Shown here: positions 1 through 64,000 of the stretch, in pieces | Layout: each line of letters opens with the position of its first letter | Position numbering within the stretch: position 1 is the stretch's first letter | Source: Candidatus Anderseniibacteriota bacterium | GTDB lineage: Bacteria > Patescibacteriota > Andersenbacteria > UBA10190 | Length of the DNA: 64,000 bases | Reading direction: 5' to 3' | Assembly (NCBI GenBank): GCA_021414205.1 | Contig: JAIOOW010000003.1 | Span: 300,365-364,364, forward strand | Program-made: the position numbers and the translations under genes | The notes under the pieces: generated by a model | The model's input: only the letters and a program-made list of their open reading frames with translations | Database searches by the model: none | What the model was told of the DNA's origin: nothing

Positions 1-18
1 GCAAGGGAATATAAAAAA

Positions 19-41
19 GCACCGGTGATGAGTCGGTGCTG
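19..41 (-). terminator. Rho-independent terminator downstream of nucleotidyltransferase gene
   Basis: Inverted repeat AGCACCG..CGGTGCT; on the minus strand it is followed by a T-run (forward a-run 12-18). Confidence 0.45.
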
Positions 42-55
42 CCAGGAGGGCGGAT

Positions 56-943
56 CTACAAAAGGGACTGCGATACGAATAAGCTTTTAACTGCTTGATT
101 GAAGGCGAGAGTGCGATGGGCTAGAGTGAAAATATCGCGAAGCGCCGCTCCGTAGGCTGATTGGCTGGGGTGCCGGAGCTGCTCCTGAACGACAGATAGA
201 AAATTAGTCTTTCCTTTGAGAAGTTCTTCGAGGAGGGCGCACACAGGTACCTGCTCCTCTATGAGATGGCATCCATCCTGCAAAATCTTGAGCATTTCTT
301 GCGTAGAATATTCGCGGTGATGTTCGTGACGATCAAACAGTCTTCGCGTGATATGGCCTGGGGCATCTAGGATTTTTCCCAGAAAGCGAAGCCGTTGTTC
401 ATCGCTGTAGGAGTCGAATAGGAATATTCCATGGGTGAGGCGGCGTTCTTGGAAATCCAGATACCGGAGTCGTTCCACTAGTTCCTGATGCTTTTTGTCG
501 ACGTAGTAATGGACAGGAACAGTAGGCCCCCATTGCAATGAACTCAGAGGATTTTTGCCAATAATGTTATCTGGGTGTTCGGCGCACCAGCGCAAATGCT
601 TCATGAGGGATAGGCCGATGGAATGGCAGCCCATTTCAGCGTCTGTTGCAAGGACCGTTTCGAATGAAACCTGAATTCCGTAGGTGTTTCGAATGATCCC
701 CGCGAGGGTTCCCAGGTTACATTGCCCAGGCTCGGGGAGCTTGCTGGTAACGACGAGCATATCGAGATCGCTCAAGATATTACATCGATTTGTAGCGGCG
801 GAGCCGAACCGTACAGCTCCACAAAAGCCCGCAAGTTCTGGGAGCGCTCCCTGTAGACATCTAAATGCATCAGAAAATGCCTCTTCTGCGCTCCATGGAG
901 GGGCAAGTTGGCTCAACTCTTCAAACGACAATACGCGAGTCAT
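56..943 (-). CDS. Pol-beta superfamily nucleotidyltransferase (AadA/ANT(3'')-like NTase domain plus helical C-terminal domain)
   Basis: Motif FGSAATNRCNILSDLDMLVV matches the GS-x(9-13)-DxD NTase signature of aminoglycoside/lincosamide nucleotidyltransferases. Start is taken at the internal ATG (MTRVL), which has a GAGGAA RBS 7 nt upstream; the track ORF extends to 994. Confidence 0.55.
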   Translation of the reverse strand: MTRVLSFEELSQLAPPWSAEEAFSDAFRCLQGALPELAGFCGAVRFGSAATNRCNILSDLDMLVVTSKLPEPGQCNLGTLAGIIRNTYGIQVSFETVLATDAEMGCHSIGLSLMKHLRWCAEHPDNIIGKNPLSSLQWGPTVPVHYYVDKKHQELVERLRYLDFQERRLTHGIFLFDSYSDEQRLRFLGKILDAPGHITRRLFDRHEHHREYSTQEMLKILQDGCHLIEEQVPVCALLEELLKGKTNFLSVVQEQLRHPSQSAYGAALRDIFTLAHRTLAFNQAVKSLFVSQSLL

Positions 944-1194
944 GGCGCGGTTCCTCGTCTTGTGAAATATTGGTTGGAAAGGTGCGTGTGGCAACTGCTG
1001 CCAACATCAAAAAATAGCACAGTTGCGAGAAAAATAGCAACCGCTGAAAAATGTCAGAAAGTATTGACAAAATGGGATATAGGAGTATACTAATTGTGTC
1101 TTTCGGAAAGACAAATGTTCATTTCTTGTGGGATTTCGCCAGGCATGGCAGAGAACGTGCTGGCTTTATGTGTTTGTTTTGAAGAGGGGTTAGT

Positions 1195-1539
1195 ATGTCG
1201 GCAGTGATTGAGAAGAAGGATTCGGCAAGGATGAAACGGGCTCAAGCGATGCAGCAGGTTAGCGTGTTTACGCTCACGGAGATGCAGGGGCTCGTTTCGC
1301 CAGGAGATGAGTTGAAAGTGGATTACGCTCGGGTGTGCTGTGCATGTACGAATTGTGCGCATTACCGGACTAACAACACGATCAACCCTTCTCAACGATT
1401 GAGTCTTGCTCAGGCAGGCAGTCGGACCGTGCTGGTTCATGCCGATTGCCCTAAGCAGCCAACGATGCAGATTCTGATGCCGCTGCGGAGGGATCTGCTC
1501 GAGATTCTTGCCAAGGTGAAAGGCGTCGAAGTCGTTTGA
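1195..1539 (+). CDS. hypothetical small Cys-containing protein (114 aa)
   Basis: ORF preceded by GAGGGG-like RBS; followed by a strong two-tier terminator; no recognisable family. Confidence 0.5.
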   Translation: MSAVIEKKDSARMKRAQAMQQVSVFTLTEMQGLVSPGDELKVDYARVCCACTNCAHYRTNNTINPSQRLSLAQAGSRTVLVHADCPKQPTMQILMPLRRDLLEILAKVKGVEVV

Positions 1540-1556
1540 GTTAAAAGCTGATTTCT

Positions 1557-1624
1557 GCGGGCAGGGAAGGATAAGGGAGCAACGAGTGCACTCCCAAATC
1601 CGACCCTGACCCGCCTATTTTTTT
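1557..1624 (+). terminator. Rho-independent terminator (nested hairpins plus T7 run)
   Basis: GCGGGCAGGG..CCCTGaCCCGC outer stem with inner GGGAG..CTCCC stem, then ctattttttt. Confidence 0.55.
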
Positions 1625-1638
1625 ACCCGCAAATGGAC

Positions 1639-1666
1639 TTGACAAATTCAATATAACAGCTATAAT
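1639..1666 (+). promoter_or_regulatory. sigma70-like promoter (TTGACA-16-TATAAT)
   Basis: Exact consensus hexamers TTGACA (1639-1644) and TATAAT (1661-1666); it would start a roughly 400-nt leader before aspS. Confidence 0.5.
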
Positions 1667-1929
1667 GGTTAGTTCGTTGAAAAAGCAGTTTTATGGTTAG
1701 GAGGGGCCTTGCGCAATACAGGCGATGAGAGTTTCGGCTTTCGCGCTCTTGAGCAAAAAGGCGGTTGTGGATGCCACCTGGTTTCATAACTTCTAAACTC
1801 CTTGCCATTAAACTGCTTTTTCGTTACAGTGACTAGTTGCTCATTTTTGTTCGTATTTGCGAGATTTTTACTGAAGTCTTGCAAATGCGAATCATCTTGT
1901 ATGATACGCAGTGATCTTTCTTTTCCAAA

Positions 1930-2010
1930 CCCCGTTTGAAGGAGCGGGGTGCATCCCAGGCATACGACTTGTTCCGCCTAAGCTTCTAGTGAAGGCGGAC
2001 AATCCTGGGA
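1930..2010 (+). promoter_or_regulatory. structured 5' leader element upstream of aspS (nested inverted repeats)
   Basis: CCCCG..CGGGG hairpin (1930-1949), then nested stems CCCAGG..CCTGGG enclosing CCGCCT..AGGCGG (1953-2010); no T-run follows, so it is not an intrinsic terminator. Confidence 0.35.
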
Positions 2011-2069
2011 GAGTGCAAATAATGAGAAAATTGTTTGTAGTCTTCTAGGGGAACACGTATGATAAGAAC

Positions 2070-3857
2070 GTGAAATCCAACCTCAATACAACATATAGAA
2101 CGCACATGATTGGCGACTTGGCATCTTCATTAGATGGCAAGGATATTCGCATATCCGGATGGGTGGCAACGCGCCGTGATCATGGGGGGCTAATTTTTTT
2201 AGATATTCGAGACAAGACGGGAGTTGTGCAAATTACGTGCAACCCTAAGCAGAATAAGCAAGCGTGGGAAGTTGCTGAAACGCTCCGAGATGAATTTGTG
2301 GTTACTGTTTCCGGGATTGTACGGATGCGCCCCACTGAAATGGTAAACGATGCATTGGGCGAATTAGGAAAAATAGAAATTGAAGTAACGGATATTCGAC
2401 TTGAGAGCGCATCTCAAGCGTTGCCGTTCGTATTAGGGGATGAGACGGTGAATGAAGATATGCGGCTTACGTATCGCTTTTTAGATTTGCGCACGGCGAA
2501 GATGCAAAACATGCTTCGCGTTCGTGGAGAATTTATTCAGGAGGTTCGCACGTTCATGATTGGGCATGGGTTTACGGAAGTGCAAACGCCTATTCTTGCA
2601 AACTCGTCACCGGAAGGTGCGCGAGATTTTTTGGTGCCATCAAGACTACACCCGGGAACATTCTACGCACTGCCGCAAGCTCCGCAACAATATAAGCAGC
2701 TTTTGATGGTTGGAGGACTAGATAAATATTTCCAAATTGCACCATGCTTTCGGGATGAGGACCCGCGCGCGGATCGCCATGCGGGAGACTTTTACCAGAT
2801 CGACGTAGAGATGAGTTTTATTGAGCAAGAAGATGTTTTGCAATTAGGGGAAGAGTTGATGAAGCATTTGTCTGATTTTTCCGGGAAGAAATTAAAAGAC
2901 GAAACATTCCCGCGATTTACCTGGAAAGAGGCGATGAATAAGTTTGGCGTAGATAAGCCGGATATTCGCTACGACTTTTTTATTACTGACATTACGGATA
3001 CGGCAAAAAAATCCGGCTTCAATGTATTTGCAAAGTCAGAAGTTGTGCATGTTTTGCGCGCAGAAGGCGGAGCCGTATTTACGCGAAGCCAGATCGATGA
3101 GCTCACGGAACTTGCAAAAGCACATGGATTAGGCGGGCTTGCATATGCAAAAGTTACGGCAGATGGCGTAGATTCTCCAATTACAAAATTCGTAGGCGAA
3201 GATGCATTTGCTGAAATTGTAAAAGCATCCGGTGCGCAATCTGGTGATATGTTGTTTTTCGGAGCAGGGGAGTGGTTGCCGGTATGTAAAGCATTAGGCG
3301 ATGTTCGCAAAGCAAGTGCGCATATGCTCGGCGTTCTTGATAACGAAGCACTTAATAATCAGCTTGCATGGTGCTGGGTGATAGATTTCCCGATGTATGA
3401 AAAGAATACGGAAACAGGAGAAATAGATTTCTCGCATAATCCGTTCTCGATGCCGCAAGGGGGAATGGAAGCGCTGGAGAATACAAATCCGGAAGATATT
3501 GTTGCGTACCAATATGACTTAGTGGTGAACGGATACGAAATTAGTTCGGGTGCAATTCGAAATCATAAGATTGATACGTTATATAAAGCATTCGCAATTG
3601 CGGGATATTCGAAAGAAGAAACGGATGCGAAGTTTGGCGGAATGATTCGTGCGTTTTCGTATGGTGCTCCTCCGCACGGTGGATTTGCTCCCGGGATTGA
3701 TCGGCTCTTGATGGTCCTGATGGATGTCCCGAGCATTCGGGATATTTATGCGTTCCCAAAAAACGGTCGCGGACAAGACATGATGATGGCGTCGCCCGCT
3801 CCGGTAGATACAAAACTGCTTCGCGATTTGCATATCAAGCTAGATGTGGAAGAATAA
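2070..3857 (+). CDS. aspS: aspartyl-tRNA synthetase
   Basis: Class II aaRS motifs (FRDEDPRADR; GGFAPGIDRLLMVL), N-terminal OB-fold anticodon-binding region (RTHMIGDL.. like E. coli RTEYCGQL); GTG start. Confidence 0.95.
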   Translation: MKSNLNTTYRTHMIGDLASSLDGKDIRISGWVATRRDHGGLIFLDIRDKTGVVQITCNPKQNKQAWEVAETLRDEFVVTVSGIVRMRPTEMVNDALGELGKIEIEVTDIRLESASQALPFVLGDETVNEDMRLTYRFLDLRTAKMQNMLRVRGEFIQEVRTFMIGHGFTEVQTPILANSSPEGARDFLVPSRLHPGTFYALPQAPQQYKQLLMVGGLDKYFQIAPCFRDEDPRADRHAGDFYQIDVEMSFIEQEDVLQLGEELMKHLSDFSGKKLKDETFPRFTWKEAMNKFGVDKPDIRYDFFITDITDTAKKSGFNVFAKSEVVHVLRAEGGAVFTRSQIDELTELAKAHGLGGLAYAKVTADGVDSPITKFVGEDAFAEIVKASGAQSGDMLFFGAGEWLPVCKALGDVRKASAHMLGVLDNEALNNQLAWCWVIDFPMYEKNTETGEIDFSHNPFSMPQGGMEALENTNPEDIVAYQYDLVVNGYEISSGAIRNHKIDTLYKAFAIAGYSKEETDAKFGGMIRAFSYGAPPHGGFAPGIDRLLMVLMDVPSIRDIYAFPKNGRGQDMMMASPAPVDTKLLRDLHIKLDVEE

Positions 3858-3858
3858 G

Positions 3859-5022
3859 ATGATGAATAGATCGCAGACCATAGCACTGATCGTAGTAGCT
3901 GTCCTTGTGGGGTACCTGATCGGTCAGCGCCACGGCTTCCCGCCGTCTCAATTGTCTACTTCGCCTGCCGCAATTTCGAGCGCATCTAATCACCAAACAA
4001 CGGCGCTCTTTTCGGATGTTTGGAAAAGTTTGCATGACAATTTTATCGGTAGTATCGATGATAAAAAGTTAGATTATGGCGCAGTGGCGGGAATGGTGCA
4101 TGCGGCAGGGGATCCGTACACCACGTTTTTTGATCCGGACCAGGCGAAGCAATTAAAAGAAACATTGAGCGGAAGTTTTTCCGGAATCGGCGCAGAAATG
4201 GGAATTAAGAACGGACTCGTTGTGGTAATCGCTCCATTGGAAGGATCTCCTGCGCAAAAAGCCGGCATAAAATCTGAAGATATTATCGTTGCCGTAGATA
4301 AGAAGAATATTACGCAAGATATGTCGCTTGATGATGTGGTGCAAGAAATTCGTGGTCCGAAGGGGCAGGCTGTTGTATTGTCTGTTGTTCATAAAGGGGA
4401 CACAGCTCCAAAAGATATTTCTGTAGTTCGCGACGATATTGCCGTGCCGAGCGTAAAGCTCGAAGTTGTGAATAATATCGCGCATATTTCACTGGCAAGT
4501 TTCGATAATAATACGGCGTCCCAATTTGCAGATATCGCAAAGCAAGTTCAGAAGCAAAAAGTTCGCGGAGTGGTATTGGATTTGCGGGATAATCCGGGAG
4601 GATACCTAGATTCTGCAGTGCAGATCGCATCGCAATTCTTGCAACCAGGCTCTTTGGTGGTAAGCGAACGGGGAAAAACGGAAACGACGCACAAGGCCAG
4701 CGGAGGCGGAATTCTTAAAGGGGTGCCGGTGGTAGTGCTTATTAATCACGGAAGCGCGTCTGCATCAGAAATTTTGGCAGGAGCATTGCGGGACGATATT
4801 GCAGCCCCTATCGTAGGTGATCAATCATTTGGAAAAGGATCTGTGCAAGAAGTGTTGGACATGTCTGATGGATCGAGTCTGAAAGTAACGATTGCGAAAT
4901 GGTACACGCCGAACGGATCATCTATTGATAAAGAGGGGATTAAGCCGACTATTGCAGTAACAGACGACGTGAATACAAAGACGGATGAGCAATTGGAAAA
5001 AGCATATTCTCAAATAAAGTAA
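3859..5022 (+). CDS. ctp: carboxyl-terminal processing protease (S41 family) with PDZ domain
   Basis: N-terminal TM, PDZ segment (GIKSEDIIVAVD), S41 motifs VVLDLRDNPGGY and HGSASASEILAGAL. Start taken at ATG just after the aspS stop. Confidence 0.85.
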   Translation: MMNRSQTIALIVVAVLVGYLIGQRHGFPPSQLSTSPAAISSASNHQTTALFSDVWKSLHDNFIGSIDDKKLDYGAVAGMVHAAGDPYTTFFDPDQAKQLKETLSGSFSGIGAEMGIKNGLVVVIAPLEGSPAQKAGIKSEDIIVAVDKKNITQDMSLDDVVQEIRGPKGQAVVLSVVHKGDTAPKDISVVRDDIAVPSVKLEVVNNIAHISLASFDNNTASQFADIAKQVQKQKVRGVVLDLRDNPGGYLDSAVQIASQFLQPGSLVVSERGKTETTHKASGGGILKGVPVVVLINHGSASASEILAGALRDDIAAPIVGDQSFGKGSVQEVLDMSDGSSLKVTIAKWYTPNGSSIDKEGIKPTIAVTDDVNTKTDEQLEKAYSQIK

Positions 5023-5027
5023 TTCTT

Positions 5028-5495
5028 ATGGCTAAACAACTCTCAGTGATCCTATTAGAAGATATCGCCCAACTCGGAAGAGCGGGCGATATTGTAGAGG
5101 TGGCAGAAGCGTATGCGCGCAATGCCTTATTCCCGCAAGGGAAGGCCGCGCTTGCAACTGCTCAAGTGAAGACAGAAAAGCAAACCAAAGATGCGGCAAA
5201 GCGAAAAAGGGCAGAAGAAGAACTATTGGCGACGCAGGCAATTGCAGAAAAAATGGAAAATACAGAACTTAGCATTTCTGTTTCTGTGAACGAAGAAAAT
5301 GAACCATATGGCAGTATTACATCAAAAACTATTGCTGATTTACTGAAAAAAGAATCTAACATAGATATTTCCGCGAAGAAAATTTCAGGAACCTTCCCAA
5401 TTAAATCGCTTGGTTCGTTCCCGATTTCAGTTTCGTTGCCGCAGGGTGTAGAATTTCACATGATTATTGTTGTAACAAAAAAAGATGAGCAATAA
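5028..5495 (+). CDS. rplI: 50S ribosomal protein L9
   Basis: N-terminus VILLEDIAQLGRAGDIVEVAEAYARNALFPQGKA matches the L9 N-domain consensus. Confidence 0.9.
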   Translation: MAKQLSVILLEDIAQLGRAGDIVEVAEAYARNALFPQGKAALATAQVKTEKQTKDAAKRKRAEEELLATQAIAEKMENTELSISVSVNEENEPYGSITSKTIADLLKKESNIDISAKKISGTFPIKSLGSFPISVSLPQGVEFHMIIVVTKKDEQ

Positions 5496-7095
5496 AAAAA
5501 CAAAATATATTTTCGTAACAGGCGGAGTGTTGTCTGGATTAGGAAAGGGGATTACCGCAGCATCTATCGGGAATATGCTTAAAGACCGCGGGCTCACGGT
5601 GAACATGCAGAAGTTCGATCAGTATATCAACGTGGATGCCGGCACATTAAACCCTGCAGAGCATGGGGAAGTGTTCGTGACGGACGATGGCGCAGAAGCG
5701 GATTTGGATTTAGGGCATTACGAACGGTTTTTGCATCAAAACATTACGGCGGATTCCTCGGTGATGACGGGAAAAATTTATCAGGAAGTCATTAATAGGG
5801 AGCGCCGAGGAGAATACTTAGGCAAGACCGTGCAAGTTATTCCGCATGTAACAGAAGAGGTAAAGCGTCGAGCGCGGCTATCTGCTGCATCAGGAGATTA
5901 TGATGTGCAAATCGTCGAAATTGGCGGAACGGTGGGGGATAACGAAGGGTTTCATTTCTTGGAAGCTGCCCGCCAAATGATGCTCGATGAAGGGCGAGAA
6001 AATGTGCTGTATGTGCACGTTGTATTTTTGCCGTATTTGAAAGCAAGTGATGAAGTGAAAACAAAGCCAGCACAAAATAGTGTACGGGAATTGCGCAGTA
6101 TCGGTATTCAGCCAGATGTATTAATCGCGCGTACTGATTATGAAATTGGCGAAGCTGACATTGCAAAAATGTCGTTATATACAAACGTAGAAAAAGAAGC
6201 CATTTTGCCACTCGTAACAGTTAAGACAGTGTACGAAGTTCCGCTGATCATGGAAAATCACAAGCTGGACGAAGTGATTATGAAAAAGTTGAAGCTTGAA
6301 GTAAAGCCTCGCGCGCATGATGGATGGGAAAAGCTGGTAGAAAATATTAAGAAAGACAAACCGAAACTTCCAATTGCAGTAGTGGGAAAATACATTACGA
6401 TGCTCGATACGTATGCAAGTATGGTGGAAGCATTAAAGGCGGCATGTTGGGTAAATGGGTTCGATATAGAGCTGATATGGATTGATGCGGAAAAATTGGA
6501 GCAGAACGATGAGGCAACATTTAGCGAACTCAAAAAAGCAAAAGGTATCGTTGTCCCGGGCGGCTTCGGTGTGCGCGGAACGGAAGGAAAAATTCTAGGA
6601 GTAAAATATGCTCGTGAAAACAACATTCCGTATCTTGGATTGTGTTTAGGGATGCAGCTTGCTGTTATCGAATTTGCCCGCAACGTTGCAAATATCCCCC
6701 AAGCAACTAGTCAAGAGTTTGATGAAAAATCTGACAGCTGCGTGATTCATATTATGGAATCGCAAAAAACAGTTACAGATAAAGGCGGAACGATGCGATT
6801 AGGCGGATGGGATTGTGTGTTGAAAGAAGGGACGAAAATCGCGGACGCATACGGATCAACGAATATTCGCGAGCGTCATCGTCATCGCTATGAATTTAAT
6901 AACGACTTTAAAGAACAGTTAGAAACGGCGGGCTTAGTGTTATCTGGCGCAACTCCAGACGGAAAATTAATAGAAACAATTGAGCTTAAAGACCATCCAT
7001 TCTTCGTTGCAGTTCAGTTCCATCCAGAATTTACATCGCGCCCTCAAGGCGGCCACCCGCTCTTTAACGCGTTCATCAAAGCGGCGGGGAAGTAA
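5485..7095 (+). CDS. pyrG: CTP synthase
   Basis: N-terminal synthetase P-loop (KYIFVTGGVLSGLGKG) and C-terminal class I glutamine amidotransferase (GLCLGMQL, HPEF). Confidence 0.95.
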   Translation: MSNKKTKYIFVTGGVLSGLGKGITAASIGNMLKDRGLTVNMQKFDQYINVDAGTLNPAEHGEVFVTDDGAEADLDLGHYERFLHQNITADSSVMTGKIYQEVINRERRGEYLGKTVQVIPHVTEEVKRRARLSAASGDYDVQIVEIGGTVGDNEGFHFLEAARQMMLDEGRENVLYVHVVFLPYLKASDEVKTKPAQNSVRELRSIGIQPDVLIARTDYEIGEADIAKMSLYTNVEKEAILPLVTVKTVYEVPLIMENHKLDEVIMKKLKLEVKPRAHDGWEKLVENIKKDKPKLPIAVVGKYITMLDTYASMVEALKAACWVNGFDIELIWIDAEKLEQNDEATFSELKKAKGIVVPGGFGVRGTEGKILGVKYARENNIPYLGLCLGMQLAVIEFARNVANIPQATSQEFDEKSDSCVIHIMESQKTVTDKGGTMRLGGWDCVLKEGTKIADAYGSTNIRERHRHRYEFNNDFKEQLETAGLVLSGATPDGKLIETIELKDHPFFVAVQFHPEFTSRPQGGHPLFNAFIKAAGK

Positions 7096-7099
7096 CGGG

Positions 7100-7128
7100 T
7101 TGACTTTTAATCGATTTTTGTTTACTAT
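7100..7128 (+). promoter_or_regulatory. sigma70-like promoter (TTGACT-17-TACTAT)
   Basis: Hexamers at 7100-7105 and 7123-7128, upstream of the PG-binding gene. Confidence 0.45.
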
Positions 7129-7185
7129 ATCCGCGAGCCTCGTAGCTCAGTGGTACATTTTCAATGCTTGCGCAAGGAGCAAATT

Positions 7186-7497
7186 GTGGCTTCCTCTCAG
7201 CTATTCTTCCCGGAGTTTTTAAACCAAGGGTCGAGCGGCCCAGCAGTCCGCCTGTTGCAGTTGCTTTTGATTATGGGCGGATACAATTCCGTGGCGATCA
7301 TTCCTGACGGAGACTACGGCGAGGAAACGGCAAAAGGAGTTCGGCTGTTTCAAGACGCTGTGGGATTCAACGGCGCGGATGTTGACGGGAATTTCGGGCC
7401 GGCCACGCGGAAGGCATTTGTCGAATGGCATCGGATTAACGTGAATGCGATTCCAGCCGATGCGTTTGAAGGTGAAACGATGGCCGTTATCCCGTGA
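7186..7497 (+). CDS. peptidoglycan-binding domain (PG_binding_1) protein
   Basis: GPAVRLLQLLL..DGDYGEETAKGVRLFQ..GADVDGNFGPATRKA matches the PG_binding_1 repeat. GTG start at 7186 has an AAGGAG RBS 8 nt upstream; the track ORF starts at 7150. Confidence 0.6.
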   Translation: MASSQLFFPEFLNQGSSGPAVRLLQLLLIMGGYNSVAIIPDGDYGEETAKGVRLFQDAVGFNGADVDGNFGPATRKAFVEWHRINVNAIPADAFEGETMAVIP

Positions 7498-7529
7498 TGG
7501 ACTTCGCACCACTGTTTGCAAACAATCTC

Positions 7530-7570
7530 ATCTCTGCCTGATCATCATGATCTTGCAGAGATTTTTATTT
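7530..7570 (+). terminator. Rho-independent terminator
   Basis: ATCTCTGC..GCAGAGAT 8-bp stem followed by ttttattt. Confidence 0.5.
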
Positions 7571-8272
7571 ACTATTTTTCAGGGCTCTCGTTTCTTCCGG
7601 CGTAAGCTTGCGGGTTTCTTTCGGTCGCATTTCACCAATGTCGATGTTGCCGATGCGGACGCGTTTGAGAGCGATGACAGTTAAGTGAATCTTTCCGCAC
7701 ATGCGGCGGATTTGGCGGTTTTTGCCTTCCTGTAAAATAATCTTAAATGTATGCGAATCAATGAGTTCCACTTCTGCGGGCTTCGTGGTGCCAACTTTTA
7801 ATTTCATTGGTTTTGTAAGCTGGGAAATGCGTTGTTCGTTTATTTTTTCCTGCACTTCAACAATATATTCCTTGTCTACGGAATGCTCTTCGCCTGTTAC
7901 TGCTTTGGTAACTAATCCGTCATTGGAAAGCAGGAGAAGTCCTTCGCTATCTTTATCTAATCGCCCAACGATATTTAAGTGCTTATAGCGGGGGAACATC
8001 GATTGAATGGTTGGGCCAACATCGGAACCAATAGAGCACACTACTCCACGAGGCTTATAAATAGCGACAGTCTGCTTTGTTTTGAGTTGTTGTTCGATAG
8101 AAGGATCAAGCGTTACAACGTCTGTTTTATTGAGGGGGACGCCTGGGCGAGCCTTTTTGCCGTTTACGAAAATAAGCCCAGCCTTTAAAAAGGCCTCGGC
8201 TTCTTTGCGAGAACAGGTGCCTTGCTCTACTAAGTACTTTTGTACGAACATATGTGGCAGTATGCGGTGCAT
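7565..8272 (-). CDS. 16S/23S rRNA pseudouridine synthase (RsuA/RluB family) with S4 domain
   Basis: S4-like N-terminus (MFVQKYLVEQGTCSRKEAEAFLKAG) and catalytic motif GRLDKDSEGLLLLSNDG. Start uncertain (internal ATG chosen; track ORF extends to 8344). Confidence 0.8.
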   Translation of the reverse strand: MHRILPHMFVQKYLVEQGTCSRKEAEAFLKAGLIFVNGKKARPGVPLNKTDVVTLDPSIEQQLKTKQTVAIYKPRGVVCSIGSDVGPTIQSMFPRYKHLNIVGRLDKDSEGLLLLSNDGLVTKAVTGEEHSVDKEYIVEVQEKINEQRISQLTKPMKLKVGTTKPAEVELIDSHTFKIILQEGKNRQIRRMCGKIHLTVIALKRVRIGNIDIGEMRPKETRKLTPEETRALKNSK

Positions 8273-8306
8273 TGCGCAGGAAAGCAATTGGGGTACAATT
8301 CTGCCT

Positions 8307-8831
8307 ATGAACACCCAATACATATCGCACCTTGAGACAAACACTTTTCAAACAAAATATCGGGCGCAGTTTATTACAATTACTGAAGATGTTCAAAAAG
8401 CCATCGAAAAATCGGGGGTAACGACGGGGACTATTACGATCCAAACTCATCATACGACTGCCGGTTTATGGGTGAATGAAAACGAGAAAAACTTGATTGG
8501 CCCGTCGGAAGAATTGGGCTATGAATCTGACATTCGAAAAGTACTTGATGCCTTTGCTAGTCCGATGGACGAATATGGTCATAATGATATCGCCGACGTG
8601 CGAAATGAAGGCGGAAAGCGAAATACGCATTTATGCGAACCGGATGAAAACGGCGTGATCCAAGAATGCATTAATGGCCATGCGCATGCCCACGCGCTCA
8701 TGATTCATCCATCCATTACGCTTATCGTGAGTGAAGGGAAGTGGCTCAAAGGAAAGTGGCAAGAGCTTATGCTTGTTGAGCTTGATCACGATCGAGAGCG
8801 AACGGTATCGTTCTTGGTTCAAGGAGTGTAA
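8307..8831 (+). CDS. YjbQ/UPF0047 family protein (secondary thiamine-phosphate synthase-like)
   Basis: ITITEDVQKAIEKSGVTTGTITIQTHHTTAGLWVNENE and C-terminal HAHAHALMIHPSITLIVSEGKW..ELDHDRERTV are typical of UPF0047. The upstream part of the track ORF is antisense to the rRNA pseudouridine synthase gene. Confidence 0.7.
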   Translation: MNTQYISHLETNTFQTKYRAQFITITEDVQKAIEKSGVTTGTITIQTHHTTAGLWVNENEKNLIGPSEELGYESDIRKVLDAFASPMDEYGHNDIADVRNEGGKRNTHLCEPDENGVIQECINGHAHAHALMIHPSITLIVSEGKWLKGKWQELMLVELDHDRERTVSFLVQGV

Positions 8832-8849
8832 AGTGCGAGAAAACAAAAA

Positions 8850-8870
8850 GCCCCTCGAGAGGGGCTTTTA
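8850..8870. terminator. bidirectional Rho-independent terminator
   Basis: GCCCCTCGAGAGGGGC palindrome flanked by an A-run and a T-run, between the convergent YjbQ-family gene and rpmA. Confidence 0.55.
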
Positions 8871-8888
8871 TATTTCACGAAACAAATT

Positions 8889-9161
8889 TTATTGTACGTG
8901 GACGAACATTGCGGGTTTCAACTGACCGTTGAAACGCATCGTCTTTTTCTTCGCAAACTTTACGGTACCAGCAACTGCTGCGTAGAGCGTATCGTCTTCA
9001 CCTCGGCGTACGTTAATACCTGGTCGGTATTTTGTACCGCGCTGCCTGATGATGATTTGTCCCGGTTCAACGGGTTGCCCACCATAGATTTTCACGCCCA
9101 GTCGCTTCGATTCCGAATCTCGACCGAGCTGTGTAGATCCGGCGGCTTTCTTTGTTGACAT
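8889..9161 (-). CDS. rpmA: 50S ribosomal protein L27
   Basis: [34 protein letters not shown] matches the L27 consensus. Confidence 0.9.
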
Positions 9162-9179
9162 AGTAGTATATAAAGTTAA

Positions 9180-10376
9180 CTAAACCGTTTCCCAAAGGGT
9201 TACTTCTCGAGCTACTAGAGCATCTGGTCGGGCATAGAGCACCGTATCGGATGAACCAGCAGGAAAGTGAGACGCAATAGCCTCAGGAACGAGCTGTTTC
9301 TTACGATAGCCGATTGCGGTAATTTCGTCAATAAAAGAGCGGGGAAGAGGGGTAAAGCCATCAGCGCCCTTAGGGCAGGGGAGGAGAATAAGCAGATTTG
9401 CGCCTGGGCGTAACACTTTTCGAATATTCTGGAAAAATAGGGTGTACAAATTTATAATAGTATTGTGAAATATTTCAATTTCGGGGGACGATAGGGGATG
9501 GGTCAATGGGGTGCCTAAAAACGGTTCCGTGACTATAGAGATATTTTTTTCAGTAAGGTTTTCTGGAAACACTTCTTTTACATCGTGCAAAAACGCTTCT
9601 GGGCGAATATCTTTGATCACCGGAAATTGCTGCGTGAGGTAGTCCAAATTTTTGCCCGTTGCAGTAATCATGCGTTCGGACAAATCGCTTCCGACGGCAG
9701 AAAAACCCATCAGCCACGCTTCTTGCAAAATTGTTCCCATGCCGCAGAACGGATCATAAATAACCGTATCGGTTTTTGGTTGAGATAGATTAATCATAAT
9801 CTGCGCTAGTTTTGGAGGAAGGAGCCCTACTCGCGCATCACGCACCGGCCTGCTCGTGTCTCGCAATTCATAGTCTGCAATATTTTGCATATGAATTGTT
9901 TTAATGAGAATATACGTTTCCGCAATGCGGATGATGCTCAAATCCATATTCGGTTCGTGGAGCAATCTGTTAAATAGTACTTGGGCTGCATTCAAGCTGG
10001 ACCCTTTTGGTTCTATGAATGATAGTTTTGAGTTCTGGGCTTTTGCAGCTTTTTTTATAGAAATTGCCAATTTTTTTACGGAAGTTGAGCCGGAAAGTAC
10101 AGAAAGTCCCATAACCCATTTATCTGGGAGAGGGGAGAGCGCTACGACTATCTCCTCTGCTTCGGGCATATGGTTCCACTGCGTAACGTCTTGTGCGATT
10201 CGTATGGTTCCGCCCAATTCATCACCGATATGTTCTGGTAATGCATCTGCGCTAATTCGCATATACGAGTTCGTGATTCGAAGGACGCTGTAGGCGGTAT
10301 TGTGGCGTGCTAAATACGCCGCAACTTCGCTTGCGGATAACAGCGGATTTGTCCCCAGAAAAAACGTGTAATTCAT
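9180..10376 (-). CDS. class I SAM-dependent methyltransferase (Trm11/RlmL-like, probable RNA guanine-N2 methyltransferase)
   Basis: Motif I YDPFCGMGTILQEA closely matches DPFCGSGT of Trm11/RlmL. N-terminal roughly 200 aa may be a THUMP-like RNA-binding region. Motif IV is the variant TEPF rather than DPPY. Confidence 0.65.
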   Translation of the reverse strand: MNYTFFLGTNPLLSASEVAAYLARHNTAYSVLRITNSYMRISADALPEHIGDELGGTIRIAQDVTQWNHMPEAEEIVVALSPLPDKWVMGLSVLSGSTSVKKLAISIKKAAKAQNSKLSFIEPKGSSLNAAQVLFNRLLHEPNMDLSIIRIAETYILIKTIHMQNIADYELRDTSRPVRDARVGLLPPKLAQIMINLSQPKTDTVIYDPFCGMGTILQEAWLMGFSAVGSDLSERMITATGKNLDYLTQQFPVIKDIRPEAFLHDVKEVFPENLTEKNISIVTEPFLGTPLTHPLSSPEIEIFHNTIINLYTLFFQNIRKVLRPGANLLILLPCPKGADGFTPLPRSFIDEITAIGYRKKQLVPEAIASHFPAGSSDTVLYARPDALVAREVTLWETV

Positions 10377-10394
10377 GTACTATGTATAGCATAT

Positions 10395-10778
10395 ATGATG
10401 CATGCAAAGGCAATGCAAATGGGATTACTGGGGATTGCGATATTTGGCGTTGGGTGGGAGACAGGGAAGGTGATGTCACCGTACTATGCCGCAACGCCTA
10501 TTGTGTTTGAGGATACGCAGCCTGCTGCCGGCGGGGGAGAAGGCGATTTAAAGGCCTTGCTGGTGAGTCCTGCGGCTTCAATTTCATCTGCTCCAGCGCA
10601 AGCGCAAGGTAAATATGTTGCAAGTAAAAACAGTACGCTGTTTCATGATCCTAGTTGCGCATCTGCGAAGAGTATAAAGCCAGAGAACCAGGTGTGGTTT
10701 GATAGCGTAGAAGCTGCCAAGGCTGCGGGATACTCCCCAAGCGCTTGTACTCAGAAGCTAATAGGTGTTTCACAATAA
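10395..10778 (+). CDS. membrane-anchored small protein with C-terminal Cys/His putative metal-binding motif
   Basis: N-terminal hydrophobic helix (LLGIAIFGVGW), Gly-rich linker, C-terminal KYVASKNSTLFHDPSCASAKSIKPENQVWFDSVEAAKAAGYSPSAC. Confidence 0.5.
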   Translation: MMHAKAMQMGLLGIAIFGVGWETGKVMSPYYAATPIVFEDTQPAAGGGEGDLKALLVSPAASISSAPAQAQGKYVASKNSTLFHDPSCASAKSIKPENQVWFDSVEAAKAAGYSPSACTQKLIGVSQ

Positions 10779-11259
10779 AATATTGAAAAGTCAAGTAAAA
10801 AAGGGCGGGGGAGGGCAAAAAGGGCCTAAAAACAGAAAAAATGGGGCAGGGGAGTGGTTTTGCCTGTGGCACACAAGGTGATTACAGAGGGGAGATAGAG
10901 CGGGGAAATTGTTTAAAATATGTTTTTAGAGGGAGATAGGCAATTATACGATTTGTTCGCTAAATGTTCAGTTTGTGGAAAACTCGCGTAGAACATGTAT
11001 ATTGTCGCAAAAGGTACATTTTCGGACATACGAAACAGCTAAGGTATCTGCCTTGTCTGTATACTCCCGCCTTCTACTGTGCACAATATCTTTCTTCATG
11101 AAGAGATATGTATGCAACTATATCCCCGATTAGCTCCCCTTTATGCAAACAATTTTAGAACATTCTCTTTCTACTATATGTGCTCTATTCTTTATACTCG
11201 AGCTTGCTCTTATGTACCTATGCCTGCCAGATCGACCTGCAGTGTTTTTATATGCAAAA

Positions 11260-11280
11260 AGAGGTACTCTAGTACCCTCT
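11260..11280 (-). terminator. Rho-independent terminator on minus strand
   Basis: AGAGGTACT..AGTACCCTCT hairpin; on the minus strand it is followed by CUUUUUG. Lies just downstream of two tiny minus-strand ORFs. Confidence 0.4.
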
Positions 11281-11311
11281 GTTGCGTGTACGCGATTATA
11301 CGAGACCCTTT

Positions 11312-11437
11312 TTATTTATTTTTTCGTAATTCGCGATACACGTATCGAATGATGTAAAACATTGCGTAGAATGGCCCCCAAATCGGTACGAGACGCTCAG
11401 CCCATTCCTCAAACGAATCATCAGGATTAAATGCCAT
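11312..11437 (-). CDS. candidate small protein (41 aa, MAFNPDDSFEEWAERLVPIWGPFYAMFYIIRYVYRELRKNK)
   Basis: Below the 60-aa ORF-track cutoff; found by manual translation. Same strand as and downstream of gltX; terminator follows. Confidence 0.2.
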   Translation of the reverse strand: MAFNPDDSFEEWAERLVPIWGPFYAMFYIIRYVYRELRKNK

Positions 11438-11438
11438 A

Positions 11439-11531
11439 TTAGTAGAATGATAATGCGACCATGCCCGCCCCAATTGCTAATATGAGAATGGCGTAGATGA
11501 TTCGGATCATTCGTTTTTTACGTTTGTGCAT
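11439..11531 (-). CDS. candidate small hydrophobic peptide (30 aa, MHKRKKRMIRIIYAILILAIGAGMVALSFY)
   Basis: Starts 18 nt after the gltX stop; basic N-terminus plus one TM-like helix; found by manual translation. Confidence 0.2.
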   Translation of the reverse strand: MHKRKKRMIRIIYAILILAIGAGMVALSFY

Positions 11532-11549
11532 AGAGGTAGTATACAATTT

Positions 11550-12992
11550 TTATTTCAAACTATCACGTGCATCCTGTAAACGTCGCAAAACATCAGATTT
11601 GCCGATAGCTTCCGCAACTGCAAATGGCGTGGGGGAATGTTCCCTGCCTGTTAATGCAACACGGAGCGGCCACAAGTATTCTCCTCTCCCCTTTTGGTTT
11701 GAATCGATCCAGTTGATTAGAAATTCTTCGAGATGTTTTGCAGTCCACTCCCCTTCTGGAATTGTGGAAATAATACTAGATAGCTCTGAAATAATTGCTT
11801 GTGTAGATTTTTTTATTTCAGGCGTTTGGGTATCGGGTTTTTGCCTGAATGTAAGTGATACGTCGCTATAATCCGTTGCCCAATCTGACGCATGCCAAGC
11901 CATGGCTTCATGGAGCGGGGTGCCGCCAATATCGTATGACGCAAAGCGTCCCAACTCTGTCTTAAGTGCTTGTAATAGTCGTTCCGGTTCCTGTATTTCG
12001 ATGCCGTTTTTGTCGTAATATGCTTTTGCCCATGCAAATAATTCTTCATCGGAAAGTTCAGATAGATAGTGCTTGTTCATGCTCGCCAATTTTACGATAG
12101 AAAATATCGCCCCTGCTTTTTGTACTCGCTCTATCGTAAACGCTTGAGCAAGTTCATCGTGAGTATAGTATTCCCTATCGTCGCCATTGTTCCATCCGAG
12201 CAATGCTAAGTAGTTCATCATCGTTTGAGGTAAATATCCCATATCTCGATATGCTAGTAGGCTCGTTTCTTTATTGCGCTTGGAAAGTTTTTTTCGGTTG
12301 TCGTCGAGGAGTAATGGCAAGTGCGCATATATTGGCCTTGTGTACCCGAGTGCTTCCTGAATTAAGATATGCTTAATTGTATTGTGGATATGATCTTCTC
12401 CTCTAATTACATGCGTAATTTGCATCGCCTCATCGTCGTATACAACGGCTAAGTGATAGAGCGGGTTATCTACTGCGCGCGCTACAACAAAGTCCCCGCC
12501 AAAAGAATCTGTGTGAACTTTGACGGTACCACGTACTAAATCTTCAAATGTAACTTCTTTTGATTCAACAATAAGACGCACTGCACCGCTGGTCAGATTT
12601 TTCTGTCTGCAATCGCATTTGTTTTCGCCATGATTCCCTTCGCAAAAATATGCTAACTTTTTATCAAGTAATTCCTGCACTACTTTTTGATGCTCTGCTA
12701 CTCGCTCAGATTGTCTATATGGGCCGTACAGTCCCCCAACATCTGGCCCTTCTTGCCAATTAAGGCCAAGCCAGCGCAATCCTTCTAAGATATTTTCTTC
12801 AAATTCAGGTTTTGAACGCTCAAAATCAGTATCTTCCACGCGAATAATAAACGAGCCATTGTCGCCGTGATGGCTTGCAAATAGTTCGTTAAATAAAGCT
12901 GCGCGAGCAGTTCCAACATGAAGATCCCCTGTTGGGCTTGGGGCAATGCGCACGCGGACAGATTCGTTTGGTTTTTCAGGCATATAATGCAT
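11550..12992 (-). CDS. gltX: glutamyl-tRNA synthetase
   Basis: HIGH motif (APSPTGDLHVGTAR) and KMSKS-like motif (KLSKR). Start ambiguous between ATGs at 12992 and 12983. Confidence 0.9.
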   Translation of the reverse strand: MHYMPEKPNESVRVRIAPSPTGDLHVGTARAALFNELFASHHGDNGSFIIRVEDTDFERSKPEFEENILEGLRWLGLNWQEGPDVGGLYGPYRQSERVAEHQKVVQELLDKKLAYFCEGNHGENKCDCRQKNLTSGAVRLIVESKEVTFEDLVRGTVKVHTDSFGGDFVVARAVDNPLYHLAVVYDDEAMQITHVIRGEDHIHNTIKHILIQEALGYTRPIYAHLPLLLDDNRKKLSKRNKETSLLAYRDMGYLPQTMMNYLALLGWNNGDDREYYTHDELAQAFTIERVQKAGAIFSIVKLASMNKHYLSELSDEELFAWAKAYYDKNGIEIQEPERLLQALKTELGRFASYDIGGTPLHEAMAWHASDWATDYSDVSLTFRQKPDTQTPEIKKSTQAIISELSSIISTIPEGEWTAKHLEEFLINWIDSNQKGRGEYLWPLRVALTGREHSPTPFAVAEAIGKSDVLRRLQDARDSLK

Positions 12993-13527
12993 TATATAGT
13001 TTTTCTTTCTTAGCGGGATCAAGCTGCGCTTCTAGCAACATAATGCGAAGCTGCAAATCGCGCAATTCTTCATTGTGGCCAAGCGCGAGAAATTCGTCGA
13101 ATGTAAAGAACTGAAGCTCGATTTTTTCTCCCGCGCTTTGTTGCGGTTCGTGAATTTTTGTAAGATGCTTGGCAATGAAAAAGTGAACATAGTAGTCTAC
13201 TCTGCCCGCTGGCTTGTATGAAAAAAGCGGAGCAATTGTGGCGGTCTCATAACCGGTTTCTTCTAAAAACTCTCGTTGTGCCGCTGCTTCCGGGGACTCC
13301 CCTTCGTCTACTTGCCCGCCTGGTAAGCCGAATACCCTGTTGCGATCGGGCTGTTCATCCCATACACATACAATCGTGTTGTCGGGCATTACTCCGATTG
13401 TTCGCACAGTATCTGATCTCGTTGCTTTTTCAAAAACTTGTTTTGATCCGTCGTATAGTTCTTGCTCCCATTGCCATATAGAAAATATCTCGCCTTGGAA
13501 TACTTTTTTCATGTCGGGTTTATTCAT
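12976..13527 (-). CDS. NUDIX hydrolase
   Basis: Nudix box GLPGGQVDEGESPEAAAQREFLEETG. Confidence 0.8.
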   Translation of the reverse strand: MNKPDMKKVFQGEIFSIWQWEQELYDGSKQVFEKATRSDTVRTIGVMPDNTIVCVWDEQPDRNRVFGLPGGQVDEGESPEAAAQREFLEETGYETATIAPLFSYKPAGRVDYYVHFFIAKHLTKIHEPQQSAGEKIELQFFTFDEFLALGHNEELRDLQLRIMLLEAQLDPAKKEKLYNALYA

Positions 13528-13635
13528 GTAACTAAGTATATCTGTTCCCTACCGTAAGCCAAATAAATCTTGACATGAGATATTTATTACGGTATAACAA
13601 ATTAAAGTTTTGAGTTCTTTTTTTTACCTACATCA

Positions 13636-13863
13636 TTGCGAGGAGCAATCATGAGAATGGGGTATTCAATAAGTGCGGCACGGATATGTACACAGGAGAG
13701 AGTCGGCGTTCGACGAAAAGCAAAAACAGGAAAGAATAAGAAGCGACGAGAAATTTCCTGCGGGCCAAAAGTACGCCAAAGAACTCGTGGCGTTCTGAAT
13801 GTATTAAGTCCTCAGCAGTTTCTCGTTGCGCTCGCGACCTGTATTTGCACACCGTTCAAGTAA
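13636..13863 (+). CDS. candidate small basic protein (75 aa)
   Basis: GAGGAG RBS 6 nt upstream of ATG; Lys/Arg-rich; followed by a hairpin plus T-run terminator. Confidence 0.35.
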   Translation: MRGAIMRMGYSISAARICTQERVGVRRKAKTGKNKKRREISCGPKVRQRTRGVLNVLSPQQFLVALATCICTPFK

Positions 13864-13892
13864 TGCGCCGTGATGTACGTCGCCCCTTAATC

Positions 13893-13931
13893 GCCATCGA
13901 CAGATAGTGTGTCGGTGGCATTTTTATTTTT
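13893..13931 (+). terminator. Rho-independent terminator
   Basis: GCCATCGACA..TGTCGGTGGC stem followed by atttttattttt. Confidence 0.45.
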
Positions 13932-14016
13932 GACAAATAGTTTTAATTATAGTAATAATTACACGCAATGTATTCGCAGTGGCGGTGTGTTGATGATCTT
14001 TTTCAAAGGAATTCCG

Positions 14017-14532
14017 ATGAGTGTTGTGAGCCCTTCTTTTGCTGATTGTGCGAGACGGTTTTGCAATATTGATGACTTGCCGGCCTGGCTTGAGCAGCAG
14101 CGATCGGCGGCTGTTCCAGACGATTGCTGGGATTTTCCGCATGAGCATGGGTTGATTGATTTGCATGAACTCGAAGAGCTTCTTGGAGACAATTGGCTTC
14201 GCGCCTTATCTGATTATGCAGTACCGTTTAGCACTGCCGAGTTGGAAGTTTTTGGGTTCTGTGAAGCTATCATCTGCATGCAGCCGTCGTTTGCCGCATC
14301 TGGCGCCCGGACGTACCCGGTACGCGATGGAGTGATTACCGTGTTTTCTGGAGAGAATTTTTCAGCAGTCTTTTTGGGCAACGACGATACTTATCGGCAT
14401 ATTGAACAATCGTGGGAAGCGCTGTTCTGCATCCTTAGTGCTTGGCGACATGCTCCTGATCAGGCGCAGCGCGAGGCAGCACGCGAATTTCTGTGTGGCT
14501 TGGTCGAACAGGCCATGAATACGCAAGAGTAA
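14017..14532 (+). CDS. hypothetical acidic protein (171 aa)
   Basis: AAAGGA RBS before ATG (MSVVSPSF..). TTGACA-containing promoter-like sequence roughly 75 nt upstream. Locally higher GC. No family recognised. Confidence 0.5.
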   Translation: MSVVSPSFADCARRFCNIDDLPAWLEQQRSAAVPDDCWDFPHEHGLIDLHELEELLGDNWLRALSDYAVPFSTAELEVFGFCEAIICMQPSFAASGARTYPVRDGVITVFSGENFSAVFLGNDDTYRHIEQSWEALFCILSAWRHAPDQAQREAAREFLCGLVEQAMNTQE

Positions 14533-14558
14533 TTGGTCTTTTGGGGTAAAACACAAAC

Positions 14559-14595
14559 GGCGATCAGTATTGCAACTGACCGCCGTTTTTTCTTT
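14559..14595. terminator. bidirectional Rho-independent terminator
   Basis: GGCGATCAGT..ACTGACCGCC stem with T-runs on both sides, between the convergent acidic-protein gene and nrdB. Confidence 0.55.
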
Positions 14596-14605
14596 TCTTA
14601 CTTCC

Positions 14606-15625
14606 CTACCACTTCAACGACCCTGCGTTCTTGTATTCCGTTACTCTCGTTTCAAAGAAGTTCTTTTCTTTTCGCAAATCGATAATTTCGCTCATCCATG
14701 GGAACGGATTTTCTGCACCGTATACCTTTTCTAGATTGATTCGCTCCAATCTTCTATCTGCAACATATTTTAAGTATTCGTCGATTGTATCTGCGTTGAG
14801 TCCCAAGATCCCTGTTGGTAAGCAGTCATGCGCGTATGCGGATTCAAGCTCCACTCCATGCTTGATATTTTCCGTAATCGTCGTCTTGAATTGCTCTGTC
14901 CAAATTTCTGGATTTTCTTCAACGATGGTGTTGATCAAATCTGTTCCGAATGCCAAGTGCACCGATTCATCGCGAAGAATAAATTGGAACTGCTCCCCTA
15001 CTCCGACCATTTTGTTTTGGCGAAGGAACGAAAGCATCATCACGAATCCCGCGTAGAAGAAAATGCCTTCCATGATGACGTAGAATCCTACCAAGTCATG
15101 TACAAATCGCTGAATGTTTTCTGTGCCGTTGGTAGAAAAATTCGGATCCGATAGGGATTTTGTCATGTTTACTACGAACTCATCTTTGTGCTTAATGCTT
15201 GGAACTCGGTCGTACATGGTATACACATCGTCCGGGTCGAGTCCTAACGTGTCGCAGCAGTAAATGAATGTGTCGGTGTGCACAGCTTCCTCGTATGCTT
15301 GGCGCAAGAGGTACTGGCGGCATTCCGGATTCGTAATGTGCTTGTAGATGGTAAGGACAAGATTGTTTGCTGTGAGGCTTTCTGCTGTTGAGAAGAATCC
15401 CATATTCCACATAATGAGTCTGCGCTCGTCATCGGAAAGAACAGACGTGCTCTTCCATGTTTCCACGTCTTTTTGCATGTTTACTTCATCGGGCGTCCAG
15501 TTATTTGCAACACCAGACTGGTAGTGCTTGCGCGCCCACTTATACTTCATCGGAAGTATTTTATTCGGGTCGGTGGTTGCGCAGTTTAATATCTTCTTTT
15601 CAGCTGTTTCCATAGTTATTGACAT
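14606..15625 (-). CDS. nrdB: ribonucleotide reductase class I beta subunit (R2)
   Basis: Ferritin-like di-iron ligand motifs (EEAVHTDTF, DESVHLAFG), conserved FYAGFVMMLSF. Confidence 0.9.
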   Translation of the reverse strand: MSITMETAEKKILNCATTDPNKILPMKYKWARKHYQSGVANNWTPDEVNMQKDVETWKSTSVLSDDERRLIMWNMGFFSTAESLTANNLVLTIYKHITNPECRQYLLRQAYEEAVHTDTFIYCCDTLGLDPDDVYTMYDRVPSIKHKDEFVVNMTKSLSDPNFSTNGTENIQRFVHDLVGFYVIMEGIFFYAGFVMMLSFLRQNKMVGVGEQFQFILRDESVHLAFGTDLINTIVEENPEIWTEQFKTTITENIKHGVELESAYAHDCLPTGILGLNADTIDEYLKYVADRRLERINLEKVYGAENPFPWMSEIIDLRKEKNFFETRVTEYKNAGSLKW

Positions 15626-18462
15626 GATTCACAAATATTTAAGTTCGGATCCCCTGCCATCTGCGGCACTGGCTGCGTAAGGGTGATGTCTGGCATCACT
15701 GGCCGCGGCATTGGAGTTGGTGCAGGGGCGGGAGGAGGCGTTGGAGCGGACATTATTGGCGTTGGTGTCGGAATAACAGGAGGCATCGTCTCGAACTTCT
15801 TGTTGATGTCTACAGTGCTCTTTTCTACAGAAGATGCTCCGAGGGTTCGCAAGTAGTACGTTGTCTTTAAGCCCGCTTCCCATGCCATGATGTACATATC
15901 TGAGATATCTTTTCCGGATTCTGTCTTGATGAATAAGTTGAGAGACTGGCTTTGATCGATCCATTTAGAGCGGCGCGCTGCTTGCTTGATTACCCACTGC
16001 GGTTCAATTTCGAAGATTTCTTTATATCGGTCTTTGATATCCTGAGGAATTTCTGGAATGTTCTGGATGCTGCCATCGTAATGCTTCATTTTTTCGAGCA
16101 TGTCGCTATTCCACAAGTTGCGCTTCTTTAAGTCATTCACTAGCTGTTCGTTGATGACGGTGAATTCGCCTGTGACGTTAGACTTTGTATAGATGTTGTT
16201 ATAGATCGGCTCAATTGATGGCAGGCTTCCGACAATTGTTGAAATCGTTGCAGTAGGTGCAATAGCCATAGTATTAGAATTGCGCATCCCATACATTCGC
16301 ACGTGTTCGCGAACAGGGGTCCAATCCAATTTGGATGATCGGTCTACTTCAATTGGCATTCCTCGCTCTTCTTCTAATAAAGCAATCGTGTCTTGCGGGA
16401 ATAAGTTCCTGTCCCATTTCGATCCTTGGTATGTCTGGTACTTCCCCTTTTCTTTTGCAAGAACTGATGAGCCTAAGATTGCATAGTACGCAATATATTC
16501 CATGACGTTGTCTGCAAGCTCCACAGTGTCTTCGCTGTCGAATTGCATGCCGAGCGTGTAGAGCATGTCTTGCCAGCCCATGATACCCAATCCAACCGGG
16601 CGATGGCGCATGTTGGAATTTTTAGCCTCAATAGTCGGATAGAAGTTTAAGTCGATGACGTTGTCGAGCATGCGCATTGCTTGCGTTGTTGTTTCTTTGA
16701 GCATGTCGTAATTAACAATCCCGTTTTGTACGTGTCGAACGAGATTGATTGAGCCTAAGTTGCATACGGCAGTTTCTTCTGCGGACGTGTTCAGCGTAAT
16801 TTCCGTACAAAGATTTGAGCTGTGCACTACTCCTACGTGATCTTGCGGTGATCGAACGTTTGAAGGATCCTTGAACGTCATCCATGGGTGCCCCGTGGAA
16901 TACAGGCTATTAATCATCTTTCTCCATAGGTCGATTGCGCGAATTCGTTTGAAGAGACGAATTTCGCCTGTGTCTGCTTTTCGTTCGTACTCCATGTACT
17001 TCTGCTCGAACGCTCGCCCGTAGATGTGATGGAGCTCCGGAGTTTCGTCTGGAGAAAAGAGCGTCCATTGACCATCATTGATAACCCGCTTCATAAATAA
17101 GTCCGGGATCCAGTTTGATGTATTGGTATCGTGAGTGCGTCGGCGTTCGTCCCCAGTGTTTTTGCGGAGTTCTAGGAAGTCCTCTATGTCGTAGTGCCAG
17201 GTTTCAAGATATACGCACGTAGCTCCTCGGCGCTTTCCTGAACGGTTAATAGCAGCGGTTGTTGCGTCTGAGATTTTTAAGAATGGAATAACGCCTTGGC
17301 TTCCAACGTTTGTGCTCTTGATCTGCGCTCCTGTTGCGCGAATGTTTGTCCAGTCGTTTCCTAAGCCGCCGGACCATTTGGATAATTGCGCGTTGTCTCC
17401 AATCGATTTGAAGATATGCTCGAGTTTGTCGTCTACGGTAGTAAGGTAGCAAGAACTCATCTGCGGGTGGCTCGTTCCTGCGTGGAAGAGTGTCGGTGTT
17501 GAGGGTACGTATCGTAGTGTCGACATCGTGTTGTAGAACGTAATCGCATAGTTCGTCCACTGGCTCTTCTCTTCATTGAGCGCAAGACCCATGGCTACGC
17601 GCATCCAGAAATACTGCGGAACTTCCAAAATATTCTGTTCCAAATCTCGAACGAAGTATCGTTCGTATAATGTTTGGATGCCGAGGTATTCAAACAGCTT
17701 GTCTCGCGAGATATCGAGCGCTTGCGATAGCGCCTCGAAATCGAACTCGTTCATGCGAGGGTCGAGGCGGCCCGATGTAACTCCTTTTGCAATGCTGTTC
17801 CTAAGGCCTTGCCGGTAAATGTGTTGGAAGTCCGGTGCGAATTCGTCTGTTCCAATAACATCGCGATACAAATCGTTTGTAAGAACGCGTGCTGCAAGAT
17901 ACGAGTACTTCGGATCTTGTTCAATGCGAGATCGTAAGGACATAATAATCGCCTGGTTGATTTGCGATGTTGAAATGCCGTCGTAAATATTGCTTTGCGT
18001 TTCTTTTAATACAATGTCTACTTGCTCCGGGCTGAGCACGTCTCCGCAGTACCGTTGGATTGCCAATCGGATGCGTCCCATGTCAAAAGGAACCATTTGT
18101 CCGTCCCTATTTTTTACGTTGAGCTGTTGCTTGGCAATGCGCTGCTGCAGTTCGAACTGGGCTTTCTGACGTTTCTCTTCTTGTTCGACTCGGTACAAAA
18201 TATATGCTTTTGCAACATCGAATAGCCCCTTCTCTGCTATTTTTCGCTCTACGCGATCCTGAATATTTTCAACTCCCGGGACCTCCGTGATAAAAGATCC
18301 TTCTAGGTCGATAATAACTTCATCTACTATTACTTCGACTACCGGTGCATCCGCCTGCTCTCCGCGAGTAGCTATGTATGCCTTATGAATCGCATCTTGG
18401 ATTCGTTGTCGATCAAAATCTACAATGGAACCGTTACGTTTTTTGACTTTGTCGATGGGCAT
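15616..18462 (-). CDS. nrdA: ribonucleotide reductase class I alpha subunit with two N-terminal ATP-cone domains
   Basis: Two ATP-cones (KVKKRNGSIVDFDRQRI; VKNRDGQMVPFDMGRIR), active-site NLCTEI. C-terminal Pro/Ala-rich tail ends in CESCQ. Stop overlaps the nrdB start (ATGTCAATAACTATG). Confidence 0.95.
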   Translation of the reverse strand: MPIDKVKKRNGSIVDFDRQRIQDAIHKAYIATRGEQADAPVVEVIVDEVIIDLEGSFITEVPGVENIQDRVERKIAEKGLFDVAKAYILYRVEQEEKRQKAQFELQQRIAKQQLNVKNRDGQMVPFDMGRIRLAIQRYCGDVLSPEQVDIVLKETQSNIYDGISTSQINQAIIMSLRSRIEQDPKYSYLAARVLTNDLYRDVIGTDEFAPDFQHIYRQGLRNSIAKGVTSGRLDPRMNEFDFEALSQALDISRDKLFEYLGIQTLYERYFVRDLEQNILEVPQYFWMRVAMGLALNEEKSQWTNYAITFYNTMSTLRYVPSTPTLFHAGTSHPQMSSCYLTTVDDKLEHIFKSIGDNAQLSKWSGGLGNDWTNIRATGAQIKSTNVGSQGVIPFLKISDATTAAINRSGKRRGATCVYLETWHYDIEDFLELRKNTGDERRRTHDTNTSNWIPDLFMKRVINDGQWTLFSPDETPELHHIYGRAFEQKYMEYERKADTGEIRLFKRIRAIDLWRKMINSLYSTGHPWMTFKDPSNVRSPQDHVGVVHSSNLCTEITLNTSAEETAVCNLGSINLVRHVQNGIVNYDMLKETTTQAMRMLDNVIDLNFYPTIEAKNSNMRHRPVGLGIMGWQDMLYTLGMQFDSEDTVELADNVMEYIAYYAILGSSVLAKEKGKYQTYQGSKWDRNLFPQDTIALLEEERGMPIEVDRSSKLDWTPVREHVRMYGMRNSNTMAIAPTATISTIVGSLPSIEPIYNNIYTKSNVTGEFTVINEQLVNDLKKRNLWNSDMLEKMKHYDGSIQNIPEIPQDIKDRYKEIFEIEPQWVIKQAARRSKWIDQSQSLNLFIKTESGKDISDMYIMAWEAGLKTTYYLRTLGASSVEKSTVDINKKFETMPPVIPTPTPIMSAPTPPPAPAPTPMPRPVMPDITLTQPVPQMAGDPNLNICESCQ

Positions 18463-18517
18463 AGAAGGATATGCTATAAGTTACGAATAAATTGTTGGTA
18501 CCCTTAAGTATACGTCC

Positions 18518-18545
18518 GCTAGAGTGCGCATTCAAAAAATTACGG
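18518..18545 (-). promoter_or_regulatory. sigma70-like promoter for nrdAB (TTGAAT-17-TATACT)
   Basis: Hexamers at 18540-18545 and 18518-23 on the minus strand, about 50 nt upstream of the nrdA start. Confidence 0.45.
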
Positions 18546-18620
18546 AGCTTCATTTTTTCTCTCAACTGACCGTGTTCTAGATTAGCGTTTGTACGTATTT
18601 TGTTCTCATGTGCATAAGTA

Positions 18621-18660
18621 TAAAAAATCCCGGGGTACCTGCCGGGATTTTTTATTTCTG
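18621..18660. terminator. bidirectional Rho-independent terminator
   Basis: ATCCCGG..CCGGGAT 7-bp stem flanked by an A-run and a T-run. Confidence 0.55.
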
Positions 18661-18677
18661 TTCGTCTAAATTCTTTC

Positions 18678-19295
18678 CTAGGTGTTCAGTACGTGAGTGT
18701 ATTTCGTGAGGTTATGCAACTGCTTGTCGTTCAAATTTTTCGCTGACTCTACTGCCTGCTTGATGAGTTCGAATGAGATAGTTTCTTGAGATCCAACCGT
18801 TACTGGCTGCTTCGCGAGGTGCTTTCGAACGTAGTCTTCAATGTAGATTCTGTGTTCATTCGTTACTTGGTATCCGGCGTCGTTGCTTGCAAGGTATCGA
18901 GTAGCTGCTTTTCTGGATAATGTCGTTAAGCTATCTCCCTTTACCGCTGTTTCAATGTACGCTGAATCCGTTTTCTTTTCCTCTGGGAGAGCCTTGCTCT
19001 GATCCATGAGCGTATTCTTATCGATCGGAGCTATCGGGGTTACTGCTGCTGTTGCTCCTCCTGTTACCTTGCCATCCTTTGCTATAGGTGATGTACTTGC
19101 TGTCGGTTGTGTGGATGCTTCTGGTGTAGGTGTTGCCGTTTCAATCGCTACTTGCTTTTGGTTATTTCCTGAAAATGCGTAGATTGCTGCGATTACGATC
19201 ACTACGATAATAATTGCAGAAACGGTACGTGGGGATTCTTTCATACGCTCGACGAATCCGCTTACTTTATTTTCTTCTTGTGGTTCGTATTCCAT
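18678..19295 (-). CDS. membrane-anchored hypothetical protein with possible LysM-like segment
   Basis: Single TM (AIIIVVIVIAAIYAF), Thr/Pro/Ala-rich linker. Weak LysM-like stretch (YIETAVKGDSLTTLSRKA). AGGAGGTG RBS. Confidence 0.5.
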   Translation of the reverse strand: MEYEPQEENKVSGFVERMKESPRTVSAIIIVVIVIAAIYAFSGNNQKQVAIETATPTPEASTQPTASTSPIAKDGKVTGGATAAVTPIAPIDKNTLMDQSKALPEEKKTDSAYIETAVKGDSLTTLSRKAATRYLASNDAGYQVTNEHRIYIEDYVRKHLAKQPVTVGSQETISFELIKQAVESAKNLNDKQLHNLTKYTHVLNT

Positions 19296-19383
19296 AAGTG
19301 TGTTTCACCTCCTGTATAGTTAATAGTTAATCCCCCTCAATGTCTTATACTGTAAACTGTTCTCGCGAACAATTCTAGGCAAG

Positions 19384-20151
19384 TCAATGTGGATAACCGG
19401 AAATAATTTTTGGAAATATAACAACGGCATTCCATATTCTCGCAATTCTTTTCGGTTCTAGTATCAAGCGCCATAGCCATTCAAGATGCGCTGTACGCAT
19501 CCATTTTGGCGCGCGAGGTAATCTGCCTGATATCATAGCAAACGCCCCGCCTACGCCGATTGCAATGCGAATGCCGGCTTGCTCTAGTTGTGTTCTACGT
19601 CCTTCTACCCAAAGCGTTTGTTTTGGAGCTCCGAGCGCGACGAAGATGGCTGCTGGGTTAGTTTGTAGCTCATAGCTTGTAGTTTCTAGAAAGCTATCGT
19701 CGAGTGGAATAACTTCTAGATTTTGATATTTTTCTTTCAGTATTTCTGCTGTTTTGTTTTTGTCGCTCTCTTCCCCGCCGATCAAATATGCGATGCCGTG
19801 TTGTTGTGCCAAGTTCTCGCAAATTAGAAATATGCTATCAACGCCCGTTAGAGGCTGTTCTTTTGTAAGGAAGAAAGAAAGCAGGCTGGTTTTACTACGG
19901 GCATACTGCCTTGCCCACAGTATTCCTGCGCTATCTGGAATGATTAGTTCTGCGTGCTGGATTGCTGTTTTAAATACATTATCTTTTTGGGCGAGCACAA
20001 TCATTTCTGCGTTCAGCGTAATAATATGGGTTAATACATTGTCCTGTAGGGCGTCTTTTGTCGTTTGGGCGTATGCAGGCTGGGATAAAAAATCGCACGG
20101 TACTCCCGCGATATATTCACGGTGTGACGGGGATTGTTTCGATGACTGCAT
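19384..20151 (-). CDS. tagA: WecB/TagA/CpsF family glycosyltransferase
   Basis: VALGAPKQTLW..IGVGGAF..RAPKWMRTAHLEWLWRLILEPKR matches the TagA/WecG consensus. Confidence 0.8.
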   Translation of the reverse strand: MQSSKQSPSHREYIAGVPCDFLSQPAYAQTTKDALQDNVLTHIITLNAEMIVLAQKDNVFKTAIQHAELIIPDSAGILWARQYARSKTSLLSFFLTKEQPLTGVDSIFLICENLAQQHGIAYLIGGEESDKNKTAEILKEKYQNLEVIPLDDSFLETTSYELQTNPAAIFVALGAPKQTLWVEGRRTQLEQAGIRIAIGVGGAFAMISGRLPRAPKWMRTAHLEWLWRLILEPKRIARIWNAVVIFPKIISGYPH

Positions 20152-20641
20152 AGTCTTGGTGTATCACGAGCTCAGATAAGCTGAATTTTGTTTTTACTGG
20201 GGTGTCCGGAATGGAGAGCGGCTGTGTTTCTGATTGTATATTCCCTATATGAATATGAGGAATGAATTCTTGTGTAGCATCCTCGGACAAGCCTATTCTA
20301 GACTCTTCTATACGTCGCAGGAGTTCTTTTCGTATCGTATGTAAAAACGATTGGTCTTGCGCGTATGCCCACAGCTCGTTTCCTGACTTGCCAAGGCCGA
20401 TCGATAAAATATTTATAACAGGATGAAACGATTGCCGAATTGGCTGATTTAAAGTGGCGAGTTGCTCTGAGGTTAGTGTTGTATGGCTAAGCGTTGCTAT
20501 TTCACACATCCAATGCTCCTGAGGGACGCTCGTTTCGAGTACGTCCTGATATGCTCTCATAGCATCGCGAATGGGAGCGATAGCCTGCGTCGGTATTTTA
20601 AACGCGATACAAACGGTCATATATGCGTTAAGAATACGCAC
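20117..20641 (-). CDS. 2H phosphoesterase (LigT/ThpR-like RNA 2',3'-cyclic phosphodiesterase)
   Basis: Two H-x-T/H-x motifs (SHTTL and PHIHIG) about 90 aa apart; size about 175 aa; GTG start. Confidence 0.5.
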   Translation of the reverse strand: MRILNAYMTVCIAFKIPTQAIAPIRDAMRAYQDVLETSVPQEHWMCEIATLSHTTLTSEQLATLNQPIRQSFHPVINILSIGLGKSGNELWAYAQDQSFLHTIRKELLRRIEESRIGLSEDATQEFIPHIHIGNIQSETQPLSIPDTPVKTKFSLSELVIHQDYAVIETIPVTP

Positions 20642-20653
20642 ATTGCGTTATTT

Positions 20654-21199
20654 ATGCCAGAACGTACTGTAAAGAATATGAGTGGTCTGTATTCTAAAAT
20701 CGCAAAGCAATCCGCGGAGTACTATGCCAAAACTGGCGAATATTTGGCGCTATCTATACAGCTGCCTCAAGAGCTGCTCCGACAAAAGGCATGTTATGTC
20801 GTTATCGGAGAGGAGCCTGGGCATCACATACGTTCAATATACGGAAGCCCCCTTCCTAATACGCCAAATTTGGCGCAAGAGATAATCCGCAATACGGTTA
20901 ACGCTATTATTCAGCAAGGCGTGCAAATTCGCCCGGCGGATGCGGCGCGCTATACGTATACCGTGGGCGTATTAGGATTCATGGAACGAATTACCAGTAG
21001 AGAGCATTTAATGCCGTTGGTATATGGTCTGTATATCCGTTCCGATATGAACAAGTCCGCAGTATTATTACCCAGAAGAGTCGGCATAGAAACTCCAGAT
21101 GAGCAGATTGCCACCGCTATCCGTGAAGCGAGGATCGATCCGCATCATGAAGTGGTGACGATGTATCGCTTCCCTGTGATGTTTTATGGCGGGCAATAA
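20654..21199 (+). CDS. AMMECR1-like protein
   Basis: Architecture matches the AMMECR1 fold (AEYYAKTGEYL..LPQEL..; ..SAVLLPRRVGIETPDEQIATAIREARIDP), but the canonical LRGCIG motif is not conserved. Confidence 0.45.
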   Translation: MPERTVKNMSGLYSKIAKQSAEYYAKTGEYLALSIQLPQELLRQKACYVVIGEEPGHHIRSIYGSPLPNTPNLAQEIIRNTVNAIIQQGVQIRPADAARYTYTVGVLGFMERITSREHLMPLVYGLYIRSDMNKSAVLLPRRVGIETPDEQIATAIREARIDPHHEVVTMYRFPVMFYGGQ

Positions 21200-22796
21200 A
21201 AAAGTTAGATATGTTGCAGTTGCTCCGTGTGTTCCGTTAGGAAGACGCGGGCAAGATTCGTATACGTATTATGTTTCGTCAGAGGATGAGATAGATTTGG
21301 GCTATGTTGTGAAAATTCCATTTGGTAAGAGATCTATTATGGGTGTAGTTACTGCGCTTGATTTGCAACGTCCGAGTTATCCGACAAAACAAATAAAGAC
21401 TATAACAGCCGTTCAGCTTACCGATACCCAAATGCAGTTTGCGCAATGGCTATCTGATGCATGCCATGGCGGATTCGGGTTTACTGCGCGCCTATTCCTT
21501 CCAGGGTCGTTTACAAAGCTTGCAAGCAGCGCACGTATTCCTGTGAAAAAAAAGAAAGAAGGAAAGCCTATGGTCATTATAGAAAAAAATTCTGTTTTAC
21601 GACTCGAGGTAATCGCCCAGTATGCGCGCAAGCATTCGTCAGCTGGCGGACAAGTGCTTATTTTGGTTCCGGAAGTTGCAATGCTGTCTGTATACGAAAA
21701 ACTGTTTGCACCTGAAATACGCAACAGCACTGCAATGACATATCATGCAGGATTGCTGCAATCCGAGAAAAAAAGCGTATGGCAAGCAGTCGAATCTTCG
21801 GATTGCAGAATAATAATTGGAACGCAAAAGGCATTGTTCTTGCCGTTTTATAATCTTACAAGTGTCGTTGTAGATGAAGAGCAATCGGATAGCTACAAGC
21901 TTTGGGATCAGTATCCGCGCTTGCATACGGTTGCGGGCGCGCAACTGTTGGCGCACATCTCTCATGCTTCCCTGCTATATGCTACGGCCTACCCATCGTT
22001 ATTTCTTCGCCACGCAATTGCAGAAAACACATGCGAGGTTATAGTAGACAATCCTGTAATTCCAAAAACACATATCTATCCATTTTCGTTTGAAGATAGA
22101 AAGTGGAAACGAGCTATTCCTGAAGAGCTCGGCAATAAAGCGCGAACATGGGCACGGTCCGGAAAGCATGTCTTGATCCTGTTCAATAAAAAAGATGATG
22201 TTGAGTTGAAAAAAAGCTTATTCAGAAAGCTTTCTGCGATTGCAAAAAAACATATGCATATCGGGACGGTCGGTATACTTACTCATCCTCCGCGCACTCA
22301 GTTTGATTATGTTGTATGGCTATTCCCGGAATGGACGCTTCGCGCAATTGATTATCGTTCTGCTGAGCGGGCGAAAATAATGTCTGCCAGGTTAGCGGAA
22401 TTTACGAAGAATGCAGATGTATATATAGGATCCAGGTATGCGGATATAGCAAAAGATTTGTTCGGGGTGCCTGAGAAAGCATGGGGGGAAAAAGCGCTCA
22501 AGCAGCGAAAGCGATTTCACTTGCCTCCTTATTCCCAACTTGTTCGCCTGACTGTTCGCGATAAAACGAATGCAAAAGCATATGGGCGGGCATTGGACAT
22601 GCGTGGCGTGTTTGACGGCGCTATAAAAAAGAAAAAAGATATAACCGTTTACGGTCCGTACCAAGAGCTAGGCGCCAAGAAAAAGCAAATATCCGATTAT
22701 CACCTTCTTCTATCTGGCGATATAAAAAAACTTATTCCCTTATATAAGAAATTACCTGTGGATGCTGCAGATGTGATGCCATATAGAGTGGTGTAA
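21186..22796 (+). CDS. priA: primosomal protein N' (PriA)-like, divergent (no Walker A or Zn-finger evident)
   Basis: PriA N-terminal 3'-DNA-binding region (VAVAPCVPLGRRGQDSYTYYV..VKIPFGKRSIMGVV). Helicase motif II-like VVVDEEQSDSYK (DEEQ instead of DEEH). No GxGKT and no CxxC pairs. Confidence 0.65.
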   Translation: MAGNKKVRYVAVAPCVPLGRRGQDSYTYYVSSEDEIDLGYVVKIPFGKRSIMGVVTALDLQRPSYPTKQIKTITAVQLTDTQMQFAQWLSDACHGGFGFTARLFLPGSFTKLASSARIPVKKKKEGKPMVIIEKNSVLRLEVIAQYARKHSSAGGQVLILVPEVAMLSVYEKLFAPEIRNSTAMTYHAGLLQSEKKSVWQAVESSDCRIIIGTQKALFLPFYNLTSVVVDEEQSDSYKLWDQYPRLHTVAGAQLLAHISHASLLYATAYPSLFLRHAIAENTCEVIVDNPVIPKTHIYPFSFEDRKWKRAIPEELGNKARTWARSGKHVLILFNKKDDVELKKSLFRKLSAIAKKHMHIGTVGILTHPPRTQFDYVVWLFPEWTLRAIDYRSAERAKIMSARLAEFTKNADVYIGSRYADIAKDLFGVPEKAWGEKALKQRKRFHLPPYSQLVRLTVRDKTNAKAYGRALDMRGVFDGAIKKKKDITVYGPYQELGAKKKQISDYHLLLSGDIKKLIPLYKKLPVDAADVMPYRVV

Positions 22797-22844
22797 ATAA
22801 AAAAGCCCTCGGGATTGCTTGTCGCATATCCGGAGGGGTGAGGG

Positions 22845-23615
22845 TTAGTTGTCGGATGCTCCAGGTGGATTCGATAAAAGAAGCGTTGCAAGAAGCGATC
22901 CGAATATATCCATCGATTGGAGGGATCTGCCAAGGGCTCTGCGCATGTTTTGCAGCAATTCTTTTACCGACCATTGTTGCTGTTGGGCCGAAAGTGCGCA
23001 TCTTGAGTATACGGTCGCCCATGCCTCAAGGAATGATCGTTGTTCTGAAATCATTCCTCTGCAAATCTCCGCGATGTCCTCTCCGTATTCATCAATTGAT
23101 GGAAGTGCCTCGTTATTTGGTGAGTAAGGAATTCTTGGCGGGAGCGAGATGTGTGTAAATGCGGGAGGCAGAAGTCTGGTTAGTTTTCTTATTTTTCTCA
23201 CCACTTCTTTCCAAGCTACTGAATACCAATTTATCCAGTCCTCAGGACGGCATAAGTCGTCCTCTAGGAAAGTGAACGTGGCATGCGCTTCTCCCCACAT
23301 TTTGCCTCCGCTCAGTTCGTATCTGCCAATCCAGTAGGATTGGTCATCGAACTGAGCGTGGAATCGGTATGCAATTGGCTCTGCGTGATAAGGCGGATTC
23401 CCGATATATTCTTTGATAAAGCCTCTTCCTTGCTCGGGATGATCAGTGATTGCTGATAGTTTTGCTAATCCATTTTCGTCAATCATGAAGCCTCTGTATT
23501 GTGCTCCTGCGCATTCGCGGAACAATATTCCTTGATACCAGTATCCTTGGATTCCTTTCGCGGGACAAAGTTGAAAGTACAGTCCGGTAATCTGGATTAC
23601 GTTGCCAGTAATCAT
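22845..23615 (-). CDS. hypothetical protein containing a GNPPY motif
   Basis: AGGA RBS 9 nt before ATG (MITGNVIQ). IGNPPYHAE resembles motif IV of amino-methyltransferases, but no SAM-binding GxGxG is seen. Confidence 0.5.
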   Translation of the reverse strand: MITGNVIQITGLYFQLCPAKGIQGYWYQGILFRECAGAQYRGFMIDENGLAKLSAITDHPEQGRGFIKEYIGNPPYHAEPIAYRFHAQFDDQSYWIGRYELSGGKMWGEAHATFTFLEDDLCRPEDWINWYSVAWKEVVRKIRKLTRLLPPAFTHISLPPRIPYSPNNEALPSIDEYGEDIAEICRGMISEQRSFLEAWATVYSRCALSAQQQQWSVKELLQNMRRALGRSLQSMDIFGSLLATLLLSNPPGASDN

Positions 23616-23694
23616 TTTACGGTTCCTGAAAAGGTGGTGTGTTGGCTGAACGGCGTTGTCTAAAATTAATGCTTTGTACGCTTTTTGTCCAGTT

Positions 23695-24732
23695 CTATAG
23701 AACAACTATTGGCTCGAGCTGTAATTGAATTTTAAATTGTTTCTGCACTGCGGTTTGGATGTGTTTTGAAAAATCTAGCAGCTCTTGTGTTGTCCCCCCA
23801 CGATTTACTAACGCTAGGCTGTGGTTTTCTGAAATGCCAACATTTCCTTGTCTCATGCCTTTCGAGAATCCAGAATGCTCGATAAGCCATCCAGCAGATA
23901 ATTTCACGCAATTATTTTTTTCAGGAAAATTTGGAATGTCGCTTTGAGCGAGTGTGAGATTTGCAACAAATTCCTCGGTGCTAATAATGGGATTTGTAAA
24001 AAATGAACCGCACGAAACGCTATTCGGGTCTTGTGGATCTATCAACATTGATTTCTTTTTACGCAAAGCGAGTACGGCATTGCGAACTTGCTGCAGCCCC
24101 TCTTTGCCCGGTTGAATTGTTGTGCCGACGGTAGATGCTAATTCTGGATATTTTATTTCTCGAGCTTTGTTGATTTTAAGCTCAAACGCTACGGCCGTAA
24201 TAATATACTTGTCCTTGTCTTCTGCTCTAAATCTGCTTGTGCGATATCCAAAGTTGCATTCTGAATTTGAAAATTCGACTTGCTCAAGGGTATCTCTATT
24301 AATAGCAAAAACTGATTTGATAGTTTGCGAAACATCTTGGCCGTATGCGCCTACATTTTGAAATGGCGTTCCACCTACAGAGCCTGGAATGCCAGATAAA
24401 CACTCGATGCCCGCTGCATTATGGCTAATTGCATATTGCACAACATTGTCCCAATCCTCCCCTGCTTGGGTGGTCAGAATAAAATCATCGCCTTGTTGTT
24501 CGTGAGTAATTCCCGATGTCTGAATATGAATAATAAGCCCGGAAAATCCTGCATCTGCAAAAATCGTATTACTTCCGCCGCCCAACACGTGTATGGGGAT
24601 GTTTTTTTCTTTTGCGTATTGTAACGCAGAAATAATATCTTGATTTGTGTCGCAAGAAATATATTCTTGCGCAGGCCCGCCAAGTTGAATTGTTGTTAGC
24701 GGAGCAAGTTGAATATTTGTTTGGATATTCAT
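23695..24732 (-). CDS. murB: UDP-N-acetylenolpyruvoylglucosamine reductase
   Basis: FAD-binding N-terminus (IHVLGGGSNTIFAD) and MurB C-terminal domain. Confidence 0.9.
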   Translation of the reverse strand: MNIQTNIQLAPLTTIQLGGPAQEYISCDTNQDIISALQYAKEKNIPIHVLGGGSNTIFADAGFSGLIIHIQTSGITHEQQGDDFILTTQAGEDWDNVVQYAISHNAAGIECLSGIPGSVGGTPFQNVGAYGQDVSQTIKSVFAINRDTLEQVEFSNSECNFGYRTSRFRAEDKDKYIITAVAFELKINKAREIKYPELASTVGTTIQPGKEGLQQVRNAVLALRKKKSMLIDPQDPNSVSCGSFFTNPIISTEEFVANLTLAQSDIPNFPEKNNCVKLSAGWLIEHSGFSKGMRQGNVGISENHSLALVNRGGTTQELLDFSKHIQTAVQKQFKIQLQLEPIVVL

Positions 24733-24769
24733 AGAGTAACTATGTTCGAAAGCTGGTATTTATGCAAAG

Positions 24770-24813
24770 AAAAAACCCGCTGGAATGATGTATTTCTACA
24801 CTATTCCAACGGG
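24770..24813 (-). terminator. Rho-independent terminator on minus strand
   Basis: CCCGCTGGAAT..ATTCCAACGGG stem (one mismatch); on the minus strand it is followed by UUUUUUCUUU. Confidence 0.45.
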
Positions 24814-24861
24814 CTACCGCGATTGATAGCATTGAGGGAGTTTGCTGATCAATCAACGATT

Positions 24862-25263
24862 TCAGCGATGGTGGTGATACCCGCCGCGGAATCCGCGAGC
24901 GCCATATGGTTGGTATCCGTATCCGCCGCCGTATCCATAGCCTCCGTAGCCCCTGTTTGAGAGTGCTACAATGGCGGCTGATGTTACGAGTGCTTGACCG
25001 ATTGGCATTGGTCGACCATAGCCTCCGTACCCCATGTTGCCGTAGCCGTATATGGGGCCTGGCGGAACGTATCCACCACTTCCGACATATACGCCGTTAG
25101 GGTACAAGACGCCGGTGACGGATCCATTCGGGCCGTACGATGCTTGCGGACTGGGTGTCCAAGCAGCAGCGCCGTAGCCGCCGAATTGTGCCTTCGCCTG
25201 CTGCGCACTTCCACACAAAATGATCCCAATGGCCATTACAAATAACAAGCTGCACCATCGCAT
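24862..25263 (-). CDS. secreted Gly/Tyr-rich low-complexity protein
   Basis: Signal peptide (MRWCSLLFVMAIGIILCGSAQQAKA). Mature part is dominated by GYG/GGY repeats and ends in GGYHHHR. Confidence 0.6.
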   Translation of the reverse strand: MRWCSLLFVMAIGIILCGSAQQAKAQFGGYGAAAWTPSPQASYGPNGSVTGVLYPNGVYVGSGGYVPPGPIYGYGNMGYGGYGRPMPIGQALVTSAAIVALSNRGYGGYGYGGGYGYQPYGARGFRGGYHHHR

Positions 25264-25365
25264 GATGTGTCTCCTAAAGACAACCTCTGCAAAGAACTTA
25301 TATAGCTACGACGTAGCTAACCGTTCGAAAATTGTACGCCTAATGATGGAAAATGTCAAATCTAT

Positions 25366-25992
25366 TTACCACCACCAGCCCAGGCTGTAGATGCGGTATC
25401 CTGCTCCGGACCATGACCATGGAGCACCAAAGGTGCTAAAGCCTGCGCCGTAATTACCTGTTGTAGTTACGTGGTTATACGTATTTCCTACAAGCATTGG
25501 AGAACCCGAGAACCCAGCACCATAGTTGCCTGTATATGCAATTGATCCAGTGCTGCCCGTATTAAAATCTGGGGCGCCATTAAATGCAGCACCATAGTTG
25601 CCCTTTTCAGCGCTTGAAGAAACAGTACTTGCATCAAAGTCTGCAGGGCCGGTAAACGCTGCGCCGTAATTATCTTTATTTGCTTTATTATCTACTGTCT
25701 TGGTAGAGAATGTAGGAGCTCCGGCAAACGCAGCACCGTAGTTACCTTGCGAAGATGCTTGCTTATTTGGCGTTGTTGCATGAGAAATAGCAGGTGCGCC
25801 GGCGAACCCAGCACCATAGTTTCCTTGATTTACATTGATTTGTGTCGTGGTGAACTCAGGATTGCTTGGAGACGGCCAAAACCCTGCTCCGTAGTCAGCC
25901 TCGCTCGCAAATGAAGCGTTTGGCAAAACAAGCGCAAGTGCGCTAAATACGCCAATTACGGCTATTTTTGACACTGTTAGGGCAATTTTCAT
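25366..25992 (-). CDS. secreted tandem-repeat protein (about 7 repeats of G-NYGA(A/G)F-xGAP, 24-28 aa period)
   Basis: Signal peptide (MKIALTVSKIAVIGVFSALALVLPNASFA). Repeats are each centred on NYGAGF/NYGAAF. C-terminus is SLGWWW. TTGACA-17-TATATT promoter-like sequence and an AGGAG just upstream. Confidence 0.65.
   Translation of the reverse strand: MKIALTVSKIAVIGVFSALALVLPNASFASEADYGAGFWPSPSNPEFTTTQINVNQGNYGAGFAGAPAISHATTPNKQASSQGNYGAAFAGAPTFSTKTVDNKANKDNYGAAFTGPADFDASTVSSSAEKGNYGAAFNGAPDFNTGSTGSIAYTGNYGAGFSGSPMLVGNTYNHVTTTGNYGAGFSTFGAPWSWSGAGYRIYSLGWWW
25392..25902. repeat. coding tandem repeats (about 75-85 nt period) within the NYGA-repeat gene
   Basis: Recurring ..ccgtagtt/ccatagtt.. 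segments on the forward strand correspond to the NYGA(A/G)F units. Confidence 0.5.
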
Positions 25993-26077
25993 AAATTCAA
26001 TATACTCCTATATTAAATATTTGTCAAGTACATTCGTACAAATAAAGAACACCCCATTTGGGCGCCTCTCATGTAAT

Positions 26078-26551
26078 TTATTGTCCCGTCGCAGGTGTTA
26101 TTTTTAAAGGCAAGTTGGTAATAATTCCGTCCGGGCGCAAAACCTGCATATTATATTGCCCTGGCTGAATAGTGGAGATGTTCCAACAGCAATACTCGTT
26201 TTTCCCAGGATCGAGCGTAATGGTATCTGGAGAAAGCGGAATAATATTAAGTTCCGTGTCGCGTATACGTACGCTTACAGTAACGGGACTTGTTACCCCG
26301 TCAGACGTAGTGCCCTGGAGCATGATTAAGTCTTTTGTGGTGTAGTCCGACTTCTGCTTGATTGGAGGATTTTTCTGAGTCGCAAATGATTCTCGCACCA
26401 CGGTTCCTATTCGTAAGTCAGAAAACACTGGGCCGTTGTATGCAGAATTTTGCACCGTCGGCGCTTGGAGCGGGCGTTGGAACGCATACCATACTCCCGC
26501 AATAAAGATGATGATTACAGTGATGATGATGGTGATAAGTTTCTTGTTCAT
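26078..26551 (-). CDS. membrane-anchored hypothetical protein (157 aa)
   Basis: N-terminal TM (LITIIITVIIIFIAGVWYAF), beta-rich extracytoplasmic remainder with a CC pair. Co-directional with the two secreted repeat proteins downstream. Confidence 0.55.
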   Translation of the reverse strand: MNKKLITIIITVIIIFIAGVWYAFQRPLQAPTVQNSAYNGPVFSDLRIGTVVRESFATQKNPPIKQKSDYTTKDLIMLQGTTSDGVTSPVTVSVRIRDTELNIIPLSPDTITLDPGKNEYCCWNISTIQPGQYNMQVLRPDGIITNLPLKITPATGQ

Positions 26552-26552
26552 A

Positions 26553-27542
26553 TTATTTTCTTTTTATTACTTTTTTCACGGCAGCTTCTATTGCTGGCGC
26601 ATCCATGCGATATTTTTTGAGGAGTTCATCAGGTGTTCCGGATTCGCCAAAGCTGTTGTGCATGCCGACGAACTCAATAGGCACCGGAACCGTTTGCGCT
26701 ACGACTTCCGCAATAGCACTCCCCACTCCGCCCATTATTTGATGTTCTTCAACAGTGACGATTGCCTTACACTTCTTTGCTGCTTTTTCGATTGCGTCAT
26801 GATCGATTGGTTTAATGCTTGGCATATTAATCACCTCGCAAGAAATTCCCTGTTTTTCTAATTCTGCAGCTGCTACTAACGCAGAGTGAATAATTGGTCC
26901 GGCACCGATAATGGCAACATCTGTCCCCTCCCTGAATATTTGAGCCTTACCGATTGCAAACGGAGTGTTTTCTGACGTGAATTTTGGCGTGGCATTTCTT
27001 CCCAGGCGGATATATACCGGACCTTTTGCAGTAATTGCCGCATGGATTGCTTTGCGCGCTTCCTCTGCATCGCACGGTACAAGCACTGTCATTCCTGGTA
27101 ATGTTCTAGTGAGCGCAATATCCTCCATCGCCTGGTGAGTCGCTCCATCAGGTCCTACAGAAATGCCTGCATGCGCGCCGATAAAAATAATATGAGCCTC
27201 GTTATAGCATGCGGAGATGCGTATTTGGTCCCAGTTTCTTCCTGGCGAAAATACGGCGTACGTTGCAACGAATGGAATTTTCCCATTGAGCGCCAAGCCC
27301 GTTGCAACCACCGCCATGTTTTGTTCTGCTACTCCCATTTCGATAAATCGATTTGGAAATGCGTCTTTAAATCCTTGGCTTCGCGTAGATTCTGTTAAGT
27401 CTGCGCACAGTACCACGACGCTTTCGTCTTTTTTCCCAGTTTCGACAACACCGATGCCGTATCCGTCTCGAGTTGCAGCCATGGGCACGTCTTTGTGCAA
27501 TGTTGATGGCGATAAATGTGCGTCTTTTGAAAAATTGCTCAT
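26553..27542 (-). CDS. tktB: transketolase, C-terminal (pyrimidine-binding) subunit
   Basis: FIEMGVAEQNMAVVATGLAL, HAGISVGPDGATHQ; start overlaps the stop of the transketolase N-terminal subunit gene. Confidence 0.9.
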   Translation of the reverse strand: MSNFSKDAHLSPSTLHKDVPMAATRDGYGIGVVETGKKDESVVVLCADLTESTRSQGFKDAFPNRFIEMGVAEQNMAVVATGLALNGKIPFVATYAVFSPGRNWDQIRISACYNEAHIIFIGAHAGISVGPDGATHQAMEDIALTRTLPGMTVLVPCDAEEARKAIHAAITAKGPVYIRLGRNATPKFTSENTPFAIGKAQIFREGTDVAIIGAGPIIHSALVAAAELEKQGISCEVINMPSIKPIDHDAIEKAAKKCKAIVTVEEHQIMGGVGSAIAEVVAQTVPVPIEFVGMHNSFGESGTPDELLKKYRMDAPAIEAAVKKVIKRK

Positions 27543-28411
27543 ATGTCGGATGGAGTTATTTTATCGCCAAGACTTCTTAGTTGCTTGAGCGCTTCTTGTG
27601 CTTGCTCTTTATTGGGCGGATTGCCATGCCACTGGTATTGGTATTCCATAAAGTCCACGCCTTTTCCCGCAATCGTATGCGCGATAATGCATACCGGCTG
27701 CTCAACAATCGCCTTTGCTTCATTGCATGCAGAAATTATTTCCTCAAAATTGTGCCCGTCGATTTCAATGACGTGCCATCCGAATGCTTCATATTTTTCT
27801 TTAAAATTTTCTTTGCGCATCACGCTTTCTGTTGGACCATCTATTTGAATATTGTTTCTATCAATGATTGCAGTTAAATGCGCCAGCTTATAGTGGCCCG
27901 CAAACGCAACTGCTTCCCACGTGGACCCTTCATCGTGTTCCCCGTCAGATAACAGCGCATATGTTTGGTATGTTTGATTATTGATCTTCCCTGCATAGGC
28001 AGCTCCACATGCAATGCCTAATCCTTGCCCTAAGCTTGCCGCAGAACTTTCAATTCCGGGAGTCGTTAATCTATCAACGTGGCCCTGCAGTCTTGTCCCT
28101 AATTTCCGTAACGTCTTTAATTCTTCAACGGGAAAATATCCTGCGCGCGCAAGTACGGCATACCATACCGGAGCGGTGTGTCCGCACGAGATATGTAATC
28201 GATCTCGGTCTGGATCGTGCTTTTTATCTGGGCTGGTATTTAAAACATTGAAGTACAATGCTGTTGCAATGTCTGCCAAATCTAACGGGCCTGCGCTGTG
28301 GCCCGAACCGGCCTCTACCAACATCGCAATAATATCTTTCCTGATAGTATTTGCCATGCGCTCTAGATCTTCGCGTGTTGTGAGCTTTTGCATTGCTCGT
28401 AAGTATACCAC
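27539..28411 (-). CDS. tktA: transketolase, N-terminal (TPP-binding) subunit
   Basis: GHSAGPLDLADIATALYF, GHTAPVWYAVL, LSDGEHDEGSTWEA. Confidence 0.9.
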   Translation of the reverse strand: MVYLRAMQKLTTREDLERMANTIRKDIIAMLVEAGSGHSAGPLDLADIATALYFNVLNTSPDKKHDPDRDRLHISCGHTAPVWYAVLARAGYFPVEELKTLRKLGTRLQGHVDRLTTPGIESSAASLGQGLGIACGAAYAGKINNQTYQTYALLSDGEHDEGSTWEAVAFAGHYKLAHLTAIIDRNNIQIDGPTESVMRKENFKEKYEAFGWHVIEIDGHNFEEIISACNEAKAIVEQPVCIIAHTIAGKGVDFMEYQYQWHGNPPNKEQAQEALKQLRSLGDKITPSDI

Positions 28412-28416
28412 GGCTT

Positions 28417-29079
28417 TTATGCACTTTGCGCAAGCAGCTCGAGCTGCTTTATGTTTTCTGCAGGATCTCCTTTTTTAAATATACTTGAATTTGCACAAAA
28501 AATAGTTGCACCTGCTTCTGCGTATTGCGAAATAGTTTCTTTGTCTACGTGGCCATCTACGGCGATTTTTACTGCAGGATTTTTAGTATGAAAGTCTGCT
28601 ATTTTTTTGAAAATTTCTGGATCAATATCTTGCCCGGCGAACCCTGGCTTGTATCCCATGAATAATACGTATTGAACTAGTGGTAAATATTCCGTGAGCC
28701 GAGAAATATCGGTGTCAGGGTTTATGGCAACGCCCATTTCTGCGCTGGTGTATTCTCCTACCGTGTTATATACAAACGGCAAATCCATCGTTCCTAAAAA
28801 AGCTTCAATATGAAATACACAGCGGCTGGGATTTACGTCGATAATATCTTCAACGTAATCAGCAGGGGTTTGGACCATTATGTGCAATTCGATTTTTTGG
28901 GATTGAGGCAAATCTGCCAATCGCGGAATATCCATAAAGCTTTCATTGCCCGCAAAAATTCCGTCAGTAATATCTATCTGAATGTGCTCCGCTGCACCCA
29001 CTACTTTATTCCAGTCTTCTTCTATTTTTTCGTACGTTGTTTTTAAAATCGCCGGCACGATTTCGATGTTATCGTTCAT
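28417..29079 (-). CDS. rpe: ribulose-phosphate 3-epimerase
   Basis: TIM-barrel RPE motifs (IQIDITDGIF, HIMVQTP, MGYKPGFAGQ, VDGHV). Confidence 0.85.
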   Translation of the reverse strand: MNDNIEIVPAILKTTYEKIEEDWNKVVGAAEHIQIDITDGIFAGNESFMDIPRLADLPQSQKIELHIMVQTPADYVEDIIDVNPSRCVFHIEAFLGTMDLPFVYNTVGEYTSAEMGVAINPDTDISRLTEYLPLVQYVLFMGYKPGFAGQDIDPEIFKKIADFHTKNPAVKIAVDGHVDKETISQYAEAGATIFCANSSIFKKGDPAENIKQLELLAQSA

Positions 29080-29522
29080 TGTTCTAATTTCTTTATTTTT
29101 TCGACTCTGCGTTCGTGCCGTTCCAATCCTGAAAATGGAGTATCTAAAAATGTTGCAATAATCGCCTTCGCTTCGTCGAGCGCGAGGAGGTCGGCACCTA
29201 GGCAGAGAGCGTTGATATCATCATCATTCCGTGCGGTCTTTGCCACGTCTACGGATTGAATATTTGCGGCGCGCACTCCTGCGATTTTGTTTGCGGCAAC
29301 TGCAACGCCCACTCCTGATCCGCATAGTAAAATGCCGCGGGTATTCTCCGGGTCTTGTGCGATTTTTTGTGCAACAGATACGGCGTAATCCGGATAATCA
29401 TCTCCTTCTGTGAATTCTTGGGCACCCATATCTTCTACCACATACCCTTCTTGAGCAAGCCATGCGACAATCCCCTCCTTCATTGCAAACCCACGATGAT
29501 CAGCGCCAATATATATATTCAT
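29076..29522 (-). CDS. rpiB: ribose-5-phosphate isomerase B
   Basis: MNIYIGADHRGF..LLCGSGVGVAVAANK matches RpiB/LacAB. Start taken at the MNIYIG ATG (track ORF extends to 29540). Confidence 0.85.
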   Translation of the reverse strand: MNIYIGADHRGFAMKEGIVAWLAQEGYVVEDMGAQEFTEGDDYPDYAVSVAQKIAQDPENTRGILLCGSGVGVAVAANKIAGVRAANIQSVDVAKTARNDDDINALCLGADLLALDEAKAIIATFLDTPFSGLERHERRVEKIKKLEQ

Positions 29523-29547
29523 GCGATTAACTATACCCAACTTAGGG

Positions 29548-30183
29548 CTAATATTCTACGTTCTCGCCAGGTTCTAGTGCATCAAATTGAATTCCCGCAT
29601 CTTCCAATACTTTTTTTGGCACCGTGTATATCCATGTTCGAGAAGTTAAAATCGCATCGTGAATCGGGATGCAAACTCTTGGTTTAATTGAAAGTGCCCA
29701 ATCCAGTGAATCTGAAATTTTCATCCATGGGCCAGCAATTGGCATACCCAGAATTTCTACTGGAACATTCGGCGTTATAAATGCATCGCCTGGCAAAAAG
29801 AATCTGCTTGCAATCAAGTACCCGGTATTCATCACAACTGGAATTGTTTTGTAGATAACGGCGTGATCTTTCCCGAATCCGCTAATAGTAATTTCTTTTA
29901 TCGTCGTTGTTTGTCCATCTTCTACAATCTCGCACGCAATCCCCTGTTTTTCTAATAATTTCGCAACAGCGCTATTTGTTATAATTTTCGCTTCAGGATT
30001 ATTCCTAAGAACTTCTTTTACGGAATCAATATGAAAATGGTCCCCATGCTCATGCGTAATAATAATGATTGAAATGCCGGTGAGTGAATTTTGTTCGTTT
30101 GTAAACATTCCCGGATCCGTCAAAATCCCTACGCCGTTTTCTATAATATGAAGGCAACAATGCCCGATTTTTGTGATGGTCAT
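29548..30183 (-). CDS. MBL-fold metallo-hydrolase
   Basis: HxHxDH motif (ITHEHGDHFH) and downstream His/Asp ligands. Confidence 0.75.
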   Translation of the reverse strand: MTITKIGHCCLHIIENGVGILTDPGMFTNEQNSLTGISIIIITHEHGDHFHIDSVKEVLRNNPEAKIITNSAVAKLLEKQGIACEIVEDGQTTTIKEITISGFGKDHAVIYKTIPVVMNTGYLIASRFFLPGDAFITPNVPVEILGMPIAGPWMKISDSLDWALSIKPRVCIPIHDAILTSRTWIYTVPKKVLEDAGIQFDALEPGENVEY

Positions 30184-30208
30184 GTATGCAGTATACCGAA
30201 GATTGCCA

Positions 30209-30237
30209 TTGACTTTTTATTATTTTTAATATATATT
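30209..30237 (+). promoter_or_regulatory. sigma70-like promoter (TTGACT-17-TATATT)
   Basis: Hexamers at 30209-14 and 30232-37, upstream of the small gene at 30297. Confidence 0.4.
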
Positions 30238-30240
30238 CAT

Positions 30241-30269
30241 ACGTCGGATTATTTTTGGATGTCCGACGT
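30241..30269 (+). promoter_or_regulatory. inverted repeat in 5' leader (ACGTCGGA..TCCGACGT)
   Basis: Perfect 8-bp inverted repeat with 13-nt loop between the promoter and the RBS of the 30297 gene; no T-run follows. Confidence 0.3.
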
Positions 30270-30296
30270 TTGCCCTCTAACAATAAGGACTTTTTT

Positions 30297-30590
30297 ATGA
30301 GTTGGGAGAGTGTTGCAGAAGATGTTGCTATGCAGATTATTTCGATGGATCCGTGTAATGCGGATGCGGGGATGGTGAATTTCTGCAGAGTTGCGTTGAT
30401 TGGAATTTCGCAGTTGCCTGAGTGCCCAGAAAAATATCGGGAGCAGGCCCAACGGCTTCAGGAGGACTATGTTCGGCTCGCAGCAAATCCTGGAGAGTAT
30501 GCGGAATGGAATGACGTTGCAATTAAAACCCATAACCTGCTTGCTAGGCTGTCGGGATGTGGAGCTTACGCGACCATTTATTACACCTAA
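30297..30590 (+). CDS. hypothetical small protein (97 aa)
   Basis: AAGGAC RBS 7 nt before ATG (MSWESV..); no recognisable family. Confidence 0.5.
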   Translation: MSWESVAEDVAMQIISMDPCNADAGMVNFCRVALIGISQLPECPEKYREQAQRLQEDYVRLAANPGEYAEWNDVAIKTHNLLARLSGCGAYATIYYT

Positions 30591-30625
30591 TAATGCCTTA
30601 CGCTCAGCTACTCCTCTTCTTTTTA

Positions 30626-30660
30626 GCCCCGTCTTAATTTGAGGCGGGCTATTTTATTTT
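30626..30660 (+). terminator. Rho-independent terminator
   Basis: CCCGTC..GGCGGG stem (with G-U) followed by ctattttattttcc. Confidence 0.45.
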
Positions 30661-30690
30661 CCTGACGTGTGAGTAAGTATTTTATAATAG

Positions 30691-30719
30691 TTGACTAATA
30701 TATAATTATATGCTTATAT
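30691..30719 (+). promoter_or_regulatory. sigma70-like promoter (TTGACT-17-TTATAT)
   Basis: Hexamers at 30691-96 and 30714-19; a CAGGAG RBS 9 nt before the ATG at 30761 follows. Confidence 0.45.
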
Positions 30720-30760
30720 AGTATGTTCTGAGGGAATCGAATAATTCAGGAGATATCGGA

Positions 30761-31294
30761 ATGTACTTTATATGGAAATGTATTCAATGCTTTATTTGTT
30801 GGAGAGTGCGATTGCCCAATTGGAGCGATGACGCCCAGGCCGTGTGCGCATGCACGTTTGGTCGATCTGATGATATCTGCAATAAGGCGATTGCGTGCCA
30901 TGTAGCTGTCATCGCCATGGAGCACAAACTCCCCTTCTGCGTGCAAGGTGAAATCGGAGCATATCTCGACAAGAGTTTGCTTGGGTATCGTTCTGCTGAA
31001 AGTTCCGATGTTCATCATCGAGAGTATGTCGGTACCTATGAAACGGTGCATGAACAGGTAACGTGCTACTTGCAACCGCAGCGGATTACCAAAATCCATG
31101 TGGAGGCGCATCCGGAACACGCATGGCGAATGGTGATGTGTTATCGCCACTTTGGAATGGAAGTGGTAAGCGTGTGCACGATGGGTAAACCGTACCCTCC
31201 TGCATCCACTCAAGTGTGGTGTCGCAGCAAGTTTCGATTTGTGCCGTACGAAGTCCTCGCTCGCCTTCTGTATGTCGCAAAGGGATACATGTAA
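30761..31294 (+). CDS. hypothetical Cys/His-rich protein (177 aa)
   Basis: Promoter and RBS upstream; N-terminal CIQCFIC, many Cys/His. An overlapping antisense ORF (30746..31213) is also open, so strand assignment is tentative. Locally elevated GC. Confidence 0.4.
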   Translation: MYFIWKCIQCFICWRVRLPNWSDDAQAVCACTFGRSDDICNKAIACHVAVIAMEHKLPFCVQGEIGAYLDKSLLGYRSAESSDVHHREYVGTYETVHEQVTCYLQPQRITKIHVEAHPEHAWRMVMCYRHFGMEVVSVCTMGKPYPPASTQVWCRSKFRFVPYEVLARLLYVAKGYM

Positions 31295-31335
31295 TGTTTC
31301 GACCGTATGGTTCGCCCTGCGGTCGTTTTTATTTG

Positions 31336-31406
31336 TTCCCGGACAGGGATTCGAACCCCAGTTTCAAGATTCAGAGTCTTGCGTCCTGCCGCTAGACGAT
31401 CCGGGA
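31336..31406 (-). tRNA. tRNA-Gln (anticodon CUG)
   Basis: Manual fold: acceptor TCCCGGA/TCCGGGA, D-arm GTCT-AGCGGCA-GGAC, anticodon arm CAAGA-CTCTGAA-TCTTG, T-arm with TTCGAAT loop. CCA not encoded. Confidence 0.8.
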
Positions 31407-31460
31407 ATGTATCAATAGTTTCAATGAAAATGCGAAATAATACAAGTTTTGTAAAGAAAA

Positions 31461-31485
31461 CACCGTCAGTTTGTGGCTGACGGTG
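31461..31485 (-). terminator. Rho-independent terminator on minus strand
   Basis: CACCGTCAG..CTGACGGTG 9-bp stem; on the minus strand it is followed by UUUUCUUU. Confidence 0.5.
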
Positions 31486-31518
31486 ATGTAGTGTGCGGTG
31501 GCGCAAGAGGCGTTGGTG

Positions 31519-32073
31519 CTACTCTTGCTCGCATCGTATTTTTACGAGCATTCGCGGGTTCCTTCGCGGATCCAGAGATCCTTCGGCGGCGTCGATTGCG
31601 AATAATATGAGCCAGAGCAAAGCACATCCAAAAGCAGATGTTGTCAAAGGTAGGTTTGTGCTATGCCAAGCTACTGGCAAAGTGCTAACTACTGCGTATG
31701 ACAGCACTGGCACGATGAACAAGTTGTGAAACCATTGAGCCGGAAGATTGTTCCAGCTGTTCGATTCTCTACCATTTTTAAGGCCAACGTACTGGATAAC
31801 AATCCCGGCAACGAGCGCCAAGACGGCGACCGTTACGTGATACCAGGCCTCTGTATGGACTCCCTTTGGAAGTTCATGCTGGCATATGCCGGCAACAAGT
31901 CCGTAATAGAGCGCCAGCGAAGCGTCACCAGGGCAGCTGGAGAAGGCCACGTCATAGACGACGCCTTCTGTCTTCCATCTGATGAGGTACAGTAATCCTG
32001 TCGTAACGCAAATCGTTGCAATCATCACAACCCACCATGGCGCATGGGTAGCAATCCAAATGCTTGGCAACAT
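31519..32073 (-). CDS. hypothetical multi-pass membrane protein (184 aa)
   Basis: Four to five hydrophobic helices; AAGGAG RBS 8 nt before ATG. Confidence 0.6.
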   Translation of the reverse strand: MLPSIWIATHAPWWVVMIATICVTTGLLYLIRWKTEGVVYDVAFSSCPGDASLALYYGLVAGICQHELPKGVHTEAWYHVTVAVLALVAGIVIQYVGLKNGRESNSWNNLPAQWFHNLFIVPVLSYAVVSTLPVAWHSTNLPLTTSAFGCALLWLILFAIDAAEGSLDPRRNPRMLVKIRCEQE

Positions 32074-32254
32074 GACTAGCTCCTTATTGATATGGGAATG
32101 TTCGGTCGTTTCGCGAGTACGTATAAATTAGTATATAATAGTACTATTGTCAAGTTTTAAAAGATCAGGAGTGGTCGTAGGGTGTAAGTAGCCTGGTGTG
32201 TAGAGATTCTGTTATGAGTGCTCTTTTTCAAACCCTGGAAAGCGAGTGTGTGGC

Positions 32255-32884
32255 ATGAAGGTCCGGCCCCTTAAAATTGATGAAGTGAATCTCGTCATTT
32301 CGGATCGTGGTGTTTCGTCGGTATTGGCATGCATCGTGCTCAAGTCGTTGATCGGTAGAAAGCAGGTGGATTTCTTTTGGCTGAGTCATGGAATGTGCCA
32401 CTTGGAAGAGATGACCACGCTTCTCGGCAGGAAAACACGAGAAACTGTTTGCGTCGGATTCAGTCCTGACGATGGCCAGGATGTTGCAGCCTTGGTCTCC
32501 ATGATTGCCGCTGACGCGCATCGGATTGGAGGGATTTGCGATGTCCATGGGCGATCTGCCTGGTTGCGACGCATAGGAACGTTCGCTCAATTGTTTCTTC
32601 AGCCGCAGAATGCTGATAGATACTTCACATGCCCTGGTCGCGTTCTGCTGAATGCATTTGCTGATCAGTTTGAAACATACGAACGCGAATTGTGCGATCT
32701 TTCTCATCATGCAGCGATGGGCGAACTGCGCGATTTTGCTCAGACGATATCCTGGATTGCTCCTGAAGATCCGAGCATGGACGGGAGGCGCACAAACCTC
32801 GTTAACCACTTTGCATTCGACCATAACCCCAGTCCCCAAATTTCGAACTGGATACAAGAAGCTCGGCAAAGGGAAACAGCATAA
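32255..32884 (+). CDS. hypothetical protein (about 209 aa)
   Basis: Open frame co-directional with the downstream ABC ATPase gene. An antisense ORF (32228..33013) is also open in this GC-richer segment, so the call is tentative. Confidence 0.35.
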   Translation: MKVRPLKIDEVNLVISDRGVSSVLACIVLKSLIGRKQVDFFWLSHGMCHLEEMTTLLGRKTRETVCVGFSPDDGQDVAALVSMIAADAHRIGGICDVHGRSAWLRRIGTFAQLFLQPQNADRYFTCPGRVLLNAFADQFETYERELCDLSHHAAMGELRDFAQTISWIAPEDPSMDGRRTNLVNHFAFDHNPSPQISNWIQEARQRETA

Positions 32885-32954
32885 TGCTTTTTCGAATTCG
32901 AGGTGGTACGTACTCACGTATCGCCTCTCTTTTATTTTTGGTATACTTACATGC

Positions 32955-33866
32955 ATGAATGATGCGTTTGTTGATGTGAAGAATGTAAAAGCGCGATATC
33001 GCGGATTAGACACGGACGTATTGCATGGAATTTCTTTTACGGTACATCACGGAGAGCATGTGTTGGTGTATGGTGCGCCAGCGTCTGGAAAATCCAGTTT
33101 ACTGAAAATGCTCTGCGGAGATTTGGATATTGTATCTGGAAGCGCCATTGTGAATGGAAAGGATATTTCTGGAGATGCAGCGCTCCGTTCTGGATATGTA
33201 TCAGTTAATCATGAGGAATTGCATGCGAGTAAGACAGTGTATGACAACCTTGTAGAGTTCGGCGATGAGTATGATGTTCCCCACTTGCCTGCTCGCATCG
33301 GCGAATTGCTGGAGCTTCTTGAAATGAAGCAGTTGGCGAATAGGAATATGCAGACGTTGTCCTTTACGGAAAAAATTGCATACGGATTAATTCGCGCATC
33401 TCTTTCGGATGCTCCCGTGTTGTTACTAGACGATGTGCTTGATGCATTTGGTGTTGAAGAAACGCAGCGATTTTTAAATGTTGCGTGCGCTGGCAAGACG
33501 GTTCTTCTTACCACGCGAGTGACTCAGAATGCAGAGCAAATGAATTTGCCGTTATTGCTATTACACAACGGAACACTGGCACACACGGGCTCACGAGACG
33601 ATATTGCAGTGGCATCGGGAGTGCCGAGGATTATTGATGCATGGGTAGAAGAACTTCGTTATGATATGTTGAAAAAAATACGATCCCATAGCGGCGTGTT
33701 AGAAGTTCGCATCTTGCCAACAGATAGATTTGAAGGAAATTTAGTGCGTATTATGATTAGGAACTCTCGCTTCATCCCCTCTTTGTATGATGTGATGAGC
33801 CAGTCTCAGCTAGTGCACGTAGAAGAAGTGCCTCCGAAGTTGATCGATATTCTCAAGACTATCTAG
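32955..33866 (+). CDS. ABC transporter ATP-binding protein-like, degenerate catalytic motifs
   Basis: Walker A is intact (GAPASGKSS), but the signature motif is LSFTEK (not LSGGQ), Walker B is LLLDD (no catalytic Glu) and the H-loop His is absent. C-terminal roughly 100-aa extension. Confidence 0.65.
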   Translation: MNDAFVDVKNVKARYRGLDTDVLHGISFTVHHGEHVLVYGAPASGKSSLLKMLCGDLDIVSGSAIVNGKDISGDAALRSGYVSVNHEELHASKTVYDNLVEFGDEYDVPHLPARIGELLELLEMKQLANRNMQTLSFTEKIAYGLIRASLSDAPVLLLDDVLDAFGVEETQRFLNVACAGKTVLLTTRVTQNAEQMNLPLLLLHNGTLAHTGSRDDIAVASGVPRIIDAWVEELRYDMLKKIRSHSGVLEVRILPTDRFEGNLVRIMIRNSRFIPSLYDVMSQSQLVHVEEVPPKLIDILKTI

Positions 33867-33867
33867 T

Positions 33868-34791
33868 TTATTTTAAGTATCGTCGTACGGCGATGTAGCT
33901 GCTCATGATTGCCAAGAGGAGTGCAACCCCCGCTTCCGCTCCAATCAACTGAACCCAGTGCGATGTTGTGTATGCGTAGATATCGAACGTTGCTTGTTGT
34001 CCTGAGAAAAAGAATTGATTAATTTGGTTCGCGCCAGCATTTAATACCAGGAATGTAAGTATAATGCTGATAGTGACGCTAATAACGGCAACGAGCATGG
34101 ATTCTACGATAAACGGACTTTGGATATACCAGCGCGATGCTCCTACTAGCCGCATAATATCGATCTCTTCCCGGAAGCTGTAGATGGCTAATCGAATTGT
34201 GTTGAACATGATGAGCATTACGAGAATTGCGAATATTCCCGTAACAATGAGTGCCGTATTTTTCGTAATCGTCATGATGTGGATGAGCTTTTCGATGACT
34301 GATTTGGAATCCTCGAAATTCACTTTATCGATGTACTGACTGTAGGTTGGATCCTTAAGACTATTTGAAATGTCCGTATAGAATTGAGGGTCCTTTGCAA
34401 CGATGTACATGCTGTTTGGAAGCGGATTTCGTTGTAGTTCGCTTAATGCCTGTTCGATGTATGGCTCATTCTTATGCTTTTCTCTAAATTGGTTGAGTGC
34501 ATCTTCGCTGGTCGTTATATGTGTATCTTGGACGTCGGGTCTGCCGTCGATTGCCTGCTTGATTACATTGATTTGGTCCGGGGTTGTTGTGTCTTTGAAG
34601 ATAACGGCAATGTCCACTTTCTGGCTGAATGTAGTGAGTACCTGGGTTCCAATGACGTTGACGACGTATAAGAATGAAATCACGATCAGCGTGAGTGTCA
34701 TGATGACGGTCGTTGCAATAGATAGCCATACGTTTCTCCTGAAGTTTCGGAATGCATTGCGAAATATGCGAAGTAGTGTAATTCCAATCAT
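33868..34791 (-). CDS. ftsX: cell division ABC transporter permease FtsX
   Basis: Four TM helices with a large periplasmic loop, downstream of ftsE; typical FtsX topology and size. Confidence 0.85.
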   Translation of the reverse strand: MIGITLLRIFRNAFRNFRRNVWLSIATTVIMTLTLIVISFLYVVNVIGTQVLTTFSQKVDIAVIFKDTTTPDQINVIKQAIDGRPDVQDTHITTSEDALNQFREKHKNEPYIEQALSELQRNPLPNSMYIVAKDPQFYTDISNSLKDPTYSQYIDKVNFEDSKSVIEKLIHIMTITKNTALIVTGIFAILVMLIMFNTIRLAIYSFREEIDIMRLVGASRWYIQSPFIVESMLVAVISVTISIILTFLVLNAGANQINQFFFSGQQATFDIYAYTTSHWVQLIGAEAGVALLLAIMSSYIAVRRYLK

Positions 34792-34793
34792 AG

Positions 34794-35474
34794 TTATAGT
34801 TTATATGTTCCGCCTTGCTGATCTGAAATAAGTTTACCCTGGCTTAATGTTATCACGCGTTTTTTTAAAGCGTTTACGATGTCATCGTTATGCGTTGCCA
34901 ATAAAACGGTTGTCCCAAGCTTATTAATCTTGATGAGCAGTTGAACGATATCCCACGAGTTTAATGCGTCCAAGTTTCCCGTAGGTTCGTCTGCAAGCAA
35001 AATTTGAGGCTTGTATGCAAGTGCGCGTGCAATGGAAACACGCTGGCGTTCCCCACCTGACATTTCGTTCGGATACGTATTCGCTTTATCAACCAGGTTT
35101 ACAAGTTTCAATATTTGCGGAACGGATGAGCGGATTTCTTTTGGATCAGCTCCTCCTACCTCCATTGCAAATGCAATATTTTCAAATGCCGTATATTTTG
35201 GCAACAGTTTAAAATCTTGGAATACGACGCCGATCTGTCTGCGCAAATACGGAACCTGCCAATTCTTAATCTTGGTAATATCCCACCCATCGATAACGAT
35301 ATTGCCAGTAGATGGCTTTTCTTCTGCAGATAGAAGCTTTAATAATGTAGATTTTCCTGCTCCAGATTGCCCAACGATAGAAACGAAATCCCCCGTTGGA
35401 ATCGTGATGGTGACGTCAGATAGCGCGGGGCTTTTCTCTGAGTATGCTTTGGAGACTTTCGTGAACGTAATCAT
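34794..35474 (-). CDS. ftsE: cell division ATP-binding protein FtsE
   Basis: Walker A GQSGAGKST, signature MSGGERQRVSIARAL, Walker B ILLADEPTGNLD. Confidence 0.9.
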   Translation of the reverse strand: MITFTKVSKAYSEKSPALSDVTITIPTGDFVSIVGQSGAGKSTLLKLLSAEEKPSTGNIVIDGWDITKIKNWQVPYLRRQIGVVFQDFKLLPKYTAFENIAFAMEVGGADPKEIRSSVPQILKLVNLVDKANTYPNEMSGGERQRVSIARALAYKPQILLADEPTGNLDALNSWDIVQLLIKINKLGTTVLLATHNDDIVNALKKRVITLSQGKLISDQQGGTYKL

Positions 35475-35485
35475 GGGAAGCTTTG

Positions 35486-36566
35486 TTAGTATACCACAAG
35501 AAAATCGCCAATGTCTCCATCTAAAACCTTTTGCGCATTTCGCGTTTCCACATTCGAACGATGGTCTTTCACGAGTGTGTACGGATGCAACACATATGAT
35601 CTGATTTGGTTCCCAAAAGACGCTTCCTGATGGGTGCCTCGCAGGTCTTTTACTTGCTGAACATTTTGCTGTTCTATAAGGAGCTGCAATTTTGCGGAAA
35701 GCATTCCCATTGCAGTTGCCTTGTTTTGCGCCTGAGATCGCTGTGATTGGGATGCAGTAACAATTCCTGTGGGAATGTGGCGAATGCGCACTGCGGAACT
35801 CGTTTTGTTTACGTGCTGCCCGCCGGCTCCCGATGCGCGATATGTATCTATTTCCAGGTCTGCTGGGTCGATTTCTGGAGCCTCTGCTTCTGCGATTTCT
35901 GGAATAACTTCCACTCGCGCAAAAGATGTTTGGCGCAAATTATCTGAATTAAACGGAGACAATCTCACTAATCGATGTACGCCATGTTCGCCTTTGAGCA
36001 GCCCATACGCATGGTCGCCTGAAATAATAAACGTAGAATGTTTGACACCCGCCTCTTCGCCAAGTGCGCGGTCTACTAGTGTGACCCCCCACCCCTTTTG
36101 TTCTGCAAATCGCATATACATGCGCTCCAGCATTTCTGCCCAGTCTTGTGCGTCTGTTCCCCCGGCTCCAGATTGAATAGTTATGATTGCATTATTAGAA
36201 TCGTGTGGACCATTAAAGCGTAATAAAAATTCTTTATCCGCGAGTTGTTTTTCTAATTTTTCCAAAGTCTCCGAAATTTCTTGTTGTGATTGCTCGTCAG
36301 CGTCTGTGAGTATGTCAAGCAATTCTTTCGCATCTGCGAGCTGTTTTTCTATCCCGGATACAAACTCAACGTCGCGTTGCAGGGTTGCCAGTTCCTGCGT
36401 CAGTTTCTTGGCATCTTCTTGATTATTCCAAAAGTCTGGCTTTTGTTGAAGTTCTGTAATCTCTTCTATCCTTTGTTTCTTGCTCGCAACGTCAAAGACG
36501 GTCGGCCACTTTCGTGAGCCGCCGTGCAAGGTCATCTATTGTTGCTTGAAGTTCTGTGGATTGCAT
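35486..36566 (-). CDS. prfB: peptide chain release factor 2 (programmed +1 frameshift at CTT-TGA-C, 36492-36498)
   Basis: GGQ motif (RASGAGGQHVNKT) and RF2-specific SPF (RLSPFNS). Frame-0 leader MQSTELQATIDDLARRLTKVADRL ends CTT TGA C; the +1 frame continues DVASKKQRIEE, homologous to the E. coli post-shift sequence. Confidence 0.9.
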
Positions 36567-36585
36567 GGTGTAAGTATACCCTATG

Positions 36586-36658
36586 AGCCATCTGTGGGAA
36601 TCGAACCCACGACCTTTACGTTACGAGTGTAATGCTCTACCGACTGAGCTAAGATGGC
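36586..36658 (-). tRNA. tRNA-Thr (anticodon CGU)
   Basis: Manual fold: acceptor GCCATCT/AGATGGC, D-arm GCTC-AGTCGGTA-GAGC, anticodon loop CTCGTAA, T-arm GTGGG-TTCGATT-CCCAC. One A.C mismatch at 31-39. CCA not encoded. Confidence 0.75.
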
Positions 36659-36697
36659 GGTATGTCGTAGTGTAGCGAATATCGGGAAATTTGCCAG

Positions 36698-36946
36698 CTA
36701 GAGTGCGCCCTCTTGGCGAAGCAACTGCGCTTTTCGAGCTTCTCCTCTATTATATTGCCCGAGCGTGCCGTCGGCCTTAATAACGCGATGGCATGGAATA
36801 CTTGGGTCATAATTATGCTTCATAATTGAGCCTACTGCGCGGTATGCATTCGGGCTTCCGGCAAGCGCAGCAACTTCCCCATATGTCATCGTTTTACCTT
36901 TCGGGATATCCATAACTATTGTTAATACCCGTTCTCGAAACGTCAT
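36698..36946 (-). CDS. ogt: methylated-DNA-protein-cysteine methyltransferase (MGMT/Ogt DNA-binding domain protein)
   Basis: Active-site PCHRV and helix-turn-helix region TYGEVAALAGSPNAYRAVG. Short (about 82 aa), a single MGMT C-terminal domain. Confidence 0.8.
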   Translation of the reverse strand: MTFRERVLTIVMDIPKGKTMTYGEVAALAGSPNAYRAVGSIMKHNYDPSIPCHRVIKADGTLGQYNRGEARKAQLLRQEGAL

Positions 36947-37003
36947 AGTGGTAAGTATGCATGTGTATAATCTTTTTTGTAAACATGGCATAATGGAGAG
37001 TAT

Positions 37004-40000
37004 ATGAAGATGTCGTATTTTCGATATATTTTTTTAGGATTTGCTAGTATTCTAGCTATTTCTAGCGTTAGTTTCGCAAATGCTACGCCGCCCGACCCAT
37101 TCCCTGGCACGACACTCTCTGTAACAAGTTCCCCTTCCTATCCGAATGGAGCACCGCTTAACACGAACGTGACGTATACATTGCATGTTAATTTTACGAG
37201 TGCTGCTTGGAGTAATAGTAATGGCAACGGTGTTCATCAGGGCGGTAAGTGTGTATGGGCTATAAAGAACTCTTCTGGCGGAGGCGTAAATCAAACAATT
37301 ACTAACCCAAACACGCAAACAGATTGTGATATATCGTTTGCGGATAAATTTACATCTCAAAGTGCTGTTGCTACGTACCAGGTGACGATATCGAATTCGT
37401 TTAGCCAGTCTATCGTTTTATCTGGATCAGTAAAACCCCAGGCTTCCGGTTCAAATAGCGCCCCTTCTCCAAAGGCGGTCTATCTTATAAATGGAGTGAA
37501 GGCTGGGAGTTCTGAGCCAGTTGTTCCGAATGGAGCTAGTCTGCACCTTGTTGTTGATGGATCTGCAAGTACTGACCCGAATGGTTGGACAACGCCTGGC
37601 ACAGGAGTTTCCCAAGGAGGAAGTTGCGTGCTGTACCGCGGATCGTCTGTGTATCAGACAGTGCAAAACCCTGCTAGTCCTGATGATTGTAAGTTCGATT
37701 TAGGAACAGTCACTGTTAATAGTGGCAACGCTACTCAATTTTCTTTCTGGCTTAATGTTATCGATGCTGCTGGCGCAAGAGGCTCTTCAAGTGTTTCGGT
37801 TGGAGTAATAATACATCGTCCAGGAGCTATCGTTTCTGTTACAGGGGTTGGCGTTACTCAGAACGGTTATCAGAACAATGGCACAGCAATTAGTGTCCCA
37901 AAGGGTGTGCCAACGCAATTGTATGGCGATGGCTCTCAGTCGTGGTCTCCTTCGCTGACGAGTACGTACCTGTACGCTCAAAACAATGGCATTAACGCTT
38001 GGAACGATCCTGTTATGGGAATATCGAATGGAGGATCATGCGCATGGAATACGTCGCTTTCCTCATCAGCTTCGTATGATCGCGTAATTTCGAGCCCAAA
38101 AGATCCTAGCGCGTGCGGTAAAGGGATTGATCTTGGAATTCATACATTTCAAACATCGGGCACATACCCCCTGCTTAAAATTACGGATAATACCGGAATG
38201 GTTTCGTATGCAAGCGTTCAAATCAACCCAGTTACTCCGCCCGTAAATAAGCCGCCAGTTGCAGTTGCAAAAGTGAGCGTTGATGGATCGGTTCTTAATA
38301 CCAGCGCTGTTGTGCCAAGAGGTACTCCCGTGCATATAGTAATTAATGGAGCGAGCAGCACTGATCCGGATGGATGGACAACAGCAACCACAGGAGTTTC
38401 CCAAGGAGGAAAATGTGAGATAAATACGGCTCTCAGTAAAGCGATTCCGACTCCGTATGCGAAAACGATAACGAATCCAGCAACTGCTGCAACGTGCACT
38501 GTAGATTTGGGAATGCTGACGTTTAATGATGCTCCCGGAACGTATACCTATAATGTCTTAAGGGTCACTGATGCATCGGCAGGTGCGTCTCCTGAGGCTC
38601 AAATCACTATTAATGTAGTTGCTTCAGACCCTACTAATAAGCCACCTGTCGCGGTTGCCCAGGTTAAGGCAGATAGCAGTTTATATGGTCCCGAGCAAGC
38701 AGTTACTAAGGGCGTACCAACACATATTTACTTAGGTGCCGATACAAGCACTGATCCGAATGGATGGACAACGCCTACCACAGGAGTTTCTCAAGGAGGA
38801 AAATGTGAATGGAATAAAGATTTAAATACCGGTACCGCAACATTTGAAAAAGTTATACTAAATCCTGCCTCTCCAGTATCGTGCAATATAGATTTAGGGA
38901 TGCTTACGTTTAATGATGCTCCCGGCAGATATATTTACCCTGTATTGCGTATTACAGATGCTTCGGGGGCTGTTTCTAATATCGCGTCTATAACTATTGT
39001 TGTATTAGATAAAAATGCGAACCTTGCCCCGGTCGCTGTGGCGAAGTTCAGCCTTAATAATGCGCCACCAGAACCGCATATTTATGTGTCTCGCGGGGTA
39101 CCTGTGCGTATTGGGTTAGATGCTAGTGCGAGCTATGATCCAAATGGTTGGACGACCTCGTTAACGGGAATGTCTCAAGGAGGAAAATGTTTTTGGAATA
39201 CCAATCTTGATCAAAGCCGTCCGGTACCATTTGTAAAAACAATTTCCAATCCGGTGTCCTCATCGTCTTGTAATGTTGATTTGGGAACACTCACGTTTAA
39301 TGATCCTCCTGGAACGTATACGTATGTGTTGCTAAAGCTTACGGATGCAAGTGGTTTGCAATCTCTTGTTGCCTATGCGAATACTGCAACGCATGGATTG
39401 CTATCTCGCCTACTTCCTTCTGCATATGCGCAATCTGCCGACGGCAGTGCAATGGTGACGGTGATAGATGGTCCAACGCCAAGCCCAACTACTTCCGTAG
39501 AACCCAGCCCAACCCCGTCATGTAATCCATTTGGATATAATCCAAATTGTCCTCCGCCAACACCTACTCCAGACCCAACGCCATGTGTTGCAGGACAAGT
39601 ATGTGATACTCCAACTCCGTCCCCATCGCCTACGCCATGTGTCTCTGGTGAAGCTTGTGATACTCCAACACCGACTCCAACTCCGTCCCCAACACCCACT
39701 ATCTGCGACCCGCTTGATGTTGCATGTATTGTGACAAATACCGTGCCAACGGACTCAGTGCTTGGTGGTGTTGATGCTATTAAGGATGGAATTACTAATG
39801 CGATTGCGAAGATTTTGAACGTTGATCCAAGCGTTATTGCAAAGGCTATCGCAGAAAAAGCAAAAGCTATTACAAGTAGCCTCGCAGCTGCAGCTCTTGC
39901 ATTAAGCACTCCATTCTTAGCTTCAAACATTCTTCCAAATATCGCACAATGGGGGCGTTTCCTTGGCTCATTCTTCACTGTGCATAAGCGAAAAGATCGC

Positions 40001-40783
40001 TGGGGTATCGTAGTTGATAGCGATCTTGGCAAGCCGGTTGCTCAGGCAGTTGTTCAAGTATTTGATGCAGAGTTTAACCAATTAAAGGAAACACAGGTAA
40101 CGGGTAATGATGGTCAGTTCGGATTCCTGTTGCCGGTCGGAAAGTACTATATTGTTGCAAGCGAATCAGGATTTGTGTTCCCTGCTCGCAAGAAGCCACC
40201 TGTCACGTTGCGTGATGGAGAGAGAGTTTATCTCGGAGAAGAATTCGAGATTACTGACCAGGATCCGGAAAAGATCCCTCACCTTGTTGTTCCTATGGAT
40301 CGAGAAGAAACTGCTCCTGTCGGAAATACTGCACTGAGAAGGTATTGGGATCAGCTTATCGAGTTCGTCGACAGGGTTGGGTTTGTGTTCCTGTTCATCG
40401 GAGGTGCGATTAATACGTATTTGCTTCTTCTTGTACCGGGTAAGCTGAATATCGTATTTGAAGTGCTGTATTTGCTGTTATTTATTTTGAAATTATATAT
40501 TCTGCTTTCCCATCAGCGCGGTATCGGATCAGTTGTTGATCGAGGATCGAGGAAGATGCTTGATTTGTCCATCATTCGCTTATACGACGCAAAGACGAAT
40601 CGCATTGTGCAGACAAAGGTAACGAACAAGAACGGCCGATTCTTTATCTTGGCGCCTAAGGGAGAGTATACGGCTTCTGTGTCTAAGCCAGGTTACAAAA
40701 CTCTTCTCATTAACAAGCTTCACATCAAGAGTAATTCTTCAAAAGCCCTCGCCCTCGACTTCGCTCTGGAGCCAGTCAAATAG
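37004..40783 (+). CDS. giant secreted/surface repeat protein (1259 aa) with C-terminal membrane anchor and CarboxypepD_reg-like domains
   Basis: Signal peptide; six tandem repeats of about 125 aa, each with DPNGWTT..GVSQGGKC..C..DLG.LTFND; Pro/Thr/Cys linker (aa 823-900); C-terminus has two carboxypeptidase-regulatory-like beta-sandwich segments flanking 2-3 TM helices. Confidence 0.8.
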   Translation: MKMSYFRYIFLGFASILAISSVSFANATPPDPFPGTTLSVTSSPSYPNGAPLNTNVTYTLHVNFTSAAWSNSNGNGVHQGGKCVWAIKNSSGGGVNQTITNPNTQTDCDISFADKFTSQSAVATYQVTISNSFSQSIVLSGSVKPQASGSNSAPSPKAVYLINGVKAGSSEPVVPNGASLHLVVDGSASTDPNGWTTPGTGVSQGGSCVLYRGSSVYQTVQNPASPDDCKFDLGTVTVNSGNATQFSFWLNVIDAAGARGSSSVSVGVIIHRPGAIVSVTGVGVTQNGYQNNGTAISVPKGVPTQLYGDGSQSWSPSLTSTYLYAQNNGINAWNDPVMGISNGGSCAWNTSLSSSASYDRVISSPKDPSACGKGIDLGIHTFQTSGTYPLLKITDNTGMVSYASVQINPVTPPVNKPPVAVAKVSVDGSVLNTSAVVPRGTPVHIVINGASSTDPDGWTTATTGVSQGGKCEINTALSKAIPTPYAKTITNPATAATCTVDLGMLTFNDAPGTYTYNVLRVTDASAGASPEAQITINVVASDPTNKPPVAVAQVKADSSLYGPEQAVTKGVPTHIYLGADTSTDPNGWTTPTTGVSQGGKCEWNKDLNTGTATFEKVILNPASPVSCNIDLGMLTFNDAPGRYIYPVLRITDASGAVSNIASITIVVLDKNANLAPVAVAKFSLNNAPPEPHIYVSRGVPVRIGLDASASYDPNGWTTSLTGMSQGGKCFWNTNLDQSRPVPFVKTISNPVSSSSCNVDLGTLTFNDPPGTYTYVLLKLTDASGLQSLVAYANTATHGLLSRLLPSAYAQSADGSAMVTVIDGPTPSPTTSVEPSPTPSCNPFGYNPNCPPPTPTPDPTPCVAGQVCDTPTPSPSPTPCVSGEACDTPTPTPTPSPTPTICDPLDVACIVTNTVPTDSVLGGVDAIKDGITNAIAKILNVDPSVIAKAIAEKAKAITSSLAAAALALSTPFLASNILPNIAQWGRFLGSFFTVHKRKDRWGIVVDSDLGKPVAQAVVQVFDAEFNQLKETQVTGNDGQFGFLLPVGKYYIVASESGFVFPARKKPPVTLRDGERVYLGEEFEITDQDPEKIPHLVVPMDREETAPVGNTALRRYWDQLIEFVDRVGFVFLFIGGAINTYLLLLVPGKLNIVFEVLYLLLFILKLYILLSHQRGIGSVVDRGSRKMLDLSIIRLYDAKTNRIVQTKVTNKNGRFFILAPKGEYTASVSKPGYKTLLINKLHIKSNSSKALALDFALEPVK
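37450..39380 (+). repeat. in-frame tandem repeats (about 380-bp unit, 5-6 copies) inside giant surface protein gene
   Basis: Repeated nucleotide/protein blocks (e.g. gatccgaatggatggacaac..caaggaggaaaatgtga at about 38360, 38750, 39140). Confidence 0.6.
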
Positions 40784-40860
40784 CTTGACAATTGATAATA
40801 AGTGTACTACATTCACATGTTGGATGGTTTGATTGGTTGCTCTTTACAAGGAGAAGGCTC

Positions 40861-41337
40861 ATGTATCTGGATACGTCTGAGCGAGGCGAGATGAAGGCTC
40901 TTGTCGGAGGATTCTATGTGCGCTGGTATATTCGGAGATTGGACGAGATTAGCGGGGCGCATATGTTCCGGGTCACCATAGCGGCGCTGTTGTATGTTTG
41001 CGTAGTATTCGCCGTTGCTTTTCTGTCACAGGTCAGCGCGTACAAAACGTTGATAGTGTTTGTCGCACTTGCTCTCATGATTCTCATCGTCAATGTGTCG
41101 GATCGATATCGGAAAAAGAGAACCGAGGAAGAGATAGATTCATATCCACCCGAGAGTTGGGACCATGAAATCGAGCAACTAGAGGTGACGAGTCAAGAGC
41201 GCGAGTTGTTTCTGAGACTTCTTGAGGCGTTGCGTGGAGAAAGTAAGGAAGAGTTTCGTGATGCGCTTGATCAGGCGTTGCAATCGCCGGCACTATCTAA
41301 GCTCCGCTTTATTCGTGAGCTAGATTACGTGAGTTAG
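40861..41337 (+). CDS. hypothetical membrane protein (2 TM, acidic C-terminal tail)
   Basis: AAGGAG RBS before ATG (MYLDTSERGE); two hydrophobic helices. Confidence 0.55.
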   Translation: MYLDTSERGEMKALVGGFYVRWYIRRLDEISGAHMFRVTIAALLYVCVVFAVAFLSQVSAYKTLIVFVALALMILIVNVSDRYRKKRTEEEIDSYPPESWDHEIEQLEVTSQERELFLRLLEALRGESKEEFRDALDQALQSPALSKLRFIRELDYVS

Positions 41338-41363
41338 GTGAATTATCGAAGCTTTGTAATCAG

Positions 41364-41395
41364 TCCCCTTTCGGAATACGAGGGGGATTTTTTTA
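41364..41395 (+). terminator. Rho-independent terminator
   Basis: TCCCCT..AGGGGGA stem followed by tttttttat. Confidence 0.55.
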
Positions 41396-41438
41396 TGAAA
41401 AAGAAAAACTCTTGGAAGTCGAATGACCGCCAAGAGTT
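41396..41438 (-). terminator. Rho-independent terminator on minus strand
   Basis: AACTCTTGG..CCAAGAGTT 9-bp stem; on the minus strand it is followed by UUUUCUUUUUC. Confidence 0.5.
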
Positions 41439-41456
41439 TTGAGCGTTAAGAAAGAA

Positions 41457-42689
41457 CTACCAACTACCAAGAGAACCTCCACCATCGAATCCTCCACCTC
41501 CTCCAAACCCGCTAGCATCTCCAAATCCAAGAGATGAATTGGAGGGCTGGTCCGAATGTGAAGAGTGGTCGCTGGACTCTGCTTGGTGATTAGTCGCCGC
41601 TGCTCGATTGACGCTGCTCTCAATTTCGCTTAAGAGCACATAGAGAATAATCCAGTCAGTGGTACTTAATCCTGAATACTGAGTCCGTGCTTGATCGTAC
41701 TTTGCTCGTGCATCTTTGAGATGTTGAGCTGCTTTTGCGGAGGTGCTATTGGCAAGCCTACCCTCCGCCTCCTCGATCATGCCAGGGATTCTGTTGAAGA
41801 GCTCTGGACCTTCTTCTCGTGCCTTCTTGGCGAAAGCAATTTCTTGCTTGATTTTGCGTTCAGCACTACCAAGTAGGAAATTAACTGATTCGAGCTCCTC
41901 TCGAAGTTTTGACCAGGCGACTCCCCTGCTTTTCGGCGTTACCTCATTGATTGAGGAAAGTCGTTCGGCCAACCCATTGAGATCAGTTCGCGTTTTCTCC
42001 TTAATTTCAGGATTTTTTGCTGTTTCAAGTGCTTGAGAAAATCGATTTGTAATAACCCCTCTTTTTTCAAGAATATACCTGCGATTCTCGAAGCGATTTG
42101 TCACAACGAGAGCAACAATCAGGATTAGTACCACGACGGCAACCCCCACGCCAATCCAAAGCCCAGTCGTACTGTCGTACGATTGTTCCGAGGAAGCGGG
42201 AGATGGTTGCTCTGAAGTCGTGTTCAGAGCGTTCATGATTGCGTGCGCCCCGCCCAAAACTCCTTGTGCCATGTTGCCTGATTTAAAATGAGGCAAAACT
42301 GCCAAATCTCTAATCTGGTCCGCACGGCTGTCGGTAAGCATTGAGCGAATGCCCGATGCTACTTCGATTCGCATCTTGCGTTCTTTTGGGGCGATGAGGA
42401 AAACTATGCCATTATTTTGGCCGCTTTTCCCCACGCCCCACTCTTTTCCGATTCCTTTGGCGTACTCATCCACGCTCTGGTTATTAAGCCAGGGCACGGT
42501 AACGACGGCTATTTCGATCGATGTTTCTTTCTCGAACGAGGCCAGTGCGTCGTTGAGCTCAATTCGTTGCTCGCTACTGAGCAATTGAGCAAAATCGTTG
42601 ACGTAGCCGGTCGCTTTTGGGTACTGCTGTGCATGAGTGATTGAGGCTCCGCTCAGGAGCAGTGTCACAGTTAAGAACAGCTTCTGCAT
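41457..42689 (-). CDS. TPM-domain (TLP18.3/Psb32/MOLO-1 family) membrane protein with Gly-rich C-terminus
   Basis: Signal peptide, TPM domain (YVNDFAQLLSSEQRIELNDAL..EIAVVTV), central TM, long coiled-coil-like cytoplasmic region, terminal GFGGGGGFDGGGS tail typical of the family. Confidence 0.75.
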   Translation of the reverse strand: MQKLFLTVTLLLSGASITHAQQYPKATGYVNDFAQLLSSEQRIELNDALASFEKETSIEIAVVTVPWLNNQSVDEYAKGIGKEWGVGKSGQNNGIVFLIAPKERKMRIEVASGIRSMLTDSRADQIRDLAVLPHFKSGNMAQGVLGGAHAIMNALNTTSEQPSPASSEQSYDSTTGLWIGVGVAVVVLILIVALVVTNRFENRRYILEKRGVITNRFSQALETAKNPEIKEKTRTDLNGLAERLSSINEVTPKSRGVAWSKLREELESVNFLLGSAERKIKQEIAFAKKAREEGPELFNRIPGMIEEAEGRLANSTSAKAAQHLKDARAKYDQARTQYSGLSTTDWIILYVLLSEIESSVNRAAATNHQAESSDHSSHSDQPSNSSLGFGDASGFGGGGGFDGGGSLGSW

Positions 42690-42763
42690 GTTCACGATTC
42701 TTCCCTTTTGAATTGTGTAAGAGCCTTTTCCAGTTGCCCTATGCAACTGAAAAATCCTTTATT

Positions 42764-42792
42764 ATTATATGCTATTATTGTAAAAAAGTCAA
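42764..42792 (-). promoter_or_regulatory. sigma70-like promoter (TTGACT-17-TATAAT) for TPM-domain gene
   Basis: Reverse-complement hexamers at 42787-92 and 42764-69; AAGGGAAG RBS precedes the ATG at 42689. Confidence 0.5.
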
Positions 42793-42810
42793 GTTTATTT
42801 GTAAGAAAGG

Positions 42811-42881
42811 AGCGGGTAACGGGAATCGAACCCGTGTTTCAACCTTGGGAAGGTCGTATTCTACCACTGAATCATACCCGC
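42811..42881 (-). tRNA. tRNA-Gly (anticodon CCC)
   Basis: Manual fold: acceptor GCGGGTA/TACCCGC, D-arm ATTC-AGTGGTA-GAAT, anticodon loop TTCCCAA, T-arm ACGGG-TTCGATT-CCCGT, discriminator U. CCA not encoded. Confidence 0.8.
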
Positions 42882-42887
42882 ATGGAT

Positions 42888-43448
42888 TTATTTTGCTTCA
42901 ACCTCTCCCCTATCAATATTCCAATGGTAATGAAAAAGCAAGAGGATGATAGTTCGCTGATGGGCTAAGTCTTTGTATAAGTCGTCAGTATTTGTAATAT
43001 TTCGCTGTTTCATGAGCGCTTCTTGTTCCAAAAACGGTAAAATAATATTGGAATCGTAATCTGCGAAAGATGTAATGCCGAGCGGCCTGAGTGTCGAGAT
43101 GTCTGTGGTGTGCAAAATTGCCGTACGATAGCGCACCGCATCTTGTAGGCTGATCGGTGATTGAATTTCCGCATGGGTGATGAGATGGCGACGTATGATT
43201 GTTGTTAGTGTTGCCGCATCGGACGGCATAGTCTTCCCCGTCGCAGCGGCGAATGCAATATCGTATGCTCTTTGATGCGACCACTCCTGACTCGTAATAC
43301 ACCCTCTTGTACTGCACGCTATCGGCCACGGAAATGCCTTTGAAATGCTATGGGTAGGATTTGAAAACGAAAGCGTATATGCCCAGATGCTAATGAATGC
43401 AATAAGTATGATGATAATGCTGGTGCTTATTACCTTTAGTCTGTTCAT
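42888..43448 (-). CDS. hypothetical membrane-anchored protein
   Basis: N-terminal TM (ISTSIIIILIAFISIWAY); internal ATG (MNRLKV) taken as start. Confidence 0.5.
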   Translation of the reverse strand: MNRLKVISTSIIIILIAFISIWAYTLSFSNPTHSISKAFPWPIACSTRGCITSQEWSHQRAYDIAFAAATGKTMPSDAATLTTIIRRHLITHAEIQSPISLQDAVRYRTAILHTTDISTLRPLGITSFADYDSNIILPFLEQEALMKQRNITNTDDLYKDLAHQRTIILLLFHYHWNIDRGEVEAK

Positions 43449-43825
43449 GAATTTTTGGTATTCACAAAAAAGAGATACCACCACTTCAGTGGATTTGACT
43501 GTGGAGGAGTTGCTGTCGCAGTTGTAGTGGGCGTCTGATTATTGGATGCTGCTGTCTCTGGAATGAGGACGACTTTTTCTCCGGGAGCGCGATAATTGAG
43601 CTGTTCGCGCGCAAGGCGTTCCTTATAGTCAGATGTTTTAAAATATTCGTTGAGTTGCTGTAATTCTACGAGGTGTTTCTGCATAGAGTCTACTTGCGAC
43701 TGTAATTCATGGATTTGGTTCTGCACTTGCCAGCGACGATTTACTTCTTGAGCGAGCGACAAGATAATAAGCAGTACGATAATACTTGCTGTAATAAGGA
43801 CGATATTTGGTCGAAATCGAGCCAT
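43445..43825 (-). CDS. septum formation initiator family protein (FtsB/DivIC-like)
   Basis: N-terminal TM followed by a coiled coil (QVQNQIHELQSQVDSMQKHLVELQQLNEYF) and Thr/Pro tail; typical size. Confidence 0.6.
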   Translation of the reverse strand: MARFRPNIVLITASIIVLLIILSLAQEVNRRWQVQNQIHELQSQVDSMQKHLVELQQLNEYFKTSDYKERLAREQLNYRAPGEKVVLIPETAASNNQTPTTTATATPPQSNPLKWWYLFFVNTKNS

Positions 43826-43832
43826 AGGCTAT

Positions 43833-44879
43833 TTACGAAGCTTGTTTCGCGAGTGTGATAGAGGTGGAAATGCCATTGCGCAATACGGTGAGCTGAATTT
43901 GATTGCCCGTAAGAAGATTTGTGATATTGCTATCCCAGCTGACGGTGCTTGTGTTTACTGCCGTAATAATGTCGCCAGTCTTTAGCTCTCCTTGAGAAGC
44001 GATGCTTTTCGGTGCGACGGACTGCACTACTGCTTTTATTCCTAAGTGAGATTGAGCATCTTCCTGGAGGCTCCAGCTGATGGTGAATCCAAGATCAGTA
44101 AACGGATTGTAAGAAAGTGTATTCGACGAAAGTCTTGAAATCGCTTGTGCGACGTCTGAAGCTAGTACGACAGATGATCCATCATCAGTAAGTAATAGCC
44201 CTGCAAGCTTCCCATCTTCGTCCAATATTGCAGATCCTGGTACTGCGTTTGTTATCATTTGGATTCCTCCTATCTGCTGAATTCCTTCAGGCGTGTCTGC
44301 TGACGCGGGATGAATTTGGGACATGATAGTTTCTTGAATAAGAGGAGATGTTGTGACAGATGATCGGGACAATACCAAAAAAGTAGATCCGATTTTTGGT
44401 GTCGTTTGATTTACATCAATAGGATTTATGAGCGCATTTTGCAGTTTGAAAAAATGTATTCCTGTAAGTACATCCGTTCCGATTTGTGTAGCTTCAATGA
44501 GGGTGGCATCTTCTCCGAGTGCGAATACCGGGTCAGTGCCGCCGTTTTGGGTCGAAGCAATAATTCCATCGTTTGTAACGGCGACCCCGGTTGCAAATAC
44601 TTTTACGCCCTTAGCTGTTTTGTGAACAAGAAGAAAAATAGATTTGGACTTGGACGCCACAACGTCGGATGCGAGCTTGCCAGGAGAGACAGTCACTTGT
44701 TGTGATACAGGAATCATTGTTCCTGAACTGTTTTGCGATGATGGAGATACTTCTATGCGCGCTGTTTTATTGATATGCGATCCTATGTATCCGCCAATTG
44801 CACCTACGCATGCAAGTAGGGCGACAATTGCAATAAGCATACCGAGAGAAAATTTTACTGTTTTTGGTTCTGAGGCCAT
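43833..44879 (-). CDS. membrane-anchored trypsin-like (HtrA/S1C-like) domain protein with C-terminal PDZ domain
   Basis: N-terminal TM; protease-like core with GS-A motif (NAVPGSAILDEDGKLAGLL) but no obvious catalytic His; C-terminal PDZ (GIKAVVQSVAPKSIASQGELKTGDIITAVN). Confidence 0.6.
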   Translation of the reverse strand: MASEPKTVKFSLGMLIAIVALLACVGAIGGYIGSHINKTARIEVSPSSQNSSGTMIPVSQQVTVSPGKLASDVVASKSKSIFLLVHKTAKGVKVFATGVAVTNDGIIASTQNGGTDPVFALGEDATLIEATQIGTDVLTGIHFFKLQNALINPIDVNQTTPKIGSTFLVLSRSSVTTSPLIQETIMSQIHPASADTPEGIQQIGGIQMITNAVPGSAILDEDGKLAGLLLTDDGSSVVLASDVAQAISRLSSNTLSYNPFTDLGFTISWSLQEDAQSHLGIKAVVQSVAPKSIASQGELKTGDIITAVNTSTVSWDSNITNLLTGNQIQLTVLRNGISTSITLAKQAS

Positions 44880-44897
44880 GTGTGTAGTATAGCAAAT

Positions 44898-45638
44898 TTA
44901 TGACCAATGCGCTGTAGCAAGCAAGAAAGCAATGCCGACTGCCCCTGCGATGGCAAGTTCAATCATAAAACGGCGCGTTAATCGCCGTTCGTACGTCGAA
45001 GCGATAATTTGCATTGATGCATAATACAAGGAAACGATGAGTCCCGATTGAACAATAAAATTCATTGGTAAGAATTGCAGAATCCATACCGTTTCCGTTA
45101 ATACGAGGCCAAGTGCGAGCGATAGCAGCGCCGTTTCTTGTATGGATCGGGTATATCGAACAAGCGATTGAAACGCCGTAAGACTGATAACTGGAAATAG
45201 TATTGCAACTATGTAGCCTACCGAGGTGTATAAGTAAAATCTCCAGCCGATTACAGATGCTGTGCACGCAAATAAAACGACCAGGGATATAGTCAGGTTC
45301 CATGTAGGCCATGCTTGCTTTGCGCCGTATTTAAGAATGGCAAAGAAGATAATTGAGCAAATAATGAAATAGATATGCAAGAAGAATGTTTGCGGGAGGT
45401 ATATCGCGAATGCAGTAAACCCGAACGCCGCAAGCGTTGGTAGGATTGCCTGCGTTGGATGGAAGTCAGAGCCTTCTTCTGATCGTATTAAAATAATGCC
45501 GATAATGAGTACAGCTACAATAATAAAAAACAGCAACACAGGCCATCTGCTTAACGCAAACCAAACCTCTGTTCCGATAAGGTAGAACAGGGATAAGAGC
45601 GCGTAATGTGATGATGGGAATATGCGCCGTATATTCAT
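44898..45638 (-). CDS. hypothetical multi-pass membrane protein (246 aa)
   Basis: Six to seven hydrophobic helices. Confidence 0.55.
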   Translation of the reverse strand: MNIRRIFPSSHYALLSLFYLIGTEVWFALSRWPVLLFFIIVAVLIIGIILIRSEEGSDFHPTQAILPTLAAFGFTAFAIYLPQTFFLHIYFIICSIIFFAILKYGAKQAWPTWNLTISLVVLFACTASVIGWRFYLYTSVGYIVAILFPVISLTAFQSLVRYTRSIQETALLSLALGLVLTETVWILQFLPMNFIVQSGLIVSLYYASMQIIASTYERRLTRRFMIELAIAGAVGIAFLLATAHWS

Positions 45639-45647
45639 GGGGCGGAA

Positions 45648-46571
45648 TTATTTTGGAAGTCTGCTGATGTAGTCCCCTGCTGAAAGCGCGGCGGAGCATC
45701 CGTGACCTGCTGCAACTACTATTTGCGCATCGCGGATATCAGTAACGTCTCCTGCTGCGAAGAATCCGGGAACGCTTGTTACAGCGTATCTGTCCGCGGG
45801 GATGGCTTTAAATTTGTTAAGCTCGATTAAATCTTTTACGGGTTCCGTGTTTGGATTAGCTCCGATAGTTACGAATATGCCCTCAACGGCGAGAGTCGTT
45901 TCCTCTTGAGTTGCTTTGTTCTTGTACGATAATCCCGATACGAGCTGTTCGCCGGTAATGCCCGTTGTCTGAGTGTTGTAGAGAATAGTTACCTTCGGGT
46001 CGTTTTCGAAGTTTGCTATGAGTACAGGATCGGCATTGAGTTTGTCTGTGTCGTGGAGAAGGTAAATATGCGAAGCAATTTTTTGCAACATAATAACAGC
46101 TTCCGCGCCTGTATTCCCTCCGCCGATTACTGCAACGTCTTTTCCTCCGAACAAGGGCGCATCGCATGTCGCACAATAAGTCACTCCTAAGTTCCTGTGC
46201 TCCTCTTCTCCCGGTACTCCGAGCATTCGCGGATGCCGGCCTGCCGTATAAATAACAGTTTTGCTTTGAAATTCTTTTCCGGATTCCGTTAGGGAAGTAA
46301 ATGTGTTTTCATCCTTTGTGATCTTCGCAACTTTATCTTGCACTACTTCCACTCCGTCCGCATGATCTTGCAAATGCGCAATCATTTTATCGGCAAGCGC
46401 ATTGCCGTCTGTGGTGCGGTCGCCTGGCCAGTTTTCGATATCTCCGGAATTGCGCACTTCCCCGCCCGGCAAATCGCCTATTAATACTACTGAAAGTTTT
46501 TTGCGAGCAGCGTAAATTCCGGCAGTAATTCCCGCAGGTCCGTAGCCAACAATTAGAACATCGTATGTCAT
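45648..46571 (-). CDS. trxB: thioredoxin-disulfide reductase
   Basis: FAD motif VLIVGYGPAGITAGIYAA, redox CATCDA, NADPH motif GGGNTGAEA. Confidence 0.9.
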   Translation of the reverse strand: MTYDVLIVGYGPAGITAGIYAARKKLSVVLIGDLPGGEVRNSGDIENWPGDRTTDGNALADKMIAHLQDHADGVEVVQDKVAKITKDENTFTSLTESGKEFQSKTVIYTAGRHPRMLGVPGEEEHRNLGVTYCATCDAPLFGGKDVAVIGGGNTGAEAVIMLQKIASHIYLLHDTDKLNADPVLIANFENDPKVTILYNTQTTGITGEQLVSGLSYKNKATQEETTLAVEGIFVTIGANPNTEPVKDLIELNKFKAIPADRYAVTSVPGFFAAGDVTDIRDAQIVVAAGHGCSAALSAGDYISRLPK

Positions 46572-46816
46572 AATGTGATATTTAATGCCGTAGCTAATGC
46601 TTCTCGATCGTATCCGATGATCATTTGTTCGTTTGGAGCCTCACCAATTAAAATAACAGGCACGCCCATTTGTCCGGAACGTTCTATCATTGCGCGCGCC
46701 TGGGATTGATCGTTGCTGACGTCTATCTCGGTATAAGCGATATCATGTTCTTTGAAGAACTCTTTAGTGGCTTTACAATATCCGCAAGTTTTGGTGGTGT
46801 AGATTGTAACTTTCAT
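46568..46816 (-). CDS. glutaredoxin-like/NrdH-like redoxin
   Basis: CGYC active site in a thioredoxin fold (KVTIYTTKTCGYCKATKEFF..GVPVILIG); overlaps the trxB start. Confidence 0.75.
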   Translation of the reverse strand: MKVTIYTTKTCGYCKATKEFFKEHDIAYTEIDVSNDQSQARAMIERSGQMGVPVILIGEAPNEQMIIGYDREALATALNITL

Positions 46817-46840
46817 ACGTACCATGATACCGTATGAGAT

Positions 46841-48121
46841 ATGAAAAAAACAGTAGCAGTTGTGGGATTAGGATATGTAGGGCTTCCATTAGCTTTGGTT
46901 GCGCGCAATAAAGGTTGGAATGTTGTAGGATTTGACGTTGACGCAAAAAAAGTGCAAAAAATTACGGCAGGAGTTGCGCCGTTCGAGGATGAATTTGTCG
47001 CCACACAGCTCAAAGACAATCCTCTTGAAGCTAGCACCGATCCTATCTGCATTGTTGATGCAGAAGTTGTGGTGGTTGCGGTACCCACTCCAGTAACAGA
47101 TGATCATATTCCAGATTTAACTCCTCTTACCTCTTCATTAGAATCAATTTTGCCGCATTTGCAGGACGGCCAATTGCTCTCAGTAGAATCGACTATAAAT
47201 CCGGGTGTTATGACGGAAGTTGTACTGCCTATTATCAAAAAGCGTCCGGAGCTTACTATTCATATCGTTCATTGCCCGGAGCGTGTTAATCCGGGAGACG
47301 CGAAATGGTCTGTTGCGAATATTCCTCGCGTGATAGGTGGATTCACTAAAGAAGCTACGAAAAAGGGCAAAGATTTTTATGAAAGTATTTTGGATGCAAA
47401 AGTAAAAGAAATGGATTCCGTCATGGAAGCGGAAGCAGTGAAGATTTTGGAAAATACATTTCGAGATATCAATATCGCATTCGTGAATGAAATGGCGAAG
47501 TCGTTTGATAAGCTCGGCATTGATATTAAAAACGTTATAGAGGGCGCTTCTACGAAGCCGTTTGCGTTTATGCCCCATTATCCTGGCAATGGTGTCGGCG
47601 GGCATTGTATTAGCGTTGATCCATATTACATGATCGAGAAGGCTCGCCAAGTAGGATTTGATCATGAATTTTTGAAACTTGCTCGAGAGATTAACAATTC
47701 CATGCCAGAATTCACGGTTGCGCTATTAGATAGAGCAAAAGAAAAACTAGAGCTATCTGAGCCAATAACAGTTGCATTGCTCGGCTTGTCGTATAAAAAG
47801 GACATTGATGATATTCGTGAGAGCCCAGCGCTTGATATGAAAAAAATATTAGAAGCACGTTCAGATGTTTCGCTTCGCGTATTCGATCCGCATGTACCTC
47901 GCATGTCGACAGTAGATTCGCTTGATGCTGCGCTTACGGATGCAGACGTTGTCATGCTCGCTACTAATCACAGCAATCTTGTTGAGGCTCTTACACCGGA
48001 AAACTTGAAACAATACGGCATAGTGTGCGTTATTGATGGAAAAAATGCGTTGAATGCAGACGGTATCGCAGAAGCTGGAATGTTGTATCTCGGAGTAGGA
48101 CGAACGCGCGAGGCAAAATAA
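46841..48121 (+). CDS. UDP-glucose/GDP-mannose dehydrogenase family nucleotide-sugar dehydrogenase
   Basis: N-terminal Rossmann VAVVGLGYVGLPLAL, catalytic Cys region (GGHCISVDP), C-terminal UDP-binding domain. Confidence 0.85.
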   Translation: MKKTVAVVGLGYVGLPLALVARNKGWNVVGFDVDAKKVQKITAGVAPFEDEFVATQLKDNPLEASTDPICIVDAEVVVVAVPTPVTDDHIPDLTPLTSSLESILPHLQDGQLLSVESTINPGVMTEVVLPIIKKRPELTIHIVHCPERVNPGDAKWSVANIPRVIGGFTKEATKKGKDFYESILDAKVKEMDSVMEAEAVKILENTFRDINIAFVNEMAKSFDKLGIDIKNVIEGASTKPFAFMPHYPGNGVGGHCISVDPYYMIEKARQVGFDHEFLKLAREINNSMPEFTVALLDRAKEKLELSEPITVALLGLSYKKDIDDIRESPALDMKKILEARSDVSLRVFDPHVPRMSTVDSLDAALTDADVVMLATNHSNLVEALTPENLKQYGIVCVIDGKNALNADGIAEAGMLYLGVGRTREAK

Positions 48122-48127
48122 AAAAAT

Positions 48128-48160
48128 ACTCGGTAGGAATTCCTACCGAGTTGTTGCGAA
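48128..48160. terminator. bidirectional Rho-independent terminator
   Basis: ACTCGGTAGG-aatt-CCTACCGAGT perfect 10-bp stem with an A-run before and a T-rich sequence after. Confidence 0.55.
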
Positions 48161-48183
48161 TGTGCATTGTGCGTTAATAGCGC

Positions 48184-48693
48184 CTAGGGTTCAGTTGCCC
48201 ATGCAACCAATTCACCCTGAACTCTTTCCTGGTCAAGGTCGAAGACGTTGCTCACATGAATCCATGCGCCGTCTCGTTCCCCGATGGCGCCCATTTGCCA
48301 TCCAGAGTCATCGTGCGTGAGGATAAGCATTTTTTGTTTCCCGCTTACATCCTTGAAGGCCACAGCTTTTCCGTCGTTGCTTAGGCGCGCAGTCAACTTT
48401 TCTGGAATAATGACCAGAATGCTGTCCTCATCTTCGCAGGTGATTCGAACGGCTCTCGATCGATCCATCGGTTCAAATCGGAGAGTCTTCTCGTGATTGC
48501 TCATCCCGTGCCGGATAACGGCTTCCTCGTGCTTTTCGCTCGAAGCAGAAAACCCATTTGCCACCTCTTTGTGTGCCTCTGGGCTTTGCTGAATGATTGC
48601 GATGCCCATCAGTAAGGCAAGCATGATCGAGCCACCCATAATCATGTTAGCCCACTTGTTCTTGCCATGTTTGCACGTGGTTTGTCCGCACAT
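48184..48693 (-). CDS. hypothetical membrane-anchored protein
   Basis: N-terminal hydrophobic helix (IMGGSIMLALLMGIAII); start ambiguous. Confidence 0.5.
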   Translation of the reverse strand: MCGQTTCKHGKNKWANMIMGGSIMLALLMGIAIIQQSPEAHKEVANGFSASSEKHEEAVIRHGMSNHEKTLRFEPMDRSRAVRITCEDEDSILVIIPEKLTARLSNDGKAVAFKDVSGKQKMLILTHDDSGWQMGAIGERDGAWIHVSNVFDLDQERVQGELVAWATEP

Positions 48694-48780
48694 TGCTCTG
48701 TCCCTTTTCCATTCGGTTGTGAAATAACACCCTCAATTAGGGTTTTTATATTATACTCTTATTTGTATATAAAGTCAATA

Positions 48781-49683
48781 CTATTTTGTTCGCATGCTCA
48801 TTAGTTTTGCCACTTCCGCAAATTGTGCATCTTCGCTCGGGTCATTCATGACAACGGCTACCCTATCTTTCAGCGCATTGGCACCTTCTTGTACTAGGCA
48901 ATATCCTGCCTCATATAAAAAACCTGTCTTGCTTCCTGAAATAGCTACTTGCCCTAATTGTGCAGGCTTGTTTGTGTTGCGTATCGTATGTTCTCTATTT
49001 GTGCCGCGAACGGTGAATGTGTATTCCTTTTGGCTCGTAGCCTGAGAAATTTCCGGATAATGGGTAAATGCATAATGCGCCATTACGGCGATGTCATATG
49101 CACTAGAAACGTTTTTTGGAGTAAGTCCGGTAACATCGTAAAACTGCGTTTGTTCTAAATGCAATTCCACTGCTTTGCGGTTCATCTCCTGAATAAATTC
49201 ATCGGTCGGTATGCCAAGCTGGCGGACATATGCTCTTGTGGCATTATTTGCGGATCCTAATAGTGATGCGTTAAATAAATCTTTCATGGTGACTGTTTCT
49301 CCCGGTGCCAGCACAAGCTCTCCGCCCACGGTATATTCATCTGGAAGTATATCGGCTTGCTTATTCCAATCTATCCCATGATCGATCGCAATCATTGCGG
49401 TCATAAGTTTGGTAATGCTTGCAAGGGGCCGTTGCTCAAACGCATTTTTTTGGAATAGGATTTGATTGTTTTCTCCATCATATGCTATTGCGCTCGTTGC
49501 TTGAAATCCGGAAGAATCTGTTGACTGTTGCGATGCATCTATCGGTAGGCCGAGAGGAATATTTGCAGTTCCCAAAAGGGGTGTGGGTGCCGGGTCTGCA
49601 TGTACAATGTGTGCAATAATTGCGCCAAGTCCGAAGGATAAGCTGACACACAATACCACGAAGAAGGCCGTAACTTTATGCAT
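48781..49683 (-). CDS. dacA: D-alanyl-D-alanine carboxypeptidase (S11, PBP5-like)
   Basis: SxxK (ASITKLMT), SxN (LGSANNA), KTG (SGSKTGF); signal peptide. Confidence 0.8.
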   Translation of the reverse strand: MHKVTAFFVVLCVSLSFGLGAIIAHIVHADPAPTPLLGTANIPLGLPIDASQQSTDSSGFQATSAIAYDGENNQILFQKNAFEQRPLASITKLMTAMIAIDHGIDWNKQADILPDEYTVGGELVLAPGETVTMKDLFNASLLGSANNATRAYVRQLGIPTDEFIQEMNRKAVELHLEQTQFYDVTGLTPKNVSSAYDIAVMAHYAFTHYPEISQATSQKEYTFTVRGTNREHTIRNTNKPAQLGQVAISGSKTGFLYEAGYCLVQEGANALKDRVAVVMNDPSEDAQFAEVAKLMSMRTK

Positions 49684-49720
49684 ACTCGGCTTAGTGTACA
49701 ATAGAACAAACGCGCTTTCT

Positions 49721-50320
49721 ATGCATATTATTCACACAACAGACGTATCTTCCGCAGTTCAATATATTCGTGATGGGCGAATAGTCGCCTTCCCTACCGG
49801 AACGTCGTACGGCCTAGCTGTAGACGCGTTACAGGGGCATGCCCTCCAGCGTTTGCGCAATGCAAAAAGGCGTCCTGAGGAAAAGACGTTTACGATTTTT
49901 CTAGATGAAAGCTTATGGGATCAATATTTAGATATAACCCAAGCAGAAAAAAACATGTTACATCGATATGCAAATACGGCGCTTACGTTATTAGTGAAAC
50001 CAAAAGAGTCACTGATGCATTTGGCGCAAGATGAATTGATTGGCCTACGCGTGATTGATCATCTCATGATGGCTGAGCTCGCGGAGAAAGCGGGTGTTCC
50101 TCTTACTGCAACGAGCGCTAATGTGTCGGGACAAGATGCCTGCTATAACGAAGAGTGTATAGAAAAATCCTTTCCCGGAAAAATTGGAACAACGTATGAT
50201 TTGTCACTCGCGTGCATTTTAGATGGTGGTAGTTTGCGAAAAGGATTAGTAAGTACAATTGCGAAACTGGAAAACGGAAAGATTGTCATTGTGCGCCAAG
50301 GTGCGCTGATGCTGAGATAG
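49721..50320 (+). CDS. tsaC: L-threonylcarbamoyladenylate synthase (YrdC/Sua5 family)
   Basis: VAFPTGTSYGLAVDA and TATSANVSG motifs of the YrdC domain. Confidence 0.8.
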   Translation: MHIIHTTDVSSAVQYIRDGRIVAFPTGTSYGLAVDALQGHALQRLRNAKRRPEEKTFTIFLDESLWDQYLDITQAEKNMLHRYANTALTLLVKPKESLMHLAQDELIGLRVIDHLMMAELAEKAGVPLTATSANVSGQDACYNEECIEKSFPGKIGTTYDLSLACILDGGSLRKGLVSTIAKLENGKIVIVRQGALMLR

Positions 50321-50321
50321 G

Positions 50322-50642
50322 CTATATCTTGTAGTTGCACTTCTTAATCGCATCTTCGAGTGACGCTTTTGCTTGCTGTATGCTTTGGATTTGATCTGCA
50401 GGCGCATTCTCTTTTTGGAGTGTTTGAATGTCCTGATCCATTGCTGACAGCGTTGCAGGCAGCTGTGCAATATCTTCTGGTGTTGCATTGCATGGAAGCG
50501 GAGTGGCGATCGGTGATGGAGATGCTCCCCTATTTACAGCTGTCTTGATTTGATTGGAGTACAAGTTAAATGCCACAGGAGCTGTTCCGATGAATGCAAT
50601 AGCTGCGACAGCGATTCCGGCTACGATAGGGTGGAATTTCAT
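50322..50642 (-). CDS. hypothetical membrane-anchored small protein (106 aa)
   Basis: N-terminal TM (IVAGIAVAAIAFIG), Pro/Ala-rich segment, C-terminal helix. Confidence 0.5.
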   Translation of the reverse strand: MKFHPIVAGIAVAAIAFIGTAPVAFNLYSNQIKTAVNRGASPSPIATPLPCNATPEDIAQLPATLSAMDQDIQTLQKENAPADQIQSIQQAKASLEDAIKKCNYKI

Positions 50643-50644
50643 AG

Positions 50645-51610
50645 TTATTGAAGGCGTTTATTGATTATAAATGTACCATATCCGATGCCGATGAGCAGGA
50701 ATCCTGATGCAATTAGCGCGAGCGGCCAGCCGACAACATCGCTGAAGTATTCAGCAGTGAGTTTGAGGATATAGCCCATTAAATAGAGGCTGGCGATAAC
50801 CAAGGTTGATCTGCTTTTTAAGAAAACGGAAAGCGCCATCATGCCGAAGCAAATACCCACAAACCCGATTTCCCATATGATGTTTACGCTCGGTTTATAT
50901 CCGCCGAGTGCGAATGAGGCTCCTAAGAACATGAGCGAGCCTATCGAGTACAGCCAGGCTGTAAGAGTTGTAAAGCGTGAGCGCAAGCCATAGCCTAAGA
51001 GCAAATACGAAAACCCTAAGATCAAAAATCTGTATTCAAGCATTTCTACTGTATTTAGCGCTGATCCTTGCAAGAGCGAATGGGTTGCCGAAAAATACAA
51101 CAAGCTGCCGAATGCAATGGAAAAGAATCGGAATACTCCTTGCTTTGTGATGAATATTGATGCGACCGTTGCAATGAACATGATCCCATAGATGATGTCG
51201 GAATAGCTGATAATATTCGAGTTGTACGCATATTCATGTAAAGTGATGTAGATTCCAAGGGGCGTAAGGAAATTGAATATGAGATAAAATGCGAACGCTA
51301 CTCCGGTGAGATTCTTTGTGCGTGAAATAAGGTGCGCCGTTATGTATGATGTGATACCGCACCCGAGCGTCACAAGAATACGGGCAAGGGTATTGAGTGC
51401 TCCCCACTGCTGGTGGACGAACAATACTAAGCCGATAAAAATAATAAGTCCGCCGATTGCGTAGAGGATTGTAATAAGGGATAGCGATTTGCGCCCTGGT
51501 TGGCGAATTTCTCCCATTCCCCTGTCGAATGCCGATAGCACTTCTTCGCGAGTAATTTTTTTTGCGGCTGAGCTCTCGGTAATTGCGGTAAGAAGGTCTT
51601 CTTTGTTCAT
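50645..51610 (-). CDS. hypothetical multi-pass membrane protein (321 aa)
   Basis: About eight hydrophobic helices after a 40-aa cytoplasmic N-terminus. Confidence 0.55.
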   Translation of the reverse strand: MNKEDLLTAITESSAAKKITREEVLSAFDRGMGEIRQPGRKSLSLITILYAIGGLIIFIGLVLFVHQQWGALNTLARILVTLGCGITSYITAHLISRTKNLTGVAFAFYLIFNFLTPLGIYITLHEYAYNSNIISYSDIIYGIMFIATVASIFITKQGVFRFFSIAFGSLLYFSATHSLLQGSALNTVEMLEYRFLILGFSYLLLGYGLRSRFTTLTAWLYSIGSLMFLGASFALGGYKPSVNIIWEIGFVGICFGMMALSVFLKSRSTLVIASLYLMGYILKLTAEYFSDVVGWPLALIASGFLLIGIGYGTFIINKRLQ

Positions 51611-51618
51611 AGGTGCTT

Positions 51619-52170
51619 CTACTTAGCTACCCAAGCAACGAATGAAAACGGCAAATCGTTCCCCTTGGTAATAATTGTAACTTTTTTACTTGCTGTGTTT
51701 TTAGAAAGGTATGCGCTTGCGCGATCATTTTGTCCTTCAAAGTAGAATGGGAACATTCCGCCGGAGGACGTGCCATACGTAAAAGTAAATCCGTCTGGGG
51801 ATATGGAATCATCAGAGAGTGTGCGCTTTGCGATATCGTCAAACGAAATTTCTTCGTTGGTATCAGTTGCGGTGTGATGAATGAAAAATCGCGGTAGCCC
51901 TTGCCCCTGATACGGGTACGGCGCGTTGTCTAGCTTTGTTGATACGGTAATGGTCGAGTCGGTAATACGTCCCTTTTTAATGCTGTATGAATGTTGTATT
52001 TGCTGCCCGTTTTCAATTTGTACTGCAGTCGGGTACTGGCCGAGTGCATATACGAAGTCTGTTTGAGGGTGGATAGACTGCCCAGGAATAATGATGGCGA
52101 GCGCAATACCGATAACCATGAGAACAGGGATGGAAAGTCCCACAATAAGGGATATCGATGAAGGCTTCAT
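51619..52170 (-). CDS. hypothetical membrane-anchored protein (183 aa)
   Basis: N-terminal TM (LIVGLSIPVLMVIGIALAIII) and beta-rich extracytoplasmic domain. Confidence 0.5.
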   Translation of the reverse strand: MKPSSISLIVGLSIPVLMVIGIALAIIIPGQSIHPQTDFVYALGQYPTAVQIENGQQIQHSYSIKKGRITDSTITVSTKLDNAPYPYQGQGLPRFFIHHTATDTNEEISFDDIAKRTLSDDSISPDGFTFTYGTSSGGMFPFYFEGQNDRASAYLSKNTASKKVTIITKGNDLPFSFVAWVAK

Positions 52171-52188
52171 ATTCCCTTCATTGTATAT

Positions 52189-53436
52189 CTAAAATTCAGA
52201 TGTGTCACGAGGCAAAAAGAGCCCGATAATCCATTCAAATAGCACTTGAATGCGATTTCCCCAGCCAAACATGCTCTCTAAAAATACGATTCTGCGTAGG
52301 AGCCATGCGAGGAAACCCGTTGTAATGAAATCGCCTTTTTCATAAATTGCATATCCGTTTCCGATTGGGATAATATCGCCCTTATGTTTATATTCTTTCT
52401 TGTGAAGAGGTTTTTTAGATATATGCGCAATGATATTTTTTGAAACCAGTTCAGCAGCCTGCACGGCAGCTTGCGCCAACGGCGGATATGAATACTGCTT
52501 GTCGGTAATGGACGCGCAATCCCCGATGCCGAATATTTCCGGATAGGCTGGTGTTTGGAATGTTGGAGATAGCAGTAAAAGCCCTCTTTCGGTGAGCATA
52601 TTTTTTGGTAAAAGTGATTGCAGGACACTTTCGGTTCCCGCTGTCCAAAATACGCTGTTGCTTGCGATTGATTTTCCTGAAGCTAAGGACACGCCGTTTT
52701 TGGTAACCTCTACAACGCGTTCTCGCAACAATGTTTTTACCCCTAGTTTATAGAGGTGTTTTTTTGCTTCAAATGACGCCCGAGGTGATAGCTGCTCTAA
52801 GAGCCGAGTTCCTGCATGGACAATAGATACTTGCGACAAACTGATTGGCACATCGCCATAAAATTGCCTCATCTCGTGCTGGATTAAGTCCGATACTTGG
52901 CCCGCAAGCTCTGTCCCCGTTGCTCCGCCGCCTACAATAACGAAATTGAGGTATGATAGCATCGCTTCTTTGTTTTTCTTGTCGTGCATTTCTGATGCCA
53001 TTTCAAATGACTTGATGATGCGGTTTCGGATGGAAACGGCTCCCGGAAGCCACTTGAGGGCAAGCGCATATTTTTCAGCTCCCGGGGTGCCGAAAAATCC
53101 TTGCTCGACTCCCAATGCAATTACTAGGATATCGTATGAATGGTCGCCGGTGCTTGTGTGTACGATTTTCGCTTTCGGATCGATGCCGGTAATATCTGCC
53201 TGGTGAAAATCTTTCCCGCAACAGGTCAGGATTTCTCGCAATGGCTGTACTACGTGCTCCCGATCAACGGCTCCTGTTGCAACTTCGTGCAGCATTGGAG
53301 AATACGTAAAGTAGTTGGTTTTGCTGATTAATTCAATCCTTATATTATGAATATTCGCCGGATGAATCAGCTTATGAAGGCGTTGGTATGTAGATATACC
53401 ACCGAATCCCCCTCCTAATATAAGTATTTTCTTCAT
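52189..53436 (-). CDS. ndh: type II NADH dehydrogenase/FAD-dependent pyridine nucleotide-disulfide oxidoreductase
   Basis: Two dinucleotide-binding motifs (ILILGGGFGG; FVIVGGGATGTELAG). Confidence 0.8.
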   Translation of the reverse strand: MKKILILGGGFGGISTYQRLHKLIHPANIHNIRIELISKTNYFTYSPMLHEVATGAVDREHVVQPLREILTCCGKDFHQADITGIDPKAKIVHTSTGDHSYDILVIALGVEQGFFGTPGAEKYALALKWLPGAVSIRNRIIKSFEMASEMHDKKNKEAMLSYLNFVIVGGGATGTELAGQVSDLIQHEMRQFYGDVPISLSQVSIVHAGTRLLEQLSPRASFEAKKHLYKLGVKTLLRERVVEVTKNGVSLASGKSIASNSVFWTAGTESVLQSLLPKNMLTERGLLLLSPTFQTPAYPEIFGIGDCASITDKQYSYPPLAQAAVQAAELVSKNIIAHISKKPLHKKEYKHKGDIIPIGNGYAIYEKGDFITTGFLAWLLRRIVFLESMFGWGNRIQVLFEWIIGLFLPRDTSEF

Positions 53437-53442
53437 TGCTGA

Positions 53443-53640
53443 TTATGTATATGTTTTTTCGATTTCCTGAACCGTATTTTCAATCTCTTGAAGCCTCTCT
53501 TGCAGTTTCTTGGCAAGTTTTAATCCCTGTTCAAACTTCGGCAAGTCTTTTTCCAGATCGAGCTCTCGTGATTCAAAATCTTTCACGATACCTTCAAGTT
53601 CGCTATATCCTTTGGTAAAATCAAATTTCTTTTCAGTCAT
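53443..53640 (-). CDS. xseB: exodeoxyribonuclease VII small subunit
   Basis: 65-aa helical protein with FEQGLKLAKKLQERLQEIE typical of XseB. Confidence 0.8.
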   Translation of the reverse strand: MTEKKFDFTKGYSELEGIVKDFESRELDLEKDLPKFEQGLKLAKKLQERLQEIENTVQEIEKTYT

Positions 53641-53652
53641 AGCGCAAGTTTA

Positions 53653-54828
53653 TCACGAGCCTATCTTCTGGACAACGGAAGAAATAGACCCGTCTGCAAG
53701 TGTGGTAGTAAGCTCCTCGCCTTCTGAAATATTAGCAGCATGCTTTAGAATGTTTCCAGAACTGTTTCGCGTAATGCTGAATCCGCGTGCAAGTACTTGT
53801 TGGGGCGATAGAGCTGTAAGAACGCGCTTCATGCCGTCTATCTTTTGGTGAGATGAAGCAACGCTGTCTTTCACTCGTGCAGATACAGATCGAATCCGGT
53901 CAATTAACTGCTCTATGTTTCGCGTTGCCTGGTGCAATCGATTGCTCATCGCATGAATTGCTGAGCGAACATTGTTTTGATTGTTTTGCAGCTGGTTTGC
54001 GAGCGATGAAGAAATTGCCAGCTTCATGCGAGTAATATCGGCGAGGATTTCGTCTCGGCTTCGGACTACGAGTTCTGCCGCATTGCTCGGAGTTGATGCG
54101 CGAATGTCGGCCGCCAGTTCTGCTAAGCTTACATCGCGTTCGTGCCCGATGCCGACTATCGTAGGAGTTCTAGATCCTGCCACGGCGCGTACGACGTGCT
54201 CGTCATTAAACGCCATTAAATCTTCTAAGCTCCCGCCACCCCTTACCAGCACAATCGCATCGAGATTTTCAAGTTCTGTATTTGCCGTTTCAAGCGCAGA
54301 TATGATTTGCCTCGGTGCATCATCTCCTTGTACTTGGGTATGGATAAAAGATATGTGCAATCCGCCCAGCCTTCCTTGCAATACTTTTAAGAAATCTTTA
54401 TATGCGGCAGCTTCTCTTGATGTGATGAGCGCAATATGTTGAGGAAATTTTGGAAGCGCGCGTTTACGCTCTGGAGCGAATAATCCTTCTTGTGCTAATT
54501 TTTTCTGTAATAATTCAAATGCTCTTTTTAGTGATCCTTCGCCTGCTGGCTTTACGGATTGCACCACAAAACTTAAAAATCCTTTTTCGCGCAGATTGGG
54601 CTTTCCTGTAACGCGCACCAGCATGCCGTCTTCTAATGCAACGCGTAGCTGCCATACGGTCATGAAGCATTTTAGCACGCTTTTTTCGTCTTTAATGTCG
54701 AATGTGACCCATTTATTGTGAATCACGTTGAAGCCGGACACTTCTCCTTCCACCACTAAATCTCCAAGAGAATCCAAGGCAATATTAATTGCCTCCACGC
54801 ATTGGCTTACGGATAATACGATTTCCAT
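53653..54828 (-). CDS. xseA: exodeoxyribonuclease VII large subunit
   Basis: N-terminal OB fold (VVEGEVSGFNVIHNKWVTFDIKDE), central catalytic region and C-terminal coiled coil. Confidence 0.85.
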   Translation of the reverse strand: MEIVLSVSQCVEAINIALDSLGDLVVEGEVSGFNVIHNKWVTFDIKDEKSVLKCFMTVWQLRVALEDGMLVRVTGKPNLREKGFLSFVVQSVKPAGEGSLKRAFELLQKKLAQEGLFAPERKRALPKFPQHIALITSREAAAYKDFLKVLQGRLGGLHISFIHTQVQGDDAPRQIISALETANTELENLDAIVLVRGGGSLEDLMAFNDEHVVRAVAGSRTPTIVGIGHERDVSLAELAADIRASTPSNAAELVVRSRDEILADITRMKLAISSSLANQLQNNQNNVRSAIHAMSNRLHQATRNIEQLIDRIRSVSARVKDSVASSHQKIDGMKRVLTALSPQQVLARGFSITRNSSGNILKHAANISEGEELTTTLADGSISSVVQKIGS

Positions 54829-54835
54829 CTATACA

Positions 54836-55447
54836 CTATCTCTCAGATTGCGGGCATTGTGCAAATTGGCATTGTGGGCCGGTGCGGCCGACATACGATC
54901 CATCCGGACACAGCATGGCTTCTTGAGTACAGATGCCTGCGCCGTATCCTATAGACTGTTTATTTAATTGCCACACAGAAAAATTTAAATATCCTGCAAA
55001 TGTTACCCAGAGAATATATGGGGCAAGTAAATATGCTGCTGTTTTATTGATTGGTTTAAATACGTATATAGTCAGTGCGATAAAAATCCACATTGCTAGT
55101 AAGTTCAAGAATGCCAGCGCAGGGTTATGAAGCCCGAAAAAGATAATCGACCACATGGTATTGAGGAGCAATTGCGCAACGAATATCCATAGCGCAAACT
55201 CGATCACTTTCCGCTTCTTTTTCTGTTTTGTTTTGCGATATTGTTCCCAGATAAGAAATACAGCAATGCCCATCAGTGCGTATAATAACGTCCACACTGG
55301 TCCAAATACCCAGCTTGGCGGATTCAGCATTGGCTTTGTAAGCGTTGCATACCAGTTTGTAATTTCGGGTGCTGTAAAGATCGAACCAAGCGCTCCTGCA
55401 ATTTCGCAAGCTACTATAAAGAATATCGCTCTCCCCCATGTGTTCAT
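54836..55447 (-). CDS. tspO: TspO/MBR family protein with C-terminal Cys-rich extension
   Basis: Five-TM tryptophan-rich pattern (PSWVFGPVWTLLYALMG..); extra C-terminal CTQEAMLCPDGSYVGRTGPQCQFAQCP. Confidence 0.75.
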   Translation of the reverse strand: MNTWGRAIFFIVACEIAGALGSIFTAPEITNWYATLTKPMLNPPSWVFGPVWTLLYALMGIAVFLIWEQYRKTKQKKKRKVIEFALWIFVAQLLLNTMWSIIFFGLHNPALAFLNLLAMWIFIALTIYVFKPINKTAAYLLAPYILWVTFAGYLNFSVWQLNKQSIGYGAGICTQEAMLCPDGSYVGRTGPQCQFAQCPQSER

Positions 55448-55482
55448 ATGGGAAGTATAGCATCTTTTATATGGAGTATGAA

Positions 55483-56085
55483 TTATTTTTTAAGAGGCGG
55501 AGTATGGATTGGCGTTATGGTTGCCGTAGGGTGTGGCGGAGGTGGGGGTGGCGGAGGTGTTGTAGATGGGGTTGGATTTGGAGTTGTGCTTGGCGATGGA
55601 GAAAATAACACTGTCGTGCAATCTTTTAATTTATTTTGCAGCGTAACTATTTGGTAATTCGCATCATGGATCTTTATCGAAATACCATTCATTTTATTTT
55701 CAAGACTGCTTAGTTGTGTATTGAGATCTTTTTGCTCGTTTTTGAGGATTGTAAGTTTTTTAGCGTCTTTTTGTTTTGTAGCTTCATTTTCCACGACAGT
55801 AAGTCGATTTTTGATATCAACAGATTCTCTCGATAACTCCTCCTCTTGACTAGTAAGATCATTGATCTGTGTTTGAAGTAACCGTATTTGTTTTTCTATA
55901 GAAGCACGTTCTGCTACTGAGAGTGTGCATTTTTGAAAAGGGGTTGCGCTGGGGCTTGGAGAGCTGCCAGTATATGTTTTTGCGCCAAGTCTATCGCTAA
56001 AGATTCCTATAAGGACTAAAGCAATGATTACGACAGCGCTTCCTGCAAGCACGATGCTCCTATTTGCTAATATACTTTTCTTCAT
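55483..56085 (-). CDS. hypothetical membrane-anchored coiled-coil protein with Pro-rich C-terminus
   Basis: TM (SIVLAGSAVVIIALVLIGIF), heptad-like region, PSPSTTPNPTPSTTPPPPPPPP tail. Confidence 0.5.
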   Translation of the reverse strand: MKKSILANRSIVLAGSAVVIIALVLIGIFSDRLGAKTYTGSSPSPSATPFQKCTLSVAERASIEKQIRLLQTQINDLTSQEEELSRESVDIKNRLTVVENEATKQKDAKKLTILKNEQKDLNTQLSSLENKMNGISIKIHDANYQIVTLQNKLKDCTTVLFSPSPSTTPNPTPSTTPPPPPPPPHPTATITPIHTPPLKK

Positions 56086-56116
56086 GAAGAAAAGTATAGC
56101 ACGAATTTTATAAGTG

Positions 56117-56187
56117 TTCCCGGGCATGGATTCGAACCATGATTCAGAGATCCAAAGTCTCTTGTCCTGCCTTTAGACGACCCGGGA
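56117..56187 (-). tRNA. tRNA-Gln (anticodon UUG)
   Basis: Manual fold: acceptor TCCCGGG/CCCGGGA, D-arm GTCT-AAAGGCA-GGAC, anticodon loop CTTTGGA, T-arm CATGG-TTCGAAT-CCATG. CCA not encoded. Confidence 0.8.
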
Positions 56188-56319
56188 GTGATGTTGATAC
56201 TAATGAATTATTTGATTTTCGGCAAGAAAAGGCTATGTCGCCTGATATTGACTTTTCCTTATCTTTTCATCAAGATGGCAGTACACAAACGCGGATCGTA
56301 CTTTTACAGGGAGGCTATA

Positions 56320-56763
56320 ATGGCAAAAGATATTCATGAATGGGTACGGAAGGTTGATGATAGTCGCTTGGCAGCAATTGAGCTTGTATTGCGGTTACAG
56401 GGCGAAGGGGTGATCGTGGGGTTGAATCGGAGACTAGGGAGGGTCTCAAATGTAATTCCATTTACTGCAATGTTTTTGCACGGAGTGGAAGCTGAAACGA
56501 ATATTTTTTTCCAACTTTTGGACTGGCAGACAGATTCGGATGTAGTTATTACGAACATAACAACGTTGCCAGATTTGAAGCGAGGCTATGGATTCGGATC
56601 TATTGCTGTTCAAAAATTGATTTGTTGGGCACGAGAAAATAATCTTCATGAAATTCGCGCGACGCAAGTCGGAGATCGTAACAGTCAGCGATTTTGGGAA
56701 AAGAACGGATTTATTCGATGCTCGGATCCGAATCCGTGCGGAGATTACGTGTATCGATGGTAG
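56320..56763 (+). CDS. GNAT family N-acetyltransferase
   Basis: Motif A RGYGFGSIAVQKLICWAREN; GGGAGG RBS before ATG (MAKDIH). Confidence 0.7.
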   Translation: MAKDIHEWVRKVDDSRLAAIELVLRLQGEGVIVGLNRRLGRVSNVIPFTAMFLHGVEAETNIFFQLLDWQTDSDVVITNITTLPDLKRGYGFGSIAVQKLICWARENNLHEIRATQVGDRNSQRFWEKNGFIRCSDPNPCGDYVYRW

Positions 56764-56764
56764 T

Positions 56765-56799
56765 GCCGACGCAGGAAACTGAGGTCGGCTTTTTATTTG
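56765..56799 (+). terminator. Rho-independent terminator
   Basis: GCCGAC..GTCGGC stem followed by tttttatttg. Confidence 0.5.
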
Positions 56800-56802
56800 C
56801 AA

Positions 56803-56830
56803 GAAAAAACCGCCATTGCGCTGTGGCGGT
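56803..56830 (-). terminator. Rho-independent terminator on minus strand
   Basis: ACCGCCA..TGGCGGT stem; on the minus strand it is followed by a T-run (forward a-run 56804-56809). Confidence 0.5.
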
Positions 56831-56862
56831 CAGGTTGTGATAGGCGCTTGAATGATAATGGA

Positions 56863-57291
56863 TCACCTTTTTTTGACGGAAATTTGCAGCAGGCCGACGA
56901 TGAACACGGATTCGCTGGGAACCGCCACCACCTCGTAAGGCACAATTTGCTTATCATTGAGAATGGTTCCGTTGGTTGATCCGATATCTTGTATCGTTAG
57001 TGTCCCGTCTCTTCGCAATTCTAACGCGAAGTGAAATTTCGAAACTGATTTATCTGCCATGCCCTCATCTTCTCTCCCGAACATCCATGCGCCTGGATTG
57101 GATAGCGGAAGTTCCGTCACTAGCGATGACGGATGAAGTATTGATAGTGTGTATGTAGCGGGTTGGTACTTCTCAGAATCGGGGAATCGTTCCAGGAAAC
57201 TCGCCCTCCCTGCTTCGATATGTTCCCGCATACCTACTTTCTGAGGAAGGATAGTTGAGAGAATGGGAAGGGTTTTTTGGAGATCAAGCAT
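56863..57291 (-). CDS. FHA domain-containing protein
   Basis: C-terminal FHA signature (FHFALELRRDGTLTIQDIGSTNGTILNDKQI). Confidence 0.7.
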   Translation of the reverse strand: MLDLQKTLPILSTILPQKVGMREHIEAGRASFLERFPDSEKYQPATYTLSILHPSSLVTELPLSNPGAWMFGREDEGMADKSVSKFHFALELRRDGTLTIQDIGSTNGTILNDKQIVPYEVVAVPSESVFIVGLLQISVKKR

Positions 57292-57372
57292 AGCCAGATC
57301 CTTTCAAGGTTTGAACGTGCACGAAAAAACAGCGTGCTTCATATATAGCATATTTTATTTACTTGTCAAGTA

Positions 57373-58920
57373 TCAGCCTACCTTTGCTCCGAATACTTCC
57401 TGTACGTTTTTGAGAAGATCGTCTTCCTTGGTAATTTTTTGCTCGCGCATTGCAATACCGGAAACTGGCTGCGTTTGAAGTTGGCACGTGAACGTAACGG
57501 TCTGCCCGGTCACTTCTAAAATTGCTGATGTAACCATCTTCGCCATATCTGGTTTTTCAAAGAATGTTTTATGCAATGGAAATTGTACTGCAAGCGTTAG
57601 TACATTATTTTGGAGCATGGTTGGCGACACGGCGCGAAGGAATGTGGAGGCGACTGGGTTATTTGCGCGTACTTTTTGGATGACGTCGTCCCACGACGCT
57701 TTTATGTTTTGTAATGCGTCTGGATTGTCTGATGTGGCAACCGGCGCGGAAGGAGTTGGCGCTGCCTGCGGTGCTGGCGCCGGAGACGGTGCTGGAGGCG
57801 CATATGGAGCTGGTTGTTCGGCTACAACGGATTGCTGGGTTGCTACAGGGCGAATGGGTTGTGCGGGTGCTTGTTGTGCCGGTCGTACTGCGGGCGCTGG
57901 CGCGCTTGATGAGCATGCCGTTACGATTGCAATTTCAATTGCAATCATTGGATCTGGAACAATTGCCATATCTTGAGTGGCAACTAAAAATGATCGCATA
58001 ATGATCGTGAGGCGTTGTGCTGACTTCCCTGCTAGAACTTCCTTGATAACTTGTTCGCGTGCATTATAAATAGATTCCTGTAAAAACTGATCCGGATCGA
58101 ATCCGTCTTGATATGCTTTTGTTGCAATGCTGAGCGCCTCTTTTGCGTCGGATGCAATGAGCGCGGCAATAAATGATTGAACAACTTCCGGAGAAGGTAC
58201 CCCGAGCAGGCTGGACGCTTCTTGTGCAGTGAGTGCTTTATCTGTTTGCGAAAGTAATTGACCAAGTAATGATTCCGCATCTCGGTAGCACCCGTCGGAT
58301 CGAGCAATAATAAACGATAGTAAGTCGTCGTTTGCCTCGCGTTTTTCTTCTTTGAGCAAGTGCGTCAGTCTTGTACGCATTTCTGAATCTGATGCGCGCT
58401 TGAATCGAAATACCTGGCATCTACTTGCAATAGTTGCGGGGACTTTTTGCAATTCAGTTGTTGCTAATATAAAAATGACGTGCTTTGGAGGTTCCTCTAA
58501 TAACTTTAATAACGCTGCGAATGCTGGCGCAGATAACATGTGTACTTCGTCGATGATGTATATTTTGTATTCTCCGCCTGTAGGTGCAAGTGATGCCGTT
58601 TCCCGTAAAGCTCGAATATCATCGATACCCCTGTTAGAGGCGGCGTCGATTTCTAGAATATCCATGAACCTATTTTCCTGAAACGCGGTACATGATGGAC
58701 ACTTGCCGCACGGTTCCCCTGTTTTTGATGTTGTGCAGTTTAAGCGTTTGGCAAATACTCGGGCAGTTGTAGTCTTTCCCGTTCCTCTCGGGCCTTGGAA
58801 TAGGTATGCATGCGCAAGCTTCTTTGTAAGAATTTCTTGCATAAGCACGCCGGTAATATGTTCCTGGCCCGAAATTTCGGAAAATGTTGTTGGTCTGTAT
58901 TGTCGGTAAAGCGCTGGCAT
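57373..58920 (-). CDS. dnaX: DNA polymerase III subunit gamma/tau
   Basis: AAA+ clamp-loader motifs (GPRGTGKTTTARVFAKRLNC, Zn module CGKCPSC, DEVHML, SRC). Confidence 0.9.
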   Translation of the reverse strand: MPALYRQYRPTTFSEISGQEHITGVLMQEILTKKLAHAYLFQGPRGTGKTTTARVFAKRLNCTTSKTGEPCGKCPSCTAFQENRFMDILEIDAASNRGIDDIRALRETASLAPTGGEYKIYIIDEVHMLSAPAFAALLKLLEEPPKHVIFILATTELQKVPATIASRCQVFRFKRASDSEMRTRLTHLLKEEKREANDDLLSFIIARSDGCYRDAESLLGQLLSQTDKALTAQEASSLLGVPSPEVVQSFIAALIASDAKEALSIATKAYQDGFDPDQFLQESIYNAREQVIKEVLAGKSAQRLTIIMRSFLVATQDMAIVPDPMIAIEIAIVTACSSSAPAPAVRPAQQAPAQPIRPVATQQSVVAEQPAPYAPPAPSPAPAPQAAPTPSAPVATSDNPDALQNIKASWDDVIQKVRANNPVASTFLRAVSPTMLQNNVLTLAVQFPLHKTFFEKPDMAKMVTSAILEVTGQTVTFTCQLQTQPVSGIAMREQKITKEDDLLKNVQEVFGAKVG

Positions 58921-58954
58921 GACTCACTATTCTACTGCAAGGCAGCGCTTTCTG

Positions 58955-59452
58955 CTAGCCCCTTTTTGGATGCTTGAAAATGAATAATTTGCTCCCAAAA
59001 AAGTTTACGAACAAGATGATTCCGATTGCAAGAACCTTTGCAACAAGATCCTTATTCGATCCAAACACTTGGTTGATAAACAGGACGTGGAATGCAAAGT
59101 ACGAAACTAAAATTTGGTTTAATATCCACGTGAAAAAGTTGAGCGTAAAATACCCTGCACCCTGCTTGGCTGCGCTTTCGGTAGTGTCCTTGAACGTCCA
59201 GTATCTGTTGATAATAAAATTACTGCAGATCGCTAAAAATACGCTTACGTTATTTGCAGCAATAATTTCATTTCCTAGAACTATGTACGTTGTATGCCAG
59301 CCGATAACGCGTGTTAAAAATCCGAATGTTGAAAAGTCGACAATGGCTCCAATTGCCCCGGTAATGCCAAACTTTACAAACTGCTTTGCAAGGGTGTGGT
59401 AGCGATCAGGTACGAATACAAGCACCCGCTGTTGGATAGATTCGAGTGTCAT
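58955..59452 (-). CDS. GtrA family membrane protein
   Basis: KFGITGAIGAIVDF..FLAICSNFIINRYWTF matches the GtrA-like four-TM family. Confidence 0.7.
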   Translation of the reverse strand: MTLESIQQRVLVFVPDRYHTLAKQFVKFGITGAIGAIVDFSTFGFLTRVIGWHTTYIVLGNEIIAANNVSVFLAICSNFIINRYWTFKDTTESAAKQGAGYFTLNFFTWILNQILVSYFAFHVLFINQVFGSNKDLVAKVLAIGIILFVNFFGSKLFIFKHPKRG

Positions 59453-59457
59453 GAGTG

Positions 59458-59994
59458 TTAGTGATGAATAACGTGATCAACTGCGCCCCACTCCGCATCA
59501 CCGTGCTCCGGCACTAATACGGTTACCTCATCGCCTTCCTGCGCTTTGTAGAAGGTAACGCTCGCGAGCAGAATTTTGTATGTTTTTTCTTCAGTTTTTA
59601 CGCCGAAATTGCCCTGATCATCAACGACCAATATTCCTACTACACGTTTGCGCTCTACTGGGTTGATTTGCTTGTACAATAAGGAACCGTCTGTTTCTAT
59701 AGTGAGCTTAAGTACATCACCTTCTACGATTTTTGATTTGGAAGCGTAGTTTGGTGGAATTGGATATTCCTCTCCGTCATTGCCTTGCATGTTCTGTCCA
59801 TCGAAAACTCCCTCAATAATTCGCTCTCCTTCCAGGACTTCTTCTAACGAGGAGGCTGGTTGTGCATCGGTCGTGTCTTCGAGTTGCGATAAGTTCGGCT
59901 CTTCTTCAAGTGCTTGGCGTACGTACTGGATATTTCGCTCAGCGTCATCAAGGCGTTGTTTGATGAGTGCGATAGTTCGTGGATCAATAGCCAT
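59458..59994 (-). CDS. hypothetical acidic protein (178 aa)
   Basis: Continuous ORF 4 nt upstream of the GtrA-family gene; no recognisable family. Confidence 0.5.
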   Translation of the reverse strand: MAIDPRTIALIKQRLDDAERNIQYVRQALEEEPNLSQLEDTTDAQPASSLEEVLEGERIIEGVFDGQNMQGNDGEEYPIPPNYASKSKIVEGDVLKLTIETDGSLLYKQINPVERKRVVGILVVDDQGNFGVKTEEKTYKILLASVTFYKAQEGDEVTVLVPEHGDAEWGAVDHVIHH

Positions 59995-60059
59995 AAAAGG
60001 TATGTTTGTGTTGGGTTATTCTTCTGCCTATATGATATACTGCTTGGAAATCTAATACA

Positions 60060-61553
60060 ATGTCCCGATTACAAGCAGGTCTATTACTATTTTTTATTAT
60101 TTTAGCAGGGACTGCCGTGCGGTCGTATAGCATTACGGCGAGAAGTTTGTGGTTCGACGAGGCGTTTTCGTGGAGATTGATTCATTTTCCGCTTACGGAA
60201 ATGATAACGCGCGATGCGCAGGATGTTCATCCGCCGTTATATTACATATTACTACAAGGTTGGAGCAAGGGATTCGGCACGTCGTTGTTGGCACTTCGTA
60301 TGTTCTCCGTATTTTGCTCAGCGATTGCGCTCTGGGCAGGATATATATTTTCTTCATATGCGTTCAAGTCTCGAAAAGTAGGATTCCTTGCTGTAACGCT
60401 GCTTGCTATTTCTGGCTGGGATATTTCATATGCATGGGAGGCGCGCATGTATCCGCTCGGAATGATTTTTGCATTTCTATCTTCGTATGCGTTACTGAAA
60501 GCCCTTCGGAATGTTTCTCTGAAATGGTCTGTTGCGTATGGCTTTGCGGCGGCGGCGCTTATATATACTCATTATTACGGATACTTTACGGTGGCCGCTC
60601 AGGCACTATTCGCAATTATCTTTCTTATTCGGGCAAAAAATATGCGCCTTGCGCTCTATGCCGGTATTGCGGGCGTGCTCGCCGTTCTCTTGTATCTGCC
60701 GTGGATCCCTGTGTTCTTGCACCAAAATCAGCAGGTTCGGACGGCGTATTGGGTGCCACCCATCGCAATCACTTCCGTGCCGGATACGTTTTATCAGTTT
60801 TTCGTTCCCACGAAAGAAATTCCCCCGCACCATTTCCCGATTGTTGTTCTTTCAACGTTGCCGATTATCGGCGTGATTTGCCTGTGGGTTTGGATGTTTT
60901 TCAAAAAACGCATGCGAAGAGATGCTTCTGTACTGACTGCTATGCTCGGTATTGTTCCATTTATTGCAGGTATTGCAGTTTCGTTTTTGGGGCGAAGTTT
61001 GTATAACGACAGATTCTTTGCGTTTGCTGGCATCTTTGTTTTTTGCGCCCTTGCGTATGCGCTGATGCAAATTCCAAACAAAATACTCAGGAGAATTCTA
61101 ATAGTAGTGGTAATTGTCGGTCTTGGTGCAAGCTATCTTAGGTATTGGAATGAACTAGACATTATGTATAAGCCTGGCGCGCACGGAGCGACGCAATACG
61201 TATTTGAGCAGCGATCAAACGATGATCCTGTACTAGTGAGTTCTCCGTATGTATATTTTGCGATTGAAAATTATGCAACGGATGAATTTTTAGCCCCGAA
61301 TGCCGTACATTTGTTTTCGCAAACAGGAGAATTGTCGCATTTCTCCGGAGGGCCAATAATGGTGCAAAGTGATATCGTGGGGCCGAGCGATGTAGTAAAA
61401 TACGCTCACACCGTATGGGTTATCGATACGACCGGCTACACTGAAACGCCGTTTCAAGTCCCGAGCAACTGGACCCAGGTAAGCAGTAAGACCTTTCCAG
61501 AAGTATTTGTATACCAAGGAGATATTACGGTCAGGCAGTTTGAAGTGAAATAA
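60060..61553 (+). CDS. GT-C fold membrane glycosyltransferase (family 39/83, ArnT/PMT-like)
   Basis: N-terminal DE motif in the first periplasmic loop (LWFDEAFS) and HPPLYY, 10-12 TM helices, C-terminal soluble domain. Confidence 0.75.
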   Translation: MSRLQAGLLLFFIILAGTAVRSYSITARSLWFDEAFSWRLIHFPLTEMITRDAQDVHPPLYYILLQGWSKGFGTSLLALRMFSVFCSAIALWAGYIFSSYAFKSRKVGFLAVTLLAISGWDISYAWEARMYPLGMIFAFLSSYALLKALRNVSLKWSVAYGFAAAALIYTHYYGYFTVAAQALFAIIFLIRAKNMRLALYAGIAGVLAVLLYLPWIPVFLHQNQQVRTAYWVPPIAITSVPDTFYQFFVPTKEIPPHHFPIVVLSTLPIIGVICLWVWMFFKKRMRRDASVLTAMLGIVPFIAGIAVSFLGRSLYNDRFFAFAGIFVFCALAYALMQIPNKILRRILIVVVIVGLGASYLRYWNELDIMYKPGAHGATQYVFEQRSNDDPVLVSSPYVYFAIENYATDEFLAPNAVHLFSQTGELSHFSGGPIMVQSDIVGPSDVVKYAHTVWVIDTTGYTETPFQVPSNWTQVSSKTFPEVFVYQGDITVRQFEVK

Positions 61554-61557
61554 AAAT

Positions 61558-61729
61558 ACCCCCGCCAGCTGGAGTTTTGCGTAGGATGTTGGGAAAGCGT
61601 TGTGGATGCTTTCTCTCTTACATCTCTAGGCAAAACGTCGACAGCTGGTCGGGGGTTCGGAAACCGCCACGAACAAATCGGAAGAAGCGCTGCAACGACA
61701 CAGCGTAGTGGCTCGATTTGTTCGCGTGG
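61558..61729. ncRNA. candidate structured RNA/complex terminator region (long nested inverted repeats), identity unknown
   Basis: CCCCCGCCAGCTGG(61558)..CCAGCTGGTCGGGGG(61642-61656) enclose AGTTTTGC..GCAAAAC; a second long hairpin pairs CCACGAACAAATCG(61667) with CGATTTGTTCGCGTGG(61729). GC-rich relative to flanks; lies between convergent genes. Confidence 0.25.
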
Positions 61730-61833
61730 ACCAGGGTATAGAAGGCGCGTACGGCGAGTCGAAGTATGCTTTATAGCAATACAGCTTTGGTATGGTGACC
61801 TAGCGTCACAACGCCGTCCGCGCTTTTAAAAGA

Positions 61834-62622
61834 TCAACTCGAAACTGACGATTTGTAATATACTCTATTAGGTATTCGTAAGTCAATATACTGCAATGTT
61901 TGCATCTCCTGGGCTGTTACGGTGTGCTCTAGGAGGCGTTTGAGGATATCGAGCTGATCGTCTGCTGACCTGGTCGTATCCATGAGGAGCGTCCAGTTTT
62001 TATCTAGGAGAAAATGAGCCTCTCGCGTTTCCAGCGAAGGGATTTGTATTTCAACGACTTGGGCGTTTGCTGCATCTGGTAGTTTTTTGAGAGTTTCGGC
62101 AATGAACGAAATAAATTGGTCATCTACTGCCCTAGTTCCAAGGGTTACCTTGGCATTTTGATCAGAGGTTTTTACTACTGGCAGCACAATTCCCGGTAAT
62201 GCATCTAATGACGCTTCTTCATATGCTATTCCTTGATTATCTAGAAAATAATACGTTCCCCCAGATAATAATAACAACACGGGCGTTTTTTCTTGAATCA
62301 CAACCTTTATAGTGCCGGGCAATTTGCGAATAATGTGAGCATCTTTTACTTGCGGAACTTTTTGCAGAATTTCTCGTTCAGTTGGTTTTGTTTGCGCAAA
62401 CAAAATATTCTGACCAATGCTCTTTTCTGCAATTGCGCGAACGGCGACTTCCGTATTCGGCTTTGCATCGACTATGGTAACAGTGGTGATGGAAAATGTT
62501 TTAGTGAAAAATAACAGCCAGATGAATAAGATGGCTGGGACAATAACAAGCAGCGCAAGAAATGCAACAGACGACCAATCCATCAATTTGCGGAGCAATA
62601 CGCGCCATCGAACGCTATTCAT
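61834..62622 (-). CDS. ftsQ: cell division protein FtsQ/DivIB (POTRA domain)
   Basis: N-terminal TM, POTRA-like region (ITTVTIVDAKPNTEVAVRAIAEKSIGQNI) and beta-domain of typical length. Confidence 0.7.
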   Translation of the reverse strand: MNSVRWRVLLRKLMDWSSVAFLALLVIVPAILFIWLLFFTKTFSITTVTIVDAKPNTEVAVRAIAEKSIGQNILFAQTKPTEREILQKVPQVKDAHIIRKLPGTIKVVIQEKTPVLLLLSGGTYYFLDNQGIAYEEASLDALPGIVLPVVKTSDQNAKVTLGTRAVDDQFISFIAETLKKLPDAANAQVVEIQIPSLETREAHFLLDKNWTLLMDTTRSADDQLDILKRLLEHTVTAQEMQTLQYIDLRIPNRVYYKSSVSS

Positions 62623-62626
62623 CTCT

Positions 62627-63892
62627 TTATTCTACCGCAGGTGCCAGCTTTTGAAACGGAAGGTATTGGTGAAGGCATGCGGGAAGCTGTACAGAACCGT
62701 CTGCTTGCTGATGGTTTTCAATAAGGGCAATAAGTAATCGGGAGAGTGCGACTGCAGTGCCGTTGAGCATGTGTACTTTTTGGGTGCCTTCTTCTGTTTT
62801 GTATCGAATATTTAATCTTCTTGACTGATAGTCAGTCGTGTTGCTCGTCGAGTGGGTTTCTCGATACTTTTGTTCGCTCGGAATCCATGTTTCAATGTCG
62901 TATGTTTTTGCAGATGGTCCGCCTAAATCGCCCGCTGCTAGCCTAATAACTCTATATGGAAGCTCGAGAGAGTCCATAATGGCGCGTTGTTGCGCTAGTA
63001 AGAATTGATGCTCTTCCTCAGATTTTTCCGGAGTGGTAATGCTGAACATCTCTACTTTATCGAATTGGTGGAGACGCAATATTCCTTTTACATCCTTGCC
63101 ATGGCTCCCTGCCTCTCTTCGGAAGCACGGGGTAAACGATGCGTAGCGAAGCGGCAATGTTTTGCCATCCAATATTTCGTTCATGTGCATGGCGCCAAGG
63201 GACTGTTCGCTGGTGCCGACTAAATATAAATCATCTTGTGTTTTGTATACCTCATCTCCTGCTTGGTCTAAGTAGCCCATGCCAGACATCGCTTGTTGAT
63301 TGAGTAGTATCGGAGGAATGACCTGAGTGAATCCTTGCTTGGAAAGCATGTCCATGACGTAACTGGCGATACCCAATTCTAAGCGCGCTAAATCGCCTGA
63401 TAGATAGGTAAATCGTGCTCCCGCAACTTTCGATCCTCGTTCCATATCAATTCTGCTACCCATTAAATGGGTGTAGCTTTTCGGTGTTGTAGATGCGCTT
63501 GGAACTTGAGCGTCACTAGTCGCAATCTCTATTGCATCGTTCTCTCCGCCGGCTTGAACATCTGAAAGTGGGATGTTGGGGATTTTAGACCATGCAATAT
63601 CGCGTTCATGGGATAGCGTTGCTAATGCCTTGGTAAGCGACTCTTGCTCAGCATCAACTTTCTTCATGTCGCTTAAAATCATCGACTTGTGCTCTGCTGA
63701 CGCTTTCATAATCTCTTTACTTGCCTCGTTTTTCTTTGCTCGTAATTGTTCAACATTGTCTGCCAGTTCGCGCCACTGCTCGTCGAGTTCTAATAGTGTA
63801 TGGATTACTTCAAGCGAAGTACCGCGCTTTTCAAGCGCTTGGATTGCTGTGTTGCGCGTCGTTTCATTTCGCAATAACCCTATATCGATCAT
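62627..63892 (-). CDS. serS: seryl-tRNA synthetase
   Basis: N-terminal coiled-coil arm, class II motif 2 ([25 protein letters not shown]), motif 3 ([15 protein letters not shown]). Confidence 0.9.
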
Positions 63893-64000
63893 AGCGTTTC
63901 TTCTTCTTTTAATAACGGAAACAAGATAATGTCGCGTAAGTGTGTGGAGTTGGTGAGGAGCATTACTAAGCGGTCAATCCCAAGGCCAAAGCCCGCTGCA

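Follow-up and report, generated by a model that had tools for sequence, protein, structure and literature searches.

Two adjacent minus-strand genes, here called B and C, encode predicted secreted proteins that, judged from their sequences, belong to a family not described before, whose building block is a 24-residue NYGAGF..SP repeat. They lie in the window, i.e. the whole 64,000-nucleotide stretch of DNA that was analysed, which comes from an uncultured, ultra-small bacterium, and the pair is so far found only in Candidatus Andersenbacteria-type genomes. We tentatively propose that B and C may form a self-associating fibre or matrix that is abundant on the cell surface; B would be its multivalent major subunit, and C, being cationic, would anchor or nucleate it. 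By analogy, this would be curli logic realized by a new family.

Results

Gene order and conservation of the locus

ORF calls returned three minus-strand frames, A, B and C, with the coordinates and lengths that the initial annotation had given them (Table 1). The gene order tktC-A-B-C-murB recurs in 12 loci (L001-L005, L007-L010, L012, L013 and L015), and B and C are adjacent in 13. At L018, where the gene preceding B is a V-ATPase subunit and not A, B and C are still neighbours, and in some genomes a whole V-type ATPase operon intervenes between A and B-C. The surroundings comprise tkt, rpe, rpiB, murB and priA, at some loci also V-ATPase or Pif1 helicase genes. This synteny may reflect only a narrow clade with conserved gene order.

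The three genes had been regarded as one cassette, a view that we abandon because A is coupled to tktC and followed by a terminator-like hairpin, and because the V-ATPase operon separates it from B-C in some genomes. The locus is composed of one plus two genes: A goes with tktC, and the conserved unit is B plus C, which have YGAGFxPSP in common.

Table 1. Features identified in and around genes A, B and C (positions are those of the window)
Feature	Position	Strand	Details and basis
Gene A, single-pass membrane protein, 157 aa	26078..26551	-	TM helix at residues 2-24, then extracytoplasmic 7-8-strand beta-sandwich (AlphaFold2 model)
Terminator-like hairpin between A and the B promoter	26048..26066	-	Scan; fold energy -11.4 kcal/mol, z = -2.4
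B promoter TTGACA-17-TATATT	25999..26027	-	Scan; -10 box ends 6 nt ahead of the B ATG
Gene B, predicted secreted repeat protein, 208 aa	25366..25992	-	ORF; homologues; dN/dS 0.09
Predicted B signal peptide, residues 1-29	25906..25992	-	Cleavage between SFA and SE; read by eye
B repeat array, residues 33-190	25423..25896	-	Seven units, 24-26 aa spacing; sequence
B aromatic C-terminal tail PWSWSGAGYRIYSLGWWW	25369..25422	-	Sequence
C promoter TTGACA-17-TACAAT	25331..25359	-	Begins 7 nt past the B stop codon
Small hairpin near the 5' end of the C transcript	25303..25319	-	7 bp, 3-nt loop; -7.4 kcal/mol, z = -0.9 (weak alone)
AGGAG Shine-Dalgarno of C	25271-25275	-	
Gene C, predicted secreted Gly/Tyr-rich cationic protein, 133 aa	24862..25263	-	HHHR end; ORF; homologues
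Single shared unit of C GGYGAAAWTPSP, residues 28-39	25147..25182	-	Just past predicted cleavage between AKA and Q; alignment A3
Strong intrinsic terminator after C, upstream of murB	24769..24815	-	Long stem then U6; -25.7 kcal/mol, z = -5.9, 0/200 shuffles as good

A, B and C are real genes under purifying selection. Relative to the orthologous locus L005, dN/dS amounts to 0.04 for A, 0.09 for B and 0.15 for C (dS 0.47-1.8), and orthologues occupy the same position in at least 12 species-level genomes, with identity down to about 35%. It had been considered initially that the repeat region might not be conserved or translated in relatives; instead, the repeat is conserved and subject to purifying selection. 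Low-complexity composition and the lack of any database annotation would suit chance or decaying frames or composition artefacts, and the HMM search also drew three unrelated low-complexity or repetitive translations (P0042, 2514 aa; P0051, 1620 aa; P0059, 660 aa), which were dropped. This explanation is effectively refuted by the orthologous loci and the dN/dS values and deserves next to no credence; conserved promoters and terminator and the differing codons of the repeat units speak against it as well.

Anatomy of protein B

In protein B, the (N/D)YGA(A/G)F unit occurs seven times, with Tyr at positions 34, 59, 85, 109, 133, 157 and 181 and hence spacings of 25, 26, 24, 24, 24 and 24 aa. 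The seven repeats recognized at first reading stand, while their spacing of 24-28 aa has to be narrowed, and GWWW, thought to end each repeat, is the end of the whole protein. NYGA is present in six copies, a number that the top 4-mer never reached in 20,000 residue shuffles (maximum five, twice). Since the units are encoded with differing codons and TRF detected no tandem repeat at the DNA level, the B repeat is evidently maintained at the protein level. GAGFA occurs in two of the units. The N-terminus, read by eye, shows a positively charged n-region, a hydrophobic core and small residues at -3/-1, a layout shared by most homologues and suggestive of Sec export.

AlphaFold2, which models the curli solenoid well, gave no confident fold for B from a 12-sequence alignment (pLDDT 36.8). 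Every unit holds one Pro and several Gly, and these might just as well promote a disordered state that forms no fibrils. On an approximate aggregation scale, homologues P0004 and P0005 have two hot spots in each unit and B of the window has fewer; the aromatic tail is marked as well.

The YGAGF-x-x-SP repeat family

We propose to define the family by an N-terminal signal-like segment, at least two units [NHY]-Y-G-[AGS]-G-[FY]-x-[GP]-[SA]-P about 24 aa apart, and an aromatic C-terminal tail. Protein B and 34 other distinct proteins fall under this definition, except that P0050, which stops within a repeat and looks truncated, has no tail. An exhaustive profile search found no true member with another architecture. 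The family numbers 23-35 proteins, with about 23 true relatives among 1.84 billion representative proteins. All named source genomes of the A, B and C families are Candidatus Andersenbacteria, members of the Candidate Phyla Radiation (CPR), so that the three share the same narrow phyletic range.

The 24-mer consensus of the B family reads N-Y-G-A-G-F-x-G-S-P-x-L-x-G-x-T-T-x-x-x-V-Y-T-G. Over the 35 proteins, 103 of 122 unit-to-unit intervals measure 22-27 aa, with a mode of 24, and positions L12, G14, V/I21, Y22, T23 and G24 are conserved outside the core motif. Such regularity suggests that the repeat is structured and more than a bare motif. Units in first position are of the xPSP type and internal ones are GSP or GAP; the spacer sequence is conserved among close relatives.

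Unit number varies from about 3 to 8 across related genomes, and P0003 and P0044, whose ends are identical, differ in it; the repeat thus proved both conserved and variable in copy number when related genomes were compared, as the initial annotation had advised. The shortest members (74-119 aa) have 2-3 units and would, if the family forms fibres, have to function purely as oligomers. A W/F/Y-rich tail terminates 34 of the 35 proteins, the last residue being W, F or Y in 31 and L in 3. A subclade (P0008, P0053-P0056) has a much shorter N-terminus. With 5.8% charged and 18.7% aromatic residues, no Cys and 2P+G of 0.34, the composition is typical of self-associating proteins.

Protein C and its kinship with B

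C has positional homologues at 13 other loci; the family search returned 9 proteins only. Its description as a Gly/Tyr-rich protein with an HHHR terminus is borne out (24% Gly, 12% Tyr). The layout consists of one or two units straight after the putative signal peptide, then a stretch of variable sequence rich in Gly, Tyr and Pro, and at the end a cationic His/Cys/Arg tail; members of the C family have a net charge of +5 to +9, those of the B family one of -3 to +5. Alignment of the B and C profiles by hhalign gave a probability of 94.7% (E = 6e-8) over the first unit. By this measure of sequence similarity, B and C are related and share the YGAGF-x-(P/G)-S-P unit.

Signal-peptide patterns recognized by eye, with predicted cleavage between NASFA and SE in B and between AKA and QF in C, recur in most homologues. 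C was considered as a possible lipoprotein: its signal peptides have a conserved Cys in the h-region, in a non-canonical lipobox whose -1 residue is Leu or Val.

Protein A

The first gene had been described as coding for a membrane-anchored protein, and the AlphaFold2 model (pLDDT 83.9) agrees in placing a hydrophobic helix at its N-terminus. A starts 1 nt past the tktC stop codon, and at other loci the two overlap by 1-4 nt; this arrangement of reading frames argues that A is translationally coupled to tktC and a part of the tkt operon. The family is as tiny as those of B and C, with about 29 proteins among billions searched; each shares 49% or more identity with the query, and its named members come from Ca. 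Andersenbacteria. Alignment A1 of the family shows the invariant motifs FATQKNPPIKQK, CCW and RPD.

Foldseek comparison of the model with the PDB yielded only generic Ig/FnIII-like beta-sandwiches with TM-scores of 0.3-0.5, among them the Wzt carbohydrate-binding domain (E = 5e-5, TMq 0.51), an alpha2-macroglobulin MG domain, Caf1M, RbmA and PmoD. At such scores no specific function can be transferred. A resembles these modules in its modelled TM helix plus 7-8-strand sandwich, but differs in matching no sequence family and in its three motifs, found in this clade alone. Pfam and NCBIfam scans gave just two sub-threshold N-terminal matches, and the A profile retrieved nothing from PDB sequences at E <= 10.

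Promoters, hairpins and terminators

The consensus promoter reported upstream of B was located by our scan as well. Because its -10 box ends so close to the start codon, B mRNA is probably leaderless. At the 14 orthologous loci, a -35-like TTGAC/TTGC precedes B, together with a TA-rich hexamer of -10 type whose end lies 6-8 nt ahead of the ATG; L004 and L015 have a poor -10. TTGACA stands upstream of C in 14/14 loci and is accompanied by a -10-like hexamer in 13, L013 having none at that spacing. The window contains four TTGACA-N17-TAnnnT sites (0.39 expected), and two of these four belong to B and C. As these promoters are conserved and a strong terminator follows C, expression of both genes is probably high.

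The hairpin preceding C may double as a weak terminator of B. A stem of 5-10 bp is predicted at about this position in 14/14 loci, with differing stem sequences (single-sequence folds only). RNAalifold predicted no pairs on MAFFT alignments of the C 5'UTR because the hairpins are out of register, and Rfam had no match in the region.

Searches against known families

The statement of the initial annotation that the sequence matches no recognizable family holds for B and C: neither matched Pfam (at E <= 1) or NCBIfam, and the sequence and profile of B found nothing among PDB sequences at E <= 10. No homology to a characterized family with non-fibre function, which would have spoken against a fibre, emerged from these comparisons. 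The same scans produced nothing relevant of the Fap, TasA, chaplin, rodlin or hydrophobin-like kind for A, B or C. The profile search against CsgA that had been suggested gave the B profile an hhalign probability of 0.4% with E. coli CsgA, and B has no match at E <= 1 to the Pfam Curlin_rpt (S-x5-Q-x-G-x-G-N-x-A-x3-Q). In five neighbourhoods of B homologues there is no csgEFG next to B/C, and their gene tables list no dedicated secretion, assembly or cross-linking genes. Literature searches on the motif and on Andersenbacteria yielded nothing on these proteins; AesB, a match from the glycine-rich literature, is a host Esx effector and unrelated.

Discussion

Possible function of B and C

How the proposed fibre or matrix might arise can be outlined as follows. 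B and C would leave the cell via Sec. Once exported, B molecules would cohere or stack by means of the 24-residue unit, with contacts at its invariant Asn, Gly and aromatic positions, either as a cross-beta or beta-solenoid fibre with one rung per unit or as a gel with aromatic 'stickers'. C would enter the assembly through the shared unit and either tie it to the anionic cell surface by its basic tail or nucleate it. Such a division of labour would parallel CsgB/CsgA, FapB/FapC, TapA/TasA and long plus short chaplins. A, as a membrane-anchored Ig-like beta-sandwich, may dock or chaperone B and C, a link that is positional only.

A bolder version, which we regard as doubtful, would make B and C a new type of bacterial extracellular fibre and the first in the Candidate Phyla Radiation. 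Its rung would be the Asn/Gly/aromatic ladder NYGAGFxGSPxLxG…VYTG of 24 residues; B would polymerize, with its Trp-rich tail as cap or anchor, C, cationic and perhaps able to bind metal, would nucleate or anchor the fibre, and the product would serve these ultra-small cells as a coat or as a holdfast to hosts or to each other, with A as a possible membrane dock.

Polymerization is not the only way to read these proteins. B and C might be disordered surface proteins, a brush or adhesins, B being held at the interface with membrane or wall by its W/F/Y tail and C by its cationic tail, while YGAGFxxSP would act as a set of linear motifs binding an external ligand (host envelope, peptidoglycan or glycan) or the beta-sandwich of A. 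AlphaFold2 indeed predicts B to be disordered, and the short, invariant, multivalent units of B resemble linear binding motifs. A is Ig-like and anchored, the structures that match it best include domains that bind carbohydrate or are chaperone-like (Wzt CBD, macroglobulin MG domain, Caf1M), and its phyletic range is as narrow as that of B and C; CPR bacteria are, moreover, thought to be episymbionts. Independent linear motifs, however, need neither a fixed 24-aa period nor conserved non-motif positions, A is separable from B-C by the V-ATPase operon and co-translated with tktC, and the proposal comes without a known ligand, so we consider it somewhat doubtful.

It is improbable that B and C act on competitors or a host cell as secreted proteins with membrane or antimicrobial activity, with A as an immunity or handling protein. 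C does recall the Gly/Tyr-rich cationic nematode peptides of the NLP and caenacin types, being small and strongly cationic, the Trp/Phe/Tyr cluster that ends nearly all B family members recalls Trp-rich peptides, both genes have strong promoters, and a small membrane protein gene adjoins them. Yet mature B has about 180 aa, is near-neutral and consists mostly of a conserved repeat needless for such peptides; the neighbourhoods examined hold no transporter, processing protease or typical bacteriocin genes; A is far better conserved than typical immunity proteins and a member of the tkt operon; and B/C sit within a housekeeping syntenic block, not in a mobile or variable island. Still less credible, indeed very improbable, is B as a multi-core precursor cleaved to short YGAGF peptides, a signal or RiPP-like product. 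A near-invariant core repeated 3-8 times, more variable spacers and changing copy number give it a superficial resemblance to one, but the N-terminus looks by eye like a Sec-type signal peptide and not like the leader of a RiPP, genes for a maturase, protease or exporter are absent from every neighbourhood examined, the units lack conserved flanking cleavage sites, the spacers are fixed in length, with conserved positions and under purifying selection, and C has the same unit in an unrelated context.

CPR bacteria (Patescibacteria) make up a large share of bacterial diversity; little is known of their surface cover and host attachment, and their lineage-specific genes are mostly unannotated. 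The locus offers a compact candidate: two small genes whose promoters are strong and conserved, a well-defined 24-residue unit, and copy-number variants that occur in nature. If B and C self-assemble, they would join the few known functional amyloid or matrix systems of bacteria as an independent family and provide a new short repeat for biomaterial design. If not, they would be an ordinary clade-restricted pair of hypothetical secreted proteins.

Comparison with known systems

Several other comparisons were considered. Choline-binding CW_binding_1 and 'YG' repeats, WxL domains and GW modules resemble B as Tyr/Trp/Gly-rich tandem repeats of about 20 aa on secreted surface proteins, and some Gram-positive cell-wall-binding repeats have, like the B tail, a Trp-containing C-terminal region; B differs in having no Pfam match at E <= 1, no predicted beta-hairpin superhelix and unrelated motifs. 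An outer-membrane beta-barrel with a C-terminal aromatic beta-signal was rejected, as its strands would have too polar a composition, there is a Pro in every unit and no barrel is predicted; it is further disfavoured by the general view that CPR bacteria lack an outer membrane. C-terminal sorting signals (LPXTG, PEP-CTERM and similar) were dismissed for want of a tripartite tail with TM and basic parts, and the likeness of YGAGF/YGGGF to the enkephalin motif YGGF was taken as coincidence.

Disordered sticker-and-spacer proteins, which undergo phase separation or gelation, such as those with the aromatic/Gly GLFG domains of FG-nucleoporins, share with B short Gly-flanked aromatic motifs, polar uncharged spacers and predicted disorder; C, rich in Tyr, Gly, His and Arg, would be a natural cation-pi partner. 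The analogy is one of composition, not homology. Histidine-rich proteins of the squid beak carry GHGLY and GAGFA pentapeptide repeats, and GAGFA copies turn the separated phase of squid-beak peptides from droplets to hydrogel (PMC6884462). B differs from these proteins in its fixed 24-aa period, its conserved non-aromatic positions, its not being His-rich and its place in a bacterial envelope.

Two-component functional amyloids come nearest in layout. Curli-type major subunits are exported by Sec and low in charge; they consist of imperfect tandem repeats, each some 20-24 aa long, in which Asn, Gly and aromatic residues are invariant. B resembles curli, FapC/FapB, TasA/TapA and short/long chaplins in its imperfect tandem 24-aa units, invariant Asn/Gly/aromatic positions, low charge and predicted Sec export. 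It differs in showing no sequence relation to them, in the Pro of each unit and in the absence of a solenoid in AlphaFold2 models; the locus differs in having no CsgEFG-, FapF- or SipW-type accessory genes nearby, and the host here is a CPR bacterium, of a lineage generally held to have no outer membrane. The curli/Fap-like resemblance suggested initially thus survives in part: CsgA is no sequence relative and no fold was predicted, whereas the 24-aa period, the invariant Asn/Gly/aromatic residues and the pairing of a major with a minor protein fit the logic. C would correspond to the minor partner in such systems, a neighbouring protein with a shared unit and a charged part suiting surface attachment. 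In placing a major subunit side by side with a homologous minor one, B and C follow curli as a system and not as a family.

Repeat architecture of B and its family

The three minus-strand ORFs A, B and C downstream of the tkt operon have exactly the coordinates proposed in the initial annotation. B carries seven (N/D)YGA(A/G)F units, as originally counted, and these are regularly spaced (25, 26, 24, 24, 24 and 24 residues). The proposed range of 24-28 aa narrows to 24-26 aa, and GWWW, believed to close each repeat, is found at the end of the protein and not in every unit. NYGA occurs six times in B; in all 20,000 shuffles of the protein, the top 4-mer stayed below six copies, so the repeat cannot be put down to chance. 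Codons differ between units and Tandem Repeats Finder detected no DNA-level tandem repeat; selection thus works at the protein level. Compared with locus L005, whose A is 96% identical, A, B and C all show purifying selection (dN/dS of 0.04, 0.09 and 0.15, respectively; dS 0.47-1.8). That A, B and C are non-genes is vanishingly improbable and effectively excluded.

Features of the locus and of other promoter sites in the window
Feature	Position	Strand	Description
Protein A	26078-26551	minus	157 aa; hydrophobic helix at N-terminus
Protein B	25366-25992	minus	208 aa; signal-peptide-like N-terminus (…NASFA/SE); C-terminal end …SLGWWW
Protein C	24862-25263	minus	133 aa; Gly 24%, Tyr 12%; last residues HHHR
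C tail	24862-24900		
C signal peptide	25213-25263	minus	conserved Cys
C 5' hairpin	25303-25319	minus	
B promoter region	25992-26027	minus	
tktC/A junction	26549-26555	minus	1 nt from tktC stop to A start
tktC	26553-27542	minus	transketolase C-terminal subunit
tktN	27539-28411	minus	transketolase N-terminal subunit
TTGACA-N17-TAnnnT site	32125-32153	minus	about 50 nt upstream of 184-aa ORF
184-aa ORF	31519-32073		
TTGACA-N17-TAnnnT site	40785-40813	plus	

Conservation and copy number of the repeats in relatives, which the initial annotation wished to see checked, were examined in 35 distinct B proteins. The array is conserved with three to eight units, the exception being one 74-aa sequence with two. 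Two homologues, P0003 (147 aa, five units) and P0044 (106 aa, three units), have identical N- and C-terminal parts and represent a direct case of recent unit gain or loss. Spacing falls within 22-27 aa in 103 of 122 intervals (mode 24), and conserved positions of the 24-mer consensus, N-Y-G-A-G-F-x-G-S-P-x-L-x-G-x-T-T-x-x-x-(V/I/A)-Y-T-G, reach well past the core motif. Internal units are of GSP or GAP type; the first is mostly xPSP (21/33), matching the unit type of C. The mature region has 5.8% charged and 18.7% aromatic residues and lacks Cys, and B proteins are close to neutral in net charge (-3 to +5). Of the 35 proteins, 34 close with a tail rich in W, F and Y, for example PWYGYGWFRW, RWYW, GWWW or LTFW (last residue W, F or Y in 31, L in three); the sole protein without it, P0050, looks truncated.

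C is related to B

Every C homologue contains one or two copies of the B-type unit directly after the signal peptide (GGYGAAAWTPSP in the window, GGYGAGFTPSP in L005). Comparing the B profile with that of C gives a match probability of 94.7% (E = 6e-8), and the two families are related to each other. C is Gly/Tyr-rich with an HHHR end, just as described initially, and cationic in all members (+5 to +9), with Arg/His/Cys-rich tails (HHHR, RHHHCQCGR, CPNCGQRHR, RLRRQK). Tails examined in the window and in loci L004, L012, L013 and L015 include also GGGCTCGHCR and HGRCRR. Their His and Cys content beside the positive charge hints at metal binding.

A Cys is conserved in the h-core of almost every C signal peptide, about 8-10 residues before AxA/Q (IILCGS, VLCGS, FLCQS). 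With Leu or Val at -1, the lipobox departs from the canonical form; C may carry a lipid anchor or may be cleaved by signal peptidase I.

Gene order and the place of A

The order rpiB-rpe-tktN-tktC-A-B-C-murB is preserved in loci L001-L005, and its A-B-C-murB part in L007-L010, L012, L013 and L015; gene order in L011 is equal, with murB unconfirmed. A starts 1 nt past the tktC stop in the window or overlaps it by 1-4 nt elsewhere (L002 9450-9453, L004 7486-7489, L019 6001-6004), so it is translationally coupled to transketolase, and a terminator-like hairpin lies 3' of A. In Rifle-aquifer genomes (L019-L021, L006, L014), A is followed by a V-type ATPase operon (L019 6598-12468), whose annotated genes are those of subunits I, K, C and F and the beginning of that of subunit A; in L018 the gene preceding B and C is the one for V-ATPase subunit D. 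Insertion of the ATPase operon between A and B-C would account for this arrangement, in which A is separable while B and C stay paired. Of the "cassette of three" suggested at first, the B/C pair thus holds together and A belongs to the tkt operon; the true unit is better described as a B/C pair adjoining a membrane protein of that operon.

The compact pentose-phosphate operon, with rpe and rpiB upstream of a transketolase split into two genes, is conserved in all related loci. A membrane-anchored extracytoplasmic beta-sandwich protein is an odd partner for it, and their coupling is conserved clade-wide.

Expression signals

The promoter noted upstream of B was located; both B and C have a near-consensus sigma-70-type promoter. 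Exact TTGACA-N17-TAnnnT sites number four in the 64-kb window against 0.39 expected, and two of the four serve B and C. One of the other two precedes an ORF that resembles a multi-pass membrane protein by its sequence and has no Pfam match on record.

Both promoters are conserved in 14 orthologous loci, with a weaker -10 in a few (for B, the window and L002-L005, L007-L013, L015 and L018 were compared). The -10 box of B ends only 6-8 nt before the ATG in these 14 loci and no Shine-Dalgarno sequence at usable distance was found upstream of B in loci examined; B mRNA is therefore probably leaderless across the clade. Between the C promoter, which begins 7 nt past the B stop codon, and the ATG come, in this order, a small hairpin, a conserved GTTCTYT and an AGGAG Shine-Dalgarno. 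The hairpin (5-10 bp, a few to about 13 nt past the -10 box) is present in 14/14 loci with varying stems (TAGCTAC/GTAGCTA, GTCAGCA/TGCTGAC, GTTGATA/TATCAAC). It has no Rfam match, and an alignment-based covariation test gave no result, the hairpins being out of register. It could stabilise or regulate C, act as a weak terminator of B, or both. Downstream of C lies a strong intrinsic terminator with a fold energy of -25.7 kcal/mol (z = -5.9) and a U6 run after the stem. This layout suggests abundant B and C products.

Structure predictions and distribution

The model of A (pLDDT 83.9) comprises a transmembrane helix (residues 2-24) and a beta-sandwich of 7-8 strands. Its Foldseek matches, at TM-scores between 0.3 and 0.5, are Ig/FnIII-like modules of a generic kind, including the Wzt carbohydrate-binding domain, an alpha2-macroglobulin MG domain, Caf1M, RbmA and PmoD; A looks like a binding module, and the matches give it no specific function. 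The motifs FATQKNPPIKQK, CCW and RPD, invariant in A, are unique to this clade. No fold was predicted for B (pLDDT 36.8, 12-sequence alignment), and the proposed check for kinship with CsgA turned out negative (hhalign probability 0.4%). In an approximate aggregation-propensity profile, the homologues P0004 and P0005 show two short hot spots per unit (GAGFxGS and TV[IY][ST]TG); B of the window has fewer. The tail forms an additional hot spot.

The window lies within a Logan contig of 128.8 kb. All three families are very small. Among 5.8 billion clusters, A has 29 matches, whose identity to the query is never below 49%, and B has 11; a B HMMER profile gave 26 matches among 1.84 billion representatives, three of which were discarded as unrelated repetitive translations, and a C profile gave nine. 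As initially supposed, no recognised family accommodates A, B or C: none has a match in Pfam, NCBIfam or PDB sequences, and a literature search found no mention of the B motif. By sequence the families are undescribed. Named A-family members come from Candidatus Andersenbacteria, together with some MAGs auto-labelled "Saccharibacteria". The records of L005, L009, L010, L012, L014 and L016 are titled "uncultured Candidatus Saccharibacteria bacterium" despite carrying the Andersenbacteria-specific locus; these titles are probably an automatic mislabel, since the A proteins in these loci share 41-96% identity with that of the window, as in Andersenbacteria-labelled MAGs.

Discussion

In the most likely reading, which we hold tentatively, B and C would be exported in abundance and self-associate on the cell surface. 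Each B unit would supply one rung in a fibre of cross-beta or solenoid type; alternatively, aromatic stickers could form a cohesive gel. The fixed period, invariant Asn/Gly/aromatic positions, very low charge and aromatic tail fit both forms alike. In squid-beak peptides, extra GAGFA repeats move the separated phase from droplets to hydrogel (PMC6884462), a parallel for the gel idea. We infer export, abundance and assembly, and likewise the roles of A and C.

B, for which no fold is predicted, might instead be disordered and not polymerise, serving as an adhesin or brush that perhaps docks on A with its binding-module appearance; we regard this as clearly less likely than self-association. That the proteins are membrane-active or antimicrobial is unlikely, and a multi-core peptide precursor, in spite of the tandem units, is very unlikely. 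As for self-association in its boldest form, a new fibre type that gives a CPR bacterium its coat or holdfast, we consider it rather improbable.

Lineage-specific hypothetical proteins are frequent in CPR genomes; the A-B-C locus is unusually well defined among them and open to direct testing. By kind, B and C belong with secreted tandem-repeat proteins rich in aromatic residues and Gly that have a partner subunit; they resemble known bacterial fibre and matrix systems and are members of none. Functional-amyloid systems have minor, anchoring or nucleating subunits, for example CsgB, FapB, TapA and the long chaplins. C, with its shared unit and cationic tail, mirrors these and may be such a minor anchoring or nucleating subunit for B.

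Follow-up and report, generated by a model that had tools for sequence, protein, structure and literature searches.

A flexible gene slot around a conserved tRNA-Gln gene in a Candidatus Andersenbacteria (CPR) genome

A small variable slot between two conserved genes

A 64,000-nucleotide stretch of DNA from a Candidatus Andersenbacteria (CPR) genome (hereafter the window, to which all positions refer) was analysed, and we consider, with a probability of about three in four, that its positions 30184-32954 are a flexible gene slot and not a mobile element. The truly variable part comprises these 2.8 kb. It is bordered on the left by the gene of an MBL-fold hydrolase (29548-30183, minus strand; Pfam Lactamase_B_3, 1.9e-17) and on the right by the gene of an ABC-type ATPase-like protein of 303 aa (ABC303; 32955-33866, plus strand), which adjoins ftsEX; both are conserved. 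The sole constant element of the slot is a tRNA-Gln(CUG) gene, located as predicted by ARAGORN and Rfam (31335-31406, minus strand; Rfam tRNA, 59 bits). The occupants here are four single-gene units, with A97 and B177 on the 3' side of the tRNA gene and mem184 and D209 on its 5' side. A gene caller run on the source contig (Logan contig, SRR15633504) returned the same ORFs of 97, 177, 184, 209 and 303 aa, at the same positions, that had been read from the letters, and the closest FtsX relatives of the source are Andersenbacteria MAGs.

The original prediction described positions 30200-33900 as an accessory segment of atypical composition, possibly variable and adjacent to tRNA-Gln. This description holds for the stretch from the MBL-fold hydrolase gene to the ABC gene, where the four genes are variable, but not for the ABC gene itself (~0.9 of the 3.7 kb) or for the tRNA gene, which are conserved. 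Orthologues of the MBL-fold hydrolase were found in the related loci L003, L004, L005, L015, L027 and L051-L054. ABC303 is a core gene, convergent to ftsX in the recovered Andersenbacteria loci (36 with near-full-length orthologues), with a dN/dS of 0.07 against L003 and with normal GC and coding score, and hence is not accessory.

The degenerate ABC character proposed for ABC303 was borne out by a PF00005 match (1.2e-18) with non-canonical motifs: Walker A is kept, whereas the signature is LSFTE, Walker B is LLLDD and Arg takes the place of the H-loop His. Since the pattern is the same in the 36 orthologues, next to a canonical FtsE, the degeneracy is clade-wide and no sign of decay. Like degenerate ABC nucleotide-binding domains, ABC303 retains the fold and Walker A and, like the degenerate sites of heterodimeric ABC proteins, it is devoid of the canonical signature, the catalytic Glu and the H-loop His. 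Unlike them, it stands alone, with no adjacent permease or known partner, and its position convergent to ftsEX is conserved throughout Andersenbacteria.

Gene content of the slot in related genomes

Alignment to related genomes, a check that had been suggested together with the prediction, revealed variability across 30184-32954, with gene subsets that differ between close relatives. L003 contains all four, together with an APC permease and a 182-aa ORF. L052 has B177 on one side of the tRNA gene and D209 on the other, L053 and L054 have nothing on the first side and mem179 and D214 on the second, L051 has B182 on the first side and nothing on the second, and L004 and L005 harbour unrelated genes. 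The gap between the ABC gene and rpiB ranges from ~1.0 kb (L010) to ~5.9 kb (L012). The four genes are thus confined, in varying combinations, to a few close relatives; those whose FtsX is 81-83% identical have none of them in this slot. With only 4-5 relatives having at least one of the four, gains, losses and transfers are not cleanly polarised in this set.

The subsets of close relatives are delimited by clean indels. A97 is absent from L052 through a clean 490-bp indel, and the A97 unit (30201-30690) is flanked by an imperfect promoter-like direct repeat, whose two copies bracket the indel. The mem184 unit (31475-32127) is also missing from L052, where the left arm of its terminator stem remains, indicating that mem184 was deleted there. 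The L003 permease was inserted directly after the 3' end of the tRNA gene. One route of slot change is small deletions and insertions at short repeats or microhomology, which the junctions show directly.

Absence of a recognisable mobile element

Of the 24 Andersenbacteria loci scanned, 18 have a tRNA-Gln(CUG) gene downstream of the ABC gene, as do L051-L054. The original prediction had pointed to tRNA genes as classical integration sites; this one is instead a conserved resident of the slot with variable genes on both sides. A remnant of a tRNA-targeting integrative island or prophage, whose integrase (tyrosine or serine) and att sites have been lost, is already disfavoured and seems to us improbable. 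Such a remnant would fit a segment that adjoins a tRNA gene, is GC-richer and has atypical codon use; it would also fit the 1.41-kb gene of L003 whose insertion point coincides with the tRNA 3' end, and the 420-bp direct repeat of L004 that begins right after this end. However, no integrase, recombinase or transposase domain was detected among the ORFs of this slot or of the related slots that were checked, and neither the window nor L003 has a further copy of the tRNA 3' end (up to 3 mismatches) that could mark an island border, in agreement with the lack of integrase and direct repeats noted in the original prediction. Searches for att-like repeats and for viral relatives or a phage link of the slot genes were also negative. 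Moreover, the variable genes flank the tRNA gene on both sides and vary singly, and the B177, D209 and mem184 homologues with readable context lie in the same slot of related genomes; none was found on a different backbone or in a viral contig.

Divergence along the locus

Nucleotide identity to L003, 77-86% in the flanks, rises to mostly 89-97% across ~30190-32990. The comparison genomes are all MAGs or metagenome contigs, and the assembly of strain mosaics could produce or obscure this step. The range of high identity takes in the intergenic DNA beside both flanks and that separating mem184 from D209; values are lower in the A97-B177 spacer (79%) and around the tRNA-proximal indels, and fall to 83-88% directly inside the MBL-fold hydrolase gene. 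Synonymous divergence from L003 amounts to 0.17-0.39 within the block, compared with 0.43-0.96 for the flanks, a difference indicative of recombination between lineages. For B177, the low dS (0.16-0.17, to L003 and L052) may in part be due to synonymous-site constraint instead of recent exchange. For D209, dS is 0.19 to L003 versus 0.44 to L052, whereas ftsX (0.58 to L052 versus 0.96 to L003) and the ABC gene (0.41 versus 0.94) show the opposite relationship. The sharp drop in synonymous divergence, together with this discord with the core genes, suggests, as a second route of slot change, that related lineages exchange the block by homologous recombination.

One important question is whether a purely vertical history could explain these data, with the four genes ancestral to the subclade, fast-evolving and differentially lost through CPR streamlining, and no exchange at all. 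The half-terminator in L052 does represent a deletion, the genes are always in the same slot, and the protein identities of the L053 homologues (62% for D209 and 51% for mem184, versus 82-98% for core genes) are consistent with fast evolution. Nevertheless, we regard this history as unlikely, given that block dS to L003 is 2-5 times below that of the neighbouring core genes and changes sharply at the borders, and that the D209 relationships conflict with those of the core genes. In addition, the presence of B177 in the distant L051 but not in the intermediate L053, L004 and L005 would require several independent losses. The core genes are themselves mosaic (rpiB dS is 0.08 to L052, with neighbours at 0.5-0.9), indicating that recombination is active in these populations.

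Composition and codon use

A GC content of about 50%, against about 44% in the flanks, had been estimated by eye. The core of the region (30750-33000) does stand out, at 48.6% (99.8th percentile), and the GC-richest 2.25-kb interval in the 64 kb starts at ~30800 (48.9%), but the rise over the full 30200-33900 is modest (46.6%, 93rd percentile of intervals of the same size, versus about 45.2-45.3% for the window). The four genes have 48.6-50.6% GC (z = 1.1-1.8 relative to 52 other genes with 45.2 ± 3.0%), and no single one is thus a GC outlier; the atypical composition is also seen in GC3, and the slot spacers are AT-rich (32-47% GC). Stronger compositional signals than GC are the coding score and the absence of TTA, CTA and TCA codons. 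With a score trained on the other genes of the window (0.052 ± 0.015, minimum 0.012), the four genes reached -0.03 to 0.00 per nt and the ABC gene 0.037. Those three codons account for 0 of the 483 codons of A97, B177 and D209 (background 4.3%, minimum 1.8%).

Coding strand of the slot genes

Long ORFs are indeed open on both strands, at 30761-31294 (plus) versus 30746-31213 (minus) and at 32246/32255-32884 (plus) versus 32228-33013 (minus). They had been taken as typical of compositionally unusual, possibly acquired DNA and as leaving the coding strand in doubt, but shadow ORFs of at least 120 aa are common throughout the window and not specific to this region. The antisense frames stay open because A97, B177 and D209 lack TTA, CTA and TCA codons; the higher GC, the odd codon use and the open antisense frames would all be by-products of the codon usage of the slot genes.

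Substitution patterns against L003 (87% nucleotide identity) identify the called strand as the coding one. In the called frames of the four genes dN/dS is 0.12-0.20, with a third-codon-position bias, versus 1.7-2.3 in the codon-aligned antisense frames. The ORF antisense to B177 (30746-31213, minus strand; 155 aa, dN/dS 2.3) is the exact codon complement of B177, and stops interrupt it in the L052 and L051 homologues. The one antisense to D209 (32228-33013, minus strand; 261 aa, dN/dS 1.8) encodes a protein 84% conserved in L003, versus 93% for the sense frame, and is interrupted in its L052 and L053 counterparts. Neither is a gene. Non-coding or decaying DNA, or real antisense genes, would explain openness on two strands by missing coding constraint or by overlap, and would agree with the coding potential at or below zero of all four ORFs, with the length of the antisense ORFs and with the lack of a family match for three of the four genes. 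Against the evolutionary signal, the antisense stops, the breadth and confident model of the B177 family (see below) and the Rfam search, which gave the tRNA and no other family, we consider this explanation hardly credible. The comparisons indicate that A97, B177, mem184 and D209 are real lineage-restricted protein-coding genes under purifying selection.

The four units

The units appear to be autonomous, each with its own promoter-like site or RBS, and terminator-like hairpins follow A97, mem184 and D209; B177 may share a hairpin between its own stop codon and the tRNA 3' end. Shuffled sequence gave promoter and terminator matches at least as often.

A97 (30297-30590, plus strand) is a 97-aa acidic orphan protein, present among the relatives in L003 only (95% aa identity; dN/dS 0.14, substitutions at codon positions 1/2/3 of 3/4/11), with no family match in Pfam and further family searches. 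The consensus promoter and leader hairpin predicted for this small gene were recovered as a promoter-like TTGACT-17-TATATT (30209-30237, plus strand; 10 of 12 consensus positions), with an imperfect copy at ~30692-30716 upstream of B177, and as a predicted RNA fold at about 30240-30272 (plus strand; -14.7 kcal/mol, z = -2.2 versus shuffles). The hairpin after A97 (30628-30648, plus strand) has a 9-bp stem followed by a T-run.

The mem184 gene (31519-32073, minus strand), with AAGGAG 6 nt ahead of its ATG, encodes an orphan 184-aa multi-pass protein. About five hydrophobic segments were read in it, suggesting a small integral membrane protein with roughly five transmembrane segments. Against L003, dN/dS is 0.12 (11/7/37). 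Only 2 homologues were found among 5.8 billion proteins, plus the 51%-identical copy in L053/L054, and no family match was obtained in Pfam and further family searches. Its hairpin (31461-31485, minus strand) has a 9-bp stem and a T-run.

D209 (32255-32884, plus strand) is a 209-aa orphan with a dN/dS of 0.20 (4/9/28) and three homologues (93, 86 and 62% identity), each in the same slot. No match was found in Pfam, NCBIfam, PADLOC, PHROG or PDB sequences, nor relatives in metagenome and viral contigs. Neither A97 nor D209 has detectable relatives outside the slot. The D209 hairpin (32900-32927, plus strand) has a 12-bp stem and a T-run.

B177 (30761-31294, plus strand) is a Cys/His-rich 177-aa protein, remotely DUF218/YdcF-like, with AGGAG 7 nt ahead of the ATG and a dN/dS of 0.15 (3/5/19). 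Its six close homologues share 8 invariant Cys and 4 invariant His, and Cys makes up 6.8% of the protein. B177 itself is below every Pfam threshold. However, its profile retrieves 228 cluster representatives, and this wider family overlaps DUF218 (PF02698; E. coli YdcF, SanA, ElyC and YgjQ), touched by 56 of 111 relatives, mostly with sub-gathering scores and over the C-terminal half of the model only. The AF2 model (pLDDT 94.6) has a predicted alpha/beta fold closest to E. coli YdcF (3ca8; probability 0.99, TM 0.50). In all likelihood B177 is thus an enzyme of the cytosol, built on an alpha/beta fold of the DUF218/YdcF type, and its size is that of a single-domain cytosolic YdcF-type protein. 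The biology of DUF218 was drawn from published work (PMC12176290, PMC3879167), in which a Thr-His-Glu triad has been proposed (PMC12176290). On our reading of the alignment, the B177 motif VAHPxHxWR occupies the site of the conserved His and Arg of DUF218, whereas the triad Thr is seemingly replaced, as judged from the motif and not from an alignment to the Pfam model. B177 also differs in being unusually Cys-rich, with Cys residues not conserved in the wider family, and, unlike SanA and ElyC, has no N-terminal membrane anchor. By weak analogy with these two proteins, its substrate may be nucleotide-linked or an envelope precursor.

Relation to flexible genomic islets

The reading favoured by the data is the one that the original prediction had kept as its fallback, namely that the segment is simply a variable region. 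The slot resembles flexible genomic islets and plasticity zones in its fixed site between conserved flanks, often adjoining tRNA genes, in its strain- or species-specific gene content and atypical composition, and in turnover via recombination through the flanks. It differs from them in its very small size, with four single-gene units in 2.8 kb, in the absence of mobility genes and att repeats, and in having variable genes on both sides of the tRNA gene. What is seen here is ordinary genome flexibility, without a recognisable mobile element, and its host is a reduced CPR genome, a group in which such slots have been little described.

Conserved surroundings of the variable segment

A scan of one genome per species with the FtsX protein of the window gave 48 loci. 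Those with 46-96% identity belong to Candidatus Andersenbacteria MAGs or to CPR MAGs labelled Saccharibacteria, and the distant ones (35-40% identity) to Doudnabacteria; the window was accordingly assigned to an uncultivated member of the Andersenbacteria (CPR/Patescibacteria). Where Andersenbacteria loci continue beyond ftsX, tblastn revealed the gene order prfB-ftsE-ftsX followed by a convergent ABC-like gene and, in loci whose contig reaches that far, rpiB-rpe-tkt beyond the ABC gene. Depending on the locus, the ABC gene and rpiB are about 1.0 to 5.9 kb apart. Most of the scanned loci have a tRNA-Gln(CUG) downstream of the ABC gene, which may point in either direction. The presence of this tRNA in the window, at 31335-31406 on the minus strand, was confirmed by ARAGORN, which called a cloverleaf with a CUG anticodon, and by RF00005 (59 bits vs a threshold of 29). 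The original prediction had included both the tRNA and the ABC-like gene (32955..33866, +) in an accessory segment; instead, both are conserved core features of the Andersenbacteria loci, the ABC gene by virtue of its conserved position convergent to ftsX.

The product of this gene (ABC303) matches PF00005 with 68.5 bits and has the Walker A motif GAPASGKS. The canonical LSGGQ signature, the catalytic Glu of Walker B and the His of the H-loop are missing, the corresponding motifs being LSFTE, LLLDD and TTR, whereas the FtsE of the window is canonical (MSGGE, LLADE, ATH). The motif loss for which the gene had been called degenerate is real, but it is conserved across 36 orthologues, in which Walker A is intact, the signature reads LS[ST][TA]E[RK], Walker B reads LLLDD and the H-loop His is replaced by Arg. 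A dN/dS of 0.07 indicates purifying selection. ABC303 is a stand-alone protein with a conserved C-terminal extension of ~90 aa, and its orthologues occur in the related loci L003-L034, L038 and L051-L053. One possibility is that ABC303 represents a conserved, non-hydrolysing ABC domain with a link to FtsEX.

Gene content of the slot

The alternative that the segment is simply a variable region was supported, although the variable part comprises only positions 30184-32954, between the MBL-fold hydrolase gene (29548..30183, -) and the ABC gene. Four genes are located in this slot: A97, a 97-aa ORF (30297..30590, +); B177, encoding a 177-aa Cys/His-rich protein (30761..31294, +); mem184, encoding a 184-aa membrane protein (31519..32073, -); and D209, encoding a 209-aa protein (32255..32884, +). 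They were found by tblastn in the loci of a few close relatives only, and no further copies turned up when every ORF of every locus was searched with profiles. Among 5.8 billion proteins, six homologues of B177, three of D209 and two of mem184 were detected, and all those with readable context are in this same slot.

In the window, A97 and B177 lie on the MBL side of the tRNA, and mem184 and D209 on the ABC side. The close relative L003 carries A97, B177 and an APC permease on the MBL side, with a 182-aa ORF, mem181 and D209 on the ABC side; L052, also a close relative, has B177 on the former and D209 on the latter. In L053 and L054 the MBL side is empty, the tRNA abutting the MBL gene, and mem179 and D214 occupy the ABC side. 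L051 shows B182 on the MBL side and 57 bp without genes on the other. Both sides of the tRNA contain unrelated genes in L004 and L005, including those for YdjM-like, NUDIX, secreted and coiled-coil proteins. A ~420-bp direct repeat with a 108-aa ORF was also visible in L004 (12751-13172 and 14691-15113, ~91% identical over the first 300 nt). It runs from directly after the tRNA-Gln 3' end to the MBL gene start and encloses genes for a secreted protein of 195 aa and a NUDIX protein; since the interval includes a run of N, the repeat is possibly an assembly artefact.

Comparison of the window with L052 revealed that the differences are clean single-gene indels. Positions 30201-30690 of the window, with the promoter, gene and terminator of A97, are replaced by 34 bp in L052, and in the window two imperfect direct copies of a promoter-like sequence (TTGACT...TAATATATA...) lie on either side of the A97 unit. 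Positions 31475-32127, with mem184, its RBS and its terminator, are absent from L052, where nothing but the left arm of the terminator stem remains, indicating that mem184 was deleted there. L003 has a 1.41-kb gene for an APC-family amino-acid permease (13994-15404) directly after the tRNA-Gln 3' end, with neither an integrase nor repeats at its junctions. Neither the window nor L052 or L051 contains this gene, so that it is most simply explained as an insertion in L003.

Tests for an integrase-type island

No integrase or recombinase domain was detected in any ORF of 30184-33866, nor any integrase or transposase domain in the scanned slot ORFs of the relatives. Searches for repeats of the tRNA 3' end (24-mer and 20-mer, up to 3 mismatches) returned only the tRNA itself, both in the window and in L003, and no att-like border repeats were seen around the slot. 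The earlier observation that integrase and direct repeats are lacking holds, therefore, in the domain scans and in the tRNA 3'-end search. As in integrase islands, the composition of the slot genes deviates from that of the host. However, an integrase island would be present in or missing from relatives as a single unit, whereas the slot genes vary singly and on both sides of the tRNA. There was thus no evidence for an integrase-type island. A defence-system or phage origin was rejected as well, since neither PADLOC nor PHROGs gave matches for the four slot genes, and four viral-contig scans revealed no relatives of any of their proteins.

Probable recombination between lineages

Most 150-nt bins of the flanks are 75-89% identical between the window and L003, with 77-86% across the ABC gene and the half of the MBL gene next to the slot. 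From ~30190 to 32990 identity is mostly 89-97%, with ~95% also in the spacers that adjoin both flanks and in the one between mem184 and D209; it falls to 79% in the spacer between A97 and B177 and also dips near the indels close to the tRNA. One step in identity is located no more than ~50 nt from the start of the MBL gene and the other just within the beginning of the ABC gene, although all compared genomes are metagenome assemblies, in which strain-mosaic assembly is possible and could affect such a step. The dS values were 0.17-0.39 for the four slot genes and 0.43-0.96 for rpiB, MBL, ABC, ftsX and ftsE. In addition, ftsX and the ABC gene have diverged less from L052 (dS 0.58 and 0.41, respectively) than from L003 (0.96 and 0.94), whereas D209 is nearer to L003 (0.19) than to L052 (0.44), which is incongruent with the former two. 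Against L052, rpiB (29076-29540) has a dS of only 0.08, compared with 0.5-0.9 for rpe, MBL and tkt alongside it, so that it looks like a short recombination tract within core genes. These patterns of divergence suggest that recombination is common among these populations, and the slot block seems to be one such tract.

Coding strand of the slot genes

The ORFs were found as originally described, including long ones on both strands. A gene caller applied to a 128.8-kb Logan contig (SRR15633504) that matches the window gave identical calls of 97, 177, 184, 209 and 303 aa between the MBL-fold hydrolase and ftsX. The whole region is 87-89% identical to L003 in nucleotide sequence, a divergence sufficient for codon-position patterns to be read. 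Substitutions at codon positions 1/2/3 were 3/4/11 in A97, 3/5/19 in B177, 11/7/37 in mem184 and 4/9/28 in D209, and the dN/dS of the four genes in the called frames was 0.12-0.20, similar to that of rpiB (0.13); other flanking genes gave lower values (0.01-0.08).

The antisense ORFs, 30746..31213 (-) against B177 and 32228..33013 (-) against D209, are exact codon complements of these genes and show dN/dS values of 2.3 and 1.8, respectively. Long antisense frames are open only because A97, B177 and D209 lack the codons TTA, CTA and TCA, whose complements are stops. None was present among the 483 codons of the three genes (background 4.3%, minimum 1.8%), with ~15-16 expected either by genome codon usage or by their own positional composition. 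The depletion is weaker in the more distant homologues of L052, L051 and L053, which do have such codons and in which the antisense frames are interrupted. A higher-GC donor and selection are both possibilities for its cause. Shadow ORFs of at least 120 aa are common throughout the window. Conserved antisense genes were rejected on account of the interrupted frames and the antisense dN/dS above 1. A large structured ncRNA, as might be suggested by a GC-rich stretch open on both strands, was likewise rejected, since the Rfam scan of the segment returned the tRNA alone, whether gathering thresholds or E <= 10 was applied, and the substitutions are of the coding type. The strand of translation, held to be in doubt because of the double-strand ORFs, is decided by the substitution patterns: third-position bias, low sense dN/dS and the broken antisense frames of the homologues indicate that the coding strand is settled and that the double-strand ORFs are a by-product of codon usage.

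Composition of the segment

The predicted GC elevation was confirmed for the core of the segment (30750-33000, 48.6%, the 99.8th percentile of 2.25-kb windows), but over the whole of 30200-33900 it is merely 46.6% vs 45.3% for the window (93rd percentile among windows of equal size). The top 2.25-kb window starts at ~30800 (48.9%), and the immediate flanks have 42-44%. A97, B177, mem184 and D209 each show 48.6-50.6% GC, 3-5 points over the gene mean (z = 1.1-1.8 vs 52 other genes); the ABC gene has 44.7%, and the spacers between the slot genes are AT-rich. The coding score is a stronger compositional signal than GC. Under a 3-periodic Markov model trained on the other genes of the window, which score 0.052 ± 0.015 per nt with a minimum of 0.012, the four slot genes score between -0.03 and 0.00, below every training gene, and the ABC gene scores 0.037.

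The highest-GC gene of the window is a 133-aa ORF at 24862-25263 (-), with 57.5%, well above any gene of the flagged segment. Cumulative GC skew climbs almost steadily over positions 1-64000 (G > C on the plus strand), the majority of genes being on the minus strand. A replication origin or terminus at 30 kb, suggested by a local skew change, was rejected because of this steady window-wide climb.

Proteins encoded in the slot

B177 gave no match in Pfam (E <= 0.1), NCBIfam, PADLOC or PHROG. With a profile built from seven orthologues, 228 cluster representatives were retrieved, and almost all of them are full-length proteins of about 160-200 aa. Among 111 aligned relatives, 56 matched PF02698 (DUF218). 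The best of these hits had an E-value of 4.9e-8, but most scored under the gathering cutoff and covered the C-terminal half of the model. B177 itself falls below that cutoff (27.6 bits), and its ten nearest non-orthologous relatives reach 15-27 bits. A continuous sequence family links B177 to recognised DUF218 proteins. An AlphaFold model based on the 111-sequence alignment reached a pLDDT of 94.6 and a pTM of 0.90, the AF2 model from seven sequences being unusable (pLDDT 41.7). Its best PDB match was E. coli YdcF (3ca8; probability 0.99, E-value 6.9e-3, TM 0.50), and B177 is predicted to have a YdcF-type alpha/beta fold. It was filed as a remote DUF218/YdcF-like protein.

A Thr-His-Glu catalytic triad has been proposed for DUF218 (PMC12176290). 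H120 and E164 of B177 are conserved in at least 90% of the 111 relatives, and the Thr position, judged from the motif alone, appears to be Ala or His in the B177 clade. In E. coli, two DUF218 proteins, SanA and ElyC, have roles in the homeostasis of peptidoglycan and envelope polymers, while a third, YdcF, is a SAM-binding protein (PMC12176290, PMC3879167). By analogy, we infer that B177 may have a role of the SanA/ElyC/YdcF type. Its Cys content is 6.8%, with eight invariant Cys among close orthologues, a richness that is not common to the wider DUF218-like family.

The product of mem184 is a small membrane protein, in whose sequence about five hydrophobic stretches can be made out by eye. 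A97 and D209 remain orphans, and no relatives of D209 beyond the slot were found in protein, metagenome-contig or viral searches. PDB sequence searches with the profiles A1, A2 and A3 gave nothing meaningful. B177 and D209 were rejected as paralogues (BLASTP E = 0.18, hhalign probability 0.2%).

Significance of the slot

Positions 30184-32954 form a small flexible gene slot in which genes turn over singly and are exchanged through recombination, an already known kind of feature. A more far-reaching reading is that Andersenbacteria species use it as a recombination-driven exchange cassette, swapping a small envelope-related module made up of a Cys-rich DUF218-like enzyme, a 5-TM membrane protein and two orphans. 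These would then be new families in the surface or host-interaction biology of episymbiotic-type bacteria, and the avoidance of TTA, CTA and TCA would stem from a shared foreign donor or from selection on transcripts. We regard this as unlikely. The value of the flexible slot is mainly one of annotation: the coding strand is fixed for four doubtful ORFs, two long shadow ORFs are dropped, the ABC-like gene and the tRNA are reclassified as core, and a Cys/His-rich hypothetical protein gains a family (DUF218-like). Current understanding is unchanged by these findings. For the biology, they provide a compact and clear-cut case of genes turning over one at a time, and of recombination between lineages, in a reduced CPR genome, together with two or three orphan families of very narrow distribution.

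Follow-up and report, generated by a model that had tools for sequence, protein, structure and literature searches.

Hairpins and palindromes at the ends of bacterial genes have been described in several forms. Canonical Rho-independent ('L-shaped') terminators close a transcription unit with a GC-rich stem, usually of 5–15 bp and contained within less than about 50 nt, and a U-tract that follows it directly on the transcribed strand. 'X-shaped' or bidirectional terminators go with overlapping convergent 3' UTRs, and are recognized by an A-tract upstream and a U-tract downstream of one hairpin. A third form is the 3'-end small RNA (sRNA), such as E. coli MicL and Salmonella DapZ, which is transcribed from a promoter within the upstream coding region and shares the terminator of the mRNA. 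Finally, REP/BIME-type palindromic units and MITEs also occur in spacers between convergent genes. Our literature search on terminators and structured RNAs of the CPR found nothing relevant.

Here we describe a hairpin-rich spacer in a CPR genome that can be compared with each of these forms. The spacer is a real, selected and lineage-specific structured block located where two genes converge, and its appearance is that of a rather ordinary structure at a gene end; it belongs to no known RNA family.

The spacer and its relatives

The window, the whole 64-kb stretch of DNA analysed here, is identified by its FtsQ as part of a MAG of an uncultured Candidatus Andersenbacteria (Parcubacteria/CPR). 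Within it, 280 bp at 61554–61833 separate the stops of two convergent genes. The plus-strand gene encodes a GT-C-type glycosyltransferase (Pfam PMT_2; 60060–61553, stop TAA at 61551–61553), and the minus-strand gene is ftsQ (Pfam POTRA_1 and FtsQ_DivIB_C; 61834–62622); both ends, at 61553 and 61834, had been placed correctly in the preliminary description. ftsQ is the last gene of a minus-strand run that begins with an aminoacyl-tRNA synthetase (aaRS) gene of the tRNA-synt_2 type and continues through serS. The order aaRS–serS–ftsQ, then the convergent GT-C gene, a hypothetical gene and GtrA, is identical in every relative fetched.

The spacer folds as three hairpin domains, hereafter H1, H2 and H3. 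Its minimum free energy is −127 kcal/mol on the plus strand (z −7.8) and −112.8 kcal/mol on the minus strand (z −7.3), a difference of 14 kcal/mol in favor of the plus strand, and none of 200 dinucleotide shuffles reached the native value on either strand. Terminators and other near-perfect inverted repeats typically fold, as here, almost equally well on either strand. By contrast, the aspS leader, also in this window, folds on a single strand (z −6.3 on plus, −1.0 on minus). GC content is raised (52.5% versus 45.3% for the window), although at the 97th percentile of 280-nt windows the spacer is not "far" GC-richer, as first described. Comparison with the other terminators of this genome, which are hairpins of 20–59 nt with energies of −14 to −34 kcal/mol, upholds the initial impression that the spacer holds more structure than terminators need.

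We also considered coding potential and copy number. Six ORFs of 22–75 aa overlap the spacer, and the 75-aa and 59-aa ORFs have no Pfam match. We rejected a coding spacer because indels of 1, 2 and 3 nt among relatives with 98.5% identical FtsQ break the ORF frames. A blastn-short search of the 64-kb window found no second copy of the spacer, and neither the window nor the related DNA fetched contains a second copy of H1, H2 or H3.

Spacer size differs greatly among relatives, which we order here by the identity of their FtsQ to that of the window (100%, 280 nt). Three genomes at 98.5% (L001, L025 and L026) have spacers of 350–352 nt. At 89%, L152/L153 have a spacer of 4 nt with no hairpin. 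Intermediate relatives have 106 nt (L007, 88.5%), 238 nt (L019, 85%), 109 nt (L027, 84%), 136 nt (L003, 79%), 190 nt (L002, 76%) and 98 nt (L009, 71%). The two genes overlap in L010 (68%) and are 2 nt apart in L004 (62%), and the more distant L005 (59%) and L006 (52%) carry unrelated hairpins in spacers of 127 and 392 nt. Relatives at 84–89% FtsQ identity have H1 only, apart from the one at 89% that has the 4-nt spacer. The 4-nt and 2-nt spacers and the overlap in L010 imply that the hairpin block is dispensable. A metagenome scan with patterns from the FtsQ alignment, which fell in the N-terminal membrane segment, was uninformative: it matched 600 stretches, none of them from a relative.

This variation among relatives is a pattern impossible for a housekeeping RNA, and there is next to no chance that the spacer encodes a divergent 6S, SRP, RNase P or tmRNA. 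The sole support for such an identity was the impression, in the preliminary description, of a long hairpin together with an SRP-like GGAAGAAGC string; the string lies in an internal loop of H2, has no SRP context and gives no Rfam SRP match. At gathering thresholds, Rfam models match only four tRNAs in the whole window, all outside the spacer, and nothing in 13 related loci. At E ≤ 10, Rfam 15 yields for either strand of the spacer only a nematode miRNA model (mir-242_2, 26 bits against a gathering threshold of 56), and for a relative with a long H3 and for L006 only sub-threshold eukaryotic miRNA and lncRNA hairpin models. ARAGORN found four tRNAs elsewhere in the window and no tmRNA. The absence of the block from L152/L153, L004 and L010 already refutes a housekeeping role, and with no gathering-level match and no universality among related genomes we rejected it. 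What stands of the earlier interpretation is the structure itself, which far exceeds chance and is accompanied by compensatory changes, and, as a candidate, its third option of a lineage-specific sRNA. The spacer can thereby be struck off as a lead to any missing 6S, SRP or RNase P RNA.

H1 and its U-tract

H1 (61558–61656; 99 nt, 40 bp) corresponds to the imperfect hairpin of about 100 nt noticed at the outset. We assign it to the minus strand, although it also forms in any plus-strand read-through RNA. It folds with −59.6 kcal/mol (z −7.6) on the plus strand and −50.6 kcal/mol (z −9.1) on the minus strand, and a GC-corrected sliding fold found no 120-nt stretch in the 64 kb more stable than it. 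Its base is a GC-rich helix of 13 bp, CCCCCGCCAGCUG/CAGCUGGUCGGGGG.

H1 is the conserved core of the block. All ten distinct spacers from syntenic loci with FtsQ identity from 71% upward contain an ortholog, adjoining the GT-C stop, and in all ten the base is a perfect GC-rich helix of 11–13 bp whose sequence differs among genomes. Examples of the base sequence are CCCCCGCCAG, CGCGTCGTCAG, GGCGTCGCCAG, CGCGCCACCAG and CCCCACCAG, and the arms found paired include CCCCCGCCAG.../...CUGGUCGGGGG, CGCGUCGUCAG/CUGACGACGCG, GGCGUCGCCAG/CUGGCGACGCC, CGCGCCACCAG/CUGGUGGCGCG and CCCCACCAG/CUGGUGGGG. Read directly from the ortholog sequences, at least 8 positions of the base helix have changed on both sides. 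These changes were taken from per-sequence folds, since a MAFFT alignment of the ten H1 sequences mis-registers the two arm types. When H1 and H2 are taken together across the four closest sequences, 96.4% of cells are paired and 4 pairs are compensatory, a value that 2 of 500 shuffles reached and no slid control did (all 0). The comparison with orthologous spacers found pairing kept by compensatory changes.

Nine of ten orthologs keep H1 at a length of 79–104 nt even as its distal sequence turns over; in L003 it measures 44 nt. Conserved within H1 is a GGAG/TCRAC motif with a 2-nt purine bulge. In its extended form, CCAG(CYG)GAG...TCRAC(RGC)CTGG, a regex search of the window and the related loci finds this motif at this locus only. 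A metagenome scan with CCAGCYGGAG-N35-65-TCRACRGCTGG gave at least 120 matches, and none of the matches listed lay near ftsQ or a GT-C gene. We take these matches to be chance occurrences of a self-complementary pattern; the best-folding of those inspected lie in GC-rich DNA.

The strand of H1 is indicated most clearly by what follows it. On the minus strand, H1 runs straight into a U-tract, UAUUUUUAUUUC (61546–61557), that overlaps the GT-C stop and last codon, and a separate scan also marked 61546–61557 as terminator-like on that strand. Eight of ten orthologs have 7–8 U among the 9 minus-strand nt that come next after H1 (UAUUUUUAUUU in the window); the exceptions are L019, which has no U-tract, and L009, in which it follows a 5-nt spacer. 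On the plus strand the corresponding 9 nt contain 1–4 U, with a U-tract in none of the orthologs. The A-run that the plus strand shows here runs past the GT-C stop codon and is thus not explained by coding. The terminator signature of H1 lies opposite to the strand on which the hairpin was originally written.

With its GC-rich base and minus-strand-specific U-tract, H1 is best read as a long Rho-independent terminator on the ftsQ strand. We give a probability of roughly 55% to the reading that this conserved core serves the ftsQ operon as an oversized intrinsic terminator, judging from sequence comparison. H1 and its U-tract would then end the serS–ftsQ transcript at the border of the convergent GT-C gene, and the spacer as a whole would be the structured 3' end of transcription from the ftsQ strand. 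The position fits, in that ftsQ is the last gene of the co-directional run in all syntenic loci. The minimal unit is what is seen in L007, L027 and L009, whose spacers of 98–109 nt consist of the ftsQ stop, about 20 nt, H1, the U-tract and the GT-C stop. GC-rich stems with U-tracts also occur at other operon ends in the window. Most of these are hairpins of 20–40 nt, and one at another gene end (1557–1625) is a three-tier hairpin of 59 nt followed by U7, from which it follows that long terminator stems occur elsewhere in this genome.

Several observations count against this terminator reading. A stem of 40 bp in 99 nt exceeds the usual size and what termination needs, yet a hairpin of 79–104 nt is retained in nine of ten orthologs. 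Termination does not account for the conserved GGAG/TCRAC motif and purine bulge. In the window, H1 sits 180 nt past the ftsQ stop. Moreover, the plus strand of the window is the more stable, and G-U pairs are lost on the minus strand, where seven G-U pairs of the plus-strand H1 and H2 become A-C mismatches.

The accessory hairpins H2 and H3

H2 (61659–61732; 74 nt, 24 bp; z −4.1 on plus, −3.2 on minus) consists of a CGAACAAAUCG/CGAUUUGUUCG stem and an inner GCGCUG/CAGCGU stem. It is the second hairpin of the preliminary description, given there as about 60 nt with an inner GCGCTG..CAGCG stem. Only the window genome and the three relatives whose FtsQ is 98.5% identical have H2, which is missing from L007, L027, L009, L002, L003 and L019. 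One pair of the inner stem has changed from C-G to U-A, which indicates that pairing is maintained. A viral scan with an 18-mer from H2 gave four matches, none of which has the partner arm, and we dismissed them as chance.

H3 (61741–61827; 87 nt, 31 bp; z −3.6 on plus, −2.7 on minus) is a branched hairpin adjoining the ftsQ stop that had been overlooked. It is closed by a GGCGCGUACGGCG/CGCCGUCCGCGC stem followed by UUUU. Direct reading shows this closing stem to be homologous to that of a 180-nt H3 in L001, L025 and L026 and to the second hairpin of L003. Compared with the window (GCG-U-ACGG-C-GAG/CGCCGUCCGC), the long form (GCG-G-ACGG-U-GAG/CACCGUCCGC) shows one C-G to U-A exchange. The interior has been replaced: 53 nt in the window correspond to about 150 nt of unrelated, branched and covarying sequence in the three relatives, and a blastn comparison of the window spacer with L001 matches only spacer positions 1–177. 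The long H3 has 4–5 compensatory pairs. Its consensus fold is better on the minus strand (−77.2 versus −73.1 on plus), and three A-C mismatches on the plus strand become G-U pairs on the minus strand.

The plus-strand sequence after H3, UUUUAAAAGA (61824–61833), could serve the GT-C gene of this genome as a weak terminator tail. Adjoining the ftsQ stop, AAAGA is conserved in the clade. The U-run is lacking in L001, L025 and L026, which read GCUG[G/U]AAAAGA, and is weak in L002 and L003. Since UUUU follows H3 on the plus strand in the window genome only, a GT-C terminator made of the two is possible there and is not conserved. If H1 ends the ftsQ transcript, H2 and H3 are strain-specific hairpins of its 3' UTR, lineage-specific additions between the ftsQ stop and the terminator. 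They may protect the 3' end of the RNA, stop the convergent GT-C transcript (H3 with UUUU, on the plus strand), or both.

Alternative readings

A promoter-like site in ftsQ raises an alternative that we consider unlikely but worth detailing, in which the block belongs to a separate minus-strand small RNA. The site, TTGACT-N18-TATATT (61857–61886, minus strand), falls within the final 50 nt of ftsQ, where it matches the consensus at 10 of 12 positions. The RNA would start near 61849 and end at H1, giving a length of about 300 nt in the window and about 130 nt in relatives with H1 only, with H2 and H3 as modular insertions. This reading has the step at which H1 acts as terminator in common with the one we prefer; it differs in the 5' end and in attributing to the RNA a function of its own. 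Both hexamers are kept in all ten H1-bearing orthologs (TTGACT or TTGACC; TATATT or TATACT). In particular, the four-fold-degenerate codon of Val254, which supplies the critical −10 A, is GTA in all ten, and it is GTG in L152, a nested close relative from which the spacer was lost, and in outgroups L004–L006, where the resulting −10 (TGTATT or TGTACT) has lost that A. No other run of this kind in ftsQ varies as little at synonymous sites as its last 14 invariant codons, which score 0.31 versus a gene mean of 0.51 and 0.53 for the remaining codons (seven non-redundant sequences; p ~0.003 by resampling, 0.011 with stratification by amino acid). However, the motif overlaps a highly conserved peptide, YIDLRIPNRVYYK, whose Tyr-Tyr codons nearly dictate TATATT, and L010 keeps TATATT with no spacer at all. 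The correlation between the −10 and H1 depends on very few independent events, and the 18-nt spacing of the hexamers is suboptimal. The RNA body differs even among close strains, and no conserved single-stranded seed is evident except UGAUCUUU at the ftsQ stop; the only other shared candidate is a loose GCGAUAC-like spacer adjoining H1. A lineage-specific Andersenbacteria sRNA whose body changes by insertion of whole hairpin modules between near-identical strains is thus a tentative proposal, drawn from comparison of sequences. If true, it would rank with the earliest sRNA candidates from a CPR/Patescibacteria lineage, as far as we know and as far as the literature was searched. A real embedded promoter would also make the locus a compact comparative case of the birth of a 3'-end sRNA and its remodelling as hairpins are inserted, in organisms in which RNA regulation has hardly been explored.

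We regard each of the two remaining alternatives as improbable. One places the element on the plus strand, either as structure in the 3' UTR of the GT-C mRNA or as an ncRNA in its own right that ends at H3 and UUUU. H1 begins only 4 nt past the GT-C stop, the window folds better on the plus strand both as a whole and in H1, and H1 is more stable on plus in seven of ten orthologs (22 G-U pairs versus 13 on minus). The G-U pairs are conserved across four sequences, and the window has the UUUU after H3. Yet no ortholog has a plus-strand U-tract after H1, the three closest relatives lack the U-run after H3, and there is no near plus-strand promoter, the nearest match (9 of 12) being 200 nt inside the GT-C gene. 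A G>C skew on the plus strand biases G-U counts and on its own favors G-U pairs there. Assignment of strand by G-U pairs and energies is in conflict, as H1 and H2 slightly favor plus and the better consensus fold of the long H3 favors minus. The other alternative dispenses with RNA function and sees DNA-level palindromes, either mobile or REP-like remnants or products of template-switch replication, that accumulate where genes converge for want of selection against them there; in the template-switch case the same errors would also keep the hairpins perfect. It draws on the presence and absence of hairpins and wholesale replacement of their interiors among genomes with 89–98.5% identical FtsQ, on the about equal folding of both strands, and on the unrelated GC-rich palindromes at the equivalent position in the distant L005 and L006; L005 carries two similar units, CTCTCCCAATTCTGGGAGAG and TTCTCCCCAATTGGGGAGAA. 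Quasipalindrome correction is also pertinent, as template switching within a palindrome can mimic compensatory change. The empty site in L152 reads TAA-AAAA-TCA and the filled sites are flanked by A-runs, a configuration that fits microhomology deletion equally well. Against such an origin, the 64-kb window and the related DNA fetched contain no further copy of the element, where REP elements or MITEs would be expected in many copies per genome, and neither evident terminal inverted repeats nor a clear duplication of the target accompany it. Furthermore, H1 has been inherited stably at one locus across FtsQ identities of 71–100% and has retained a strand-specific U-tract that a neutral palindrome would not require.

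Comparison with known systems

The spacer resembles each of the described gene-end elements in part. Like X-shaped terminators, it lies between a convergent pair and has its putative minus-strand terminator at the far side of the spacer, such that plus and minus transcripts would be expected to overlap across 100–350 nt. Unlike them, H1 carries its U-tract on the minus strand alone and is therefore not bidirectional. With REP/BIME units and MITEs it shares GC-rich imperfect palindromes that cluster at convergent gene ends and are gained and lost as modules between strains. It differs from them in that the hairpins are single copy in the 64 kb and related DNA fetched, share no unit sequence among H1, H2 and H3, and come without evident terminal repeats or a clear target duplication.

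The likeness to MicL and DapZ is the promoter-like motif in the last 50 nt of ftsQ, together with low synonymous variation and a predicted end at the operon terminator. Unlike these sRNAs, the candidate has no evident conserved seed beyond UGAUCUUU, and its body would consist of long, near-perfect hairpins that vary between close strains.

The comparison with canonical Rho-independent terminators is the one on which our preferred reading is built. The departures are of scale and placement: H1 has 40 bp in 99 nt where stems of 5–15 bp are usual, with a long stem in nine of ten orthologs; it contains the conserved internal GGAG/TCRAC motif and 2-nt bulge; and it stands 180 nt after the stop codon, behind two more hairpins. 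Gene-end annotation of CPR MAGs could make use of the range seen at this locus, where the convergent genes vary from overlapping to being 390 nt of pure hairpins apart. What H1 shares with the canonical form is its place at an operon end and a GC-rich stem with the U-tract directly behind it on the transcribed strand, which would suggest that this CPR lineage uses classical hairpin and U-tract terminators, here in an oversized and fast-evolving form.

An empty site between the GT-C glycosyltransferase gene and ftsQ

The spacer between the convergent GT-C glycosyltransferase gene and ftsQ holds no hairpins in the relatives L152 and L153. At L152 (2285–2297), the GT-C stop codon TAA is followed by AAAA and then directly by the ftsQ stop, and L153 is identical in sequence. 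The FtsQ of L152 is 89% identical to that of the window and 93% identical to that of a further relative, L007. The entire hairpin block is missing from this junction, which makes it a clean empty site. The Val254 codon of L152 ftsQ, which falls within the promoter-like -10 element, is GTG and not GTA.

GC-rich hairpins also fill the ftsQ/GT-C spacer of the more distant Andersenbacteria L005 (2097–2223) and L006 (4787–5178), where they are unrelated in sequence and have no Rfam matches at gathering thresholds. In L005, two palindromes (CTCTCCCAATTCTGGGAGAG and TTCTCCCCAATTGGGGAGAA) are alike and resemble a repeated unit. In L006 the hairpins extend over ~390 nt, and a minus-strand hairpin with a U-tract adjoins the GT-C stop.

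Conservation at the 3' end of ftsQ

Across the clade, synonymous sites are unusually conserved in the last ~20 codons of ftsQ (61834–61908 in the window), and TGATCTTT, located at the ftsQ stop and just past it, is retained in nine of ten cases. This conservation could reflect an embedded promoter or another overlapping signal.

A second putative long terminator and a candidate aspS leader

Near the start of the window, a plus-strand ORF of 114 amino acids without a Pfam match (1195–1539) is followed by a three-tier 59-nt hairpin (1557–1615; -34.4 kcal/mol) and then U7, the whole element spanning 1557–1625. This hairpin and U-tract are predicted to form another unusually long intrinsic terminator in the same genome. 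Taken whole, the region 1000–1790 has a z of about -1.3, structure no greater than composition explains. A 312-amino-acid minus-strand ORF (56–994) matches no Pfam family at E≤0.01. Sliding folds also found two coding stretches that are strongly structured on both strands, 23241–23420 (z to -3.7) and 42100–42500 (z to -4.1).

TTGACA-N16-TATAAT occurs without mismatch just once in the 64-kb window, on the plus strand at 1639–1666, ~400 nt upstream of aspS (plus strand, GTG start at 2070; Pfam tRNA-synt_2 and GAD). Strong folding of the intervening 1780–2069 is confined to the plus strand (-99.7 kcal/mol, z -6.3; minus strand z -1.0). This stretch has no Rfam match at E≤1 and is therefore not a recognisable T-box. 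Within 1639–2069, it is a candidate novel cis-regulatory leader for an aminoacyl-tRNA synthetase gene of this CPR bacterium, possibly of greater interest than the ftsQ/GT-C spacer.
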